Of a stretch of DNA of 64,000 bases, positions 1 through 64,000 are shown one piece after another (the stretch's first letter is position 1; each line of letters starts with the position of its first letter). The stretch covers positions 69,998,001-70,062,000 of the forward strand of contig OX638155.1 in the NCBI GenBank assembly GCA_951804945.1. The letters are read 5' to 3'. A program made the position numbers and the translations under genes. The notes beneath the pieces are model-generated. The model saw only the letters and a program-made list of their open reading frames with translations. It was not told the origin of the DNA and searched no databases. Source of the DNA: Podarcis cretensis. Its lineage: Eukaryota.

Positions 1-99
1 AAACATTCTCAAATCTGCTGCCCAGAATAATTGGAAATAACTTTACATACATATATCTTATCAGTCAGAAAAGGCAGAGGTGTTATGTGGTTTCATGCC

Positions 100-760
100 T
101 GGGAGGTGGGGAGGCCACCTGCCCCAGATGAGATTGCACTCCCCTGGAAGCAGCAGGTCCACACTTTGTGGGTGCTCCTAGATTCAACACTATCACTGGA
201 GGCTCAGATGGCCTTAGTGGCCAAGAGTCCCTTTCTTCAGCTACAGCTCTTTCATCAGCTACCGTTTGACAGAGATGACATAGCCATTGTATTCCATGGT
301 CTGGATTGCATTATTGTAATGTGCTCTACATGGGGCTGCCTTTGAAAACAACTTGGAAACTTAAATTGGTCCAAAATACAATGGCCAGATTACTGGCTTG
401 GGTTCCCTTCAGATGTGCCATTTTGAAACAGCTGCACTGCTTGCCAGTTCATTTCTGGGCCCAATTCAAGGTGCTTCTGTTAGAGTTTAAAGCCCTAAAC
501 AACTGAGGCCCCAAATACCTGAAAGATGACCTGCTTCCCTGCAGGCCCTCCCAGGTGCTGAGATTGCGGAGGGAGCCCTCTTGGTTGTTCCACCGCCATC
601 AGAATCTCTGTTGGTTGTGGCCTGGGGGATGGTATTTTCTGTGGCAGCCCCTAAGATGTGGAAGTGTCTTCCTACAAAGATGTATCCAGGGCCTTCATTA
701 TGCACCTTTCAGGAAATGCATCTTTTTACCCTGGCTTTGGACACTTCAGATGTATGTTCT
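100..760 (+). mobile_element. Degenerate L2/CR1-clade LINE, 3' part of ORF2
   Basis: Frameshifted peptides YCNVLYMGLPLKTTWKLKLVQN, LHCLPVHFWAQFKVLLLEFKALN and FSVAAPKMWKCLP, typical of the L2-type ORF2 C-terminus. Confidence 0.8.
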
Positions 761-1003
761 GTAATGTAAAGTTGCTTTAAACTTTTTTATATTGTGTTCT
801 AATTGTACAGTGATTTGTGGCAGTATATATTATTATTTTGTGTATTACTCTGCAAAAGCAATTGGTACAACCAAAGCGATCACTTCAGTTTCCTCTCCTC
901 CACCCATGCGCCCCAGGAACTTCTTCAGAGAGTCCCCAATCCTCCGGAGCTGATTTTGAGGGGGCTGCAGATGAGAGGAGAGAAGGGGGACGTTCCACTA
1001 GTA

Positions 1004-1197
1004 CAGTGGAACCTCGGGTTGAGGACGTAATCCGTGATGGAGGCACGTCCACAACCCGCAGCGTTCGCATCCTGAAGCGCCGCACTGTGAGCGAGTGGCG
1101 AAACCCAGAAGTAACCTGTTCTGCTACTTCCGGGTTTCCTGCAGTCTACAACCTGAAAACAAGTAACCTGAAGTGTCTGTAACATGAGGTATGACTG
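1004..1197. mobile_element. Tc1/mariner (Tigger-like) MITE
   Basis: TA-cagtggaacctc ... gaggtatgactg-TA: imperfect TIRs with TA duplication; CpG-rich interior. Confidence 0.8.
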
Positions 1198-3120
1198 TAC
1201 AAGTCTCTTGTGTTAGCAGAATTGGAGCTTTGGATACCATCCAGTTAAATTATATAGCAATATTTCTAAACATGTAATATTTCTAAATGCAATCTAATTA
1301 TCAAAAGCTGCAGTTAATATGAGTTTAAGAACTCTCAAGAAATTTTAAACAGCTCCGAAAGGCACAAAAACTGCTTTGTTATGCATAGCAGATCTTGACA
1401 ACTAAATGTTTTAAATATGATTCAAACACCTACATGAGCTCTCCACCAGACCCCATCAGCGATATTGGAATGTAATGAGGTAAAAATTAAAAATGCATAT
1501 CACAAGTTCAAAGGCAAGTATATATACCATATTAAAGAGACTTTAAAAAAATCTAGCTGCTCAAATTTGTAGTTTATTACACATAAATTTAGGGTAACTT
1601 GCCACAGTGCATTGATTTCGTAATTGCTTTAAAGAGCTTTATCCATGACTGTGAAAGGAGGAATTCAATAGACAGTATAAATTTGTCTTATTGTGTTTCT
1701 TAACTTGAGAAGCAAGTGGCAATTGGGGGGGGGACATTGTAGAAAATTAATAATTCTGACCTGCTTTGTAGGTTTCTTGTAAGCTTTACTGAAATAATAT
1801 ATGATCAGTTCTTCAAGTACTCAGAAAGGCTGAGATGAATGACTATTGCCTTCTGGTTTCTTGCCTCAGGCTCTTTATTGCCAGTTCACTCATTCATCAT
1901 AAGGAAGATTTTTGGCTTTCATTTCTTTCTCCCTGCCTTCTCTTCTAGACTAACCCGATTGCCCATACCCTTTCAGAGAATATTAATGTGCAGATTTCAT
2001 TGAGGGCCTATATCCCTAAACCTTCGCAGTTTTTCCCAAGGCTTGGTAACTTTTAATATTTTTATTACTGATTGTTTGTCTCTGAAAGCAGACAGCTTTT
2101 ACTCAAAATCAAAGGAATATAATGTTTTACAGACGTATATCAAATGCTTTACATACATTATTTCTCTGAAATGACTGTGATTCTGTACACCTTGGCACCC
2201 ACCTGGCTTCTTTGGGTATATTATAATTTCCCACAGATTTTTACATTTAATAGTCAAAAGCACAGCATATGCATTCTACTGAATTCTGAGACTAAGGCTA
2301 GCAAACCAGTATAGAACTCGCAAAGCAAACCTACACTTCTAACTTACTAAAAGTTATCATCTCTAAAACATGTGAATTAGAATAAGAATAGAGTATCTTA
2401 CTTAGTTACTGTTACTTCTTTGTCAATGCAGTCTTCCGTGGTTAATATTTCACTGATTCATTAGAACAAGCATTAGCTGAAGACAAGACTTTGAAGAAAG
2501 AGCAAATGTTAGTTTTGTTAATGTAGCAGAGTATTGCATTTCAACTTTGGGAAAGGATAGTTGATTGATGCAGCTTGGCAGGAGGGTAAGGCCCCACATG
2601 CTGAAGTAGGGTGAAAAAACTATAGATTATAATATACCTCAGGATGGGTTTTTTGATATGTTTACATTTTTTCTGCTTTATTTGAGATGCTTGATAACAC
2701 TAGGTAAAATTCCACATTTGTTATTAACCTGGCTTGTATCACATTTAATATCGAAATACCACATTGGGTATTTCTATGGAAACTCTGACATGCATGCTGT
2801 TCAACAGATAATACAATAAAAGTGTGTAACTATAGCAACTAGGGTTTCTCCCCACCCCCATAGAATATAGTTCACATCATAAACTCCAGTCCTTCTTATG
2901 ATTGCAGTTATTATGAATGCAGTTATTAACTAATGTGAACCCCCTTACATTAATTTCCCCCACTATATACTGTATAAACAATTGCATAAGAAATTGGAAT
3001 GGTACAGATACAATGTGTGTAACGTATTTTTTCTGTTTCTATAGAGAGCACAGTACATATCATATGTATAAGTTATCTATTCAAATAATTTCAGTGTGGT
3101 CATTAAAGGATTTCACCGAT

Positions 3121-3214
3121 ATCCACGTATGGGTTTGATAAACTGACACAACAGCGAAAAAAGAACTCCTGTCCCATGTCAGCTTATCAAACACACTATG
3201 GATGTTCTGTCTTT
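3121..3214 (-). ncRNA. MIR599: pre-miR-599 hairpin
   Basis: Reverse complement of 3133-3152 is GUUGUGUCAGUUUAUCAAAC (miR-599 mature as recalled); the opposite arm at 3170-3192 pairs with it; mammalian MIR599 also lies antisense in a VPS13B intron. Confidence 0.92.
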
Positions 3215-3259
3215 CATCCGACATCAAAATAACATCCACAGAGTAAATAGGAAGCTTGT

Positions 3260-3336
3260 GTTCAGTGAAACTCAACCTCAGTACTTCCAGGTGAATATAT
3301 ACAGCACCTGATAAGGCTGAGGTATTGTACCACTAA
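3260..3336 (-). ncRNA. MIR875: pre-miR-875 hairpin
   Basis: Minus strand reads UUAGUGGUAC-AAUACCUCAGCCUUAUCAGGUG-loop-CACCUGGAAGUACUGAGGUUGAG-UUUCACUGAAC; matches the recalled mir-875 and lies about 45 nt upstream of mir-599. Confidence 0.92.
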
Positions 3337-5207
3337 ACAAACAGAACCTTGAGCAACCAATGAGTACCAGGTATGACAAAATGAAAATGGGTGTAGAATC
3401 CGAAAGAGGTTGTTTGCCTCAGTTTAGTGTTAAGCCAAATATTTATGTAATATTTTAGAAAGCCAAAACCTAGTGTCCTGTTACAGACAAGCAATGTTGA
3501 GTTTTGAGCTAAAATTATTTAACCCGTAAAACAAATCAATAAAGAATGTGTTATGTTCTTACATCTGGTTTTATTTCTTCTTGCTGCTGACATTACTCCC
3601 TGTTCTTTGTCATCCTTTCTGAGTCTATTTAGAAAAGTTATGTTCCTCTTGTGACTGGTGGAAATGTTTTATCATCCAAACATATCACGAAACCTCCATT
3701 TAGAATTATGCATCTGCATCATTTGCACAGCTATCAAATCAACATTTAGAATAAGTCCTGCAGTAAAAGTAAATCAACATTATTCTCTCTGAGCACAAAA
3801 AGTATTAAAATGTGCACTCTCACTTTAATTTTTTTGTTGAAGCGTTTAAACAAGAAACAGATACTTTTTAAAATTACCAGGCAGAATACACATTAACACA
3901 GCAAAAAGCTGAAACTTAGTTGACTTTTACATTTCCCCGCATTTAGCCTGAAAATATATAGTTGCCATACTTTACCTTTTTTTCCTCCCTATTGTGCTCC
4001 AGATATACGTGTAAGAGACGACTGCAGTGGAAAACGGTCTTCTGCTTATTTGTGGTAAATAACTGTACACAGAGCTTTTTGGAACAAGGCACTACTTTTA
4101 AATGTCTGGTCACCTCACGGGATATGTAGTGCATTTCCTGCCACTAGGATAAGAGGAAGGAAGCACAAGGCCAGAACGTTTGATGTGTGGTCTACTGTAA
4201 TTCCTTTCATGTGTTCAGTGGCTTTTGTAGGATCCATGTACTACAATCAATTCTGACCATGCTGTGGTCCATTTCATTAAAGCTGACCTTCCTAAATGGA
4301 AAACAAATTCACATTATAGTGGCATTCACCTGCCATCATTACAGGGGAAAGAGTTATCATATTTTGCCCTTAAGCTGATTCTTTTAAAAGTTTTGTGAGA
4401 TGATTTCCTTTGGCTTATAAAGTTCATTTGAGTGCGGAGATAAAAATGCAAAGAAGAGGCTCAATATTATTTTTCAAAGATTAATATATTAATATCCTAA
4501 GATAAACTGTGAGTGAGAGGCCTCTTAGACTACTTTTCATAGTACAGCTGCCATTTGCAACCCATTTGGAACTCTCTGTGTTTTGGTTGCTGCCAGCTTC
4601 CATTCATTTAATGTAAATCAACCAGCCATGCAGATCAGTTCCCATCACAAGAATTTAGATCAATCTATTTTTGCTCCATGTCAGTTTCACATAGTGTGCT
4701 TATTCATAATGCCCTTTCTGTCACATTTCTGCATTCATCCGTGGGGTGGGGTGGTTTTTGTTTTTTAAAAGAATCTATGAAAAGTATTTTAAACAATAAT
4801 TAAATATTTATTTGATTATTTTGTCACAAAATGTACCTTTACCTTTTCCCCCTCAACATGCACATTTCTAAATGGATGTTCATATGCATTTTGGTACAGT
4901 TTTTGAGCTGAGCAAACTTCAGGGAAATGCAAAATGTAAAAGATAATTACGTCCTAATTCATGCATTAATCTGGGAGGTGCAAATTTAGGTCAGTTAAAA
5001 ATATGGATCAGATAAAATTCTCCACCCCTAAATGGATGCTGCATGGACACAAACTGTGTAGTGTGGGCTAGTTGAATAGATACACATAATATTGACTTGT
5101 GGCACGAGGCAGCTGCTGTGTAGACTCAGATGAATGAGACCTCCATGCCAAAACTGTATCATGAGAGGTGGCTTGGAATATGGGTTTATACCAACAATAA
5201 CAATTGT

Positions 5208-5460
5208 GAGAGCCAATGTGGTGTAGTGGTTAAGAGCAGTGGACTTGTAATCTGGGGAACCGGGTTGCGGTCTCCGCTCCTCCACATGCAGCTGCTGGGT
5301 GACCTTGGGCTAGTCACACTTCTCTGAAGTCTCTCAGCCTCACTCACCTCACAGAGTGTTTGTTGTGGGGGAGGGAGGGAAAGGAGAATGTTAGCTGCTT
5401 TGAGACTCCTTCGGGTAGTGATAAAGCGGGATATCAAATCCAAACTCCTCTTCTTCTTCT
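5208..5460 (+). mobile_element. tRNA-derived SINE, Squam3-like
   Basis: gagagccaatgtggtgtagtggttaagagc head (A box), degenerate B box, (ctt)n tail. Confidence 0.8.
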
Positions 5461-5577
5461 GTACCATTTCCACTTCTGTGTAAAATGCTGATGCAAATTC
5501 AGTTGGTGGCTCATTTGCCTCTCCCTGTTTAGCGAGGCTTTTCATATTTGATGAATCATCGTATTTCAGTATTCTGC

Positions 5578-5648
5578 TGGAAGCCTCCCTGAGTGGCTGG
5601 GGAAACCCATCCAGATGGGCGGGCTATAAATGATAAATTATTATTATT
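5578..5648 (+). mobile_element. Short LINE 3' tail remnant
   Basis: ccctgagtggctgggg...gatgggcgggctataaat followed by a (tta)n tail. Confidence 0.5.
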
Positions 5649-6550
5649 TGCCAGACAAGATGCAACCTAGGGCATCTATGAATAAGACGTTTCATTTTTC
5701 AAAAGTGTTAACAAGTAGCAGGAGGTGCGCCTAATTTGTATCAATACTGTAACACTAGGATAGGATCTTAAAGATGTCGTCGTCATCCCCTCACCATTTT
5801 CCTGATTAAAATTACTTCACCACCATAACACACACACCCTAATTTTTTTCATGGAAAAAATTCAAATATCAAAGTGGTACCTCTATCTGTTTTTCCCCGA
5901 CTGAGAAAATAGCAAGTGGGGGGGGGAAATGGGTGACAAACCCTCCCCAGTGCCATGGACCTTAGTCAAAGGGGCTGCTAATGCAACTTTAAAATGACTA
6001 CTAATGTATGGTATTTAAAAGGAAAAGGGGGGGGGAGTCTAATTACTATTAATAGTACTGCTTCCTCATGTCCAGTTCTGTCCAAAGTTTAGCACTGACA
6101 CTCTTTGATGGTTGAATGAAATTTTCTTTCATTTACAATTTTACAAATGGAAACTGAGAACAAAAGTTGATGTCTCAGCTTGTTCCTTGATTATTATTAT
6201 TTTAAAAGTAATTATTAACATTTAGACCTATACACAGGGCAAAGCGAGTCCACAATTTTGACAACTGCACCAAAATAAATTATTTTGCTAAAGCGACAGT
6301 TGTTGATTAACTTAACTAGGGGTGGTCTTCCACTAAATTTCACATGTTTTTGGTGGAAGATGGCAGAGTGCTCCATGTGTACTTCTCAAGAGGATGGGGT
6401 ATGTTGTCATGTATAGAATAAGCATATGACATTTTTGTTGAAAAGTAATTGGTTTTAGTGAACATTATAAAAATGTATAATTCTTCAATCTGCATTTTTT
6501 TCCCAACAGCCAGAATACAAAAGGCAGTTTGTGCAGTTAACACTTTTAAA

Positions 6551-6890
6551 GGGCGCTGTGGGTTAAACCACAGAGCCTAGGACTTGCCGATCAGAAAGTT
6601 GGCAGTTCGAATCCCCACAACGGGGTGAGCTCCCGTTGCTCAGTCCCTGCTCCTGCCCACCTAGCAGTTCGAAAGCACGTCAAAGTGCAAGTAGATAAAT
6701 AGGTACTGCTCCAGTGGGAAGGTAAACGGTGTTTCCATGCACTGCTCTGGTTCGCCAGAAGCGGCTTAGTCATGCTGGCCACATGACCCGGAAGCTGTAC
6801 GCCGGCTCCCTCGGCCAATAAAGCGAGATGAGCGCCGCAACCCCAGAGTCAGCCACAACTGGACCTAATGGTCAGGGGTCCCTTTACCTT
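6551..6890 (+). mobile_element. Sauria SINE (Squam1), slightly 5' truncated
   Basis: ggcgctgtgggttaaacc head, gttcgaatccc B box, gtgcaagtagataaatagg core, cctttacctt tail. Confidence 0.92.
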
Positions 6891-8328
6891 ATTGCCATAG
6901 ACACCTTCTCAAGCTTCTGAATTGCTCTTCAAATTGCCCTGAGTTCATTTTGGTTCTTGGGCACAAGCAAGAACATTTCAAATACAGGATAGGAAACACA
7001 GCACATGGAAGCTAGCATTTGTTCTCCTTTTGAAAAGTGCTTGCACCAGATTATTTTTTGCTTTTTGAATTTGAGGGCAGTAATCCATTGGGGAGAGGAA
7101 AATCACATGACCCTAAAGAATGTGCATACGCGGTCTCTGGAGCCTGGTTAAGGGCAGGTTACTGTGCATCCATATTCCATGTTTTAGCTTTACAACCCTG
7201 TGTAAAGTATGCTGACTGAGGCAGGTGGGAGTGTGGCTTTCCCAGTCACCCAGGAAACCAAAGCTTCCGAACAACAACCTTCAGAGCCAGACATTCCCAA
7301 TATATAATATGAATATTTCCCTAGCTTTGGAGTGAAAAGAAATGTGTGAAAGTAAGGCTTCCTTTAATAAATACGATTAAACCATACATCACTATTATTT
7401 ATATCCTTTTTCAAAACTTCTATTTTTTTATTTTTGGTTTCTGCAGTGTTTTATAAGTCTCAACTGACCTGTAAGGGAATACATTTGACTTTCTTACAAT
7501 GAACCTCTGAATTATGCCTATTCAGCAGTGAGTAATAACTGATTCAACATGAGCTGTGTCTTATATAAACATACAAAATGCCTGACCCAGACTAAATCAA
7601 TTTAAAAAGGAAAACATCAAAGTTATGTTTCCTGTTACATGCTTAAGGTCTTCTTTGGGTGTATTACATTAGTATATTATTTACCAACTATAGTAGGCTT
7701 TTAGTTTATCCTCTGATGCCACCTGCAAAGAGAACAGTAGAGAACATATTGGATACAATAAATTGTACGTCTAATGTAATATGTCACAGTGATTAAGAGA
7801 AGCTTTTACAACAGGGATCAGGAAGTCTTTAGCATACCTTACAGTCCAGTTTTTAGTTTCTATAATGTTCTTATGCTGCAGAATGTGACCAGGGTAAAGT
7901 TCAGAGGGGCCACTGATTGCCTTGGGTCATGCCTCACCTGGATTTTAAAGTCCCAAGAAAATCTCCAGGGTCTTGGAACAGGGGTGAGAGACAGAAACAT
8001 CTACGCTTGTACCCCAGAGAACATTAGCTCAATTCTCTGAGCTGTCCCAGTGTGTTTTTGGCCTGAACTGTGTAGCAGAAGGAAAATGAACTTGTACATC
8101 ATTTACAAACATCATCATAGCCCCTAATCTGTTTCACTGCCAAGGGGAGTGGTGTTGGTAATATGAGATGGGGATCTGTAACTCGCCCCCCCCATGAGAG
8201 ATTTGACTGGACTGTTCCATTATGCTTTTTAAATGAGCAGTCAAGCACTTTTATTTTTTCACCAGGCTTTTAATTTATTTTAATTGTAAATTAATTTTGC
8301 TGTTGGTTGGGTTGTTTAACTCTGTTTT

Positions 8329-8463
8329 GGGGTGGCTGGCATGGGATCCTTCAGATGTTGTTGGACTCCAGCTTCCATCAGCCCCAGCCAGCATTGCCAG
8401 TAGTCAGGGATGTTGAGAGCTGTAGACCAACAGCATCTGGAGGACTACATGCCAGCCATCCCT
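8329..8463. mobile_element. Palindromic hAT-type MITE (~135 bp), degenerate
   Basis: gggtggctggcatg...catgccagccatccc inverted ends; internal arms shared with the copies at 34283 and 47714. Confidence 0.65.
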
Positions 8464-8547
8464 TGCTTTATTCTCACTCTTACTGCATTATGACTGTGTT
8501 TTGTTGTTGTGAACATGTGTGTTAGGTTATTGATGAAGAGTAATCTG

Positions 8548-9067
8548 CATAGCTGTCAACCGTCCCTTATTTGGCAGGAAACTCCCTTATCCCAGCGCCG
8601 TGTCCTGCTGCTGTCCCTTATTGATGATGTCCCTTAAATTTCCCGGGTTTCATGCTCGCCCAGCTCCGGAGGGGAGCAGCGGCTTGGGGTCCTCCACCGC
8701 GAGAGAGGGAGCTTCTGGCACCGTCCTGGCGCAAGGTGTTCCATTGGCCCTTCCCCGCCTGAGAGGGGGGGAGGGAGAGAGACTCTCGCCGCCGCCACTT
8801 GCGAGCCCGTAGGCGGCAGCGGTGGTGGCAGCTGAGGAGGCAGCCTGAGGGAGGAGGAAGAGGAGGGGATGGGGAGGGATGCAGAAGGGCGGCGCTTCAG
8901 CGGCCGCTGTGGCACCGCAACCGCCTCATGCCAGCACTGACAGCATCTGTCAATCATACCAATGTATGTAACTCTTTACAATAGCAAAATCCCTTATTTT
9001 GGCTGCTGATCCCTTATTTTTGAGGCTGTTGGTCCCTTATTTTCAAATCTGTAATTTGACAGCTATG
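8548..9067. mobile_element. Non-autonomous hAT DNA transposon (520 bp)
   Basis: TIR catagctgtcaa / ttgacagctatg; 8-bp TSD gtaatctg/gtcatctg; subterminal tcccttat repeats. Confidence 0.88.
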
Positions 9068-9887
9068 GTCATCTGATGTTTAGAGGTGAGCTCCTCACTT
9101 CAATTCCGCCCCCTCTTACTAGCACATAAGTGTCTTGCTCCTGTTTTGCCGCAATTTAAAATGCACCCCAGGTCTCCGAACTCAACTTTTGTCTGCTACG
9201 CTGGGTACAAATGGGGCAGCCGTTCCATTCTACTCTGATACAGGGCATTGTCTGTGGCTAACATGTAAAGGGCAGTCCATATGGCAATTTCCCCTCATTA
9301 ATTTTGAGATGTGGCAGAGTAGAGGGTTAGCATGCAAACTCTGGATCCAAGTATTTGTTCTCATGCACATACTGACCTCAACAGAGGCAAGATGAGGTGG
9401 ATAAGGCAAAACAAGGGTACTCTAGCTGTGCAGGACTCAGGCTGAATGCTACATGAGAGCAGAGCTCACATAATGTTTCTACAGCAATTGCTTTCCAGCT
9501 GAGCCTTTTGTAGGAGCTGCAGATTTGTCTCGGTAGATGGCTCCACCTTCACTAGATGCTTCTTCATGCAGTGGAACAGAGGAGAATTTGGTTGTACTGG
9601 GGCTTCTGAGATGAGTCAGAGAAGACCATATGACATCCTTAGTCCAGAAGCCTTTTCAATAGAGAAGGTGCTTCTGATGGTGACCTTAAAGCCATTTACA
9701 CCTCCCACTCTGAATCACCAACCTCATCCTCCAAAGAAGGAGAGTCCAGCCCCAGGGCCATAACAGTCACTGACCTAATAATTAACCCTATTGTTAAGTT
9801 ACTGTTTGTTTAGACTTCCTGCCCACATTATGGCCTTGAGACTTGCTCCAGTCCATAATCTCAGAGATGAAAACAATGCAACCTCTC

Positions 9888-9892
<5 letters not shown>

Positions 9893-9923
<31 letters not shown>
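9893..9923 (+). repeat. (TATC)n microsatellite
   Basis: About 7 tandem TATC units ending ~17 nt before the exon start at 9941. Confidence 0.95.
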
Positions 9924-9940
9924 TTATTTTGTCATTATAG

Positions 9941-10144
9941 GAGAGCACTGAATCTGGGGATTCTTCGTGATCCTGGGTCAGAGGTGGAAGACAGACAGTA
10001 TCAAATAGACCTCCAGTCCATCAACATTGGTACTGCTCAGTGGGATCAATTGAAGCCAGAGAAAGAGAATGGGAAAGGGAGGACAGTGCCAGAGAATGAA
10101 AGGAATTCTCAGAATCCAGCCCTTGAGTGGAATATGGCTAGTAG
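9941..10144 (+). CDS. VPS13B: VPS13B internal coding exon (204 bp; RALNLGILRDPGSEVEDRQYQIDLQSINIGTAQW...NPALEWNMAS)
   Basis: Translation matches recalled vertebrate VPS13B; tag| acceptor at 9938-9940 and |gtaag donor at 10145; phase 2 at both ends, AG+C joins the next exon as Ser. Confidence 0.96.
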
Positions 10145-11022
10145 GTAAGAAAGCAGTGTGAAAATAGTGCCTCGTATTCTTGAGCAAAAAAACCTTTATG
10201 ATAATAACATCCCACATATTTCAGCTGAGCATGCTGTTGTTTGTACATTCAAGTGTGTTTGCATTCCCTAGCAAGCATGTTTCCCGTGAACTAAAGATCT
10301 GGACAGTACACTTAAAGTTTTTGTTTTGTAGCACTGTTGCACTGTAATTTCCGTGCAGATAAAGTTATGTCTATATTTCCATCATAGCTTATAATATGGC
10401 CATAAAATATAACTCCAGGCTGAAACCTGGCATTCACATTTCCAGTCTATGAACAACAGAGTTGTTACCCTTTTGTTCTTTTACAAAGTTTGAACAAAAC
10501 CAGTTTAGACATTTTTAAGCCGGCGGAGGACAAAAAGAGTCCCCCCCCCCCCTTTATTGGCTGCAAACCAGTTTCTGTGCTTCTGTAAATGAAAACAGCT
10601 GCAATTTCTGAAATGACAAATTTCTGCTGATTTGTTGATATGCAAAAGAGGGCTTCCAGCTCAAGTCTACTTATAAATGTTACTTTGACATCTTCCATTT
10701 TTAGTGTTCCATTTTGATTATATTGCTACAGTAGACTTTGATGCTTTTTTCCAGTTAGAGGCCACAGTAGCCCTGTGCAGCTAACATGCTTTTCAGAATG
10801 AGTACAGGGGGAGGGAGTTGGGATTGTGCCTGGTGAAGACAGTTTATGCCAGGCCTGTCTGTCTGCACAATCTCCACCCTGCAAAAATGTACAATATGGA
10901 TAACACCAACATAACCTGCATGTTTACATTCACAGCAGAATACTGAATTGTTGTGCTAAGGTTTAAGGGTGGAGCTTTGCTCCCAAATCCATTCGCTGTA
11001 CAAGTATTTGGTACACACAGGG

Positions 11023-11174
11023 CAGTGGCGTAGCGTGGGGGGTGCAGGGGGGGCCGGCCGCACCGGGCGCAACATCTGGGGGTTAGGGATAGGGTTAGGG
11101 GGCGCAAATCCAGGGTTAGGGGGTGCAAATTACTTGCCTTGCCCCGGGTGCTGACAACCCAAGCTACGCCACTG
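11023..11174. mobile_element. hAT MITE (152 bp)
   Basis: Perfect 12-bp TIR cagtggcgtagc/gctacgccactg; perfect 8-bp TSD acacaggg (11015-11022, 11175-11182). Confidence 0.93.
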
Positions 11175-13129
11175 ACACAGGGCTATAGTGTGACAAATCG
11201 ATGGTGACATTTTGTTACATCTGCATGGGAGATATAACATGGTAGACTTGGGGTAAATGCTTTTTTTTTGCATTAAACTAAAGCACTACATTTTGATTCC
11301 TGAATTATAGTTAGTATTGTTTAGTTATGTTTCTGTTTTCTTTATCATGGCTATCCAAGCTGTTCACACTGTCTTGAACAATCTCCTGCATATTCAGGAT
11401 TCTGAGTTAGCCCAGCAATATAAATATGCAGAGATAAGGCAACAGAGTAGATGTCAGAAGACATGAAGGATCCAACCCAGTGGAAGCACACACTCAGAAA
11501 CTACAAGATGTCTAACACCCTATTTAACATACTTTAGAATATCACACTGACTCTTATAAATCATAAATGTTAACTGTAATTTTGTTTTAAAATGATATAA
11601 TTTTTAATGACTTTTTAGAGCTGGAGACATTGTTTCAACTTTCAGTCTGCAACGAGTCTTTCTATAAACCCCAAAAAGTGCAGTTTGCAAAGGAAATGCT
11701 GATTCCACAGTAACTTTAGCTATGATCATGATAGCTGTATAGCATGTACGTTTGTAAAAACAAACCACAGGTGGGGCCCCTATCAGATGTTCTGAAAAAT
11801 TAAAGAGCCTTTAAAAGCTTTGCAAATGATTCACTGCTCTTATCTATTAGATGAAGTAAAATGTGCTGATATTTATAACTGAAACTCTTGATGTAAAACA
11901 TCAAAAACTCCTTTGGTGCCTTCAGTTGAAGCACTTAAGGACTGGATCAATGACAGTAGTTTAAACGATTTAGGCAGATTTGAGCTTTTAGCTGTTATCA
12001 GAAAGACTAGATAATGGTCAAAATGTAAGAAAATTAGAACACGGTGTATTCCTCTATGCACATTTCTTAAAGGGAGGGGAACATGGATCACCTTTCCTTC
12101 TTTGCAGAATGCCATTGTCTTTGTTTCAGGTTTAAAAACACAGTGTATGGGCTTTACTAATGTCCCTGTGTGTCTTATTTCAATGGGTGCCAAATTTATA
12201 ATGGAGCGTTCTAAATATTCCTCTGGGATGTAGTGGTAGAGAACCTATTCAAACATGCCCCCCCCCGCCGCCATGGGAATGTGCAACATGTGGAAAACAT
12301 ATGGCTGGAATGAAAAATCCAAGTAGATTTCATAGGACAGCTATGATAAAAGGATAGCATCAGCTCCTGTGCCCTGATATTTCCTGCAAAATCCATGTGG
12401 ATGTTTAATTGTGCAGGTCTTCATGGGATTCAGCATAGAGGCTTGAATGTACTATGATAAGCTAATCAACAGGAAACATGCATTTCATTTCTCTTACTGT
12501 AAAAATGTTTGTCAGACTTCTCTGATAATTATTTTTAACCCGCATTAGCGCTTCCCAATAACTAAAATGATTGTTGCATGAATGATATTAGGAGAGAGCT
12601 AGTTTCCATTCCTTTTTTAAAATGGCTGTATGGCTAAGTGACTCATATCTTCTGCAGCACAGTAGTAAGCTGCACTGTTATAGTGTGCATGAATGGAAAG
12701 GCCCAACTAATATACTTATGTAACCAAACTTGTGATTGCTGGTATTTCTCCATTATTTCTCCTTATAATTATTTTGTGTGGACATACAACAGCTTTCTTG
12801 TTTTCTCTATTACTCTAAACAGATGTTCTTTAAGGTATACTAAGATGGTCAGCTACTTTAATATTTCGGAAAGTCTTGTCTTTGAAAAAGGTATAAATAT
12901 GTAACAGATGCCTAAGTGGATCCTGGAGTGAACATAGTGTGGTCATAGTACCATCATTACACCGTTCCTTGTTGAGGATGCTCATATGGTACCCAGCTGT
13001 CTCAAGTTAGCAGAACACTTAAGGATAGTACAGTGTGGAAGACTTAATAAAAAAAGTGCAGGTTTATTTCATATTATTTCCTTGGGATCACTGAAATGGA
13101 CACCTCATTTTTGAAGACAACGTTGTCCT

Positions 13130-14345
13130 CAGTTTCTCTTTATAGTTGCATTAATTCTAATACCTGCTTTAGCCATCTTCCTAGATCAAACCATTAAAAA
13201 AGAAACTTAAAGACCATTTTAATGACTAGGAAATTGGTACTGATGTGTAGTAAAATAGTGAACGATCTTTCCTTTCTCTGAATGTGACGATACTAGAGGG
13301 CTGAAAATGTCAACTCTACTTCCACTATTATTTTTTTCATAAACCATTAATTGCCTCATGACTTCATTTTTAACCTGGGAATTTGCTTAAAAAGACCTTA
13401 AATGGTAGCCTAATAGCCATTATATTCCAACTAATTTTCCATCTCATTAACGGTAAGCGGTAGTCCATCTTTGTAAACATCTTTCAAATAATACAGTTGT
13501 TTTTCTTTCCACACATCTATATTAAAGGCTCTATATTTATTTTTGAAAACCCAGTGGAACTGTAATGGAATAATGGGTGAGAGGCTGTTGGACCATTTTG
13601 TCCAAATTTTGAAAGTTTGTAAATGTGAATGGATTTGTAAGCCACCGTAAAGAGCATAATTTGCTTTTTGAAAGTTATTACTTTTATAGGGACACCATCT
13701 ATTACCAAGTTCTCTAATGTGCTCCATATATTTCTCTTATTGCCAGACATTGGGTCTGTCATGTTGCTAAGTTGGCATGCATTGTAATAGCTGTTTAGAT
13801 TTGGGAGCCCCGATCTTCCAATAGTTGGGTGATGGTACAAGCAAAGATTTTTAAATGTGTGGTCTGTCAGATTGAAATATGAATTTGTTTTAACTGCAGG
13901 CGCTTGGTCCATAATAGAATGTTTCATTTTGTTCAAGCGTTGCATGTCCATATTTATTATATTCCAGACTTTGCTATAATTTGTCCGATAAAATTTGTTT
14001 AATCAGTTATGGGCAACCTGAATGATGAAGTATCTGAAGCTTTTTTCCTAGCTATTGGGCTTTGTAATATTTTGGAGAAGGTTGCAGGGGAATATGAAAG
14101 AACAGTACTTCCAATTTTTGAAATTTTACCTTAAGTCCAGAGACATTTAAAAAGGTATCCAATTGTATACTCAATAACCTTCCAGCATTAATTGAGTCCG
14201 ATAAGCAGTACATAAAACAGTATGGAGTCCCAGAATGTATTCCATTCCATTGATAGTTACAACCTTTCCTGCTAGAATTTGGTGTAATCTCATTGCCAGG
14301 GGTTCTATAATTAGAGCAAATAATAAAAGTGATAATGGGCAATTT
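13130..14345 (-). mobile_element. Highly degenerate L1/Tx1-type LINE ORF2 fragment
   Basis: Broken frames with FLNVSGLKVKFQKLE, GRSGLPNLNSYYNACQL, TFKIWTKW and YLKDVYKDG, resembling the post-RT region of L1-clade ORF2; boundaries approximate. Confidence 0.65.
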
Positions 14346-14802
14346 CGTTTTGTCCTGAGGCTAAGTTAACATTTTTGTGAATTTGTATTACTTATCCTAA
14401 TTGTAGGAGATGTACCGTAATATCATAAATATTTTCCAATAGTCTTACCAGTTTAGGGCCAAATCCAAAAAAAGTTATCACTCTGATTAAGTGCTTTAGT
14501 TCTACACAGTCAAATGCTTTAAATATATCTAATGATAAACACACTACTGGTGAGGCAGTCTGTTAATATGGTATGTTATGTTTAATAATTTCCTACTTGG
14601 GTCTGCAATTTTATGCCCCAGGACAAACTGAGCTTCATCCAGATGAATATATTTCCCAATAAAAGTTTTCATTCTGTTAACCCTCACTGTTGTGAAAATC
14701 GTGTAATCGTAAGTTGAGTAGAGAAATTGGGTGATATGATTCCACTAATGCAAGTTCTTTTTTAAGGTTTGGGAATTAATATAAATTTTCTTTTTCTTTT
14801 AG

Positions 14803-14929
14803 CATCAAGCGGCATCAAGAACGAAGAGCTATTTTAACTCCAATTTTAACAGACTTTACAGTGCGAATAACTGCAGCTCCTGCCATCATTTTCACAAAAG
14901 TAATCTCACCAGAGAATTTGCATACAGAG
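14803..14929 (+). CDS. VPS13B: VPS13B coding exon (127 bp; IKRHQERRAILTPILTDFTVRITAAPAIIFTKVISPENLHTE)
   Basis: Absent from the ORF track; polypyrimidine tract + ag at 14801-14802, gag|gttggt donor; peptide bridges the flanking exons in frame. Confidence 0.95.
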
Positions 14930-16556
14930 GTTGGTATTTGACTTGAGATGTACTTACATGGCTTTCAGATTCATGTATCTTTCTGAATGCAGATATTTGC
15001 AATAGTTAAAATGCTACATTAAGTTGAGTTTAATTATAAAACAAAAACCCGCATTAGCTATCAAAATGTTTTTTGAAAGGCTCTGTCTTCTGTAAATCCT
15101 TGTGTGTAGGTCAGAAATAATGATTATTGCATGTATGCTAAGAAGAGCAATAGATGGTAATTGTATGCAGGTTAGCCTGTGTTTCTGTGTTTCTTAATTA
15201 CATTTATAACAAACATGCACACTGTTTAATCAACACAGAAACTCTGTAAGGTGGATTAGGCTGGCAGCAGGGATGGACAAATTAGTTTATTTCTGCTCCA
15301 TGTCAGTTTCACATGTGTCTAGTCATATGCCTGGTTCATCCTTTCCAACACCCCCCCACACACCCTTGCATTTGAATTCTATACATTTCTCCCTAAAATA
15401 CATGTCTTTGATTTAAGACACAGCTCCAGACCAGAATGCCACCTCTACATTTCCTTGCAGCTTTCTTGATTTTTGCTTCATCCAGTTGCTTCCTTCCTTT
15501 CCGTTTTCATCAGTTCCTTACAGATATCACACAGCACCCTCTTTGCTCTCAGCCCAGTTGGAAGAGGAACCTTTCCTTGCTATCCTTTCACTGTAAATGC
15601 CAGGGATTAAATATGGGGTTGTGGGGCATTCTATGTTCAAGGGATATTGTGTATTGATGAGCTGTGGCCCATCCTCACAATGCTGACTTGCTACTGCAAA
15701 TGTGCTGGAAAGGAAATCTAAAGGAAAATGTTAAATGACCTAGGGAATTGCTGTGCTGTAGAGAAGGCATTCCATGAAAAGTAACAGATGAATTTTACTG
15801 TAGCTCTTGTTAAAGAATGTAAATGTTTTGGTTATTATTATTTTTTTAATCAATTCCCTTGATGAAATTCAGTGAGGAAGGGAGAGGCCTACTACAGATT
15901 ACTAATAAATACTTATGCACATGTCATGATAAGGGTTATGAGCATCTGCTTAGTAAGCAAACCTGCTCATTTTCTTCTTTCCGTCTCGGAAGTAATTTGC
16001 CAGAAATGGTCAAAAGCTTTTCCTATGTGTTTAACAACAGCCATAAAATAATGGTCATCTAACTATAATTCTGCCAAGATGTCAACAGTAGTTTACAGGC
16101 AGCTACAAATCAATTAAGTCGGTTATTTGTGGGTTGCAACGTACAATTTCATTATAAACCAAGATGAGTTTGTATTCCACAATGTATATCTGTCATTGAG
16201 AGCAAGGAAAGGGGAAGTGTAGTCCTCTGCCAAGAACATGAATAGAGTCTCTGACAGGCCAGAATTTGATGCAACAAAGAAACAGGACCTCACACATGAA
16301 ACAAACAAAATGTATCTTAATCATCAAATATCCTGTTGGAAGCCTAGTGGTATGCTATTCCACCACTCCTCCACCTGATTTCCTTTTACAGATGGTGCAC
16401 AGTGCTTTTCTGCCTGAAGAGATAAGAAAATGTTAATAGTCCCAATTTGGAGAGTATAAATAGTCTACATTGTGTTTGGTTAGAAAAGAAAATTACATAA
16501 TTGCCTTGAAACAGCTGGTATCCATTGACTTTGTTTTACAAACTTGTTTTTCACAG

Positions 16557-16700
16557 GAAATTTTAGTATGTGGCCATTCTTTGGAAGTGAATATGACAAC
16601 AAGCCTGGACTTCTTCCTCAGTGTGGCTCAAGTACAACTCTTGCAGCAGTTAATACAGACTAATATGGTTGGACTGGAACCATCCAATAAAGCTGCAGAG
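16557..16700 (+). CDS. VPS13B: VPS13B coding exon (144 bp; EILVCGHSLEVNMTTSLDFFLSVAQVQLLQQLIQTNMVGLEPSNKAAE)
   Basis: tttttcacag| acceptor, |gtaact donor, phase 0/0; lies within ORF 16470-16781. Confidence 0.96.
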
Positions 16701-17440
16701 GTAACTTTGTTCTTTCAGAGTTACTATGGTTCATATACTGCTATCCCACCCCCCATGTACTCTTCAGCATGTTTTGGCTAGAAATGTGTGTTACCATTTC
16801 GCTGCTACTTAAAACGTCACCTCAGTGTTGGGGTCTCTCCTTCATGATTTCTATGCAGGGACAAAACCCTGTGACATCTTTGTGGTACATATTTCCTTGG
16901 TCTCCTTATGGTGTCCAGATCATTTGAGGGGGGAGGGTATACCTTTTCTCTTCTTCAAATTATGGGCAACAGTAAAACTGCCAAAATCACATTGACACAA
17001 TCCTTCTGATGAGCCTGCTGGGTGATCCGTACCTCTGGTGTTCAGATAGACAGGCTTGCATGTCTAGTCCTTGAAGTCCTTAGTTTTAACCCCAGTCCCT
17101 GAACACATGAACGAATGTTTATTATTACGGCCAAACAGCCAGCATAAGTCCCTAAACACATTTCTTAGGTATTTCATTTATTGTATTATTTATCTTCCTT
17201 TTCTTTTAAGATACTTAAGAGTTGTTTACCTGGTGTTCCATTTGGTTTCCCATCTAGGTCTGGTCTACGCTGGCTTTAGCTACAGTAATAACAAAATAAA
17301 TACTAAAAAGCTACAGTATTCACCAGAATTTTAAGAGAAACTAGTCCGTGCCCTATACCATGGGATTGATTGGGGGTTGTGGGTTTAATCTTAATCACAC
17401 AGTGAGGTTGGTTCAGTTTGCTGAATATCAATTTGACATG

Positions 17441-17650
17441 TATTTATTTATTTCATAAAGTGTATACACCGCTTGACTGTAAACAAAAAAAAAACCTCAA
17501 AGCAGTTTAGCAAGCATAAAACAGTAAAATCAAGAAAAAATAACAAGCTTACTTTAAAACATACGAAAGTTAGAATAAAAAATAAAAATTTTACCTCAAC
17601 TTTCTAACCATCAGGGTAGGCTTGCCTAAACAGGAAAGTTTTTAGCGGTG
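17441..17650 (-). mobile_element. LINE (L2-like) 3' tail remnant
   Basis: (ttta)n tail followed by tatacaccgctt...aagcagttta, then the reverse complement of an ORF2 end. Confidence 0.5.
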
Positions 17651-20600
17651 TCTATTAGAAGCATATTAAGTGTCAAGAGAAAAGGGCAATTGTGACACTT
17701 GACTTGCCACAACTGTCCAGCAGTGGAGGCCAGTTGTGCAGCATCATTCTTATCCTTTCTACCACCACCTTCTACCTCTGGCCAGGAATGGATTCTAGAG
17801 CTATGAATCTGTTATCTGCCTTGGTAAGGTAGCACCTTCCCATCTCTATGCATTTTCTTTTCGGAAAGGCAGATCATTCAGTGGATGGTCAAACGTGGTG
17901 ACAAAGGGATATGTGCATCATTTTAACATATTCATGTTTGCATCCAGGTGACCTTGATTGACTGGCTGTTTGACACAGTCAATGGACTGAGTTGTTCATA
18001 AGCAACACCTTTCTTGGGGGCCAAGAGAATTAGCTGGAGAAGTGTTAATTGAAAAGTGGACTGCCCTGTCTGCTTCCTATATACAGGATATATCAAATGA
18101 TGTAACATTTACTAGAGTTGCATGACTTGGTTGCTTGGAAGGGATGAGGACCGGAGAGGCTGTATGTGAGAAAGAGATATACCCTGGTATGGCAGGTCTG
18201 TGTCACAGCAATGTTTCTACTTTTGTTGAAATGCTGAATACAAGACATACCGTTTTGCTTTTTCTTGGATACTTTGCAATCATGGGGCCTCTTTTGGAAG
18301 TTAGCTTTCAGAGCAAGTATACTATGGGAATATTTGCAATAAATAACTTACAAGGCAATGTTTCCCATCTTGGTGGAATGGATAGAATCATAAAGTTGAG
18401 TGTGTGCCCAGAATTTTAATTTAGGGACGGTGCTGCTCAGAAATCCGGTGCTTTGTCCATAGACCATACAAACTTTGACAATGAAAACCACTTTAAAAAT
18501 ATATAGCACTTTTATCATGTCCAGAGAATGGCACACTCTCTCTAGTTCATGCGCTTCTTAATTAGCGTAGGCCTTTTAAGGTAAAACACTTATAATTTTG
18601 TATTCTGCTATAGAAACAACTGGTCAGTCAGGACATAGCTATTTAATGCCTTTGCATGAAGTGATTCATTCCCTACCCGCTTCCACAACCAATGGAATAT
18701 TTCAAAATATTCACCCCAGTTTTACTGTGGTTGGTGTCTGCTGAGGTTCTGTTCTGAGAGGGAGGAGCTTAGCCAACACAGCACTTCAGAGACTGAGTGG
18801 GAAGTGGCAGAAAGAGCAAACAAGTTGTGTTGCTTTAAATTAGGGAACCATGTCAAGGTTGTTTGCTTTCTCTGTTGTAGAGAAAGGAGAGGACTTATTT
18901 TCTTGTAACTTGTCACAGAAAAAGTAATCCCACGCCCCTTAGATTCTATATCTACTCTTCCTAGCCTTGCTATTTCTTCCCTTACTCACTATTTAACCTT
19001 TCTGTTTATTCCCCCGCCCAGACCCTTGCCCTTGCTGTTTCTTCCCATCAGTTCCAGATTTACATAAAGGCGGAGTGGGCTACAGCCCAGGGCCTTGTAA
19101 TCCGGGGGGGGGGGGGGGGCTCAGTCTCTTGCCAAAATAAAAAACAAAAAAGGCAGATTTTACTCTCTAGGGCCTATTGCTTAGTAACATTAAACATGTG
19201 GTGTATGAGTCTGTGACTATAACAGTTACACAAGTGTGTACTTACTGTTTAGTAAAGTTCATGGGGGCTTTAAAGCTACTCAGAACCAACTGATAATGTC
19301 AGCTATGAAGCAATACAAGTGTTCAGATCATGGTATATAATTATAAGGTGCTTTTTTAGAACACGTGAGGATTCTTTTATATCATTGTGAATCGCAATAA
19401 AATTTAATTTTGACTTTTCGTGAAAATAATGAGTAAATGATAATAAAATGGTGCTACCCCTAGCTTCAGCTGTTCCTAGCTATCCTGACCTTTGCTCCTT
19501 CAGCTGCAGTGGGCTGCTGCTGACCCTGTGATGATGGATCTATAACTGGAACTTTGCTTTGTTTCCTCTCTAATCCTCAAGTGTCAGACTTGAAGTCTCA
19601 AACTTCTCTGCCACATACAGGCAGAATTACACTTGTCCAGCACTTCTAATGGGGCTGACTTCTGACCACATGGCATGCCCAACAGTGGTAGGGGTGGAGA
19701 GATGTGGGGGGTTGCAATTTGGGTACTGTGTTTTTTTCTCATGGCAAGAGTGATGGTGTCATCTGCCAAAGCGGTGTTTGCCAGCCTTCTTAATATGTGT
19801 TATTGAAGGACAGGTCTAGCCTGGCACATGATCTCTTTCTCTGGAAGGCTTCGCTCAGAAAGTCACTCAGTAAAGCTTCATGGCTTATTAAGGATGTGAG
19901 CCCAGGTCTCCGCAGCCAAAGTTTCACATGCTATACACCACAGCACCCTTTTGACTCTTTGTGTGCCTGGGAAGTGGCAGTGGGAAAGGTCCTGAACTTC
20001 ACAATCTACCACTGTATTCCTGCAAACGTCCTGACACAGCTCTTCTCTTACAGGAGATCCAGGAGCAAACACAATGATGTGTGTTTATTGGAAGCTTCCT
20101 GGCAGTGCCCATTTAAAAACCCTCCATGCCTAACTAACCCTCAGACTGCATTTTAAACTTTCATATCAGCATACAGACTGTGTAATAGCTCCAGTCTTTA
20201 GGAATTTTGATCGTTTCTTTTATCTTTCTCTGGGAGTTGTTATAAATTATTTTATGGCAGAGGGCTTTTGTTTTCCCTTGCCTCCCTCTCACAACCATGT
20301 TTTTCTTCTCTGAGGAATGAACAGCCAGAAGAAGAAATAAAGAGCCAAGCATTTGTTCCCCTTGCTATATGCTTTCCAGCTCCCGCTAGAAGCTCTCTCA
20401 CATTTCCTTCACCAGTAAAGGAAGGCCATCTTCTGTTATCTAAGCTGCAAACACCTCCTCCAGCAGGCAGCCCTTTGAAGCATCTACAAACTAAAAGTTC
20501 AAAGAAAACCAACAAAAAATATCCAACTTTAGGCTGATTTATTATCAAGGTTTCTGAAGCTAAATATATATAGTTTGACTAAGAAATGACAAATGGAAAA

Positions 20601-21327
20601 GAAAAGCCATAAATCTCCAAATATTTGCAGGATGTAAACACAAGGGAAAGGGGGAAATGTTAGTGTTTCGCAAGAGATCACTAGAAATCAGATGTTGACA
20701 TTCAGAATGGAATTGTTTTAGAGGGAGACGAGGAAGCCTATTGCCTGTGTTAATGCATAATGCCATAAAATTATTTTGCAAGGAATCGTGTTGAATTGTT
20801 TAAATTAAACTGAATTAAACACTAGAAACACCAGGCTAACCTCTCTCTCCCTCCTTCTGCAACTGTTCTTCACTCTCCAATCCTGCACCTTCTCCAGCCT
20901 CTGCCTCTCATTTCCTGGCTGTTACAGGTTCTCCCCGTTCACTGATCACTTCTTCCAAGTCAGTCTCCAACCCCTCCATCCTCTGCTGCCCAGAATCCAG
21001 CCACCACTCCTCAGTGTCCAGCCAGTCCCTAACACTTCTCTGTGGTCACTCCCAGGTTGTGGAATGACCACACCTCTGAAACGCATCTTGCTGCATCCCA
21101 GTATGTTTTTCTGTGATTGTCGTAGCTGCACCTCTTAACCCAGAACTTTTTTTGAAGCAATGTCTTGTCTTCCTCTGTATTAATATACACTGTTATTTTG
21201 TGGGTTTGTTTTATGATTTTAAGGTAGTCCTTATTTGTTTTTTAAATTGTATTTTTATTATCCATCTTGAGACTATTTGGTGAAGGGTTGGCTTATAGGT
21301 TCAGATTATCACTGAATGCCTAGCTGT

Positions 21328-21450
21328 AGTTACAGGTAGGTAGCCATGTTGGTCTGCTGTAGTCGAAAGAAAATAAAAAAAAAATTCCTTCTAGTAGCAC
21401 CTTAGAGACCAACTAAGTTTGTTATTGGTATAAGCTTTTGTGTGCATGCA
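21328..21450 (-). mobile_element. Penelope-like element terminal fragment
   Basis: agttacaggtaggtagccatgttggtct...agtagcaccttagagaccaac...ggtataagctttt resembles recalled reptile Penelope-like terminal repeats. Confidence 0.6.
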
Positions 21451-21575
21451 TGGACAGTATTCTCAAAGCTACCAACATGAGTTTGACCAAACTGTGGGAG
21501 GCAGTGGAAGACAGGAGTGCCTGGCATACTCTGGTCCACGGGGTCATGAAGAGTCGGACACGACAAACGACTAAA
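21451..21575 (+). mobile_element. BovB (RTE) LINE 3' fragment
   Basis: Encodes MSLTKLWEAVEDRSAWHTLVHGVMKSRTR; similar to the reverse complement of 36379-36510. Confidence 0.88.
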
Positions 21576-24500
21576 GTCTCTATCTTGAGAATTTTCCCTG
21601 TTTTTAAACTTTACTTAAGGCCCAAACTCACTTGCAGTGGTGCAAAGTTCTCTAGGGGTAGCCTCCCAGCCAGTGCTGGCCACGATTCCTGGGATGATAT
21701 AACACAAGTTAAATTCACCGTTTCGGTGAAGTTAAACACAGGTAGCGTGGGGATGGAGAGGAGACAGATGTTTGTGGAGGTTAATCCTAAACTAAAGCCT
21801 CAACATCTTTTGTCTCCTATCACCTACACACCCCGAAGGGGACAAAGGAGGCAGCAAGAAGGTTCTTTTGCTCTGAAGGGAAGCGTCAGGGACTGACATG
21901 CTTTGTTGGCTTCCTCTAGTCCTTCTCTGATACAGCTGTACATGTATAGCCCTTTGAGGATCGGCAGAAGCTAGCATGGTGCAATGTAGCTGGAAACAGG
22001 GGACTGTCAGCCCAGCATGCTCCACGGGAGACGGGTGGATTCACAGGAAGTGGCAGGACTTTATGCAGTTCAGGCCCAGAACAGCCATACCATTCTTACC
22101 ACCTCACCCCCACCCCTTCAGCAGCCATGCTTCTTCTATGTAATTTTGTTTTCGTCTGAATTTTAAATATTGACTTGGAGGCTATATGATATAAAAGGAA
22201 CCCTCCTAAAGTACAAAAGCAAAATGCTACTGCTACATTACAATAATTGAATAACAAGGTGGTTTTAGAATGTGGGCAGCAAAAGCTGAGTGTATCAAGA
22301 CTGCGTGGACTAGATGGATTTGGAAGCAGTAATTACTTCGTTCACAAATATCAAGTAATCATCAAATTAAACCCACTTCCAAAAGAACCATATGTAAGGA
22401 ATAACATATGTATACTTCTGAAACCAGTGTTATAGAGTAAATTAAATGTTTATATTTTAACAAAACAAAAAACATATTGTGTAGAGGCTAAAGAGGAACC
22501 ACATAATTAAGGCCAAAAATGGTTGCTCTTTGATCTAGGTAGGTGCTAAAGGACAAGGCATTATTTTATGCTAATGCCACATTCTGAATTTGTTGATACC
22601 TCATGCTACAGTTCTCAGATCCTAATTCATACACAGTTGCCTTATTCTGGTAGAACTTGCTTCCTTAACATTGCCATTCTTTTTAGACTTTTCATTTTAC
22701 TTGTTTATCTGTCGTTGAGATTAAAGCACTTAAGACAAATATAGAAGCTTCTGTGGGATTCTTTAGTTTCGGTTAACATAACAAAGATCTCACAGCTCTT
22801 TTATGTTAAAACTTGTTTTGCAAAAGTTAACCTTACATTACTTAAGCTAATGGAGAAGCAACCTAAATCATCTGGCATGTTACTTCACAGAAGAAATATT
22901 TGTAGACAATGCACTGTTGAAGGAATCAGACACATTTGCTAGTTTAGAAAAAAAAATAATCTTAATTTTGAAAGAAGAATGAAGCTGAAACTTTTCTGTA
23001 GTTCACTAAAGATACTTGATGAGCTCCAACAGTGGTCACCTACCAATGGAAGAGGCTTCTTCTTGAGTGACCAGCCAGCCTCTCCTCCATACTTCAGTGC
23101 CTTGTGCACTCCCAAAATATGTTCCAAAGGGTTGTGAGACCCTTTGGAACATATTTTGCTCCAAAGGCTCCAATCTGAAGAAGATTTGGTGAACACACAG
23201 GGGGGATGACAAAGCCCCACTGCGTGAATGGAAGTCCACTCACATAACATTGAATGTTGCCTGGTCCTTTCTTTGGGGTCTTCTGTGTATAAATCTGTAA
23301 ACAAGTGAGCAAGTTTTCTTTCATGTTCATCAAAATTCTTTATCAGGCTGGAAGCAAAAAAGCAATGGGGAGACAATCAAATGTTTCTGTGTCTGACGGA
23401 AACCCCAAGCAGGCAGTTTATATTCATAACAAATGAAGTAGCAGGTTAGGTTGTTCGTTGTGCAAAAGAATCTAATTTTGTGCCAAACGCTTCAGAGAAA
23501 ATAAAAATGATGGAATTAATTTAGATACGTATTTGCACCCAAGGGCCCCTGTTTCAATTAGTAGTAGGGGTAGGTCTGAATAACTTCTAACTTATATATT
23601 TTTAAAGGGACATTCTTTTGAATCACGTTTTCTCCTGTAATTACTACTCCATTTGCTTTCTTATTATTTACAAGCACTTCTGTCCCCTTTTCCATTAAAC
23701 ATAACCAAGATGGCTGACAGCAACAACAATAGTATAGTCTACAATAAACAAATGAACAGAAAACAACAATCGACATTTAAAGGAGTTTAAAAGAATGGCA
23801 GCAACTAAATAGAGGGTTAAAATGTTTTTAAATGGTAAGTTCTTAAAGGTCAGACATAAATAAAAGGTAGACATGTTGAAAATAAGATTTTGTATGGGTA
23901 CATTGGACAGACACAAGTCCAGTGTCAAATTCTGTTGCTGGATAAGTATATACCGTAAATATTTGTTTCTGAGAGTGCAGATAACCATTAATTTTCTTGC
24001 CGTTATTTCCCCACCCAAAAAAAGTAGGGATGTCCCCTATCAGGAAGGATTGACCCAGGGCTTCATTTCATTTAATTGTCAATTTAAGGAATGTATACTC
24101 TACCCTTCATCAGGGCAGATTACAAAAAAGTTATGGGCAATATCCAATTGAAGTTGTACTCAGATTAGACCCACTGAAATGAATCCCATCCCATAATTAT
24201 AATAAAGCAAGAATATCAAAATACAAGATCAGTATAAAAATGCACCAATATTTGGGGAGGCAAGGCCTCCAATGTTCAGAATGATTAGGGGTGGAGGAGG
24301 CTGAGTGTGGAGTCAAGCATGGCACAGCTTCAGTGACTGGCTGCTGCTGCTGCAGAGGCGAAGGAGCGGGAAAACAGCTCCTAGCTGGTGATGGCAGAAA
24401 GAGGAGGCCAGTTGTGGAACTGAGGGTAGCACACCTTGGCTTGGCTTCAGTGGCCGGTGGCTCCTTCTCCACCTGTTGCGTAAGGGAAAGACAGGGGAAG

Positions 24501-24782
24501 CAGTCCCTGGCTGGTGGTGGTGTCAAGAAGAAGAGACTGCGCATGAAAGAGAAGGAGCCACTGGTCATTGAAGGTGTGCTGCTGCTGCTGCTGCTGCTGC
24601 TGCGCTTGGTTCCTCCCTCTGGCTCCTCCCGACATCACATGTGCATTATCGCCCCCCCCCCCCTCCCATCTTCTGCTCAAGAGGATTCTGCTCAATCCTC
24701 TGTTGTAGAACACCCCATTAAAAGAAACCTTGGTATTCTCCAAGACAGTAGCAGAAGGGGAGTATAAGGAGTGTTAAGTATA

Positions 24783-24962
24783 AAGCTACCTTTTTCTGAG
24801 TCAGACTATTGTTCTATCTACCCCACTGTTCTGATCTGATTGGCAGTGGCTCTCCAAGGTCTCAGGCAAGCGTCATTCTCAGATCTTTAAACGGAAAGGT
24901 TGTGGATTAACCTGGGGCCATATGCCTGCAAAACATGTAGTTGCCACCAAGCTATGACCCCT
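24783..24962 (-). mobile_element. Squam2-like tRNA SINE, degenerate
   Basis: Minus strand ggggtcatagcttggtgg head, cctgagaccttggagagccactgccaatc body; homologous to 40055-40241. Confidence 0.6.
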
Positions 24963-25557
24963 CCACGTAGCAGGGGGAAGAAGGAAAAGGCATTTGTTAA
25001 ACTTGTCTGTGGTATAGCCAATTCAAGGAGAATTATAGTTTGCACACACACAGAGTCCTTACATGAATTCAGGGGGTTGTGGGAGGGGGTATTTCCAGTA
25101 GAGGGTTATTTGGTGCATGCTTATGGAGGGAAGTGTGTGTGGACTGGCTAGACTGTGTGTGTGTATCAAATGGACAGATAATTCAATTTATTTTAAATCT
25201 CATGGTATAAACTTGGGGTGCACTTCTGCTAAAATGCACTCTACACTGCAGCATTAAAAGCCTACAGTCCACTTAAACCTGATATGGACAAATGACTTGT
25301 CCATTTTTTTTTTACCAATTTGAATTTGAAGTTACAATCCAAATATTCTTGTCGTTAATTATAAAGTGCTGCCTTTTTGTTTCAAGTAAATTTAAGGCTA
25401 CTTTGCCATTTGTATTTCATGTGAAAAAAACCATAAATATTGATAAAACAGATTCCAGAAAGCCGTATACAAGAAGCCAGACAGCTTAAATGTAAAGTGG
25501 CTGATACACATGCTGTGCAGATGCCATTGATTTGTTACCATCCCTGATGAAAAATCT

Positions 25558-25559
<2 letters not shown>

Positions 25560-25595
<36 letters not shown>
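25560..25595 (+). repeat. (CA)n microsatellite
   Basis: Direct reading. Confidence 0.97.
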
Positions 25596-25602
<7 letters not shown>

Positions 25603-26933
25603 CAGAGAGAGATTATTTCTGAAAATCCCTACATTTTTCATACAGTTTTAAACGCTTCTATTAATCTGTGAGATGCTAACTGTATTTTGTATCCAAAAGT
25701 TAAAACATGTATGGTAAAGTTGATCAATGTAATGCAAATGTACTGCTGCTTTTTCTGAAAATTCATACTTCAGGTGCCCTAGCAACGTTCCCTTCTCACA
25801 ATACAGCCACCATGTGGAGGCCACATGAAGCTATCTCAGCTGAGTGGCTGCTCCGTACAGCAAATTGTTTATGTTTACTGGCTCCCACCCACGTGTCTTA
25901 TTTCTACACTGTCAGAAACAGCTTGGAAATTGTGTGGACAGAAGCCATGTGGTTTGTGAGTGCTGAGGGCCACTGAGTACAATATGGCCACCACCTAGAC
26001 ACTGTTTGAAACAGTGAAACTACTTGGCAACTGTTCCCACGTAGCACACCATGATCTATAAAATGGCTTGCCATGCAGAGTCTGTTTGAAGCAGGAATGT
26101 TTGGGGCTGCGTGCAGAGAAACCACATGGCAAGGTACATACCACACAATGAGTTGGCATATACACATGAAGCATCACCACCACATGGAGACAGTTTCAGG
26201 CAACCACCCTAAGAGGTCCATATCATGAGAATCAGCTCACACAGATATCTGCCCACCCTGCGATCCAAGCTACCATACAGAGGCAGTTTCTGGCAGCCTC
26301 CATGTGGCAACTGTGTGGAAAGAAACCGTTTCTTAGTAACTAAGGTATCAGAGTTTGTTGTAATGTGTATTAATGTGTGCGTTAGTATGAAACAAATTAT
26401 AACGTCGTGGGACCAGACAGCACAAATGGCAGCTTTTCCTATGTTAATCCCCATTTATCCAGTGTAGCATATAGATTTTTTTAAAAACCCAAGAATTAGA
26501 GTAACAATTACTGGTTTATGGTTTCAAAGTATGCTACATTTTCTTCTTTTTGTATTAACAAATGCTTATCTAATTAGGTTTTAGGAAAGTTTCATTGGAA
26601 ACATTGCCTCCCTTAATAAAGAAATGGAAAGTTATTTGTAAGCCAATGCTCTCCTTGACACTAGTGGTGCATTCACATGCCATGTGAAATTTTTCTTTAG
26701 TACTTGTGCAAGAATTAGTATGTAATTCATGTATGGTTTACAGATAGAAGAACACACACATTCATGGGCAAAGGAACTGGGATTTAATCATCCTCTAAAA
26801 ATGATTGTGGATCGGAGCAGCATGCAAGCTGTTCTGGGTTTTTCTCACTTTAAATAGCAGCCTGAGCAAGCAAGCTCAGAGTGATGCTTCTTGGCAGTCG
26901 GCTGTGATTGAATTCACAGCTGGCCAACATGGC

Positions 26934-27051
26934 ACCCCCTAGATGTTATTGGACTGCAACTTCCACCAGCCCCAGCAAATATAGCCAACAGTCAGTGGTG
27001 ATAGGAGTTGTAGTCCAGTGACATCTGAAGTGCGCCACATTGGTTCCCCTT
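26934..27051. mobile_element. Palindromic hAT-type MITE, degenerate
   Basis: agatgttattggactgcaacttcc...ggagttgtagtccagtgacatct inverted arms. Confidence 0.6.
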
Positions 27052-28404
27052 GATTTAAACAAATTTCTGAGAACTCTAGAGATGTGATGCTAGGCTTCCT
27101 CAGAGTCCTCTCACAGAGTTTTGCACACTTTTGGTAGCAGGTAGTACAGTCAAGGTGGCACTTGCAGTTGACCATTGTTCTAGTACAAAGGAGTAGAAGC
27201 CGTTTTTGAGGTTTCTGGGGCCCAAGTCGTTAATCATCTGCCCTGCCATCTTAAATATCTAGCATACTGCATCCTAAGCATTTTTTGCTGGCAGAGAAGG
27301 TAATGGGAATTTAACATGGTCTCTTTATTTTTCTTTTATTTCTTGTAAAAATCAGATGTGATTCTATCCTTAGCATACAGTTTCCAGAATATAAGTGCCC
27401 CACTCACATGACCTTAATTTCATATGTTATTCCAAAGGATAAACATTTGTTGCAATGGATTATGTAATCCTCTGTTGATAAAGACGTAACATTTACTTTT
27501 TCCCCCTAGTAAAATTCAGCATGCTGGCCCATTACCAAGATGATAATTGCCCCCAAGAAGTTGATTTTCCCTAAGAAAAATCATGAAAAAATTCTGCAAT
27601 CAAAAACATAAAAGATAAATCATGTACTTGAACCAAAATAGATTTCTACCCTCGTTTTTTTAAAAAAAAGTTAATCTGAATTATTTTTATTTATTTTTCA
27701 ATGTGTTTGAGAACTAACCCTTATGGATCAAGCAGTTTAACCTGAGTGTTAAGTGCAAGATTGGGTTCAGTCCAGATTTTAAGGTCTATGTTATTTGGTT
27801 ATCTGAAACAGACCTCTATGTTATTGGGATTACATTTCTTTTTTCTTTGTCTTACCTTAATTTAGTGGTCTAAAAGAGATGAATGTTCTAGCTAGACCCT
27901 TTCAAGGCCTATCAAAATATTGGATAAAATGTGTCAGACCTTTTCTAATGTCTCATATATAGCTTAAAATTTTTACTAAAACTTCACAAACCTAGCTTGG
28001 TAGTGAAATGGATTGTGTTTTGTTTTAACTGTTTAAATTTTAAATAATTATTTAGACCTTGAACAGCTAACTATTCTCCTGTTTTATATTGCAAAGCACA
28101 CAAATACTACATCTTAGCTATTTATTCCAAATATGTTTTTAAAAGCTTCTCCTTATCTAAATAGAATGCTGTCACCTTAAGAAATTTGTTTAAAAGTGTT
28201 ACACCAAACTGGCTTTCATATTAAATCACAGTATGTTGAGAGTGCTGAATTAGGACTTTGGAGCTCTTGGCACAAATCCCCACTTAGCTATGAAACTCAC
28301 TTTCTTATCGTGAATTTCTTCATGCCAGTCACCCCCTCCCTTTCTCAACCTATTCTGTCTCATAGGGCTAGTAGGAGGATAAAATGAGGTGACCACAGTT
28401 TTCC

Positions 28405-29010
28405 TCCACTTACGTTCAAGCTGTCTCCCAGCTTCTTCTCTCACCCTAAGCTCTGGGCAATCATGTTAGCAGCCCAAGCCATTTGGATGTTCAAGAGTTT
28501 GGCCAGGGCTTCAACAGGAGTGCCAGTCATGGCAGCTAAAAAAATTCCCCAGAGCTGTCAGGAAACCCATCAACCTCTGAGGGCAGATCATCCTAATTGG
28601 TCCCCTGCCTCTGCAGAGGGGGAAAGTTTCTGAAAGCCTCAATCCCAACAGAAAATGATCTAACCATGACAAAGGACTGATGCTAGTATCTCCTACTTTC
28701 TTATCACCCTCTTCCTGCCCTGTTGAGAAAACAAAGTCCAGTGTGTGGCCTGCCACATGCATTGGGCCAGTGACATGTTGGGACAGCCCCATGGTTGTCA
28801 TGGCAGCCATGAAGTCTTGAGCCACCCCAGAACCAGTCACCTCAGTAGGATGCTGAAGTCTTCCAAAACCAGCAGTCTGGGAATCCTTGGCACTGCCTAC
28901 AACGCCAGTTCTGTCAGTTCAGGCAGGGAGAATGCTGGGCAGCGAGGCAGGCAGTAAACCACCAGAATTCCTAATCTGTCTCGACTGCTCAATGCCAGGA
29001 ACACCACCAC
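28405..29010 (-). mobile_element. L2/CR1-clade LINE ORF2 endonuclease fragment
   Basis: ORF 28511-28840: QDFMAAMTTMGLSQHVTGPMHVAGHTLDFVF...PLSWLDHFL, matching the APE motifs GHTLD and SDH. Confidence 0.82.
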
Positions 29011-29817
29011 CACTGTGAGTTAGGTTCGACTGAGAGTTGCTCTTAATGGCTGAATAAGAATTTACACCTGGGTCTCATAGGTCCTATTCCAACACACTTA
29101 ATGACTCCACGACACTGGCTCCATAATCCCCACACTGTAATTATTTATGGGTGGTTTTTTTTTCATATTTTGAGCTGATGTGGACTCGAAAGGATTTCCA
29201 TTTCCATAGGAATAGGGGGGAAAATGAATCCCCTTTCTAAAATTCTGATAAAAGGAATCAGAATTTATGTTCATGCTCTAGTCATGATATTCTTGCCCAC
29301 AAAAAACATTTAACTTTTAGCTGGAGCACAAAATTGGGTCAGACGTCATAATGAAGAAGAAGATATGATTGGCACGTTTACTCTGTGGTTTCACGCTTGC
29401 AATTTGTTCCATATTTTATGTGATGTGAAAAATGAGCTCATGATTGGCTAAAGATGTTTAGATGAGAGTTTGAAAATGACTATGATGCAAGTTGGAAAGA
29501 GGACTTAAATAGTCCTGTTACATAATCATAACTAAAATAAAATGGAATTGCTTCATGCAGATGTATAACATTCTTCATTCAACGCACCCACTTCAGAAGT
29601 ATATTCTGTCTTGGCTATGTGACCTGAGGAGTTTTCTCTGTTGTTAAAATATAGTACCGGAGCCAGTAAATCCCTGAAATATATTTTTGCCACCACTACA
29701 TATATATTTTCACACAATTTAATCAAGCATTTCAAACATTAAAACAAGCTTTGTGTTAAATCAATGTTTCCAATTGGTTAAATGATATATTAAACTACTG
29801 GTAATGCACTCAAGTCA

Positions 29818-30183
29818 GGGACGTGGGTGGCGCTGTGGGTAAAACCTCAGTGCCTAGGGCTTGCCGATCGCATGGTCGGCGGTTTGAATCCCCGCGGTGG
29901 GGTGAGCTCCCGTCCTTTCGGTCCCAGCTCCTGCCCACCTAGCAGTTCAAAAGCACCCCTAAGTGCAAGTAGATAAATAGGTACCGCTTTATAGCGGGAA
30001 GGTAAACGGTGTTTCCGTGTGCTGTGCTGGTGCTGGCTCGCCAGAGCAGCTTCGTCACGCTGGCCACATGACCCGGAAGTGTCTCCAGACAGCGCTGGCC
30101 CCCGGCCTCTAGAGTGAGATGGGCGCACAACCCTAGAGTCGGACACGACTGGCCCGTACGGGCAGGGGTACCTTTGCCTTTTT
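29818..30183 (+). mobile_element. Sauria SINE, full length
   Basis: gggacgtgggtggcgctgtggg head to cctttgccttt tail; flanking repeat taatgcactca at 29802 and 30184. Confidence 0.93.
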
Positions 30184-32161
30184 TAATGCACTCATTATTT
30201 TTAGTTGTTCACTTTTGGAACAATCTTTTTGACCATCAAGGAGAGATGATGGCTCAAGCAAGGGGAAGGCAGTAGTTCCTGATTCCCTTGGCAGAGCAGA
30301 TGAGCAAGGCAAAAATCAGCACCTGGCTAGGAGACCAGGGTGTGGGTCTAAGACCATGGATACCACTCCTGCAGCTGAGGCAAAGCAGATAAGTTGTCTT
30401 AGTAAAATACTGGAGCAAATAGTTAAGTTGTGTAACAGGAGTATGTAGTCATGGATTAGAGGCCCCCATCTCCAGAGTGTTGCATCGTGACTAGTTAAAG
30501 TACGGATGCTGCCTTCCTCAGCTTTTGGCTCATTCAAGATCGTGAAGTTTGCAACTATGGGTTCAGTGTTGTGGAGGTGGTCTCCAGTGCCAAGAAACCC
30601 ACAGGGGATGGGCAAAGGCATGGATCCATCTCTTCCTTAAAATTGCAGTTGTTGGAAGACGTTGCCTCTAAGGAATCCTAGTCTGAGACTTCCCTGCCAC
30701 AAATAAGCATATTACAATTGTGTGTGTGTTCATAAAACAGGAAATGATATGCAAGAGAACTGGATTTTCTTCCAGGCTATGTGTTTAAGAAAGTTCTTCG
30801 GTTAAAGCAGGAAAGAATAGCCGAATAATTTTATACCAAACCTATTTGTGATTGTAAAGAAATCAGGTCTGTTTCAGTCATTATTTTAAAGTTGCCAATT
30901 TTTATTGATTTTTTATTGATTTTTAATCTATATACTATAAAGGAAGCGACCCACTGCAGTGTTAACAAGCTGTAATTGCAAGCCTCTCACTTGAACAGCT
31001 TGAACCATGAGTTTTTTTACAGAAAATAGTCCACGATCCAAAGAACATCTTAGAATCGTGTCATGGGGCTAGTGTTAGCCTACTATGAGTTTTAAACTTA
31101 AATAACTATTACCATGCCATATTACAAAATGCTTTTGAAACACTCCATTAAAAAAAGAAGAAGAGTTTAACCTGCAACACGGGGAGCTTCTGTTAGTAAG
31201 ACAGGTCTAACCTTAATGGGGTCACTGTAATTGTCCCAAATTCTGTCTGGCATAAAATGATTTTGAGGCTGGCTTTTCATTTCCTTGATTTCCTTGGAGA
31301 TTTTAGTTTTCATATTAATACATTGGACTGACAGTCCTTGCCAACTATTAAGGTAATGCGGCTGCTTAAACAGGGAGATTCATGACATATCATGATTTAG
31401 TAATAAAAAGCACCTGAGCATATTTACAACAATGCTTGAGGATGCCCAGCAACAGGAGCGTGTGTCCGTGAAGTGGACATGTACTGTAGCAGCTATAGTT
31501 AAGCCTTATCTCTCTATCTTCCCTAAATGCTTTTGAATTCAAGGGGTTAAGCTAGTAAAGTCACTTATCTCAACACATGACAAGGAAGAATTTGCCACAG
31601 TTCCCTAGCTACTAGCATAGCTTTCATCACCTTCTCTATAGAGACTGCCATGAAGTGAAAGGATGGAGAAAATGCACTGAAGCAATCTAATAAGTAAACT
31701 ATCAACTTGACATTTTTCAGCGATTGAAAACTTTTTCACGTTGCAATTCATTCAGACAGAGAAACTGTAGAATCCCTCTGATTTAAGGCCCATCTGGTTA
31801 TGCTCAAAGTTTTAAAGCTATTCTATCAACATAAAAAAATAATAATTCCAAGTTGTATACTACTTTTCTTCGCCAAACTATCCATTTTTAAGCCACAAAT
31901 ATTTTCCCAGTACTTTTAGATTTTATCTAAAAAGTATATTTTAACAGTATTTTAAATAGTTTTTAAAACAATAACAATTTATCTTGATAGATGACATGCT
32001 GTGTTTTTTCATTTTATTTTAATTAGCCATTGTGAAACCAAATTCCCCTTTGTTTTATTCCTTTGAATACTGTTTAATTACGGTTATCATGCCAGATATC
32101 TTAAAGGTTATTTTACCAATACAGTTTCATTTAACATAAGCCATATGGAATCAATAGTGCT

Positions 32162-32477
32162 NNNNNNNNNNNNNNNNNNNNNNNNNNNNNNNNNNNNNNN
32201 NNNNNNNNNNNNNNNNNNNNNNNNNNNNNNNNNNNNNNNNNNNNNNNNNNNNNNNNNNNNNNNNNNNNNNNNNNNNNNNNNNNNNNNNNNNNNNNNNNNN
32301 NNNNNNNNNNNNNNNNNNNNNNNNNNNNNNNNNNNNNNNNNNNNNNNNNNNNNNNNNNNNNNNNNNNNNNNNNNNNNNNNNNNNNNNNNNNNNNNNNNNN
32401 NNNNNNNNNNNNNNNNNNNNNNNNNNNNNNNNNNNNNNNNNNNNNNNNNNNNNNNNNNNNNNNNNNNNNNNNNNNNN
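32162..32477. other. Assembly gap (N run)
   Basis: 316 N. Confidence 0.99.
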
Positions 32478-34230
32478 AAGTACATTTTCAACTAAAATAA
32501 TTTAAAACACATGTGATAGGGGACCTGAGTAATGTACAGTTGGTTTTTATGGTTTAATCATGATCATGTTAATGCACACCAGTAGCTAATTAAAGAAAAC
32601 TTTTATTGTTCGTTTTAAATGGGTTATGTAAAGAGTAAGTGAACTGATATAAATGCAGCTCAGCGATAAATGTTGCCATTACATTTGCTATCAGGAAGCC
32701 GATATTGGTGCTTTTGACATCTTTAAAATATTGGCCCATTTCTTCCATAACAAAGCATGGAACGTTTTTAGAGTTCTTGCATTTGGAATTGTTCACCAGT
32801 ATAAAAGGATATTCCATTTGATGCCCAGATTTATTGCCAAGCTTGCCTTTTAAAGTTAATAGCTGCAAATCCCAACTCAGTAACTGGCTAAGTGACATAT
32901 AACGATATATATCCTCCCAGAGATCATCCCTAGCAGATCTGTGTGTCTTGCCATAGCCCTTAAGGTCTGCTGGATATACTTTCCTGGAGGCATTGCCTGT
33001 GTGCCAAGTCAGAACATCAAAAGGTGATAATGCTGGTGTACTTTCTAGCTATGCAACTCCCTTCCCCTCAGAAGCCAGTTTAATTCCAAGTCTGGCTGCT
33101 TTCTAGAGACAGTACTGGCCTGTTGTGACTAGTGATTGATGGCTTTATCAAGCTTTTCTTATATATTGCTTTATTGGGTTTTTTTGGGGGGGTGGATTTT
33201 ATGGTTTGGTTTAATATATTCTACTTTTTTGTGCAACAGCTTGCACTTCTGGATTTACATGATAAAAAAATTGTATACAGTGCTTCAATACAATTCTTAC
33301 TAATTTATTAGTGAGACACATACTCAAACCAATGTTCTATTTTGCATAATATTTTGAAAAATAAGGCTGCTGTTCTGTTTTGTACAATACTTTTTTTAGA
33401 AGCAAAAAACCATGTGACAATGAGTTAATAGAAAATGCCTGTTCAAGATAGAACCAGGGATTTGGGCATTAAAAAGCAGGGTGGGGAATCATGCTTCTCT
33501 GTCATTAATTGATAGTGCCAGCTGTATACTGTGCAATATCAGTACAGGACTCACCACTCCTACTTAGATCAGCCTGTGTCTAATATAAAGACTTTTCCAG
33601 GCTGCTTCAAAAGCCGTCCCAGGATATTTAAATATCATGGGTTTGTCAGGGTTACGGTAATCAGTGCAGAAGTTTAAGAAATAGGTATTGAATTCAAGTT
33701 GGAAAATCTGTAACTAGAAAACAAAAAATTATAGTATTAATGTTTCTCTTTGCAAAGCTATGCTTCAGTAAATTGATAGGTCTAAGGAAATAGTTGTTTC
33801 CTTTGACTCATAAAAAGGCACTATGTGGACACATTTCAGTGGGGATTTTTTCTTATATATTTTATGCTGAACATCTTCTAAGTGGACCATATTGCCTTTT
33901 CTTTAGCAACAGGCCTATTGGGAAGACAGTGGCATTAGTCCCAATTCTTTGCTTAACCACTCAACAGTTCTTGTGGTACACAGCAATGCACTGAGTGGGA
34001 ACAAAGTCAACAGGACTTGTTTGTCGTCATGACTTCAACACACAACATCCTGTTAGCGACCAAGATGGTTTAAAGATGTGAAAGGCAAACAAGTGGCTCG
34101 CTGAAGGAACTGGTCATATTTTCTCTACAGCAGGGGTGACTAAACTTTTTCAGGCTGAGGACCATACTGACTCATGCTCCACTCTCTCCTCCTGGGGCCA
34201 AACTGGGTGTGGCAGAAATGTATAAGTGGG

Positions 34231-34435
34231 CATAGAATCATAAAATGGTGGAGCTGGAAGGAACCTTGAGGGTCATCTAGTCCAGTGCTTCCCAACCTTG
34301 GGCCTCCAGCTGTTTTGGGACTACAACTCCCATCATCCCTAGCTAGCAAGACCAGTGGTCAGGGATGATGGGAATTGTAGTTCAAAAACAGCTGGAGGCC
34401 CAAGATTGGGAAACACTGATCTAGTCCAAACTGCA
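34231..34435 (-). mobile_element. CR1 3' tail interrupted by a MITE
   Basis: catagaatcata...ggaaggaaccttgagggtcatctagtc|caa is the reverse complement of a CR1 3' end. Confidence 0.7.
34283..34418. mobile_element. Palindromic hAT MITE (136 bp)
   Basis: TIR cagtgcttcccaa/ttgggaaacactg; perfect 8-bp TSD atctagtc; near-complete hairpin. Confidence 0.92.
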
Positions 34436-34867
34436 ATGCATGAATCTCAACACGTGGCCCCTCCAATCTACTTTGAAACCATACTGGACCCTGCATAGCC
34501 TTGCAAATGTGCTAGCAGAACAGCCAGTGTTAATTTTGTTAAGAATGAGTTCTCAGGGGTGGGGCTCAGAAAAGTCTTTTGGCTCCACAGAATCACGGCT
34601 GCAGGGCGGGGAGGCTATGAAGCAGTCAGTAACAAATATTGTTTTATTTTTATTTATTTTGATAATAATTGACAAATCTGGAAGCTTTGGGGGATGACAA
34701 AAAAAAAAACCTTTTGGCATTACAACAGGGGCCTATAGCAACAACTGAGTTACAGAAGTTCTAATAATATTTTTTTTAAAAGGAAGAATTTTGTGGGTCA
34801 TCATGGGTGTCACAGCAGCAGATCAGTAATTCAGCCAGCAATTTTAAATACTATATACTACTGGTAA

Positions 34868-35097
34868 GCCAGGTGCTCCCCATCTTATATTTGTGCAGCT
34901 GGTTCTTCCTGCCCAAGTGCAGAATCTTACCTTTGTCCCTATTGAAATTCATTCTATTAGTTTGGGCCCAGTTTTCCAATCTGTTAAGATCATCATGAAT
35001 CCTGATTCTTCTGTGGCAATAGCTACCCCTCCCAGTTTGCTGTCCTCTGCAAATTTGATGAGCACCCCCTCAATACCTTCACCCAGATCTGTTATTT
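34868..35097 (-). mobile_element. CR1 LINE reverse transcriptase fragment
   Basis: Minus strand DLGEGIEGVLIKFAEDSKLGG (FADD-region motif), then MNFNRDKGKILHLGRKN. Confidence 0.85.
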
Positions 35098-35459
35098 AAA
35101 TATAATTAATTACTTAAAAGGCAGCTGATCAGTTAAAACATCTTAAATTGGCTGACACACTATCTTTTGAATTCCTAAATGGTCTGAAAAACAAATTAGT
35201 TTGAATGTAGGAAACATGTATTCCTCCTGCCACATCTTTCACTAGCATGTCATTAAATATGAGTCACCATTTCTCTGGAACAGACACCTGCTGAGTTTTC
35301 ATGAGTGATTCCTATTTTAAAAGTTAACTTGGCAAGTTTCTTTTTTTATAGAATTCTCTCTCTCTTGACCTCATGTTTATATAGCAATTGTTTTATGTTG
35401 TGAAATGGAAATACTTAGGATATGACTATTTTAAGTTAATATGCTATTTTTCTTTCCAG

Positions 35460-36162
35460 GTTTCCAAACAGGAACAGAAAAAAATGGATACATCTGATGG
35501 AGGCATGACTGAAACATCTTCACGTTACAGTGGAGCCCAAGACAGTGGCATTGGCAGTGACAGTGTTAAAATCAGAATAGTCCAAATAGAACAACACAGT
35601 GGTACCAGCCATCACCGCATTGCCCGTCCTTCTCGGCAGTCTTCTATTGTGAAGAACCTGAACTTCATTCCCTTTGATATTTTTATTACAGCAAGCCGAA
35701 TATCCTTCATGACTTACTCATGTGCCACTTTACCTAAATCAAAATCGATGGAAGATCAGAAAGATGGAGAGAAAGCAGCCAAAACTTCATTAAACCTTCC
35801 TGAAGCAAACTTGAGAGCTGAGCACGATTTCAAAAAGCCCAGTGGAGCAGGCATTTCATCTGTAACAGCAGATGACCTATTGAATGCTAACAGTTCACTG
35901 CCTTCTGGGAAAAAAGCAGGTCTTCTGTCTCTTGAAAGTCTTCATGCTTCTACAAGATCATCCGCTAGGCAAGCCTTGGGCATAACTATTGTTCGACAGC
36001 CTGGTCGCAGGGGAACTAGCGACTTGCAGTTAGAACCATTTTTGCACCTTGTCGTATCCCAACCTTCTTTGATCTTAAGCTGTCATCATAGAAAGCAGAG
36101 AGTGGAAATATCTGTGTTTGATGCTGTCCTTAAAGGTGTAGCTTCAGACTACAAGTGCACAG
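35460..36162 (+). CDS. VPS13B: VPS13B large coding exon (703 bp; VSKQEQKK...SGAQDSGIGSDSVKIRIVQIEQHSG...GVASDYKCT)
   Basis: tctttccag| acceptor, |gtaag donor; stop-free frame within ORF 35388-36176 with strong similarity to VPS13B. Confidence 0.97.
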
Positions 36163-36378
36163 GTAAGACCATTTAATGTCTGGCAGAATAATAATTCTTT
36201 TGTTCAGAGATTACTTGATGTACTATGGACAGCTTTCCTTCATGACCACATAATCTGGCCTCTGCTCAAGTTCAGAAACATTAAAAAAAAATCTTAAGAA
36301 AACAGTACTGTATAGCTAAACGTTTCAGTCTGAAGTGTTTCCCCGTTTTCTCGCACAAACCAGTACATGAATGTCATT

Positions 36379-36820
36379 GTTGTTTAGTCGTTTAGTCGTG
36401 TCCGACTCTTCGTGACCCCATGGACCAGAGCACGCCAGGCACTCCTGTCTTCCACTGCCTCCTGCAGTTTGGTCAAACTCATGCTGGTAGCTTCGAGAAC
36501 ACTGTCCAACCATCTCGTCCTCTGTCTTCCCCTTCTCCTTGTGCCCTCCATCTTTCCCAACATCAGGGTCTTTTCCAGGGAGTCTTCTCATGAGGTGGCC
36601 AAAGTATTGGAGCCTCAGCTTCAGGATCTATCCTTCCAGTGAGCACTCAGGGCTGATTTCCTTAAGAATGGATAGGTTTAATCTTCTTGCCATCCATGGG
36701 ACTCTCAAGAGTCTCCTCCAGCACCATAATTCAAAAGCATCAATTCTTCGGCGATCAGCCTTCTTTATGGTCCAGCTCTTACTTCCATACATCACTACTG
36801 GGAAAACCATAGTTTTAACT
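36379..36820 (-). mobile_element. BovB (RTE) LINE, 5' truncated
   Basis: Encodes MVFPVVMYGSKSWTIKKADRRRIDAFELWCWRRLLRVPW; short-repeat tail; TSD atgtcatt at 36371 and 36821. Confidence 0.95.
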
Positions 36821-38350
36821 ATGTCATTATTAACCTTTAAAACATCTAAATTGCTCCACGTAAAATGGAGTGCTTGCTGTGGAGCAGTACTGTTGTTCCT
36901 ATGCCATCTTTCTTTTAAGCAGTACTGCCTTAAGAGTACTGCCTTTGTAAGTACTGCTTTAAAAACCTTTGGGCCCATGAAAAGCCTTCTAGTCGGCTTA
37001 TCAGATCCAAGTATTAAAGGGAATCTGGATCTGCTGGTTTTTCTCTGGGGGCTCTACTTGAGCAATGCACATTTGGCTGGGGTTCCCCAATGATTTTTAA
37101 AAAGATATAATTACATATCAGTGTCGTTTTGAAGCGTCTGTTCCATGCTGCTGTCTCAACCCCATTTTCACTCCTGAAAATGTCATGTCAGCTGCTTGTC
37201 CACTTGGTAGCATCAGGGTTTTGATTTGAAAGGGTGATATGAATACTGCACAGATATTTGTGGGGAAGTGGCCACAACTAAGAGGACCTTTGCACAGAAG
37301 GGAAGGACCGTGCAGGAACTATCAACCACCCTGCTGCCTGGGACCCTTAGAAGGAGCTGCTACCTAAGGATTTTCTCCTGCTCTCTGAGATGGGGCAGGG
37401 GTGGTGGTGGTGGGGAGATCCCTTACTTTTTTGGCAGAAACCTGAGTGTGTTTGAATGTTACTGGTTTTCAAAATGTATTAGAATTTTGTATTTGTGTGG
37501 CATCCTTTCTGAGCCACTTTGGGGGCCTTTTTAGGTGGCACTTAAATAAGCAAGAACAAAAGATCCCAGGTTCCATCCCCAACCTAAAACACTGGAGAGT
37601 CAGCCAGCATAGACAATACTAGGCTAGATGGACTAGCAGCTTCCTAGCTTATTGTGGCTGATTATGTACAGAAGTAAGGACTACCATATTGGTATATATG
37701 TGCATCATTTGCAGAAAAGGATGAAAAGGAAATGACGTGAAACAGAATGATTTTCTACTTTAGTCCATTGCCAGTAACAAGCATTAAATAGGAAATAAAA
37801 TACCAATCTTCTCACTGACAAAACTGACAAATGGAAGAATTTTGATCCGAGATACTGTTTCTCTATCACTCCAAAATATGGATATTCATATTTGAAATCA
37901 TTGGCCTAGATTTACTTTAACTTCTTCAGCATGTGATGGCTTTAAGATTAACAGCAGCAATCCTTCTCCTCTTGCCAAACTTTGGGCAATCCATTTCATT
38001 TTCAGAAAAGAAATACATTGTTAGATTTAGATGTAATACACCACATTTTTATTCTCCAAATTTCTGCCTAAAGATATTAACAAGTTTGTTAAATGTTTTG
38101 AGCAAAAAGGAGAGTAAAATCATAGTGAGAATAAATGCCATCTGTACTAAAGCTGTCTGTAGAATAAAATACTGAAGAAACTGAACTGATAACTTGGCTG
38201 GGATCCAAAGAGCTACTTTAGATGTACCCAGCAAGTGCAAAGTTTTCACCTTGCCTCTAGTTTAGATTTTGAACATATGGGCAGGGCCTGTGTGCTGTAT
38301 TAGTGTATAGCACCAAGTATCTTTTTAATAAGGAATAAATGGTGATGACA

Positions 38351-38726
38351 GGGGACGCAGGTGGCGCTGTGGGTTAAAGCCTCAGCGCCAAGGACTTGCC
38401 GATCAAAAGGTCGGCGGTTCGAATCCCTGCGGCGGGGTGCGCTCCCGCTGCTCGGTCCCAGCGCCTGCCAACCTAGCAGTTCGAAAGCACCTCCAGGTGC
38501 AAGTAGATAAATAGGGACCGCTTACCAGCGGGAAGGTAAACGGCGTTTCCGTGTGCGGCTCTGGCTCGCCAGAGCAGCGATGTCACGCTGGCCACGTGAC
38601 CCGGAAGTGTCTCCGGACAGCGCTGGCCCTTGGCCTCTTAAGTGAGATGGGCGCACAACCCCAGAGTCTGTCAAGACTGGCCCGTACGGGCAGGGGTACC
38701 TTTACCTTTACCTTTACCTTTACCTT
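38351..38726 (+). mobile_element. Sauria SINE, full length, young
   Basis: (accttt)n tail; 15-bp TSD taaatggtgatgaca; CpGs retained. Confidence 0.96.
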
Positions 38727-39643
38727 TAAATGGTGATGACAACAATGGGGACCGTACACACTTTTCTTTCTCTATTCTGAGATGTAACAGGAGCATTTTA
38801 AAGCAGCATCACTAGTATGTGTAATACCACGTGCTCCTCAGATGGGTCTAGTGTGTGGTCGTCAGGTAGGTCATTTTCCCTGTTTGCAGGACTTTACTAG
38901 CATCTAGAATCTAGATTAATGAATAAATTGAATGCTTCAGCCATGAACTATTCCATTTTGGAATACTTTCTGTTCACGAAGGTTTCTGTTTGGCCACTTG
39001 CTCGAATGGTGCCAGCTTTGTATCTAGTCCATCTGCCCATTGCCATCTCTCTCCTCTTTGTGCCCATGTCTGTGGTGCTTCTTAACTATTTAAACCTATA
39101 AACAAACAACCAGATTTAAATAAATTAAGGTATTTTATCAAGTAACCAGTATCGCATCAAAGCCGTTGTTGTGGTGGCTTATTTAGCAGTATTTCATTGA
39201 CTTATTTTCAAAATGTCAACCCTTAAAGCACAGACTACTAAGAAAAATAAATGTGGCTTTACTTTGACCAAACAAAGCAACGATGTGGCTCCATGAAGTT
39301 TTAATTGTCTCATAATTGTCAGGATTTGTGGTCAAAACTCACTATTCCATCACTCATGAGGAATGTGGTCATCCTATCGTGTCAGCGTCATCGTTTGGCG
39401 GTTTAAAAAAATAAATAAATTAGATTTGCCACACACATCTCAGGGATATTTGGCATGTATTATTTATTACCAGAAAATATGTCACTGGGAACTGTGCATG
39501 ACATTGTTTAAACCATTTAATTCAGTTAGTAACATTAATATTCAAGCCAATTCCTGCAGCTCGGGTCTGATGGATCATCTGTTAGTACTTTGTGGGGGAA
39601 AGTGGTATCTTGCAAAGAAAATGTAGGGTTCTGAAAGAAGAAA

Positions 39644-39671
<28 letters not shown>
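39644..39671 (+). repeat. (GT)n microsatellite
   Basis: Direct reading. Confidence 0.97.
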
Positions 39672-39674
<3 letters not shown>

Positions 39675-40054
39675 GCTTGTGGGCAGAGCTCCCCTGAAGC
39701 TGAAGACAGCAAAGAAGCTCCTCATATGGAAGTGTGATACATACACCGCAGATGTTCTATAAAGAAGCCATTGCAGCCTGTTCCTGATCTGGTGTGATAG
39801 GTTGGGACACTGGAGGAGGAAGTTACTATTTCTTTCTCTCTGCTAATATGATAGGAAATGTTACTTTTCTCCACTGTCAATTTATTCCTAATCTCTGCTT
39901 CTTAATTCTGTCTTACTAATAATGCATCAGCATGTCTTCCTGCCTTTATGACTGCTAATATTCCCCCCCCCTTAAGAATCTGAATGACTTTTGTCAAAAG
40001 CTTTTTGAAAGTTTAAATATAGAATACCTACTTATTTATAGACTGCACCAGCTG

Positions 40055-40241
40055 CATAGAAAGCTGCCTTATATTGGGTTGGACTTCTCCCATCTGCCCC
40101 AGTTTTGTCTATTCTGACTGGCAGTGGATCTCTCCCAGCGGTGAACCTTCTACCTGATCCTGTTAACTTAGGTGTGCCAGGGATTGAACCTGGGATCTTC
40201 TGTATACAGAACATGACCTGTACTACTAAGATGCCATTCCT
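40055..40241 (-). mobile_element. Squam2-like tRNA SINE
   Basis: Minus strand B box cccaggttcaatccctggca; tail actgccagtcagaatagac...tataaggcagctttctatg. Confidence 0.7.
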
Positions 40242-40635
40242 CCTCTATATTACATTTTTTGATACAACAATTCTAAGTGGTTGGTGAGGCAAGGCTTCCC
40301 TGTGTTGAAATCACAGCACATCTACATGTTCTCTAATTCTAGTTTTAATCATGCTTTTCACTAGTTTATCCATGATTCATTAGGATGATGGTTTTGCTAT
40401 AACACAAATCATTAGGTTATTCAGATTATGTGCCCTCTCAGTAATCTTTTTCTTTATCTAAATTTACAAAATTGTGAAGCATATATATAGAAAATAAATG
40501 GAATATGTTTCTCAGACAGAATCAGTGAACGTATGCAATTTCTCCTTCAGATATATAGTTCGTTAATTATCCATTTTAGCAATCTCAAAAATTTTGATAG
40601 GGATTGACAGGTCTAATGGATACCCTCCTTTAATG

Positions 40636-41307
40636 TTACATCTGCTGTATTCTATAGGGTCGTGGGGGGGGTTGTGTGTGGGTTTTTTTTTTACAAAAAT
40701 GCAATTTTTTTATTGATCCAGGGCAAAGCGCCACTGTCAGAGCTGCCCCTAGGTTCTTTTCCCATCCCAGCGCGTTGACCAATGCAAAAAAGCGGGAGTG
40801 ATATTGCCGTACAGTGGCTTTGCCTTGTTTCAGTCCATGGATCTCCCTTCTGGCCACATCCACATCCACAGCCGATAGAAAACAAGCATCCATCACTTTA
40901 ATAAAGGCATCCGAATTTTGGAGGGCTGGGTCATTATCGCGCCACAGATTGCGCAGCCATGCCTTTGCTTCCCCATGGAGATGAGTTAGTATGAAGCCCA
41001 CTTTCTCCTGCTCATCTCTAAAGTCCTTTTGCAGCAACTTGAGCGCAAAAACCAGGTCTGCTCTGAAACTAGGATACTGCTGCAGGCTCCCGTCGAAATG
41101 GGACACGAGGCTGCCCCCCCTCTTACCGAGACCAATTCCCTCCGGTCTGGCACCCGGCAGCCCCTGTTTGATCAGCATTTCCAACCTGGTCTGCAGATCC
41201 TGGCAGGCGGCGGCTGCTTCATCCTCCCTCTTTCTGGATGCTGCTATTTCCATGTTGAGCCTTGTGACTGCTTCTTGCAAGGCTGCCATTCTTTCATCCG
41301 CACTCAT
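40636..41307 (-). CDS. Retrotransposon Gag (coiled coil + capsid), truncated after ~aa 185 and reading into LTR/flank sequence
   Basis: ATG at 41307; motifs FDG, KVGFILTHLHGEAKAW and MHR-like LKQGKATVRQYHSRF, as in the Retrotrans_gag/PEG10-RTL1 family. Confidence 0.85.
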   Translation of the reverse strand: MSADERMAALQEAVTRLNMEIAASRKREDEAAAACQDLQTRLEMLIKQGLPGARPEGIGLGKRGGSLVSHFDGSLQQYPSFRADLVFALKLLQKDFRDEQEKVGFILTHLHGEAKAWLRNLWRDNDPALQNSDAFIKVMDACFLSAVDVDVARREIHGLKQGKATVRQYHSRFFALVNALGWEKNLGAALTVALCPGSIKKLHFCKKKTHTQPPPRPYRIQQM

Positions 41308-42225
41308 CCTTCCCGATCTTCGTGAGCTCGCAAAGCACCAAGCTTCGCCCTTCGCCGCTTCAACTCACGCTGCGAAGGTTTAGGAGACGGGACTTACTGT
41401 CAGAGCTGCCCCTAGGTCCCAGCTCACAGAGGACCAACGCCCGATCGTCGTTATGTACAAAAGTCTTTATTGAAGTTCAACTTCCATTCCAAAGCCGCAG
41501 CGCGCAGCCCTACGTCTTAAACCCTAGACCGGCGAAGTCCCGTCTGAATCTCCTCCCCTCTGACACCAGTTTAAGATCCTAGCCCTGCTCCACCTTTTCC
41601 ATTGTTCTCTCCTCCTCTGGGTCCTCCTGCCCGCCGGGGCTTTCCCCTTTCTGGACTCTTCCGACGCTGAGTCGGCTGACTCCTCCCCCTGTCTCCGGCG
41701 GGCTTTAGGACCCGGTTCCCAATCCTCATTCTCTGCTGTCCCGCGCTCCTGTACATTTGAACTTGCCTCTCGCGCCAACCCAGTGACCTTCCTCCTGACC
41801 GTCACACTGCTTCTGTCACTGCTTCCCTCTTCCGGGATACTGCCCGGATCTGACCTCCCCTCCGTTGTCTGGCTCTCCGACGGAGGCGTGGCCAGCCCTG
41901 ACTTATCTTCACTCCCTGGTGTGGAATCCTCTGCCCTCGATACCTGGGACTCTTCCCCCCCCCACTATGCTCTGGTGGGGAAGCTGGTCCTGATTTCCAA
42001 CTGCTACTCTGGGAGTCCCTGCTGGCCCCTTGCTCCTGGAGTGTCCCCCTTGGGAATCCCCTTGCCCTGGCCACTGGCGCCCCCTTCTGTGAATCTTCCG
42101 ATTCGCTGGAGAGGCTCATGGAATCTCTCGGGCCACTGTCATCTTCTCCTACGCTGCCCTCAGATTCTTCCCCTTCGCTCTCCATCTCCCCTCTTCCCTA
42201 TGCTTCTGCTCCTGAACCCCTGACA
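40735..42225 (-). mobile_element. Internally deleted Ty3/gypsy (sushi/Tf1-like) LTR retrotransposon: full 5' LTR, PBS, gag, last 20 bp of the 3' LTR
   Basis: LTR 41398-42225 bounded by tgtcag...ctgaca; 40735-40754 is identical to 41398-41417; gag ORF lies between them. Confidence 0.9.
41398..42225 (-). repeat. 5' LTR (828 bp)
   Basis: TG...CA with 6-bp inverted termini; minus-strand AATAAA at 41466-41471; TATA-like CTTAAA at 41570-41575. Confidence 0.88.
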
Positions 42226-42302
42226 GAAATTCCCCCAGGAAATCAATTCTGCCTTTGAAATCCCAATAATGTCCAGGAAAATCTGGGCGTATGGCAGCCC
42301 TA
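42226..42302. mobile_element. One end of a hAT (Blackjack-like) element
   Basis: Terminus gggcgtatggcagcccta (reverse complement tagggctgccatacg); partner end not found. Confidence 0.5.
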
Positions 42303-42865
42303 TTTTAAGGCAGTACTGCTTAAAAGAAACAATTGTACTGCTAAGAACAATTGTACTGCTCCACAGCAAGCACTCCATTTTACATGGAGCAATTCAGATG
42401 TTTTAAAGGTTAAGAACAACATGCATGTACTGTTATGAAACATACATTTGTTGAAAAATCAACAGTTTCAGTTTGAGTTATTTAAGAACTCTCAGGTGAA
42501 TGTTAATGAGTTGTTATTTTTTAATTTGTCAGTTAAACAGATACACTTGGTTTTATAGGCACACACACAGAGAGAAGGAGAATTTGAATTTAAGGACTCA
42601 TAAAAAGTAATGGATTGCAGTATGACAAATTTAATTTTAGTGCATGAGAATCTGTAGTATCTGATGATCAATTATAATCTCATTGACACCTTTAAAAAGG
42701 CAAAAGTAGTTGGATGTTTTATATATTATTTCTGTATTTTAAATTTTTCAATTCAGTGCTGTTTTACATATGCATTTTTGCTTTTTCTTTGCTTTGTGAT
42801 CTGTTCTGATGAAAATTGTATACAAATATTGGAAATAAATAAAATGAACTTGAAGGGTTGATTTT

Positions 42866-42897
42866 ACAAAACAAAACAAAACAAAACAAAACAAAAC
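42866..42897 (+). repeat. (AAAAC)n microsatellite
   Basis: Direct reading. Confidence 0.95.
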
Positions 42898-44672
42898 ACC
42901 CAGTCTTGGTGCTGAAGGGCATTCTATGCAGAAAATGCCTTTAAGCTATCCAGTATTGTATTCTTTTGTACCGTAATTACCGGTGGAGCAGGCAGTAATT
43001 TTAAGTGAAAGAAAAGGAAGAGCTTATTGTAAAATATATAGCGCAAGCTTGCACAGTGTTGTAAAATCAAGACCTGAATATTGATCAAATAATGATATTG
43101 AAAAACCGACAGAGGAATGTTCTAACTTTTAGTTTAACCTTTGACTTCCCATGTAGAACTAAAGTCACAGTTACTGGGTTTCAGTATGTTATTTGAAATT
43201 ACACAAGGTTCAATATCTGCCAGGTTATATAGCAATCCTGTGATTAAGTCAAGAAATGCATTCCAAAACAGACTTTTATATGTCCATACCACACTGCCAT
43301 ATGTTGACTATAAGCAAAAGTATGAAACTACCGTACTTGAAAAGAAAACACCGCATCCTACTTGCTAATAAAGCTATTGGTAACATATTTAAATTATCTA
43401 ACTATCAGGGAGCAGTATTCTCTGCAAACATCACTATAGAACAAAAGAGGATTAAGGGTCATGGTGGTAATGCAGTGTGGGATTAAGCCAGAATGAAACA
43501 ATTTTGTGGCTAAAATTCTTAAAGCGGTTCTTTTTAATGCTTAAGCACTGCAGCTACTTAAGAACAGAAAACAAAACACCCAATAGAAATATTATAACAA
43601 AGACTGTGGGTTGCCATAGATTTTAAAAGTTTTACTCAGTGCTGATTTCTCATATACATTGTCCAGGACATGAAGAAAGACAGAGAACTGAAAAGTACCA
43701 AATGTGAACTTTGAGTCACAATTGGGAATATTAAGGATTGAGCAAAGGGGTTTCATTAAAGAGGGCCAAGAGGAAAAGCTACTGAAGTTAACTTCAAAAG
43801 CCTAGTAGTAAAAGGGGATTGCAATGTCAGTGAAACTGCAAACTGTATCAAATAACCCATAAGTAGAACCACTCTACTGCATTTCCAAACATGTGGTTTT
43901 CTGATCTCTAAGGCTTGTTTATAGTTTATTCCTTTTCTTATTTGCTTGCTTTTACTTTTGTGCTTATCGTTTGAAAAGAATGCTACAAAATGTTGAATGC
44001 ATTGCTAATAGAGTTAAAAATTAGATCATAGACCTATTTTGAATGCACGGTTAATAGGCACCTATTAGTTACACTGAACTTAACTGTTTATACATGGCAC
44101 CTTTAAACATTTGTTGGTAGTATCTGATGATTTGGAGCCATTTCTATAATTTTCTATAATTCTATCATTATCATATTATAGTATTTATATGAGATATTTG
44201 TGTACACTGTGGCCCAGCAAGACAAAGTAAGCCAAACCATGGTTTACCAGGGCTGGGTGAATGTGTGGGTTCAAAGACAGACCCCATACTTCTGGTTTAG
44301 TTCTCTCCTCCCTAACCTGAGTTGTTGTAAAGGTTTGTTCTTGGCTACAGTTTGTGGTTAGTGAGTAGATACCATAATCACAAGCCTGGTTTGGACACTT
44401 GGTGTTGCACAGGAGCAGAAAGGACCAGGGAGGAGAAAAGCAGCTGTGAGTTCCTTGCCAGGAGGCTACCACTTCTCACTAACCCATCAACCTGCAATTT
44501 TCCTTACTGTGTCACATGAGCCAGGACTTTATCTATATAAACTAGATGGTATATGAACCAGCCATAGATATTTAAAAGCTATGAATGCACATTACTTCCC
44601 TTCACTACTTTATTACATTGTTGGCTGTCGTATTAGCAACATGTCATAACCAGACTCTTCTCACTGTGGTAG

Positions 44673-44810
44673 ACCCTGGAAAAACTCTCCCAGAAACTCT
44701 GGACTATTGCAAGACATGGTTACAGACAGTGGCAGGGGAAATCGATGCTAAAAGCGGCATCCCACCTCCTCTCATCTCATTGCAGATTAAAGACTTCCTC
44801 AATGGACCAG
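44673..44810 (+). CDS. VPS13B: VPS13B coding exon (138 bp; DPGKTLPETLDYCKTWLQTVAGEIDAKSGIPPPLISLQIKDFLNGP)
   Basis: ggtag| acceptor, |gtaag donor, phase 1/1; G+AC forms Asp with the previous exon. Confidence 0.95.
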
Positions 44811-45872
44811 GTAAGCATACCGTTATGATTACTCTTGCAAAGCAAGAGGCGCAAGCAAGAGTTAGGCAAGGTTCAAAGTCCCCCTCTTTCTCTTAACTGG
44901 TAGTGTTCACTGGGTAACCAAGTCCGTGCTTCCCAGTTTCGTGTCCGATTGTGGGCTTTTTGTCCATCAGTTTTCCCAAGGATTGCTGTTTGTTCCAATT
45001 CTGCAGTAAACAGCGAGTTTCCCCAGAGAAAGCAGCAGGAGGAGAGGAAAAAAGCCCCGCTCAGACATGGACATGGAAATCACAGACCTGTGCTCAGAAA
45101 GCAGATTGCAAAAGGAAGTCTAGATAAGCCCTTAGTGTAGTTTTTGAAAAAATGGTATCAGTAGTAATTCACAGTAAACAGGTATGGAACCCTCAGCCAG
45201 GAGTTGATCTGGGCTGTTTGAAAACCCACATGCATGGAGCAAGTTTCAAATGACCGAAACAAAATAATCTAGGTGGCACTCCACACATAGGGCAACATGA
45301 CCACATAAATAGTCGAAAAAGAGAGTAAATACATCCCTACAGATGCTGGTATTTAAGTTGTGTGCCATTCTATAAATATGTGGGCTGATGGTTTATGTTA
45401 AATAATTCCTTAAAATTATATCACAACTATAAATATTCCAAGGTGTATACATTTATTATTGATTACCGTAGGGCCAACTAAACTAAATTTGTTTTACAGC
45501 ACTTTTATTTCAACTCTTACGAATGCTAGCAAAGTAAATTCCAATTATCTCAAAATTTATAGAGTGAATAAATGTCAAGCTATACAGTGTTTTTAAACCA
45601 GCTCTTTCCATTCATTTGTAAAATACTTAGGAGAAAATTATTCAAGATTTCAGTTTTTATACTGTAGGCTAGCATGTAACTCACTTTATGTGACGTTTTA
45701 CACTAATAAATGCAAATGTGTGTATGAAAGATTTGCCTCCTTAAATTTACATTACCTGTTTGTAATGAGAGAGAGAACTTCCCTGAGGTCTCCTTCCCCC
45801 TCCCCCCCTCCACACCTATACTAAGTACATTTGCACACACTGAGAAGGGACTTGCATGCTGCTAGGTTAGTG

Positions 45873-45875
<3 letters not shown>

Positions 45876-45924
<49 letters not shown>

Positions 45925-46013
45925 AGGCCTCAGTCACCAAACTGTAGTTTATTAATTTATTAATTTAGTTTATTAATTATTTAATTAATTATTTAGTTTA
46001 TTAATTTATTAAT
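45876..46013 (+). repeat. (GA)n microsatellite followed by an AT-rich low-complexity tract
   Basis: GA run to ~45921; tttattaat-type repeats at ~45947-46013. Confidence 0.93.
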
Positions 46014-46957
46014 CCTTAAATTTAGCACATCCAGAAGAGTTGTTCTTTTGTACATGAGCTGGTAGCTTTTAAAGTTCTATTTTAACATGCACCATCTTGT
46101 TCTCTATTTGCAGACTAATAGTGGTGAACTGCATTTGAAAAGATGCAAAGTTATATTAAGCCCTTGTTGGTCAGCTAATTGTTACTGGCCATGATGGAGA
46201 TTATCATATTTTTTTATTACCTCACTGTTCTTTCTGATGGATAATTTAATATTTTTCAAAGATGAAAACATCAAATTTGGGGATGTTTTGGCTTCCCGAC
46301 ATACTTTATCCCAGTCTTTGTGAAAATATATTACAAAAACTCTCAGCAATTCATAAAGTTTAATATACCTAATAGTCACTAATTCCAAGTCTAAGAAAAA
46401 TGCAAGCTTTCTTTTGCCAAAATGCACGCCCTTGTCGTTTTCTTGGAATGACCTGTATGTATGAAATTATTAAGTTCATCAAATTTTAGCTGTATGAGTT
46501 ATTTTTATGTACAGCATTTTATCCAGTCAAATTAAGGAATATGGTAGACTCTGTTTTATCTTTCAGCAAAGAGGCTGCAAGAGGTTTGTTTGTCTAGGTT
46601 TTCCCCTCCCCCACTTCTGTTGGTCGCATGTTGTGATGAATAACATACCTCTCACCATACATAAAAAAGCACTTTGTAGGGTTCCCTCCCCCTTTACCTC
46701 CAAAGGCAACAATTGTACCCATTAGCAAGGTCAGTGGTTTGGAGAAACCTGGAAAATAGCAGCTACCAGAAACCCACTACAATAATATCTCCAGCAGGTG
46801 ATAGATTAGTTGGAACAAATTGGAACCATTGCACTTCGACAATCCTGGTTTCTTTCAAGCTGTTTTAAAATGTCGTCATTTTAATACACAGCCTCAGCCC
46901 TGCGGAACAGTCCACAGCAGGTTAATTTGAATCGTATGATGTGTCACTGCCCTCAGT

Positions 46958-47129
46958 NNNNNNNNNNNNNNNNNNNNNNNNNNNNNNNNNNNNNNNNNNN
47001 NNNNNNNNNNNNNNNNNNNNNNNNNNNNNNNNNNNNNNNNNNNNNNNNNNNNNNNNNNNNNNNNNNNNNNNNNNNNNNNNNNNNNNNNNNNNNNNNNNNN
47101 NNNNNNNNNNNNNNNNNNNNNNNNNNNNN
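46958..47129. other. Assembly gap (N run)
   Basis: 172 N. Confidence 0.99.
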
Positions 47130-47713
47130 ATTAGATCAGATACTTACTATATTGAAAAATCATTCATATTTTTGCGAGTTCAGCTGTGGGCTGCTTAGCA
47201 TGACATCATATATAAACCCAGGAATGTGCCCACTTGATCCCAGTTTAACAGTTTTGTTAACCATGGTGTTGGTTAACTTTGAAATGAGAATTTTTTGATT
47301 TAATGAGAGCTGACATGTGAGAAGGGGAACTGACCGGGGTGCAGACTTTTCTAATTAACTTAGGGTCATTTGCAAAAACACTCGAACACTCCGGTAGGGG
47401 TTTTTTTTTCATTGCTTTGTTACAAATAGGTTTTTGAAATAGTGACGTAATTGGATAGCTGCATTTCTTAATAGAATGAAGAAAACTGTGCCAGATAGTA
47501 AATATTCATTAACACAGGTATGGTTTTAGTTGTTGCAAAGCATAGTTCTAGGAAATGCTTCAAACAGCAAGAAATTGTACCTTCTCCATCCATATGAGAT
47601 ATCACAATCTTCATAGTCTTGCTTTTGTTTTCATCAAGTGTCTCTCTTCACACCCCAAAAGCCCTTGAGCTTTTAGGTTTTCACTTTTTGGATAGATTAA
47701 TTGTTGCTTAGTG

Positions 47714-47849
47714 CAGTGTTTCTCAGACTTGGGTCCCCAGCTGTTGTTGGGACTACAACTCCCATCATTCCTAGCTAGCAGGACAGTGGTCAGGGATGGT
47801 GGGAGCTGTAGTCCAACAATAGCTGGGGACCCATGTTTGAGAAATACTG
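47714..47849. mobile_element. Palindromic hAT MITE (same family as 34283)
   Basis: cagtgtttctca...tgagaaatactg TIR; the terminal motif tttgagaaata is tandemly re-duplicated to ~47876. Confidence 0.85.
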
Positions 47850-48725
47850 AATTTGAGAAATATTTGAGAAATACTGACATGACTTGAACAATGGAGGAAG
47901 CTGAACTAAAATGAACAGAGAAATTATTTTAATGAATGGGAGCATCAAGAGCTGGACAATTAAAGTAGAAATTCAGGGCTTGGAGAAGAATATGGCCAAG
48001 AAAAGAAATGAAATAAAAGTATAGGATAGGTCGTTTGTTCATTGTATCATTATTCCGGCATCATGTATAAGCAATAGGAAAGGCTGGGCAAGATTGTTAG
48101 CTTTAACATTTGGATCAAGAAGAAAAGGAGAAAAGAGGCAAGCTTTTCACATTACACACTTTTAAAGATATCGTTAAGGAACATACCTCTCAGATAGCAT
48201 CAGGTGAACAACTAGAACGACCTCCCTACAGACACTACATTGGAACCAAGTTCAGTTGGCATCAGATAAACTTCCAAGTATCCATGTTCCAGTTCCAATT
48301 TGGCAAAAAGTTTATGAAGAACTGAGATTTTGAATTCAATAGTTAAATGGGAATAATGTCTACAATCCAGTAAGGAGCATGAGCACACTAAAGATTTTCA
48401 GCAGTCCCGCAGGAAAGCTTAAAAGGCTGTTTGGCAGTTTAGTAACGTGAACTTCCAGAAAGGAAACCTTTGGTCCAGACTGTGGTCCAGTTCACACATA
48501 AAGTTAAACTAAACCATGGCTAAGTGTGACTATGGGAGCGTGTGGATAGTCCTAGGAAAAACTTGTGCTGTGATGCTTCTCTGGTCCTGTTGTTGCCATG
48601 TTACCTGGGACTAAGGCATAGTTTGGTTTAGCATTACAGCTGAGCTCAGATTCATGGTTCCTCTCCCCTACCACAAACCGTACATCAAGAACCAACTTTG
48701 GCTAAAGCTCATGGGTTGTTTGAAG

Positions 48726-48863
48726 CAGGTGTGGGGAACCCTTGGCTCTGCAAATGTAGCTGAACTACAACTCCAGTCAGCCCCAGCAAGCATGTCCAGT
48801 GGCCAGGAATGACAAGAGTTGTTGTTCATCACCATCTGGAGGGCCAAAGCTTCTCCACACTTG
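48726..48863. mobile_element. hAT MITE
   Basis: caggtgtggggaac...cttctccacacttg TIR; TSD gtttgaag/gtctaaag (6/8). Confidence 0.75.
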
Positions 48864-48903
48864 GTCTAAAGTGAAACAAACCATGAACTCAGGTTTAGAT
48901 GTA

Positions 48904-49112
48904 CAGTGGTACCTCAGGTTACATATGCTTCAGGTTACAGACTCCGCTAATCCAGAAATAGTGCTTCAGGTTAATAACTTTGCTTCAGGATAAGAACAGA
49001 AATCGTGCTTCGGCGGCGTGGCGGCAGCAGGAGGCCCCACTAGCTAAAGTGGTGCTTCAGGTTAAGAACAGTTTCAGGTTAAGAACGGACCTCCGGAACG
49101 AATTAAGTACTG
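48904..49112. mobile_element. Tc1/mariner (Tigger-like) MITE with a deleted right subterminus
   Basis: TA-cagtggtacctc start, repeated ttcaggtta motifs, ends actg-TA. Confidence 0.8.
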
Positions 49113-49630
49113 TAATGCAAAGCCAAGCCATGGCTTACCTCTGGGTAGCAGGACTGCAGCAGGACTGGAGGAGAAGCCGCATAACCACAATTTTTCCTTT
49201 GCATAGTTTTACTTTAAGGATTCCCAACACTTTTACTACATAATCCCCCCCCCCCCCCATCTGCAAAACAATGTTCTTCTCATTATGTGTTTTGTTAAAA
49301 CATTTGCTGGAAGGGCTGCACCTTGAATATTTATGAAATTATAAATGCAATTAGCCAAGAACAGATTGCTGAAGAATTTGGGTTGTATTCAACTATGTTT
49401 TACTCAGAGTAGGTCCATTGAAATTAATAAACATGATGAAGTGAAGTCCACTAATTAATTAACTTTGAAGTAGGAAGCCAGGTTATTACCTTCTTTGAAA
49501 AGCAGTTGGATTGAACTTTCATTTTACAGTAAATTAAGTAATTGTTTGAGGATGCATAATTTTTATAGGGGGGGGGGGATGGTTAAGACAAATTTCTTTC
49601 TCCACCCCTACTTTCCTATTTGTCCCACAG

Positions 49631-50035
49631 CGGAGATAAATGTGGATATATCAAAGCCTCTGAAAGCAAATTTGAGCTTTGTCAAGTTGGATCAAGTAAA
49701 ACAATTTCTGAAAAAGATCAGAAGCAAAAGTGATGATGAGACTCAGGAGGAAAATGCTTCAGCAGCTGATAGCCTTCCAAAGAAGGATGACACATTAACA
49801 TCCCAGTGTTACAAAAGCCAGATTTCTGTCTCTGAAGACCATGGTGATGGAGGACAAAAGGCATCCCAAGAAAACTTATGGATGGGCATTTCCTTTTGTC
49901 AGAAGGTTTCTATCCACACCACTCAGATTGTCATTTCTATGGAAACTCGTCCAGATCCTAGGAAACCCTGCCTATTAACATCTTTATCAAATCTCAGTGG
50001 AAATTTGAGTGTCAAAGCTAGCTCGAAGAGCAAAG
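49631..50035 (+). CDS. VPS13B: VPS13B coding exon (405 bp; AEINVDISKPLKANLSFVKLDQ...LSNLSGNLSVKASSKSK)
   Basis: tcccacag| acceptor, |gtaag donor, phase 1/1; lies within ORF 49495-50106. Confidence 0.95.
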
Positions 50036-53000
50036 GTAAGAACATTTTAAGTCATACTTGTTTATCACAGTGGTATCATGAGAACGCTGAGATAGAAGCA
50101 ACTTGAATTAGACACAAGGCACTGGTAGTACCAGTGGATTGACATGACTGTCTGTTGCTCCCATTTCCAGTACTTAAATGCAAGAGATCTCTAGAAACAA
50201 TTTTATTCCATGGCTCACCTGTGGTTTATGCAATTTTGCTTAAATTTGATCCCTGAAAACAGAACTTTAATTCTGCTTATTATTTAATTTGCATGTCAGA
50301 ATATTTGTATGGTTTAGTTACATTGAGGAAACTGCTAAAATAATTTAAAATAATATATGTGCTTGAAACAGAAATAATGCAGCACTTATAATATGCTTTG
50401 GACTCTGAACTAGAATACAATTTGTTTATATTGATTAATTTGCAAGCTATCAACTTGAGTAAAGCATTGGCTCCATAAGATGCAATAGCATATAAAAGTA
50501 CCAAATTATTTATTGAATATGCTCCTGCATTATATGTGTATGAATGACACCCATGACTGTGTTCTAAGAAACTTTGTGGTATCTACTATGTGCTCAGAGG
50601 ATCAGTACAATTCGCCATCATAGGCCCAGTTCAGATAAACCAAGGTTTAGAACTCAGAAGATTGGTCCATGTGATCTTGTGCCTCCCCTCTTGCACATAT
50701 TAATTGTTACTACCACCACCTTTCTACCTAGGTTTGGCTTTAGTTGTTAGTACTAACCCAGTGCAAAAATTAACCAGATAATTTAAGTGAGTTTCTGGAT
50801 CAGTTCAGACAAAATGTGAAACCATAGTTTAGCATTTCAAAAACAATAGGAGAATTTCAATGTTGAATAAATCAGTTTCTTGTGGTGCCCAGACACAGGA
50901 AACCATAATCTATTCTACCTGTGGTTATTTAAACCAACTAGTTCAAATCCTCTAGCTGTAGTTTCAGAGCCTGAATTATTCAGACTAAACACAGCTAAAA
51001 TAAACATCTGTTCCCCCAGATTCAGATATAATGGTAAACTGTGGTTAATTCAAAACTAAACGTGGAAGCTTTCAATTGTTCCCCTTGATGCATAAAGAGA
51101 AGAATGAAGAGATGAACATGTATGCCTGAGGCTCACTGCAGGATGTTCTCACAATGTTAAGCCATGAGGGCTGGGGAATTTGTGACCCTCCAGAGGTTGT
51201 TAGACTCCATCTCTCAACAGTCAGTACTGCCAATCATCAGATTTGATGATAGTTTTTATCTGGAAGGCCTCACTTCCTTCATTCTAGCGTTACACGATTA
51301 CACATGAATTGGGCTTATGAGTGTACTAGGTTTCATTCTGATCTGGTTCGCTGATGTCAAATATACAAGAGTGAGTGTGGAGTGCTTTGAGGAGTGTGCA
51401 CAATTCTGTGGTCTTTCCCTTTTTCCTGTGACCTGGTTTTCCTGGAGCCTAGTGAGTGGCATGTGAATATCACCCAACAGAATTTGAGACATCTGTCCCG
51501 TTTGTTCGATAAAACAATGGACTATGATTGCCATTATGGGAACAACTCTAGACAAACCTTGAGCTCATACACTCCGCTGCCACTTCTTCTATTGTGGCAC
51601 AGCCACAAAGAGAAGATCAGAGAGCTTTGGCTTCCAATTTTGACTAATAGCAGCTTGTCATTTTGTCCAAACCAGGACAAACTATGGTTGATCTTAACCA
51701 TAGTTTATTAAGGCAAGCTGGCTGTGTAAGCAAAGGTTTGGTGTTGACTTGTTTATATAAAACACAGATAAGACAAATTGCAGTTTGTCTTTATTCCAAC
51801 AAGACAACGAACTGCAGTTAGGCAGAAGAAGAAGCAAAAACTTCCAGTTCCTTTGCCAAAAATGCTCAAAGAAGGGGGGGGGTCACATGAGATGGAGTCT
51901 CATCAAGGGTCATTCCCATAATAATAAACCATAGCTGTTAAGTCTGAACAACCGTAGAAAATTTGGTCTTTTATTGAAATATTGGAAGCTTACTGAACCG
52001 GGGATGAAATACTACTTAGCATATACTAACTAAATCAATATGCCATAGATTTATTTTTTTAAAAAATGATAATTCAACCATCCTTTGGTTTGAAGTTGGG
52101 GGGGGGCACGGAATCCATGATGAAATTATGAAATCAAGTTCCAAATTTTCTCAACTAATTCCATTAATTATTGGAAGAACACAAAGCTTAACTGAAAAGC
52201 ATGGATCATAAGTGGTTTATCATTCAGCATTTGGCTTTAGTGCTATTTTTTAATGCTATGTTGGGGAATCTCATAATAAAAGTCATTTAAATTGTACATT
52301 TTCCTCACTGGATATTGGCCAGGTTTTAGTGAGTTGGCATAAGTAGATTAAGAGATAAAGATAGCGATTTGTAGCTGAGAAATATAAGTTCCAGGCCAAG
52401 CAAGGTGATTTATAGCTTTTTCATCAGGAATCTTCCTTCTCGGGCCAATAAATCTTAGCACTTTTTATTGTTTTAAAAGTTAAAAATGAAAAATTTAAGG
52501 TTCATAGAACATGAAAGACTGTGGAAGTGCTAGAGGCCAAAATAATTTTTATCCATTAATAAACTGCTGTACAGACAAGAGGAGCTAAGGCATTCCCACC
52601 CTTTTCTAGTTGTGTCTCAATTGTAGCATGAAAGACCACCGGCAGGAAAGAATACACGGCATTCTTAACATATTTACGTACTTATGAGCCCATCTTGTCA
52701 GTTCCGATTGTCCTTTTCAAACGCTTTCCCTAATCTTCTCTTGCGTTATTGCTTCTTTGGCATGTTTCAGTTTCTACAAGAAGTCCCTCTATCTCCAAAC
52801 CCAGGGTCCTTCCTGTTCTATATGAGGCTGTAAAGAGCAATTTGGCAGGCTGAGCAGTAAGGTATCACTGTTTCTTGAACTTCATCCATCTGTTTCAGCA
52901 ACATAATCTTAGTGGGTGGGTGGGTGGGTGGTACCCAGACCTGGTTCCGGGTCTTGAAGGCACATCCTTATCTGCAAGACTCAAACCCAAGTGACTGCAG

Positions 53001-53362
53001 CATGACAGTCACCCTCACTCACGTGCCCACTTAGCCAAGTTGGCAGGTGGCAGTGGTGACCAAGAGCAACAGGCGTGGCCCAGAGAATCAGACTGAGGAG
53101 CTTGAGGCGGCTTCTTTTCCTAGCCACCATTACCACTTGCTCAGTGGCTTGCTTGGGAAAGCAAACAGACTGTGCCCCTTTCCTCATGGGTTGTGGTGGC
53201 TGCTCCTAACAGATGTTGCCACTCACCATTTCATTTCTTTGGGCAGACAAAAGAAGATCAATGGCAAGTGGCAGCTGCTGCCCCATCTGCCTTCTGCCCC
53301 TGCCTGGAAGAGAAATGTATGTGGTGATGGTGCTATGCAGTGTGAGGAAAAGGATTGGTAGC

Positions 53363-53821
53363 TGTCCGGGAACTGCTATTGGAACAGGGGAGGGTGGCAG
53401 GGGAATACAGAGAGCCTCTGATGCTGCTGAGGAGCAGCTCCTTGTCCAGCGGTGAGGGAAGCTACACCTCCAGTGGAGCAGAAGGGGGAAGGGGGTAGCC
53501 AGGCGAGGGGAGGGCTCGAAGATGAGACTGAGAGCCCAAGTGCCTCACCTAGCCCGGCTGGCCAGGAAACACACATGTCATTTCTGTCGCCCAGCTTGCA
53601 CAGAGGGGTGAAACGTAAGAAGGGGAGGCGGAGATTTGGGATGTCTAAGTTCTTACGTTGGGGGAAAAACCAGAAGGGGCAGCTCCCGGAACCTGCAAGT
53701 GACTAAGACGGACATGAACTTTGAGGTTCTGCACTGTAAATAGTTTGCACCAATAAAACCTGTAGAAGACAGGTCGGAGTCCTGCCTGGTTACTCGCGAG
53801 CAACCACTTCCACACCTGACA
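53363..53821 (+). mobile_element. Solo LTR (gypsy-type, 459 bp)
   Basis: tgtccgg...cctgaca termini; 5-bp TSD gtagc/gtagt; AATAAA at 53752-53757; purine-rich U3. Confidence 0.82.
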
Positions 53822-56800
53822 GTAGTCCTCACTCCTGTGGCTGTAGTGGGACTTCACAGTAGCTCACAAACCATTGATTCCCATTGATGATGGCATATTC
53901 CTCCATTCTAGAAATCTCCTCCACATAGTTTTCTGATATGCAAGGGAGAAGCATTATAATCTGCCCTTCTCCCTGACATGCTAGGTATTTTTTTGCAGAT
54001 GGGGAAGGGTCCAGGTGGGAGGAACCCATCATGTGACCGCCCACCTACAGTCTGAAGTGGCACGGCCCAAATGCAGGTTGAACATTTCAGTGAGAACTAG
54101 CACATTCTTCTGCAGTCAGTTATGCTCATACACATACATGGTATGAAGGAGACTGTGAATTTAAAAGCAAACTGCATGCAAATCTCAAGAATGTTTTTAA
54201 TTCAGTAAGAACGCATAATAAAGTCATAGCAGTGTCAGACCTAATTAAAATGAAAATTAATCATTGAAGGGGAAGAACATCACTAACCAGATTGTGAAGA
54301 GGCAAAGGCAAAGTGATTTCATATTTCTCTTACTGTAGCAATAATGAATTTCAAGTTGATCAAAAAACAAACAAATAAACCCAAAAACCTCCCAGCAGTT
54401 TCTTGATTTGGCTGTAACAATTAATGAAATGAATACTTTCTTGTTTTTAATCAGTAGCAAAGCATGTTTCATGTGTTTTAATCTCAGGCATTTTGTGTAA
54501 TTTTAAAAATAGAAAATACTCATAGGAACAATAGGATAAATGCATTTTCATTCAGTTATACATTAGCTGATAAAAAATTCAGATAGGACTGCCATAGAAT
54601 ATATATTTTTATTAAAGTTTTACTGTGGAAATATATAGTTCCACAGGTAAGCGTAGTTTGCCTGAACATAAAATTGCAGTAGCTACATCTAAAAAAAGAG
54701 AGAGTATAATATTAAAAATATGTCAGTCGGCCCTTTTTATTTTTCAAGTTTTATGGATATACCTTTTGAGCTGAATAGAGCTGATGTTGGCATATGAAAC
54801 TAATACACAAATACTTCACTGTGTTTCGGGTTTTTACAATCGCATAACTATGGTGACCATCTGCAGCAGCTGCATTTTACGAATTATTTGCTGAAGCAAA
54901 TGGCGTACAATGACAAAAAGTAGTCATCTCAGATGGACTGTTAAAACAGACAAAATAGCATTGCTTGCCTTTTATACAGAATGGCCATCTGCTGTACAGA
55001 TGTTATAATAAGGAATGACTTCAGATTCAATAATTGTAGAAAATGTTCATTAAAACCTCAACAATTTGCACTTGTTTACTTGAATCTGCATAATTCTCCC
55101 ATGAGACAACACAACACACTTGGTTTTTTATTTTAGTTCTCACTAGCATTGGCTTTGATCCTTTTTGATGTGCTGACTTTAATAAACATAGTCAAAAGGC
55201 GCTGTTCAGAAAACATCATGGAAAAAACTACAAAGGAACAATTATAGCAGCAGAAACTACTCTAATCCCTTACTTACGCAAGCTATTTTTAGTGAAATAT
55301 GTTTTTTTACAAATTTTATTTGACAGTATTTTATAAACAGTGTAAAAGGCCTCTTTTCCAGATGAGTCTTTGTGTAAGAGATGGAAGTTGGTTTGTAATG
55401 TAAGAGGAATCTTATGTGCCGAGAACCATTTTTAAAACCCTCACTTGGGAATGTGTTGTAGGCATGTTTCCTCCTTTGTGGAGGCAAAAACAAGAGCTTA
55501 TGACCTCGACTAATGACTTTAAAAGAGTTTTGATTAACTGATAACCTTGCATTAAAATATTTTCCCCCAGATATTACTAATTAGGACCTTTTAATCAGGA
55601 ATTTTAATAGCTAGGTTTTTGTCCTACTTTGTACTTTCATAATTCTGAAAAATGTGGTTTCCTTTTACTAGTTGTAACTTATATATTTTTTCTTTAAAAA
55701 CGACAACAACGCCTCGATCCATGTAGAGAAATTCCACCCGCAGAACACGCTCTGAGGGATCCTGCTTGCAGAGCCACTTCTTGAGTCTTCTATGTGCAGA
55801 AACTCGAGCTAGCAGAATTCCACTTGTTTAAACAGACATATTGGTGATGCATGCCTTGTGGTTACGTAGTCTGTTCTTCCGCTTGGAGCTAATCACGTTT
55901 CATATTTATGTGTGAAATGTTTATAATGCTTAATGTAATAATAAAAAATAAGTGGTTTACATAAAAAGCAATAACATTCCTAAAAGCTAGATGAAAATAA
56001 GATTTAAAACAACACAACTGTATATTGCAAACTGAGCAATGCACAAAACAAAAAACAAATTGTTAGAAGTTGCCCCGCTATGCACCCTAGCATTTTGCAC
56101 AGGCTGTAACTTCCAGGCTAGGTGCAAGTGGAGCTCCACAGACAGCACATTAAAGTAATCTAATTATAATGCTCCCAATACATGGGCCACCATGGCAAGA
56201 CAGTCCCTGTCCAGGAACATAGTTGGTGTTGTGCACTCTGAACCACTGAGGTCACATGAGTCCCTAGAGACAGCAGTAACTGGCTATAGAAGTGTCCTCA
56301 GACTATGCACCTATAGAGGAAATGCAACGCCATTCAGAGCTGGTGCACAATCCATTCCTGGACCTGGGAACTAACTACCCATCCATAGGATATTTGCCTT
56401 GTCTAGATTCAGCCCACGACTGCATCCAGGCAGCAGTTTAGCACCTGCTCAGCCTCTTCTGATCCAGATGTTACTGAGCAAGAGAGTTGGAATCATCAGT
56501 ATGCTTAAATAAGACTGGAGCTATTAAATGGAATTGGGTCTTGAGTTCTATACCAAGTTTTTAAAAATGTACCGTATATTCTGTTTAAAAGTATTATTTA
56601 ACTTTTCAATGCAAACAAGGGGTATGTACGTCAGATAGATAGATGTGTGTATTGTATGGTTCCAACTTACAATGCATTAGTATTATTATCTCATTTTCTC
56701 ATATTCTTCAAAAACTCCTCTTATCCTTTCCCCTCAGAGGAGGGAGGCCTCCCCCTCCTCCACCCCCCCTAAAAACTCTGTAATCCAACCAGCTTTACTC

Positions 56801-58001
56801 AGCATGCAAGCAGTAGTTGGTTCTGGCAGTGGTCTAACCAAAAATAGCATGGCACAGCTAGGAGATGGGGCAGACTAGTGAAGAAGAGGCCCATGACAGG
56901 CTGTGACACTGAAGCTCATAGCCCATTGGTGGGTCCTAGGCCACTTCCACTATGAGGAACGGTTGTAGCATTTTGGAGCTTTTCCCTTTTTAGTTTAGAG
57001 TAAAGGCAAGTAAGATAACGTCACAATAAAAGAAAATTAAGGTGTTGCTTATAACCAGTTTGCTGTTAAAGTTAGGTGTTTGTTTATAAAAATATTTATA
57101 CGGTATAAACCTTCTTAAAATGGCGGGGTTTTTTGTATATATTTTTTTAGTTTGTTTTTTTTTTAGTTTCCTTTGGTGCACCTCAAAATTATGCAAGCAA
57201 AGCTATAAATACATTTTGCAAACAGTCCTTAAATGGTCTTGAGGTGGAAGGAAAGAGTAGTGATATATGCATTCTGCAAAGTGAAAGGATCCATTTAAAA
57301 CAACAAACGCCTTTAGCCAGAAAGGACTTCAGTGCCTTGGGCTAGAGAAGGAAATGCAGTGAACTGTATAGCTGCACTTCAGAATAACATCTGTTGTGGT
57401 TTTTATTGTGTGTGATATTTTATCTTTAAATATTCAGCAACAAAAACAAAAAATAGTCTGAATTTCTTCAAAATTCTTCAAAATGTAGTGCAGTGTAAAT
57501 ATTTGCAAAATATTAGAAATCAGAGCGGTTAATGATGAGTATTAAGCAGAAAACATTCTTCCCCAACTGAGAATTAACTGGTTCTCATGAGAGAACTCTA
57601 CTAAGATGTTGCAATGGCCCTTGGATGCTCCAGATCCATAAGTTAGCCTAAGGAGAAATAAAACATCAAATTAATTTTGACTACCTAAAATAATATGCTA
57701 GAGTAACAATCCATTTACAGCACCCAGAAGACCTTTGTTACTTTTAGGAAGAACTGTAAACTCTTTCCAACACTTGAACAATAGGAAATGAATTCTTTGT
57801 CAGTAAAAGCCAGAGGACAAACTAAACATTTTAATGGCCACTGAGGATTGAAGTGGAAGTTCAGCCTGTAGACAGCTATACAAATCACTAACGAACCGTA
57901 ATGAATATTGGGTGTAGGCATCAGGGTCCTGTCAGTTTTGACACTGTGTCCCAAGTAGCTTAAACACAACACTCAAGGAAAGGTGGAGACCTCATCAGGT
58001 C

Positions 58002-58181
58002 NNNNNNNNNNNNNNNNNNNNNNNNNNNNNNNNNNNNNNNNNNNNNNNNNNNNNNNNNNNNNNNNNNNNNNNNNNNNNNNNNNNNNNNNNNNNNNNNNNN
58101 NNNNNNNNNNNNNNNNNNNNNNNNNNNNNNNNNNNNNNNNNNNNNNNNNNNNNNNNNNNNNNNNNNNNNNNNNNNNNNNNN
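58002..58181. other. Assembly gap (N run)
   Basis: 180 N. Confidence 0.99.
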
Positions 58182-60068
58182 TAAATGTAGGAGGGAAGAA
58201 CAGATGGCCTAAAATCCATGAAATCGGACACCACCTAATCCCAGGACTGAGTACCACTATTAATCCTGGTCAGGTTCCCTACTGTTACTTTATAATAGAG
58301 TTCAGAGTTGCTACTGATGAACTGGCATGTCCTATCCCCACCCCCCACCCCAAATAAATACAAATTAACTGTAGCTTGCTGATTTTGGGAAAGAAAACGC
58401 TCAAAAGATATATGCCCATTAAAACTGTAGTTCCACCTGCCAGTTCACTTAGGAAAGTGCAAAGCAGGGATGACATTCAGATGGACTGATCTTAAACTAT
58501 TTTGTTCCTTTCAAAACGTTTCCCCCCCTTACTGTTACATTCATAATGGATGTAATCGCATATCCTCTGAGAAAGGAACATTTTGTTTATTAAATTGATG
58601 TATGTGCTGTGCATGACATCGGTAGGTTGGAGTTCTCGACCTGACACATTATATTTTACTAGTATAAAACTACTATCAGAATATTGTTAGCTGTAAAGTT
58701 ATACTTTGCTGGAACAGCTGGGATCTAGTAAATAGAAGATGGAAGGGAGACTCCCGAGATTAGGGACACAATCTTCCAGAAACTTTTTCTGCACATGCTT
58801 TAAGAGGGGTTTGCCCTACAGAAAAATGGAAAGTGTACTTAGGAGTATTGCTACTTTAAAATGTTCTGTCTGAACTGAATTTAACAACCACTCCCATATT
58901 GTCATTTCCTTACTTCCCAGTTGGGTAGTAATAAACTACTATACTATTTTCAAGCATAAGGCTTAATTGTTTTGAACTGCATTCTTGTAGTCGTTTATTT
59001 CGTAGATCATTCTATGCATAAAATAGTAGTTGACTGAAGGTGAAAAAGTGTCCAGAATTAGGGTAGTATTTGCTGTGAACCAAGTTGCTGAAACAATAAA
59101 TAAATCAAAAATTATCAAATCACTGGCTATCTTGTGATTTCCAGGCTGTTTAGCATTCAGTATTGAACATGATGTACCTGCTTAGCCTTGCTTAAATGGA
59201 GATGAGCTCATTTCATAAAGATAACCATCTTTGACTTTGCTTCTGATTCATCACTGGCCTGAACTCCACTTGAACCTTGTTAGACACAAAACAAGCAGGA
59301 CTCCTGGCCCAGGCTATAAAATATAATTAAGCCCTTTTGAAAAGATGCGTAAGAGAGCATTGCTGTCTGCCCCTCAATATATATCCCACTACCGCCAGCA
59401 CAGCCAATAAAGTTAAATCAAGCACTGCCTGCAATGGATTAAAGTAATAGATGTTCCTGAATTCTTTGTGTTTGAAGTACTTGAAGAAAATACATGCTCA
59501 AGCTGCCAGAGCTGCTGTAATGCAGGAGGGACATACATTAATGATGAATTCAAGGATTTGGTCTGTTCAAGGTCATTAATTTCTGTTTACCATTGGTAAC
59601 ACATCTTGTGTTTTTACAGAGCCCACATGTGGCCATATACAATGCTGAAAAACTCTCTCGGTGAAGAATGGTTAATTGGTAATGCAGAAATATAGTACTC
59701 TTGGGGAGAATGAACCATCACAAGACTCTGTTTCACACTAATGAGAAATCCAGTAGTCTAATTCATTGTACTCGATCATTGCTAGCATTTTCACTTAACT
59801 TGATGTCTTCTGTTTCTTTGCTGCTGGTGTTGGTCTGGTCATTCCATTTAGCACACAATTTCTGTTAACTGGTGTACCTGCTCAACAGCTCTGTTCTTTC
59901 ATCTTTTAATATTCAAGTGTGTGAGTCTCTGCATAATCTTTTGAAACCCCATTGACCGTTTAAAATTGGACAGTGGGAGGATCTGAGAAAGAACACATCT
60001 ATATGGGGACAGCGCTTCCCATGAGCACTTGCAGTGACCAGAGACCCTTTCAGGGAGTAAATAACTGC

Positions 60069-60341
60069 ATCAGAAGGTTGGCGGTTCGAATCCCCGTGAC
60101 AGGGTGAGCTCCTATTGCTCGGTCCCTGCTCCTGCCAACCTAGCAGTTCCCGCTCCGGCGGGAAGGTAAACAGCGTTTCCGTGCGCTGCTCTGGTTTGCC
60201 AGAAGCGGCTTAGTCATGCTGGCTACATGACCCGGAAGCTGTATGCCTGCTCCCTCGGCCAATAAAGCGAGATGAGTGCCGCAACCCTAGAGTTGGCCAT
60301 GACTGGACCTAATGGTCAGGGGTCCCTTTACCTTTACCTTA
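60069..60341 (+). mobile_element. Sauria SINE, 5' truncated with an internal deletion
   Basis: Same subfamily as the 6551 copy (gactggacctaatggtcaggggtccc); lacks the gtgcaagtagataaatagg segment. Confidence 0.9.
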
Positions 60342-60355
60342 CCCCTCATTAGTTT

Positions 60356-60530
60356 TAAGAGCATAAGCCCATTAGAGATGTCCTGCTGGATCAGGCCAAT
60401 GGCCAATGTAGTCCAGAATCCTGTTCTTATAGTGGCCAACTATGGAAAGCCTGCAAGCAGGAATTGAACACAACAGCAATCTCCCTATGTGGTTCCCATT
60501 AACTGGGATTCACAGGCAGTGGCAGCTAGT
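60356..60530 (-). mobile_element. CR1-type 3' tail remnant
   Basis: taagagcataag...ctgctggatcaggccaatggcc...tagtccag...tcctgttct. Confidence 0.6.
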
Positions 60531-62819
60531 ATTGGCTGTGGAATGGGAATGAAGCAGGCTTACTTTTCGACTTGCTTGTGGACCAAAAAGAAGCAGGATG
60601 TAGCTTGAAGGCGTTATAGATTTTGTGGAAGAGTTGCAAGAGAACGAAATGGAAAGGCGAAGGGTGCTCTAATATTTCCTCCTCCTTACAGTATAACATA
60701 CAAATATAATTATGTATGTCTGTGTGTATGTATGTATGTATACTCAAATACCCTGGGGAAAATACAAAATACATGAACCACTGGAATTTTGCTGTTTGCG
60801 AATAGAAGACCCTTGCCCTTGCTTATTTGCTCCTCTCAACTATCACTGTGCAACATGTTTTAGTATCATTTTCAACAAAGATAAATAAGTCAAATGGTGG
60901 AGGGCAGCCTTTGGTTTTATAGGATTTTAATAATTCAGTCTTGATGTAATTGTCATGCAAATCAGCTTCTGGATAGTATCCATCCACAGACTTGCGGATT
61001 TGTCAAGTGGTCCTAAATCATTTCCAGCTGTATAAAGAATACCTGGATATTCTTTGCTAACATATGTCATCCCAGACTAATCTTTATAATGACATACAGA
61101 AGCCTCGTTGTAAAGAAGCCCGATTGTCTCTTGCTCCATCAGCACGGTGGTACATCCGAGTGCTATTATAGATCAAAGCAGAGCCTGACAATGTAAGGCT
61201 GGCAGCATTTTGTAAACATCATCCAAACCAAGTGCTTCATTTTTATTAGTCTCCTGAAGGGCTATTTTTAAAAGTCGTGAAACTGCTTGCTCCTCGTGCT
61301 AAATTATTGCGCTCCCTGAAAAGTATGCGAGGGCACAGCGAGCAGCGATGCGAGCCGAGCGTGTTAACTTCTGGATATCACAACAGTCGTTTGCGAAGAT
61401 ACATTGATTCAGTGAGCTGCCATATCAGGTTGAGTTGAAATTGTTGCCATGATTTAATCTGTTTAAAGGCAAGAACAAATTCTACGGTCGGTTTTTGAGG
61501 GAGGCCAGAGGAAGCTGTATAAAGTCCTTTGGGCGAGTGGGAAGGGGAATTTCACTTCACTTCATCTTTTCAAGCGGAGCTATTCAGTCTTAGGAAAGTA
61601 ACCTTATAAGTTCAGCTCATACTTTGTAATTCAACCAGGTGCTTAGAAATCCTAAAATAAGACTCTGGGCACACTGATATATGTTCCATTGGTATTCTGC
61701 GCTTCTTTCCTTTAGGATGCAAATTCCGTTTGTCCACACATGGCAGCCTATTGAGATTTCTCTGAATGTGATGCTCCACTGAAAGAAGCTTTACTAAAGC
61801 CCATGCCTTATTTCACTCACCATTATTCTTGCTGTATGTTCATAGCTGTCTGTCTTCAGCTGTTTTTAAAGTACTTACTCCATTAACCCTCTCATGATTG
61901 CACTTTGTGTGACTTCTGACTGAATATTCCCCTTCATTAGGTGCGCTGTGATTTATATAGCAAGATTTATTTCACCTCAAAGACGGAACAGAACAGCTGA
62001 AGAAGAAAGTTATAATGTCCTTGAGGAAAATTCTGGCTCTTAGTAAGATTAAAATAAAAGAATACATTTCAAAATTGTCCTGCATCCCAGTGCAGTTCTT
62101 TTGCACAATGTAAATCATCATCGCTTGAAATTCATAGAGCCTTTTTCTTTTATAGATCATTGGGGCTTGAATGAAATTCATACCACTTGGAATGTCTCTT
62201 TATCACTATCCCACCTAATTGAAAATACAGTATATTCCAGCATTGATGCTGTTGTAGGCTTCTAGATATGCCCTTTGGTGAAAAGTATACAAGGCTTTTC
62301 TTGGATCAGGCTTTGTTGTATAATATTTTTACAGGGCCAAGCAAGCCAAGTGACAATTTCAGCTATGCCAAGGAAGCAGAATTTGCCCCGGGATCCCTTT
62401 CAGCATTAGAGGACAGTTTGGGAACATCATAAGGGATTGTGGGCACACCCATCTGGTGACACCTGTTGATGTTTAGGGCAGTAGAAAAGTTTTGGGGTGG
62501 TTCTGTGGCTCAACAGTGATTTAAATAATAGGTAATAGGCCTCAGCTTTTATGGCCCACTCCCATTTATGTTTAGTGATGGTAGGACTTGGTTAACCAGG
62601 ATCCCTGGATAGCCATAGCTGCATTTATTACAAGCAGTGAAACTAACTTTGGAGATGTTAGCTCAGTGAAAGGGTGCTTGGGTTGCATTACGTAATTCTG
62701 TATTGCAAAAAATGCCTGCTGGTCCTCGGAAATAAACGTTTCAGAAATAGATGTGGACCAAAAGGGGCTGAAGAGGAGGGTCCTTGTCTCTGGAACATTG
62801 CATTGCTCTTATCTTAGTA

Positions 62820-63174
62820 AAGGTAAAGGTAAAGGTACCCCTGCCCGTACAGGCCAGTCTTGACAGACTCTGGGGTTGTGCGCCCATCTCACTTAAGAGG
62901 CCAGGGGCCAGCGCTGTCCGGAGACACTTCCGGGTCACGTGGCCAGCGTGACATCGCTGCTCTGGCGAGCCAGAGCCGCACACGGAAACGCCGTTTACCT
63001 TCCCGCTGGTAAGCGGTCCCTATTTGCACCTGGAGGTGCTTTTGAACTGCTAGGTTGGCAGGCGCTGGGACCGAGCAGCGGGAGCGCACCCCGCCGCAGG
63101 GATTCGAACCGCCGACCTTTCGATCGGCAAGTCCTGGGCGCTGAGGCTTTAACCCACAGCGCCACCTGCGTCCC
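62820..63174 (-). mobile_element. Sauria SINE, full length, young
   Basis: Near-identical reverse complement of 38351-38726 with an 8-nt deletion; TSD cttatcttagta. Confidence 0.96.
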
Positions 63175-64000
63175 TTATCTTAGTAGCTTTCTGCTATTAG
63201 CTAAAGACACATGCAGGTTGCATATTGATATTAAAGGGTTGCATGTTCATGGGCAACAGCCGAACGACCTGGTAACAATTTTGTTGCAATGAGTACTGCA
63301 CATAGGGAAGGAAATGGGGGTAATTTCCCTCTCTCATTTCTCTTTCTTCAGATACCTCATTAGAGTCCTAATGAGATCTTAAAAGGGGAAGTACTGAGGG
63401 AGGAAGCTTTATTAGAAGCAAGGAACAAAGGATATATGTATCCCTTTGTGACATGATTTTAAGAGGGCAATGGCATAGAAGAGCAGGGACGTGAGGGAGC
63501 ATACCTCCAGTACTTTTTTCATTGCAGGAGTGATTATGTCACTTGCAGGAGCACTAGTTGCCAGTGCTGAAAACTTGTGAGTTTCATTCATTTACCCGGC
63601 AAAAGCCTCTTCCGCACTATTTTAAAAGACCTAAAGGTTTATTGGTTCTTTACTTTTACAAAGTAGCATTTTGAGTCCCTCTTTGGTGGTGTAGTCATGG
63701 AAGTTGTCACCATGAGCTGCACTTCAAAATTTACCACTGGCCCAGTGTGCGGAGAAATCCATTCAGGTGGGAGTAAATAGGCAGCAATAGGTTGGCATAA
63801 TAGAATTCTGACCTCTTGCCTGCTTCCTTCCCTGAACATGCATAGTCAAGAGCCTGCTTCCAAATCTTCTTTATGACAGAGGACCTGAGTGAGTCAGGCA
63901 TGTACTGCGCCTGTGCACAGTTGTGTTTTAGCTGTGGGTAGAAGAAGGTAGCTTCCATTGCATTTCTGACTATTTTTATTTATATCACCCTCTTACACGC

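Follow-up and report, generated by a model that had tools for sequence, protein, structure and literature searches.

We report that a lizard LTR retrotransposon carries, just past its 5' LTR, a primer-binding site (PBS) that pairs with 11 bases of the LTR itself, and that the capped 5' end of the element's own RNA likely primes reverse transcription, in the manner of Tf1. From the sequence comparisons described below, we put the probability of this reading at about 0.87; covariation between the paired segments, the lack of a tRNA-type PBS and the recurrence of the same geometry in three families support it, as they do the original prediction of a self-primed element. Two features described below, the variable bases past the PBS and the extension of pol into U3, did not figure in that prediction. 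Self-priming is proven for Tf1 of fission yeast. To our knowledge, it has been demonstrated only in that organism and is assumed for the vertebrate relatives, the Tf1/sushi group to which the mammalian PEG10/RTL genes are linked.

The window copy and its primer site

The element lies on the minus strand of the 64,000-nt stretch of DNA that we analysed (the window). Its 5' LTR (41398-42225, 828 nt, TGTCA...TGACA) shares 99.0-99.3% identity with the five closest of the LTRs that we fetched. On the minus strand the terminal TGACA runs to 41398 and is followed by a 2-nt spacer, GT (41397-41396), and then by the PBS, AAGTCCCGTCT, at 41395-41385. Integrase 3' processing is known to trim a terminal dinucleotide, which the spacer likely represents. 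The PBS is an exact complement of AGACGGGACTT at 41545-41535, the predicted self-primer, which would form the first 11 nt of the RNA and the start of R. Both 11-mers are located where the original prediction had placed them. Its accompanying motifs were also present, with CTTAAA (41575-41570) beginning 30 nt upstream of 41545 and a polyadenylation-like AATAAA at 41471-41466, but the identification of the former as a TATA element was weak, because the motif doubles as codons (I-L-N-W) of the conserved Pol-tail frame described below and some subfamilies of a sister family have no TATA-like word there; its promoter role is putative.

We generated 20,000 dinucleotide shuffles and scored exact 11-nt complements, anywhere in the LTR, of a word starting 0-5 nt past the LTR; such a match arose in 120 (0.6%). 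The 11-bp helix was found in both the MFE and the centroid folds of a 191-nt region, the overall stability of which was not above that of shuffled sequences (z = 0.58).

Beyond the leader, only the 5' half of gag remains (41307-40757; Retrotrans_gag, Ty3_capsid and DUF4939 matches). It ends abruptly near 40757, where it joins the final 20 nt of an LTR (40754-40735), and the flanks of the element, ATTTC and GTGGC, show no target-site duplication. No empty-site version of these flanks was present among the fetched loci. The window copy is a dead, internally deleted member of a young lizard chromovirus family and not a whole element. Its assignment to a lizard fits, the closest Pol proteins being those of Podarcis, at 93% identity. 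Its right end reads TGACA and then GT (40735-40730, minus strand), resembling an unprocessed cDNA end; a right end with no duplication may reflect capture by a route other than integrase, or a later deletion.

Elsewhere in the window, an exon-like frame at 35385-36176 (plus strand), which had no PDB match, seems to resemble VPS13B, and the element may for this reason lie antisense in a VPS13B intron. There are also 5 related SINE-like copies (6552-6890, 29829-30181, 38347-38717, 60069-60340 and 62817-63179), 2 of them 96-99% alike, which are probably Sauria SINE.

Family A and two further families

The LTR-PBS junction of the window copy was found in 653 exact copies in the genome, and a reversed control in none; we refer to this group as family A. 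Among 20 regions fetched around the best matches, 12 contained a second full-length LTR approximately 5.7-5.9 kb downstream. Two-LTR copies are about 6.7 kb long and have mostly 5-bp duplications, a polypurine tract, and a gag that overlaps pol in the -1 frame. In their natural frames, the Pol proteins of other copies matched Pfam protease, RT, RNase H, integrase and SH3 domains, and the Ty3/gypsy order gag-PR-RT-RNase H-IN, of which the window copy keeps only part of gag, is present in them. The chromodomain PF00385 was detected at E = 0.0048, below the curated cut-off, and only in a scan restricted to the C-terminal part; it was not found on the whole pol frame at E 0.01, and it is carried by sister-family proteins. 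A DIRS/Ngaro anatomy was rejected on the direct LTRs, the 5-bp duplications and the rve integrase. LTR-pair identities were 95.3-99.8% in the window's group, with one mixed copy at 78.7%; in the youngest group, all 10 copies compared had identities of 98.6-100%.

Podarcis muralis supplies the closest Pol proteins (88-93% identity), followed by Anolis, fish, frog and fungi; UniRef already holds the family, unnamed, as the P. muralis 'Gypsy retrotransposon integrase-like protein 1' entries. Two further, distant families were identified in the lizard genome, family B through DUF4939 (51% identical to family A in RT-IN) and family C through SH3_Tf2-1 (64%). In a quick RT-IN tree of 27 rows (4 of our own and 23 of the 120 listed matches, none a named Tf1 or sushi element), rooted on Lolium, families A, B and C fell in a squamate clade (SH-aLRT 99) inside a fungal/vertebrate group (100), and the grass rows fell apart from the squamate clade. 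The full-length copies are of the Ty3/gypsy type, with a weak chromodomain, and in this tree they group with fungal and vertebrate chromoviruses.

Several side observations concern the distribution of family A. Its junctions crowd contig ends, as on contig C1, a contig of 141.6 Mb on which 28 of 65 junctions fall within the final 0.64 Mb and 7 within the initial 0.21 Mb; by eye, the A/T form described below, which is the youngest lineage, looked more spread along the arms. Tandem elements with a common LTR (polypurine tract - LTR - PBS) and a period of about 5.8 kb were seen at L122/L123 and L139/L140, and at L019, L028 and L148. Family A sequence is included in contig sets X1, X2, X3 and X7, in which contigs carry no indication of start, strand or level.

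Proposed mechanism

In the scheme that we infer for the observed complementarity, covariation, invariant C, hot spot and domain content, transcription would start at 41545, and RNA bases 1-11 would fold back onto the PBS. The RNA would be cut after base 11, and the 11-nt fragment would prime minus-strand DNA. Plus-strand strong-stop DNA would then copy the primer back into a PBS, with the cap read as C and one to a few untemplated bases added, and would anneal through only 11 bp and be extended across mismatches. Two consequences can be drawn from such a cycle. The PBS would be rewritten from the RNA 5' end each time, producing covariation, and the bases past the PBS would be scrambled each time, producing a variable junction.

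The junction 3' of the PBS

In the window copy, the PBS is followed at 41384-41381 by the invariant C and then by bases specific to each copy. We collected copies from the 3 families with patterns that covered the PBS and excluded the junction, and observed that the base after the PBS was C in 163 of 168 copies of family A (5 copies did not have it), 25 of 27 of family B and 74 of 75 of family C. The helix cannot extend through this position, and ends at the predicted +1, because the R site is preceded by C or T and extension would need G or A.

The bases that follow the C behaved differently from the rest of the sequence. Among the 74 youngest family A copies (76 were collected, of which a recombinant type and a row with an indel were set aside), PBS+2 and +3 were the only ones of 600 positions with at least 3 recurrent alleles, and their states recurred on every large haplotype. 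On a tree built without the junction, +3 required 19 changes and +2 required 8, as compared with 1-5 for each of 8 control polymorphisms. In young family C copies (36 of 38; 2 indel rows excluded), +2 alone behaved in this way, with all 4 bases represented, and in older groups insertions and deletions pile up at the same point. A further C came next in 8 of the 9 family A copies with C as the 11th PBS base, as a start at +2 plus the cap would give.

Reverse transcriptases can copy an RNA cap, and given self-priming, we consider it fairly probable, from the alignments, that the C and the variable bases after it are the footprint of a capped RNA end. Another account, which we regard as distinctly less likely but worth serious attention, grants self-priming and takes the junction for an ordinary error hot spot of plus-strand transfer, with the C held by selection on the leader instead of being written from the cap. 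Mutation hot spots 3' of the tRNA PBS are known in Ty1 and in retroviral vectors, so the hot spot alone is no proof of a capped primer, the more so as our comparison covered self-primed families only. In the accessible text of PMC3035444, moreover, strong template-independent synthesis is described for the Tf1 reverse transcriptase, and such enzymes can append bases without a template wherever a template ends and can elongate from termini that are short or mismatched. Set against this account is the observation that C comes first in 3 families with unrelated leaders, where its neighbours vary freely, as is the further C in the 8 copies just described. If the cap footprint is true, it would allow genuine self-priming to be told apart from chance complementarity by a simple test on sequence, in the many elements for which self-priming is a prediction, and would provide a genome-readable proof of self-priming and a map of start sites for elements without RNA data.

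Covariation of primer and PBS

We searched the genome with 4 patterns for family A, which gave 608 matches (copies with other mutations being uncounted), and compared base 5 of R with base 7 of the PBS. The combinations were G/C in 332, A/T in 259, A/C in 8 and G/T in 9, so that pairing was intact in 591 of 608. This change amounts to approximately one event, because most A/T copies belong to a single young lineage and each of the two changes is of the CpG type. The family B junction reads ACA-GT-PBS, again with a GT spacer but with a different 10-mer; R was located for 21 of 27 junctions, and pairing was perfect in 17 of the 21, with 9 copies of one form and 8 of a compensated one. In family C, the LTR measures 405 nt and the spacer is GC. 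Its 11-mer, a third sequence, exists in 2 fully paired forms (155 and 54 of 239 matches) that differ at 2 compensated sites, one of them non-CpG. One family C copy, L309, whose flanks are otherwise of an older type, has the young form at both R and PBS, as is expected if the PBS follows R. The complementarity of the 11-mers is thus kept across the family, as had been predicted, including through compensatory changes, and the covariation represents about 4 independent events, 3 of them of the CpG type on both sides.

A side observation in family B is a pyrimidine-rich repeat of approximately 42 nt, variable in number, between the self-primer and the LTR end (175-260 nt; L081-L110, L168-L177); primer pairing is retained despite the variable repeat number.

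The same data bear on readings in which the RNA 5' end does not prime. The pairing could serve leader structure or translation, or mark a splice donor, with a trans-acting RNA such as a tRNA half as the primer. The splice-donor version draws on the window itself, where spacer and PBS start (41397-41392, minus strand) spell GTAAGT, a perfect donor hexamer to which the LTR end leads; this hexamer is a feature of family A only, families B and C having no donor consensus, and there was no joint from the site among the splice joints listed for contigs. As for a tRNA, TGG followed the LTR in 0 of 168 copies, in keeping with the predicted non-tRNA PBS, and the best match was 6 nt in a comparison that covered 24 distinct retrieved tRNA genes, an incomplete set that leaves this version some room. 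Since the PBS is wholly different in the 3 families, and in each matches and changes with its own LTR, we consider all of these versions improbable. That the match arose by chance or by shared ancestry without function is the least probable reading by far, notwithstanding the 0.6% of shuffles and the CpG-type change of a single expanded lineage in family A, because the same geometry occurs with different letters in 3 families and the family C 11-mer is conserved against a mean column identity of 73% in the rest of R-U5.

Flanking duplexes

According to the accessible text of 10.1101/2022.12.06.519325, the Tf1 pretzel requires 2 further duplexes beside the PBS. Returning to self-priming by the RNA 5' end, we examined families A and C for such arms with alignments of 37 of 132 and 30 of 75 distinct sequences, respectively. 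In family A, 16 contiguous R bases (41511-41496 in the window), candidate arms in which pairing is kept, can pair with both sides of the PBS. The U5 partner of 41511-41504 (GCAGCTCT) lies at 41409-41402, with 99.0% of cells paired, and the leader partner of 41503-41496 (CGCAGCGT), a putative pseudoknot arm, at 41374-41367, with 87.2%. A mismatch interrupts the leader arm in 29 of the 37 sequences, and a second leader site competes with it in other subfamilies. Although a systematic scan placed these arms at the top, two-sided change is nearly absent from them; for the whole structure, the covariation score was reached by 12 of 500 shuffles and the count of pairs with two-sided changes by 173 of 500. 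In family C, an 11-bp pseudoknot arm between U5 and the leader includes 4 pairs with two-sided changes, and the inner arm is only 3 bp; the covariation score of the whole structure was reached by 0 of 500 shuffles, a figure that relatedness can inflate even where there is no structure. Family B showed no clear flanking arms.

The pol frame through U3

The 3' end of pol continues through U3 of the LTR and encodes a C-terminal Pol tail, acidic and Ser-rich and then Arg-rich (42224-41524 in the window, where the frame is broken near 41960). Among 93 LTRs collected, the frame was open in 60 of the 62 of two standard lengths, for which the chance expectation is 0.8-1.7%, and indels of 3 and 63 nt leave it in register. 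It continues the pol frame, which spans 1,563 codons between stops in 5 of 10 young copies. Since its stop lies 22 nt inside R, the self-primer also codes for protein. The pol frames of families B and C likewise run through U3, that of C being open in 56 of 60.

In 7 non-independent pairs, dN/dS was 0.32-0.40 for this frame versus 0.87-3.0 for the other sense frames. An antisense frame over U3 (41564-42223, plus strand) is long in 52 of 62 LTRs, with its Met late or absent; it shares third codon positions with the sense frame, so that selection cannot be assigned by dN/dS alone. Continuity with pol favors the view that purifying selection acts on the sense frame. A separate LTR-borne gene of the Nef/Sag kind was rejected, as the frame, where it is unbroken, continues that of pol.

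The tail had no Pfam match and no Atlas match, and only 5 close homologues were found, from Logan contigs and Podarcis lilfordi. The tails of families A and C end in a similar Arg-rich stretch followed by L-x-W. Those of family B and an Anolis family end in RRSARL or RRSARI, which occurs in 3 of 120 tails and 0 of 140,854 other residues; the carriers are the family B 3' LTR (L169-L177), P0031, P0032 and P0034, and the exact RRSAR[LI] motif does not occur in the family A tail. In the accessible text of PMC12487698 this sequence is the core of the HMGN nucleosome-binding motif, and we hypothesize from the resemblance that the U3-encoded integrase tail binds chromatin. Our literature search, which reached a minority of subscription papers, returned no prior description of a U3-spanning pol frame in vertebrate elements, or of the junction footprint. 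Taken together, each insertion may record the capped 5' end of its parent RNA, as PBS, cap-templated C and untemplated bases that ratchet into the leader, and U3 may also encode a chromatin-binding integrase tail, so that promoter, primer and targeting peptide would be one sequence; we judge the chances of this combined reading to be evenly balanced.

Comparison with known systems

Self-primed chromoviruses include Tf1/Tf2 of Schizosaccharomyces pombe, Tj1 and Tosmo1-3 (10.1101/2022.12.06.519325, PMC4600332, PMC5341516). As far as the accessible texts describe them, the lizard families resemble these in having a PBS just past the CA of the LTR that complements the predicted RNA 5' end, in their candidate flanking duplexes and in a chromodomain integrase. 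They differ in the weak CCHC knuckle of Gag and its -1 overlap with pol, in LTRs of 759-828 nt with a protein-coding U3, and in that priming in the lizard is deduced. For the vertebrate Tf1/sushi group, self-priming was predicted by Butler et al. 2001, as cited in the accessible parts of PMC6317226 and PMC4600332. The TGTCA..TGACA ends of the lizard LTRs fit the Sushi LTR motif as given in the accessible part of PMC3601003, the -1 gag-pol overlap is a second likeness, and the lizard family was placed by a tree built without a named V-clade sequence.

A precedent for an integrase tail encoded in the LTR, as in the lizard, is described for plant CRM group A in the accessible text of PMC3059260. 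In that group, which is tRNA-primed, a CR motif replaces the chromodomain, whereas in the lizard the PBS is self-complementary and the tail, which comes after the chromodomain, extends over the whole of U3 and has even the self-primer within its coding sequence. The tail parallels the CR motif and is a candidate explanation for the clustering of the family at chromosome ends. In summary, the mechanism is known from yeast and was already proposed for the vertebrate group; the lizard families, which are young and of high copy number in one vertebrate genome, add comparative evidence that the assumption of vertebrate self-priming holds.
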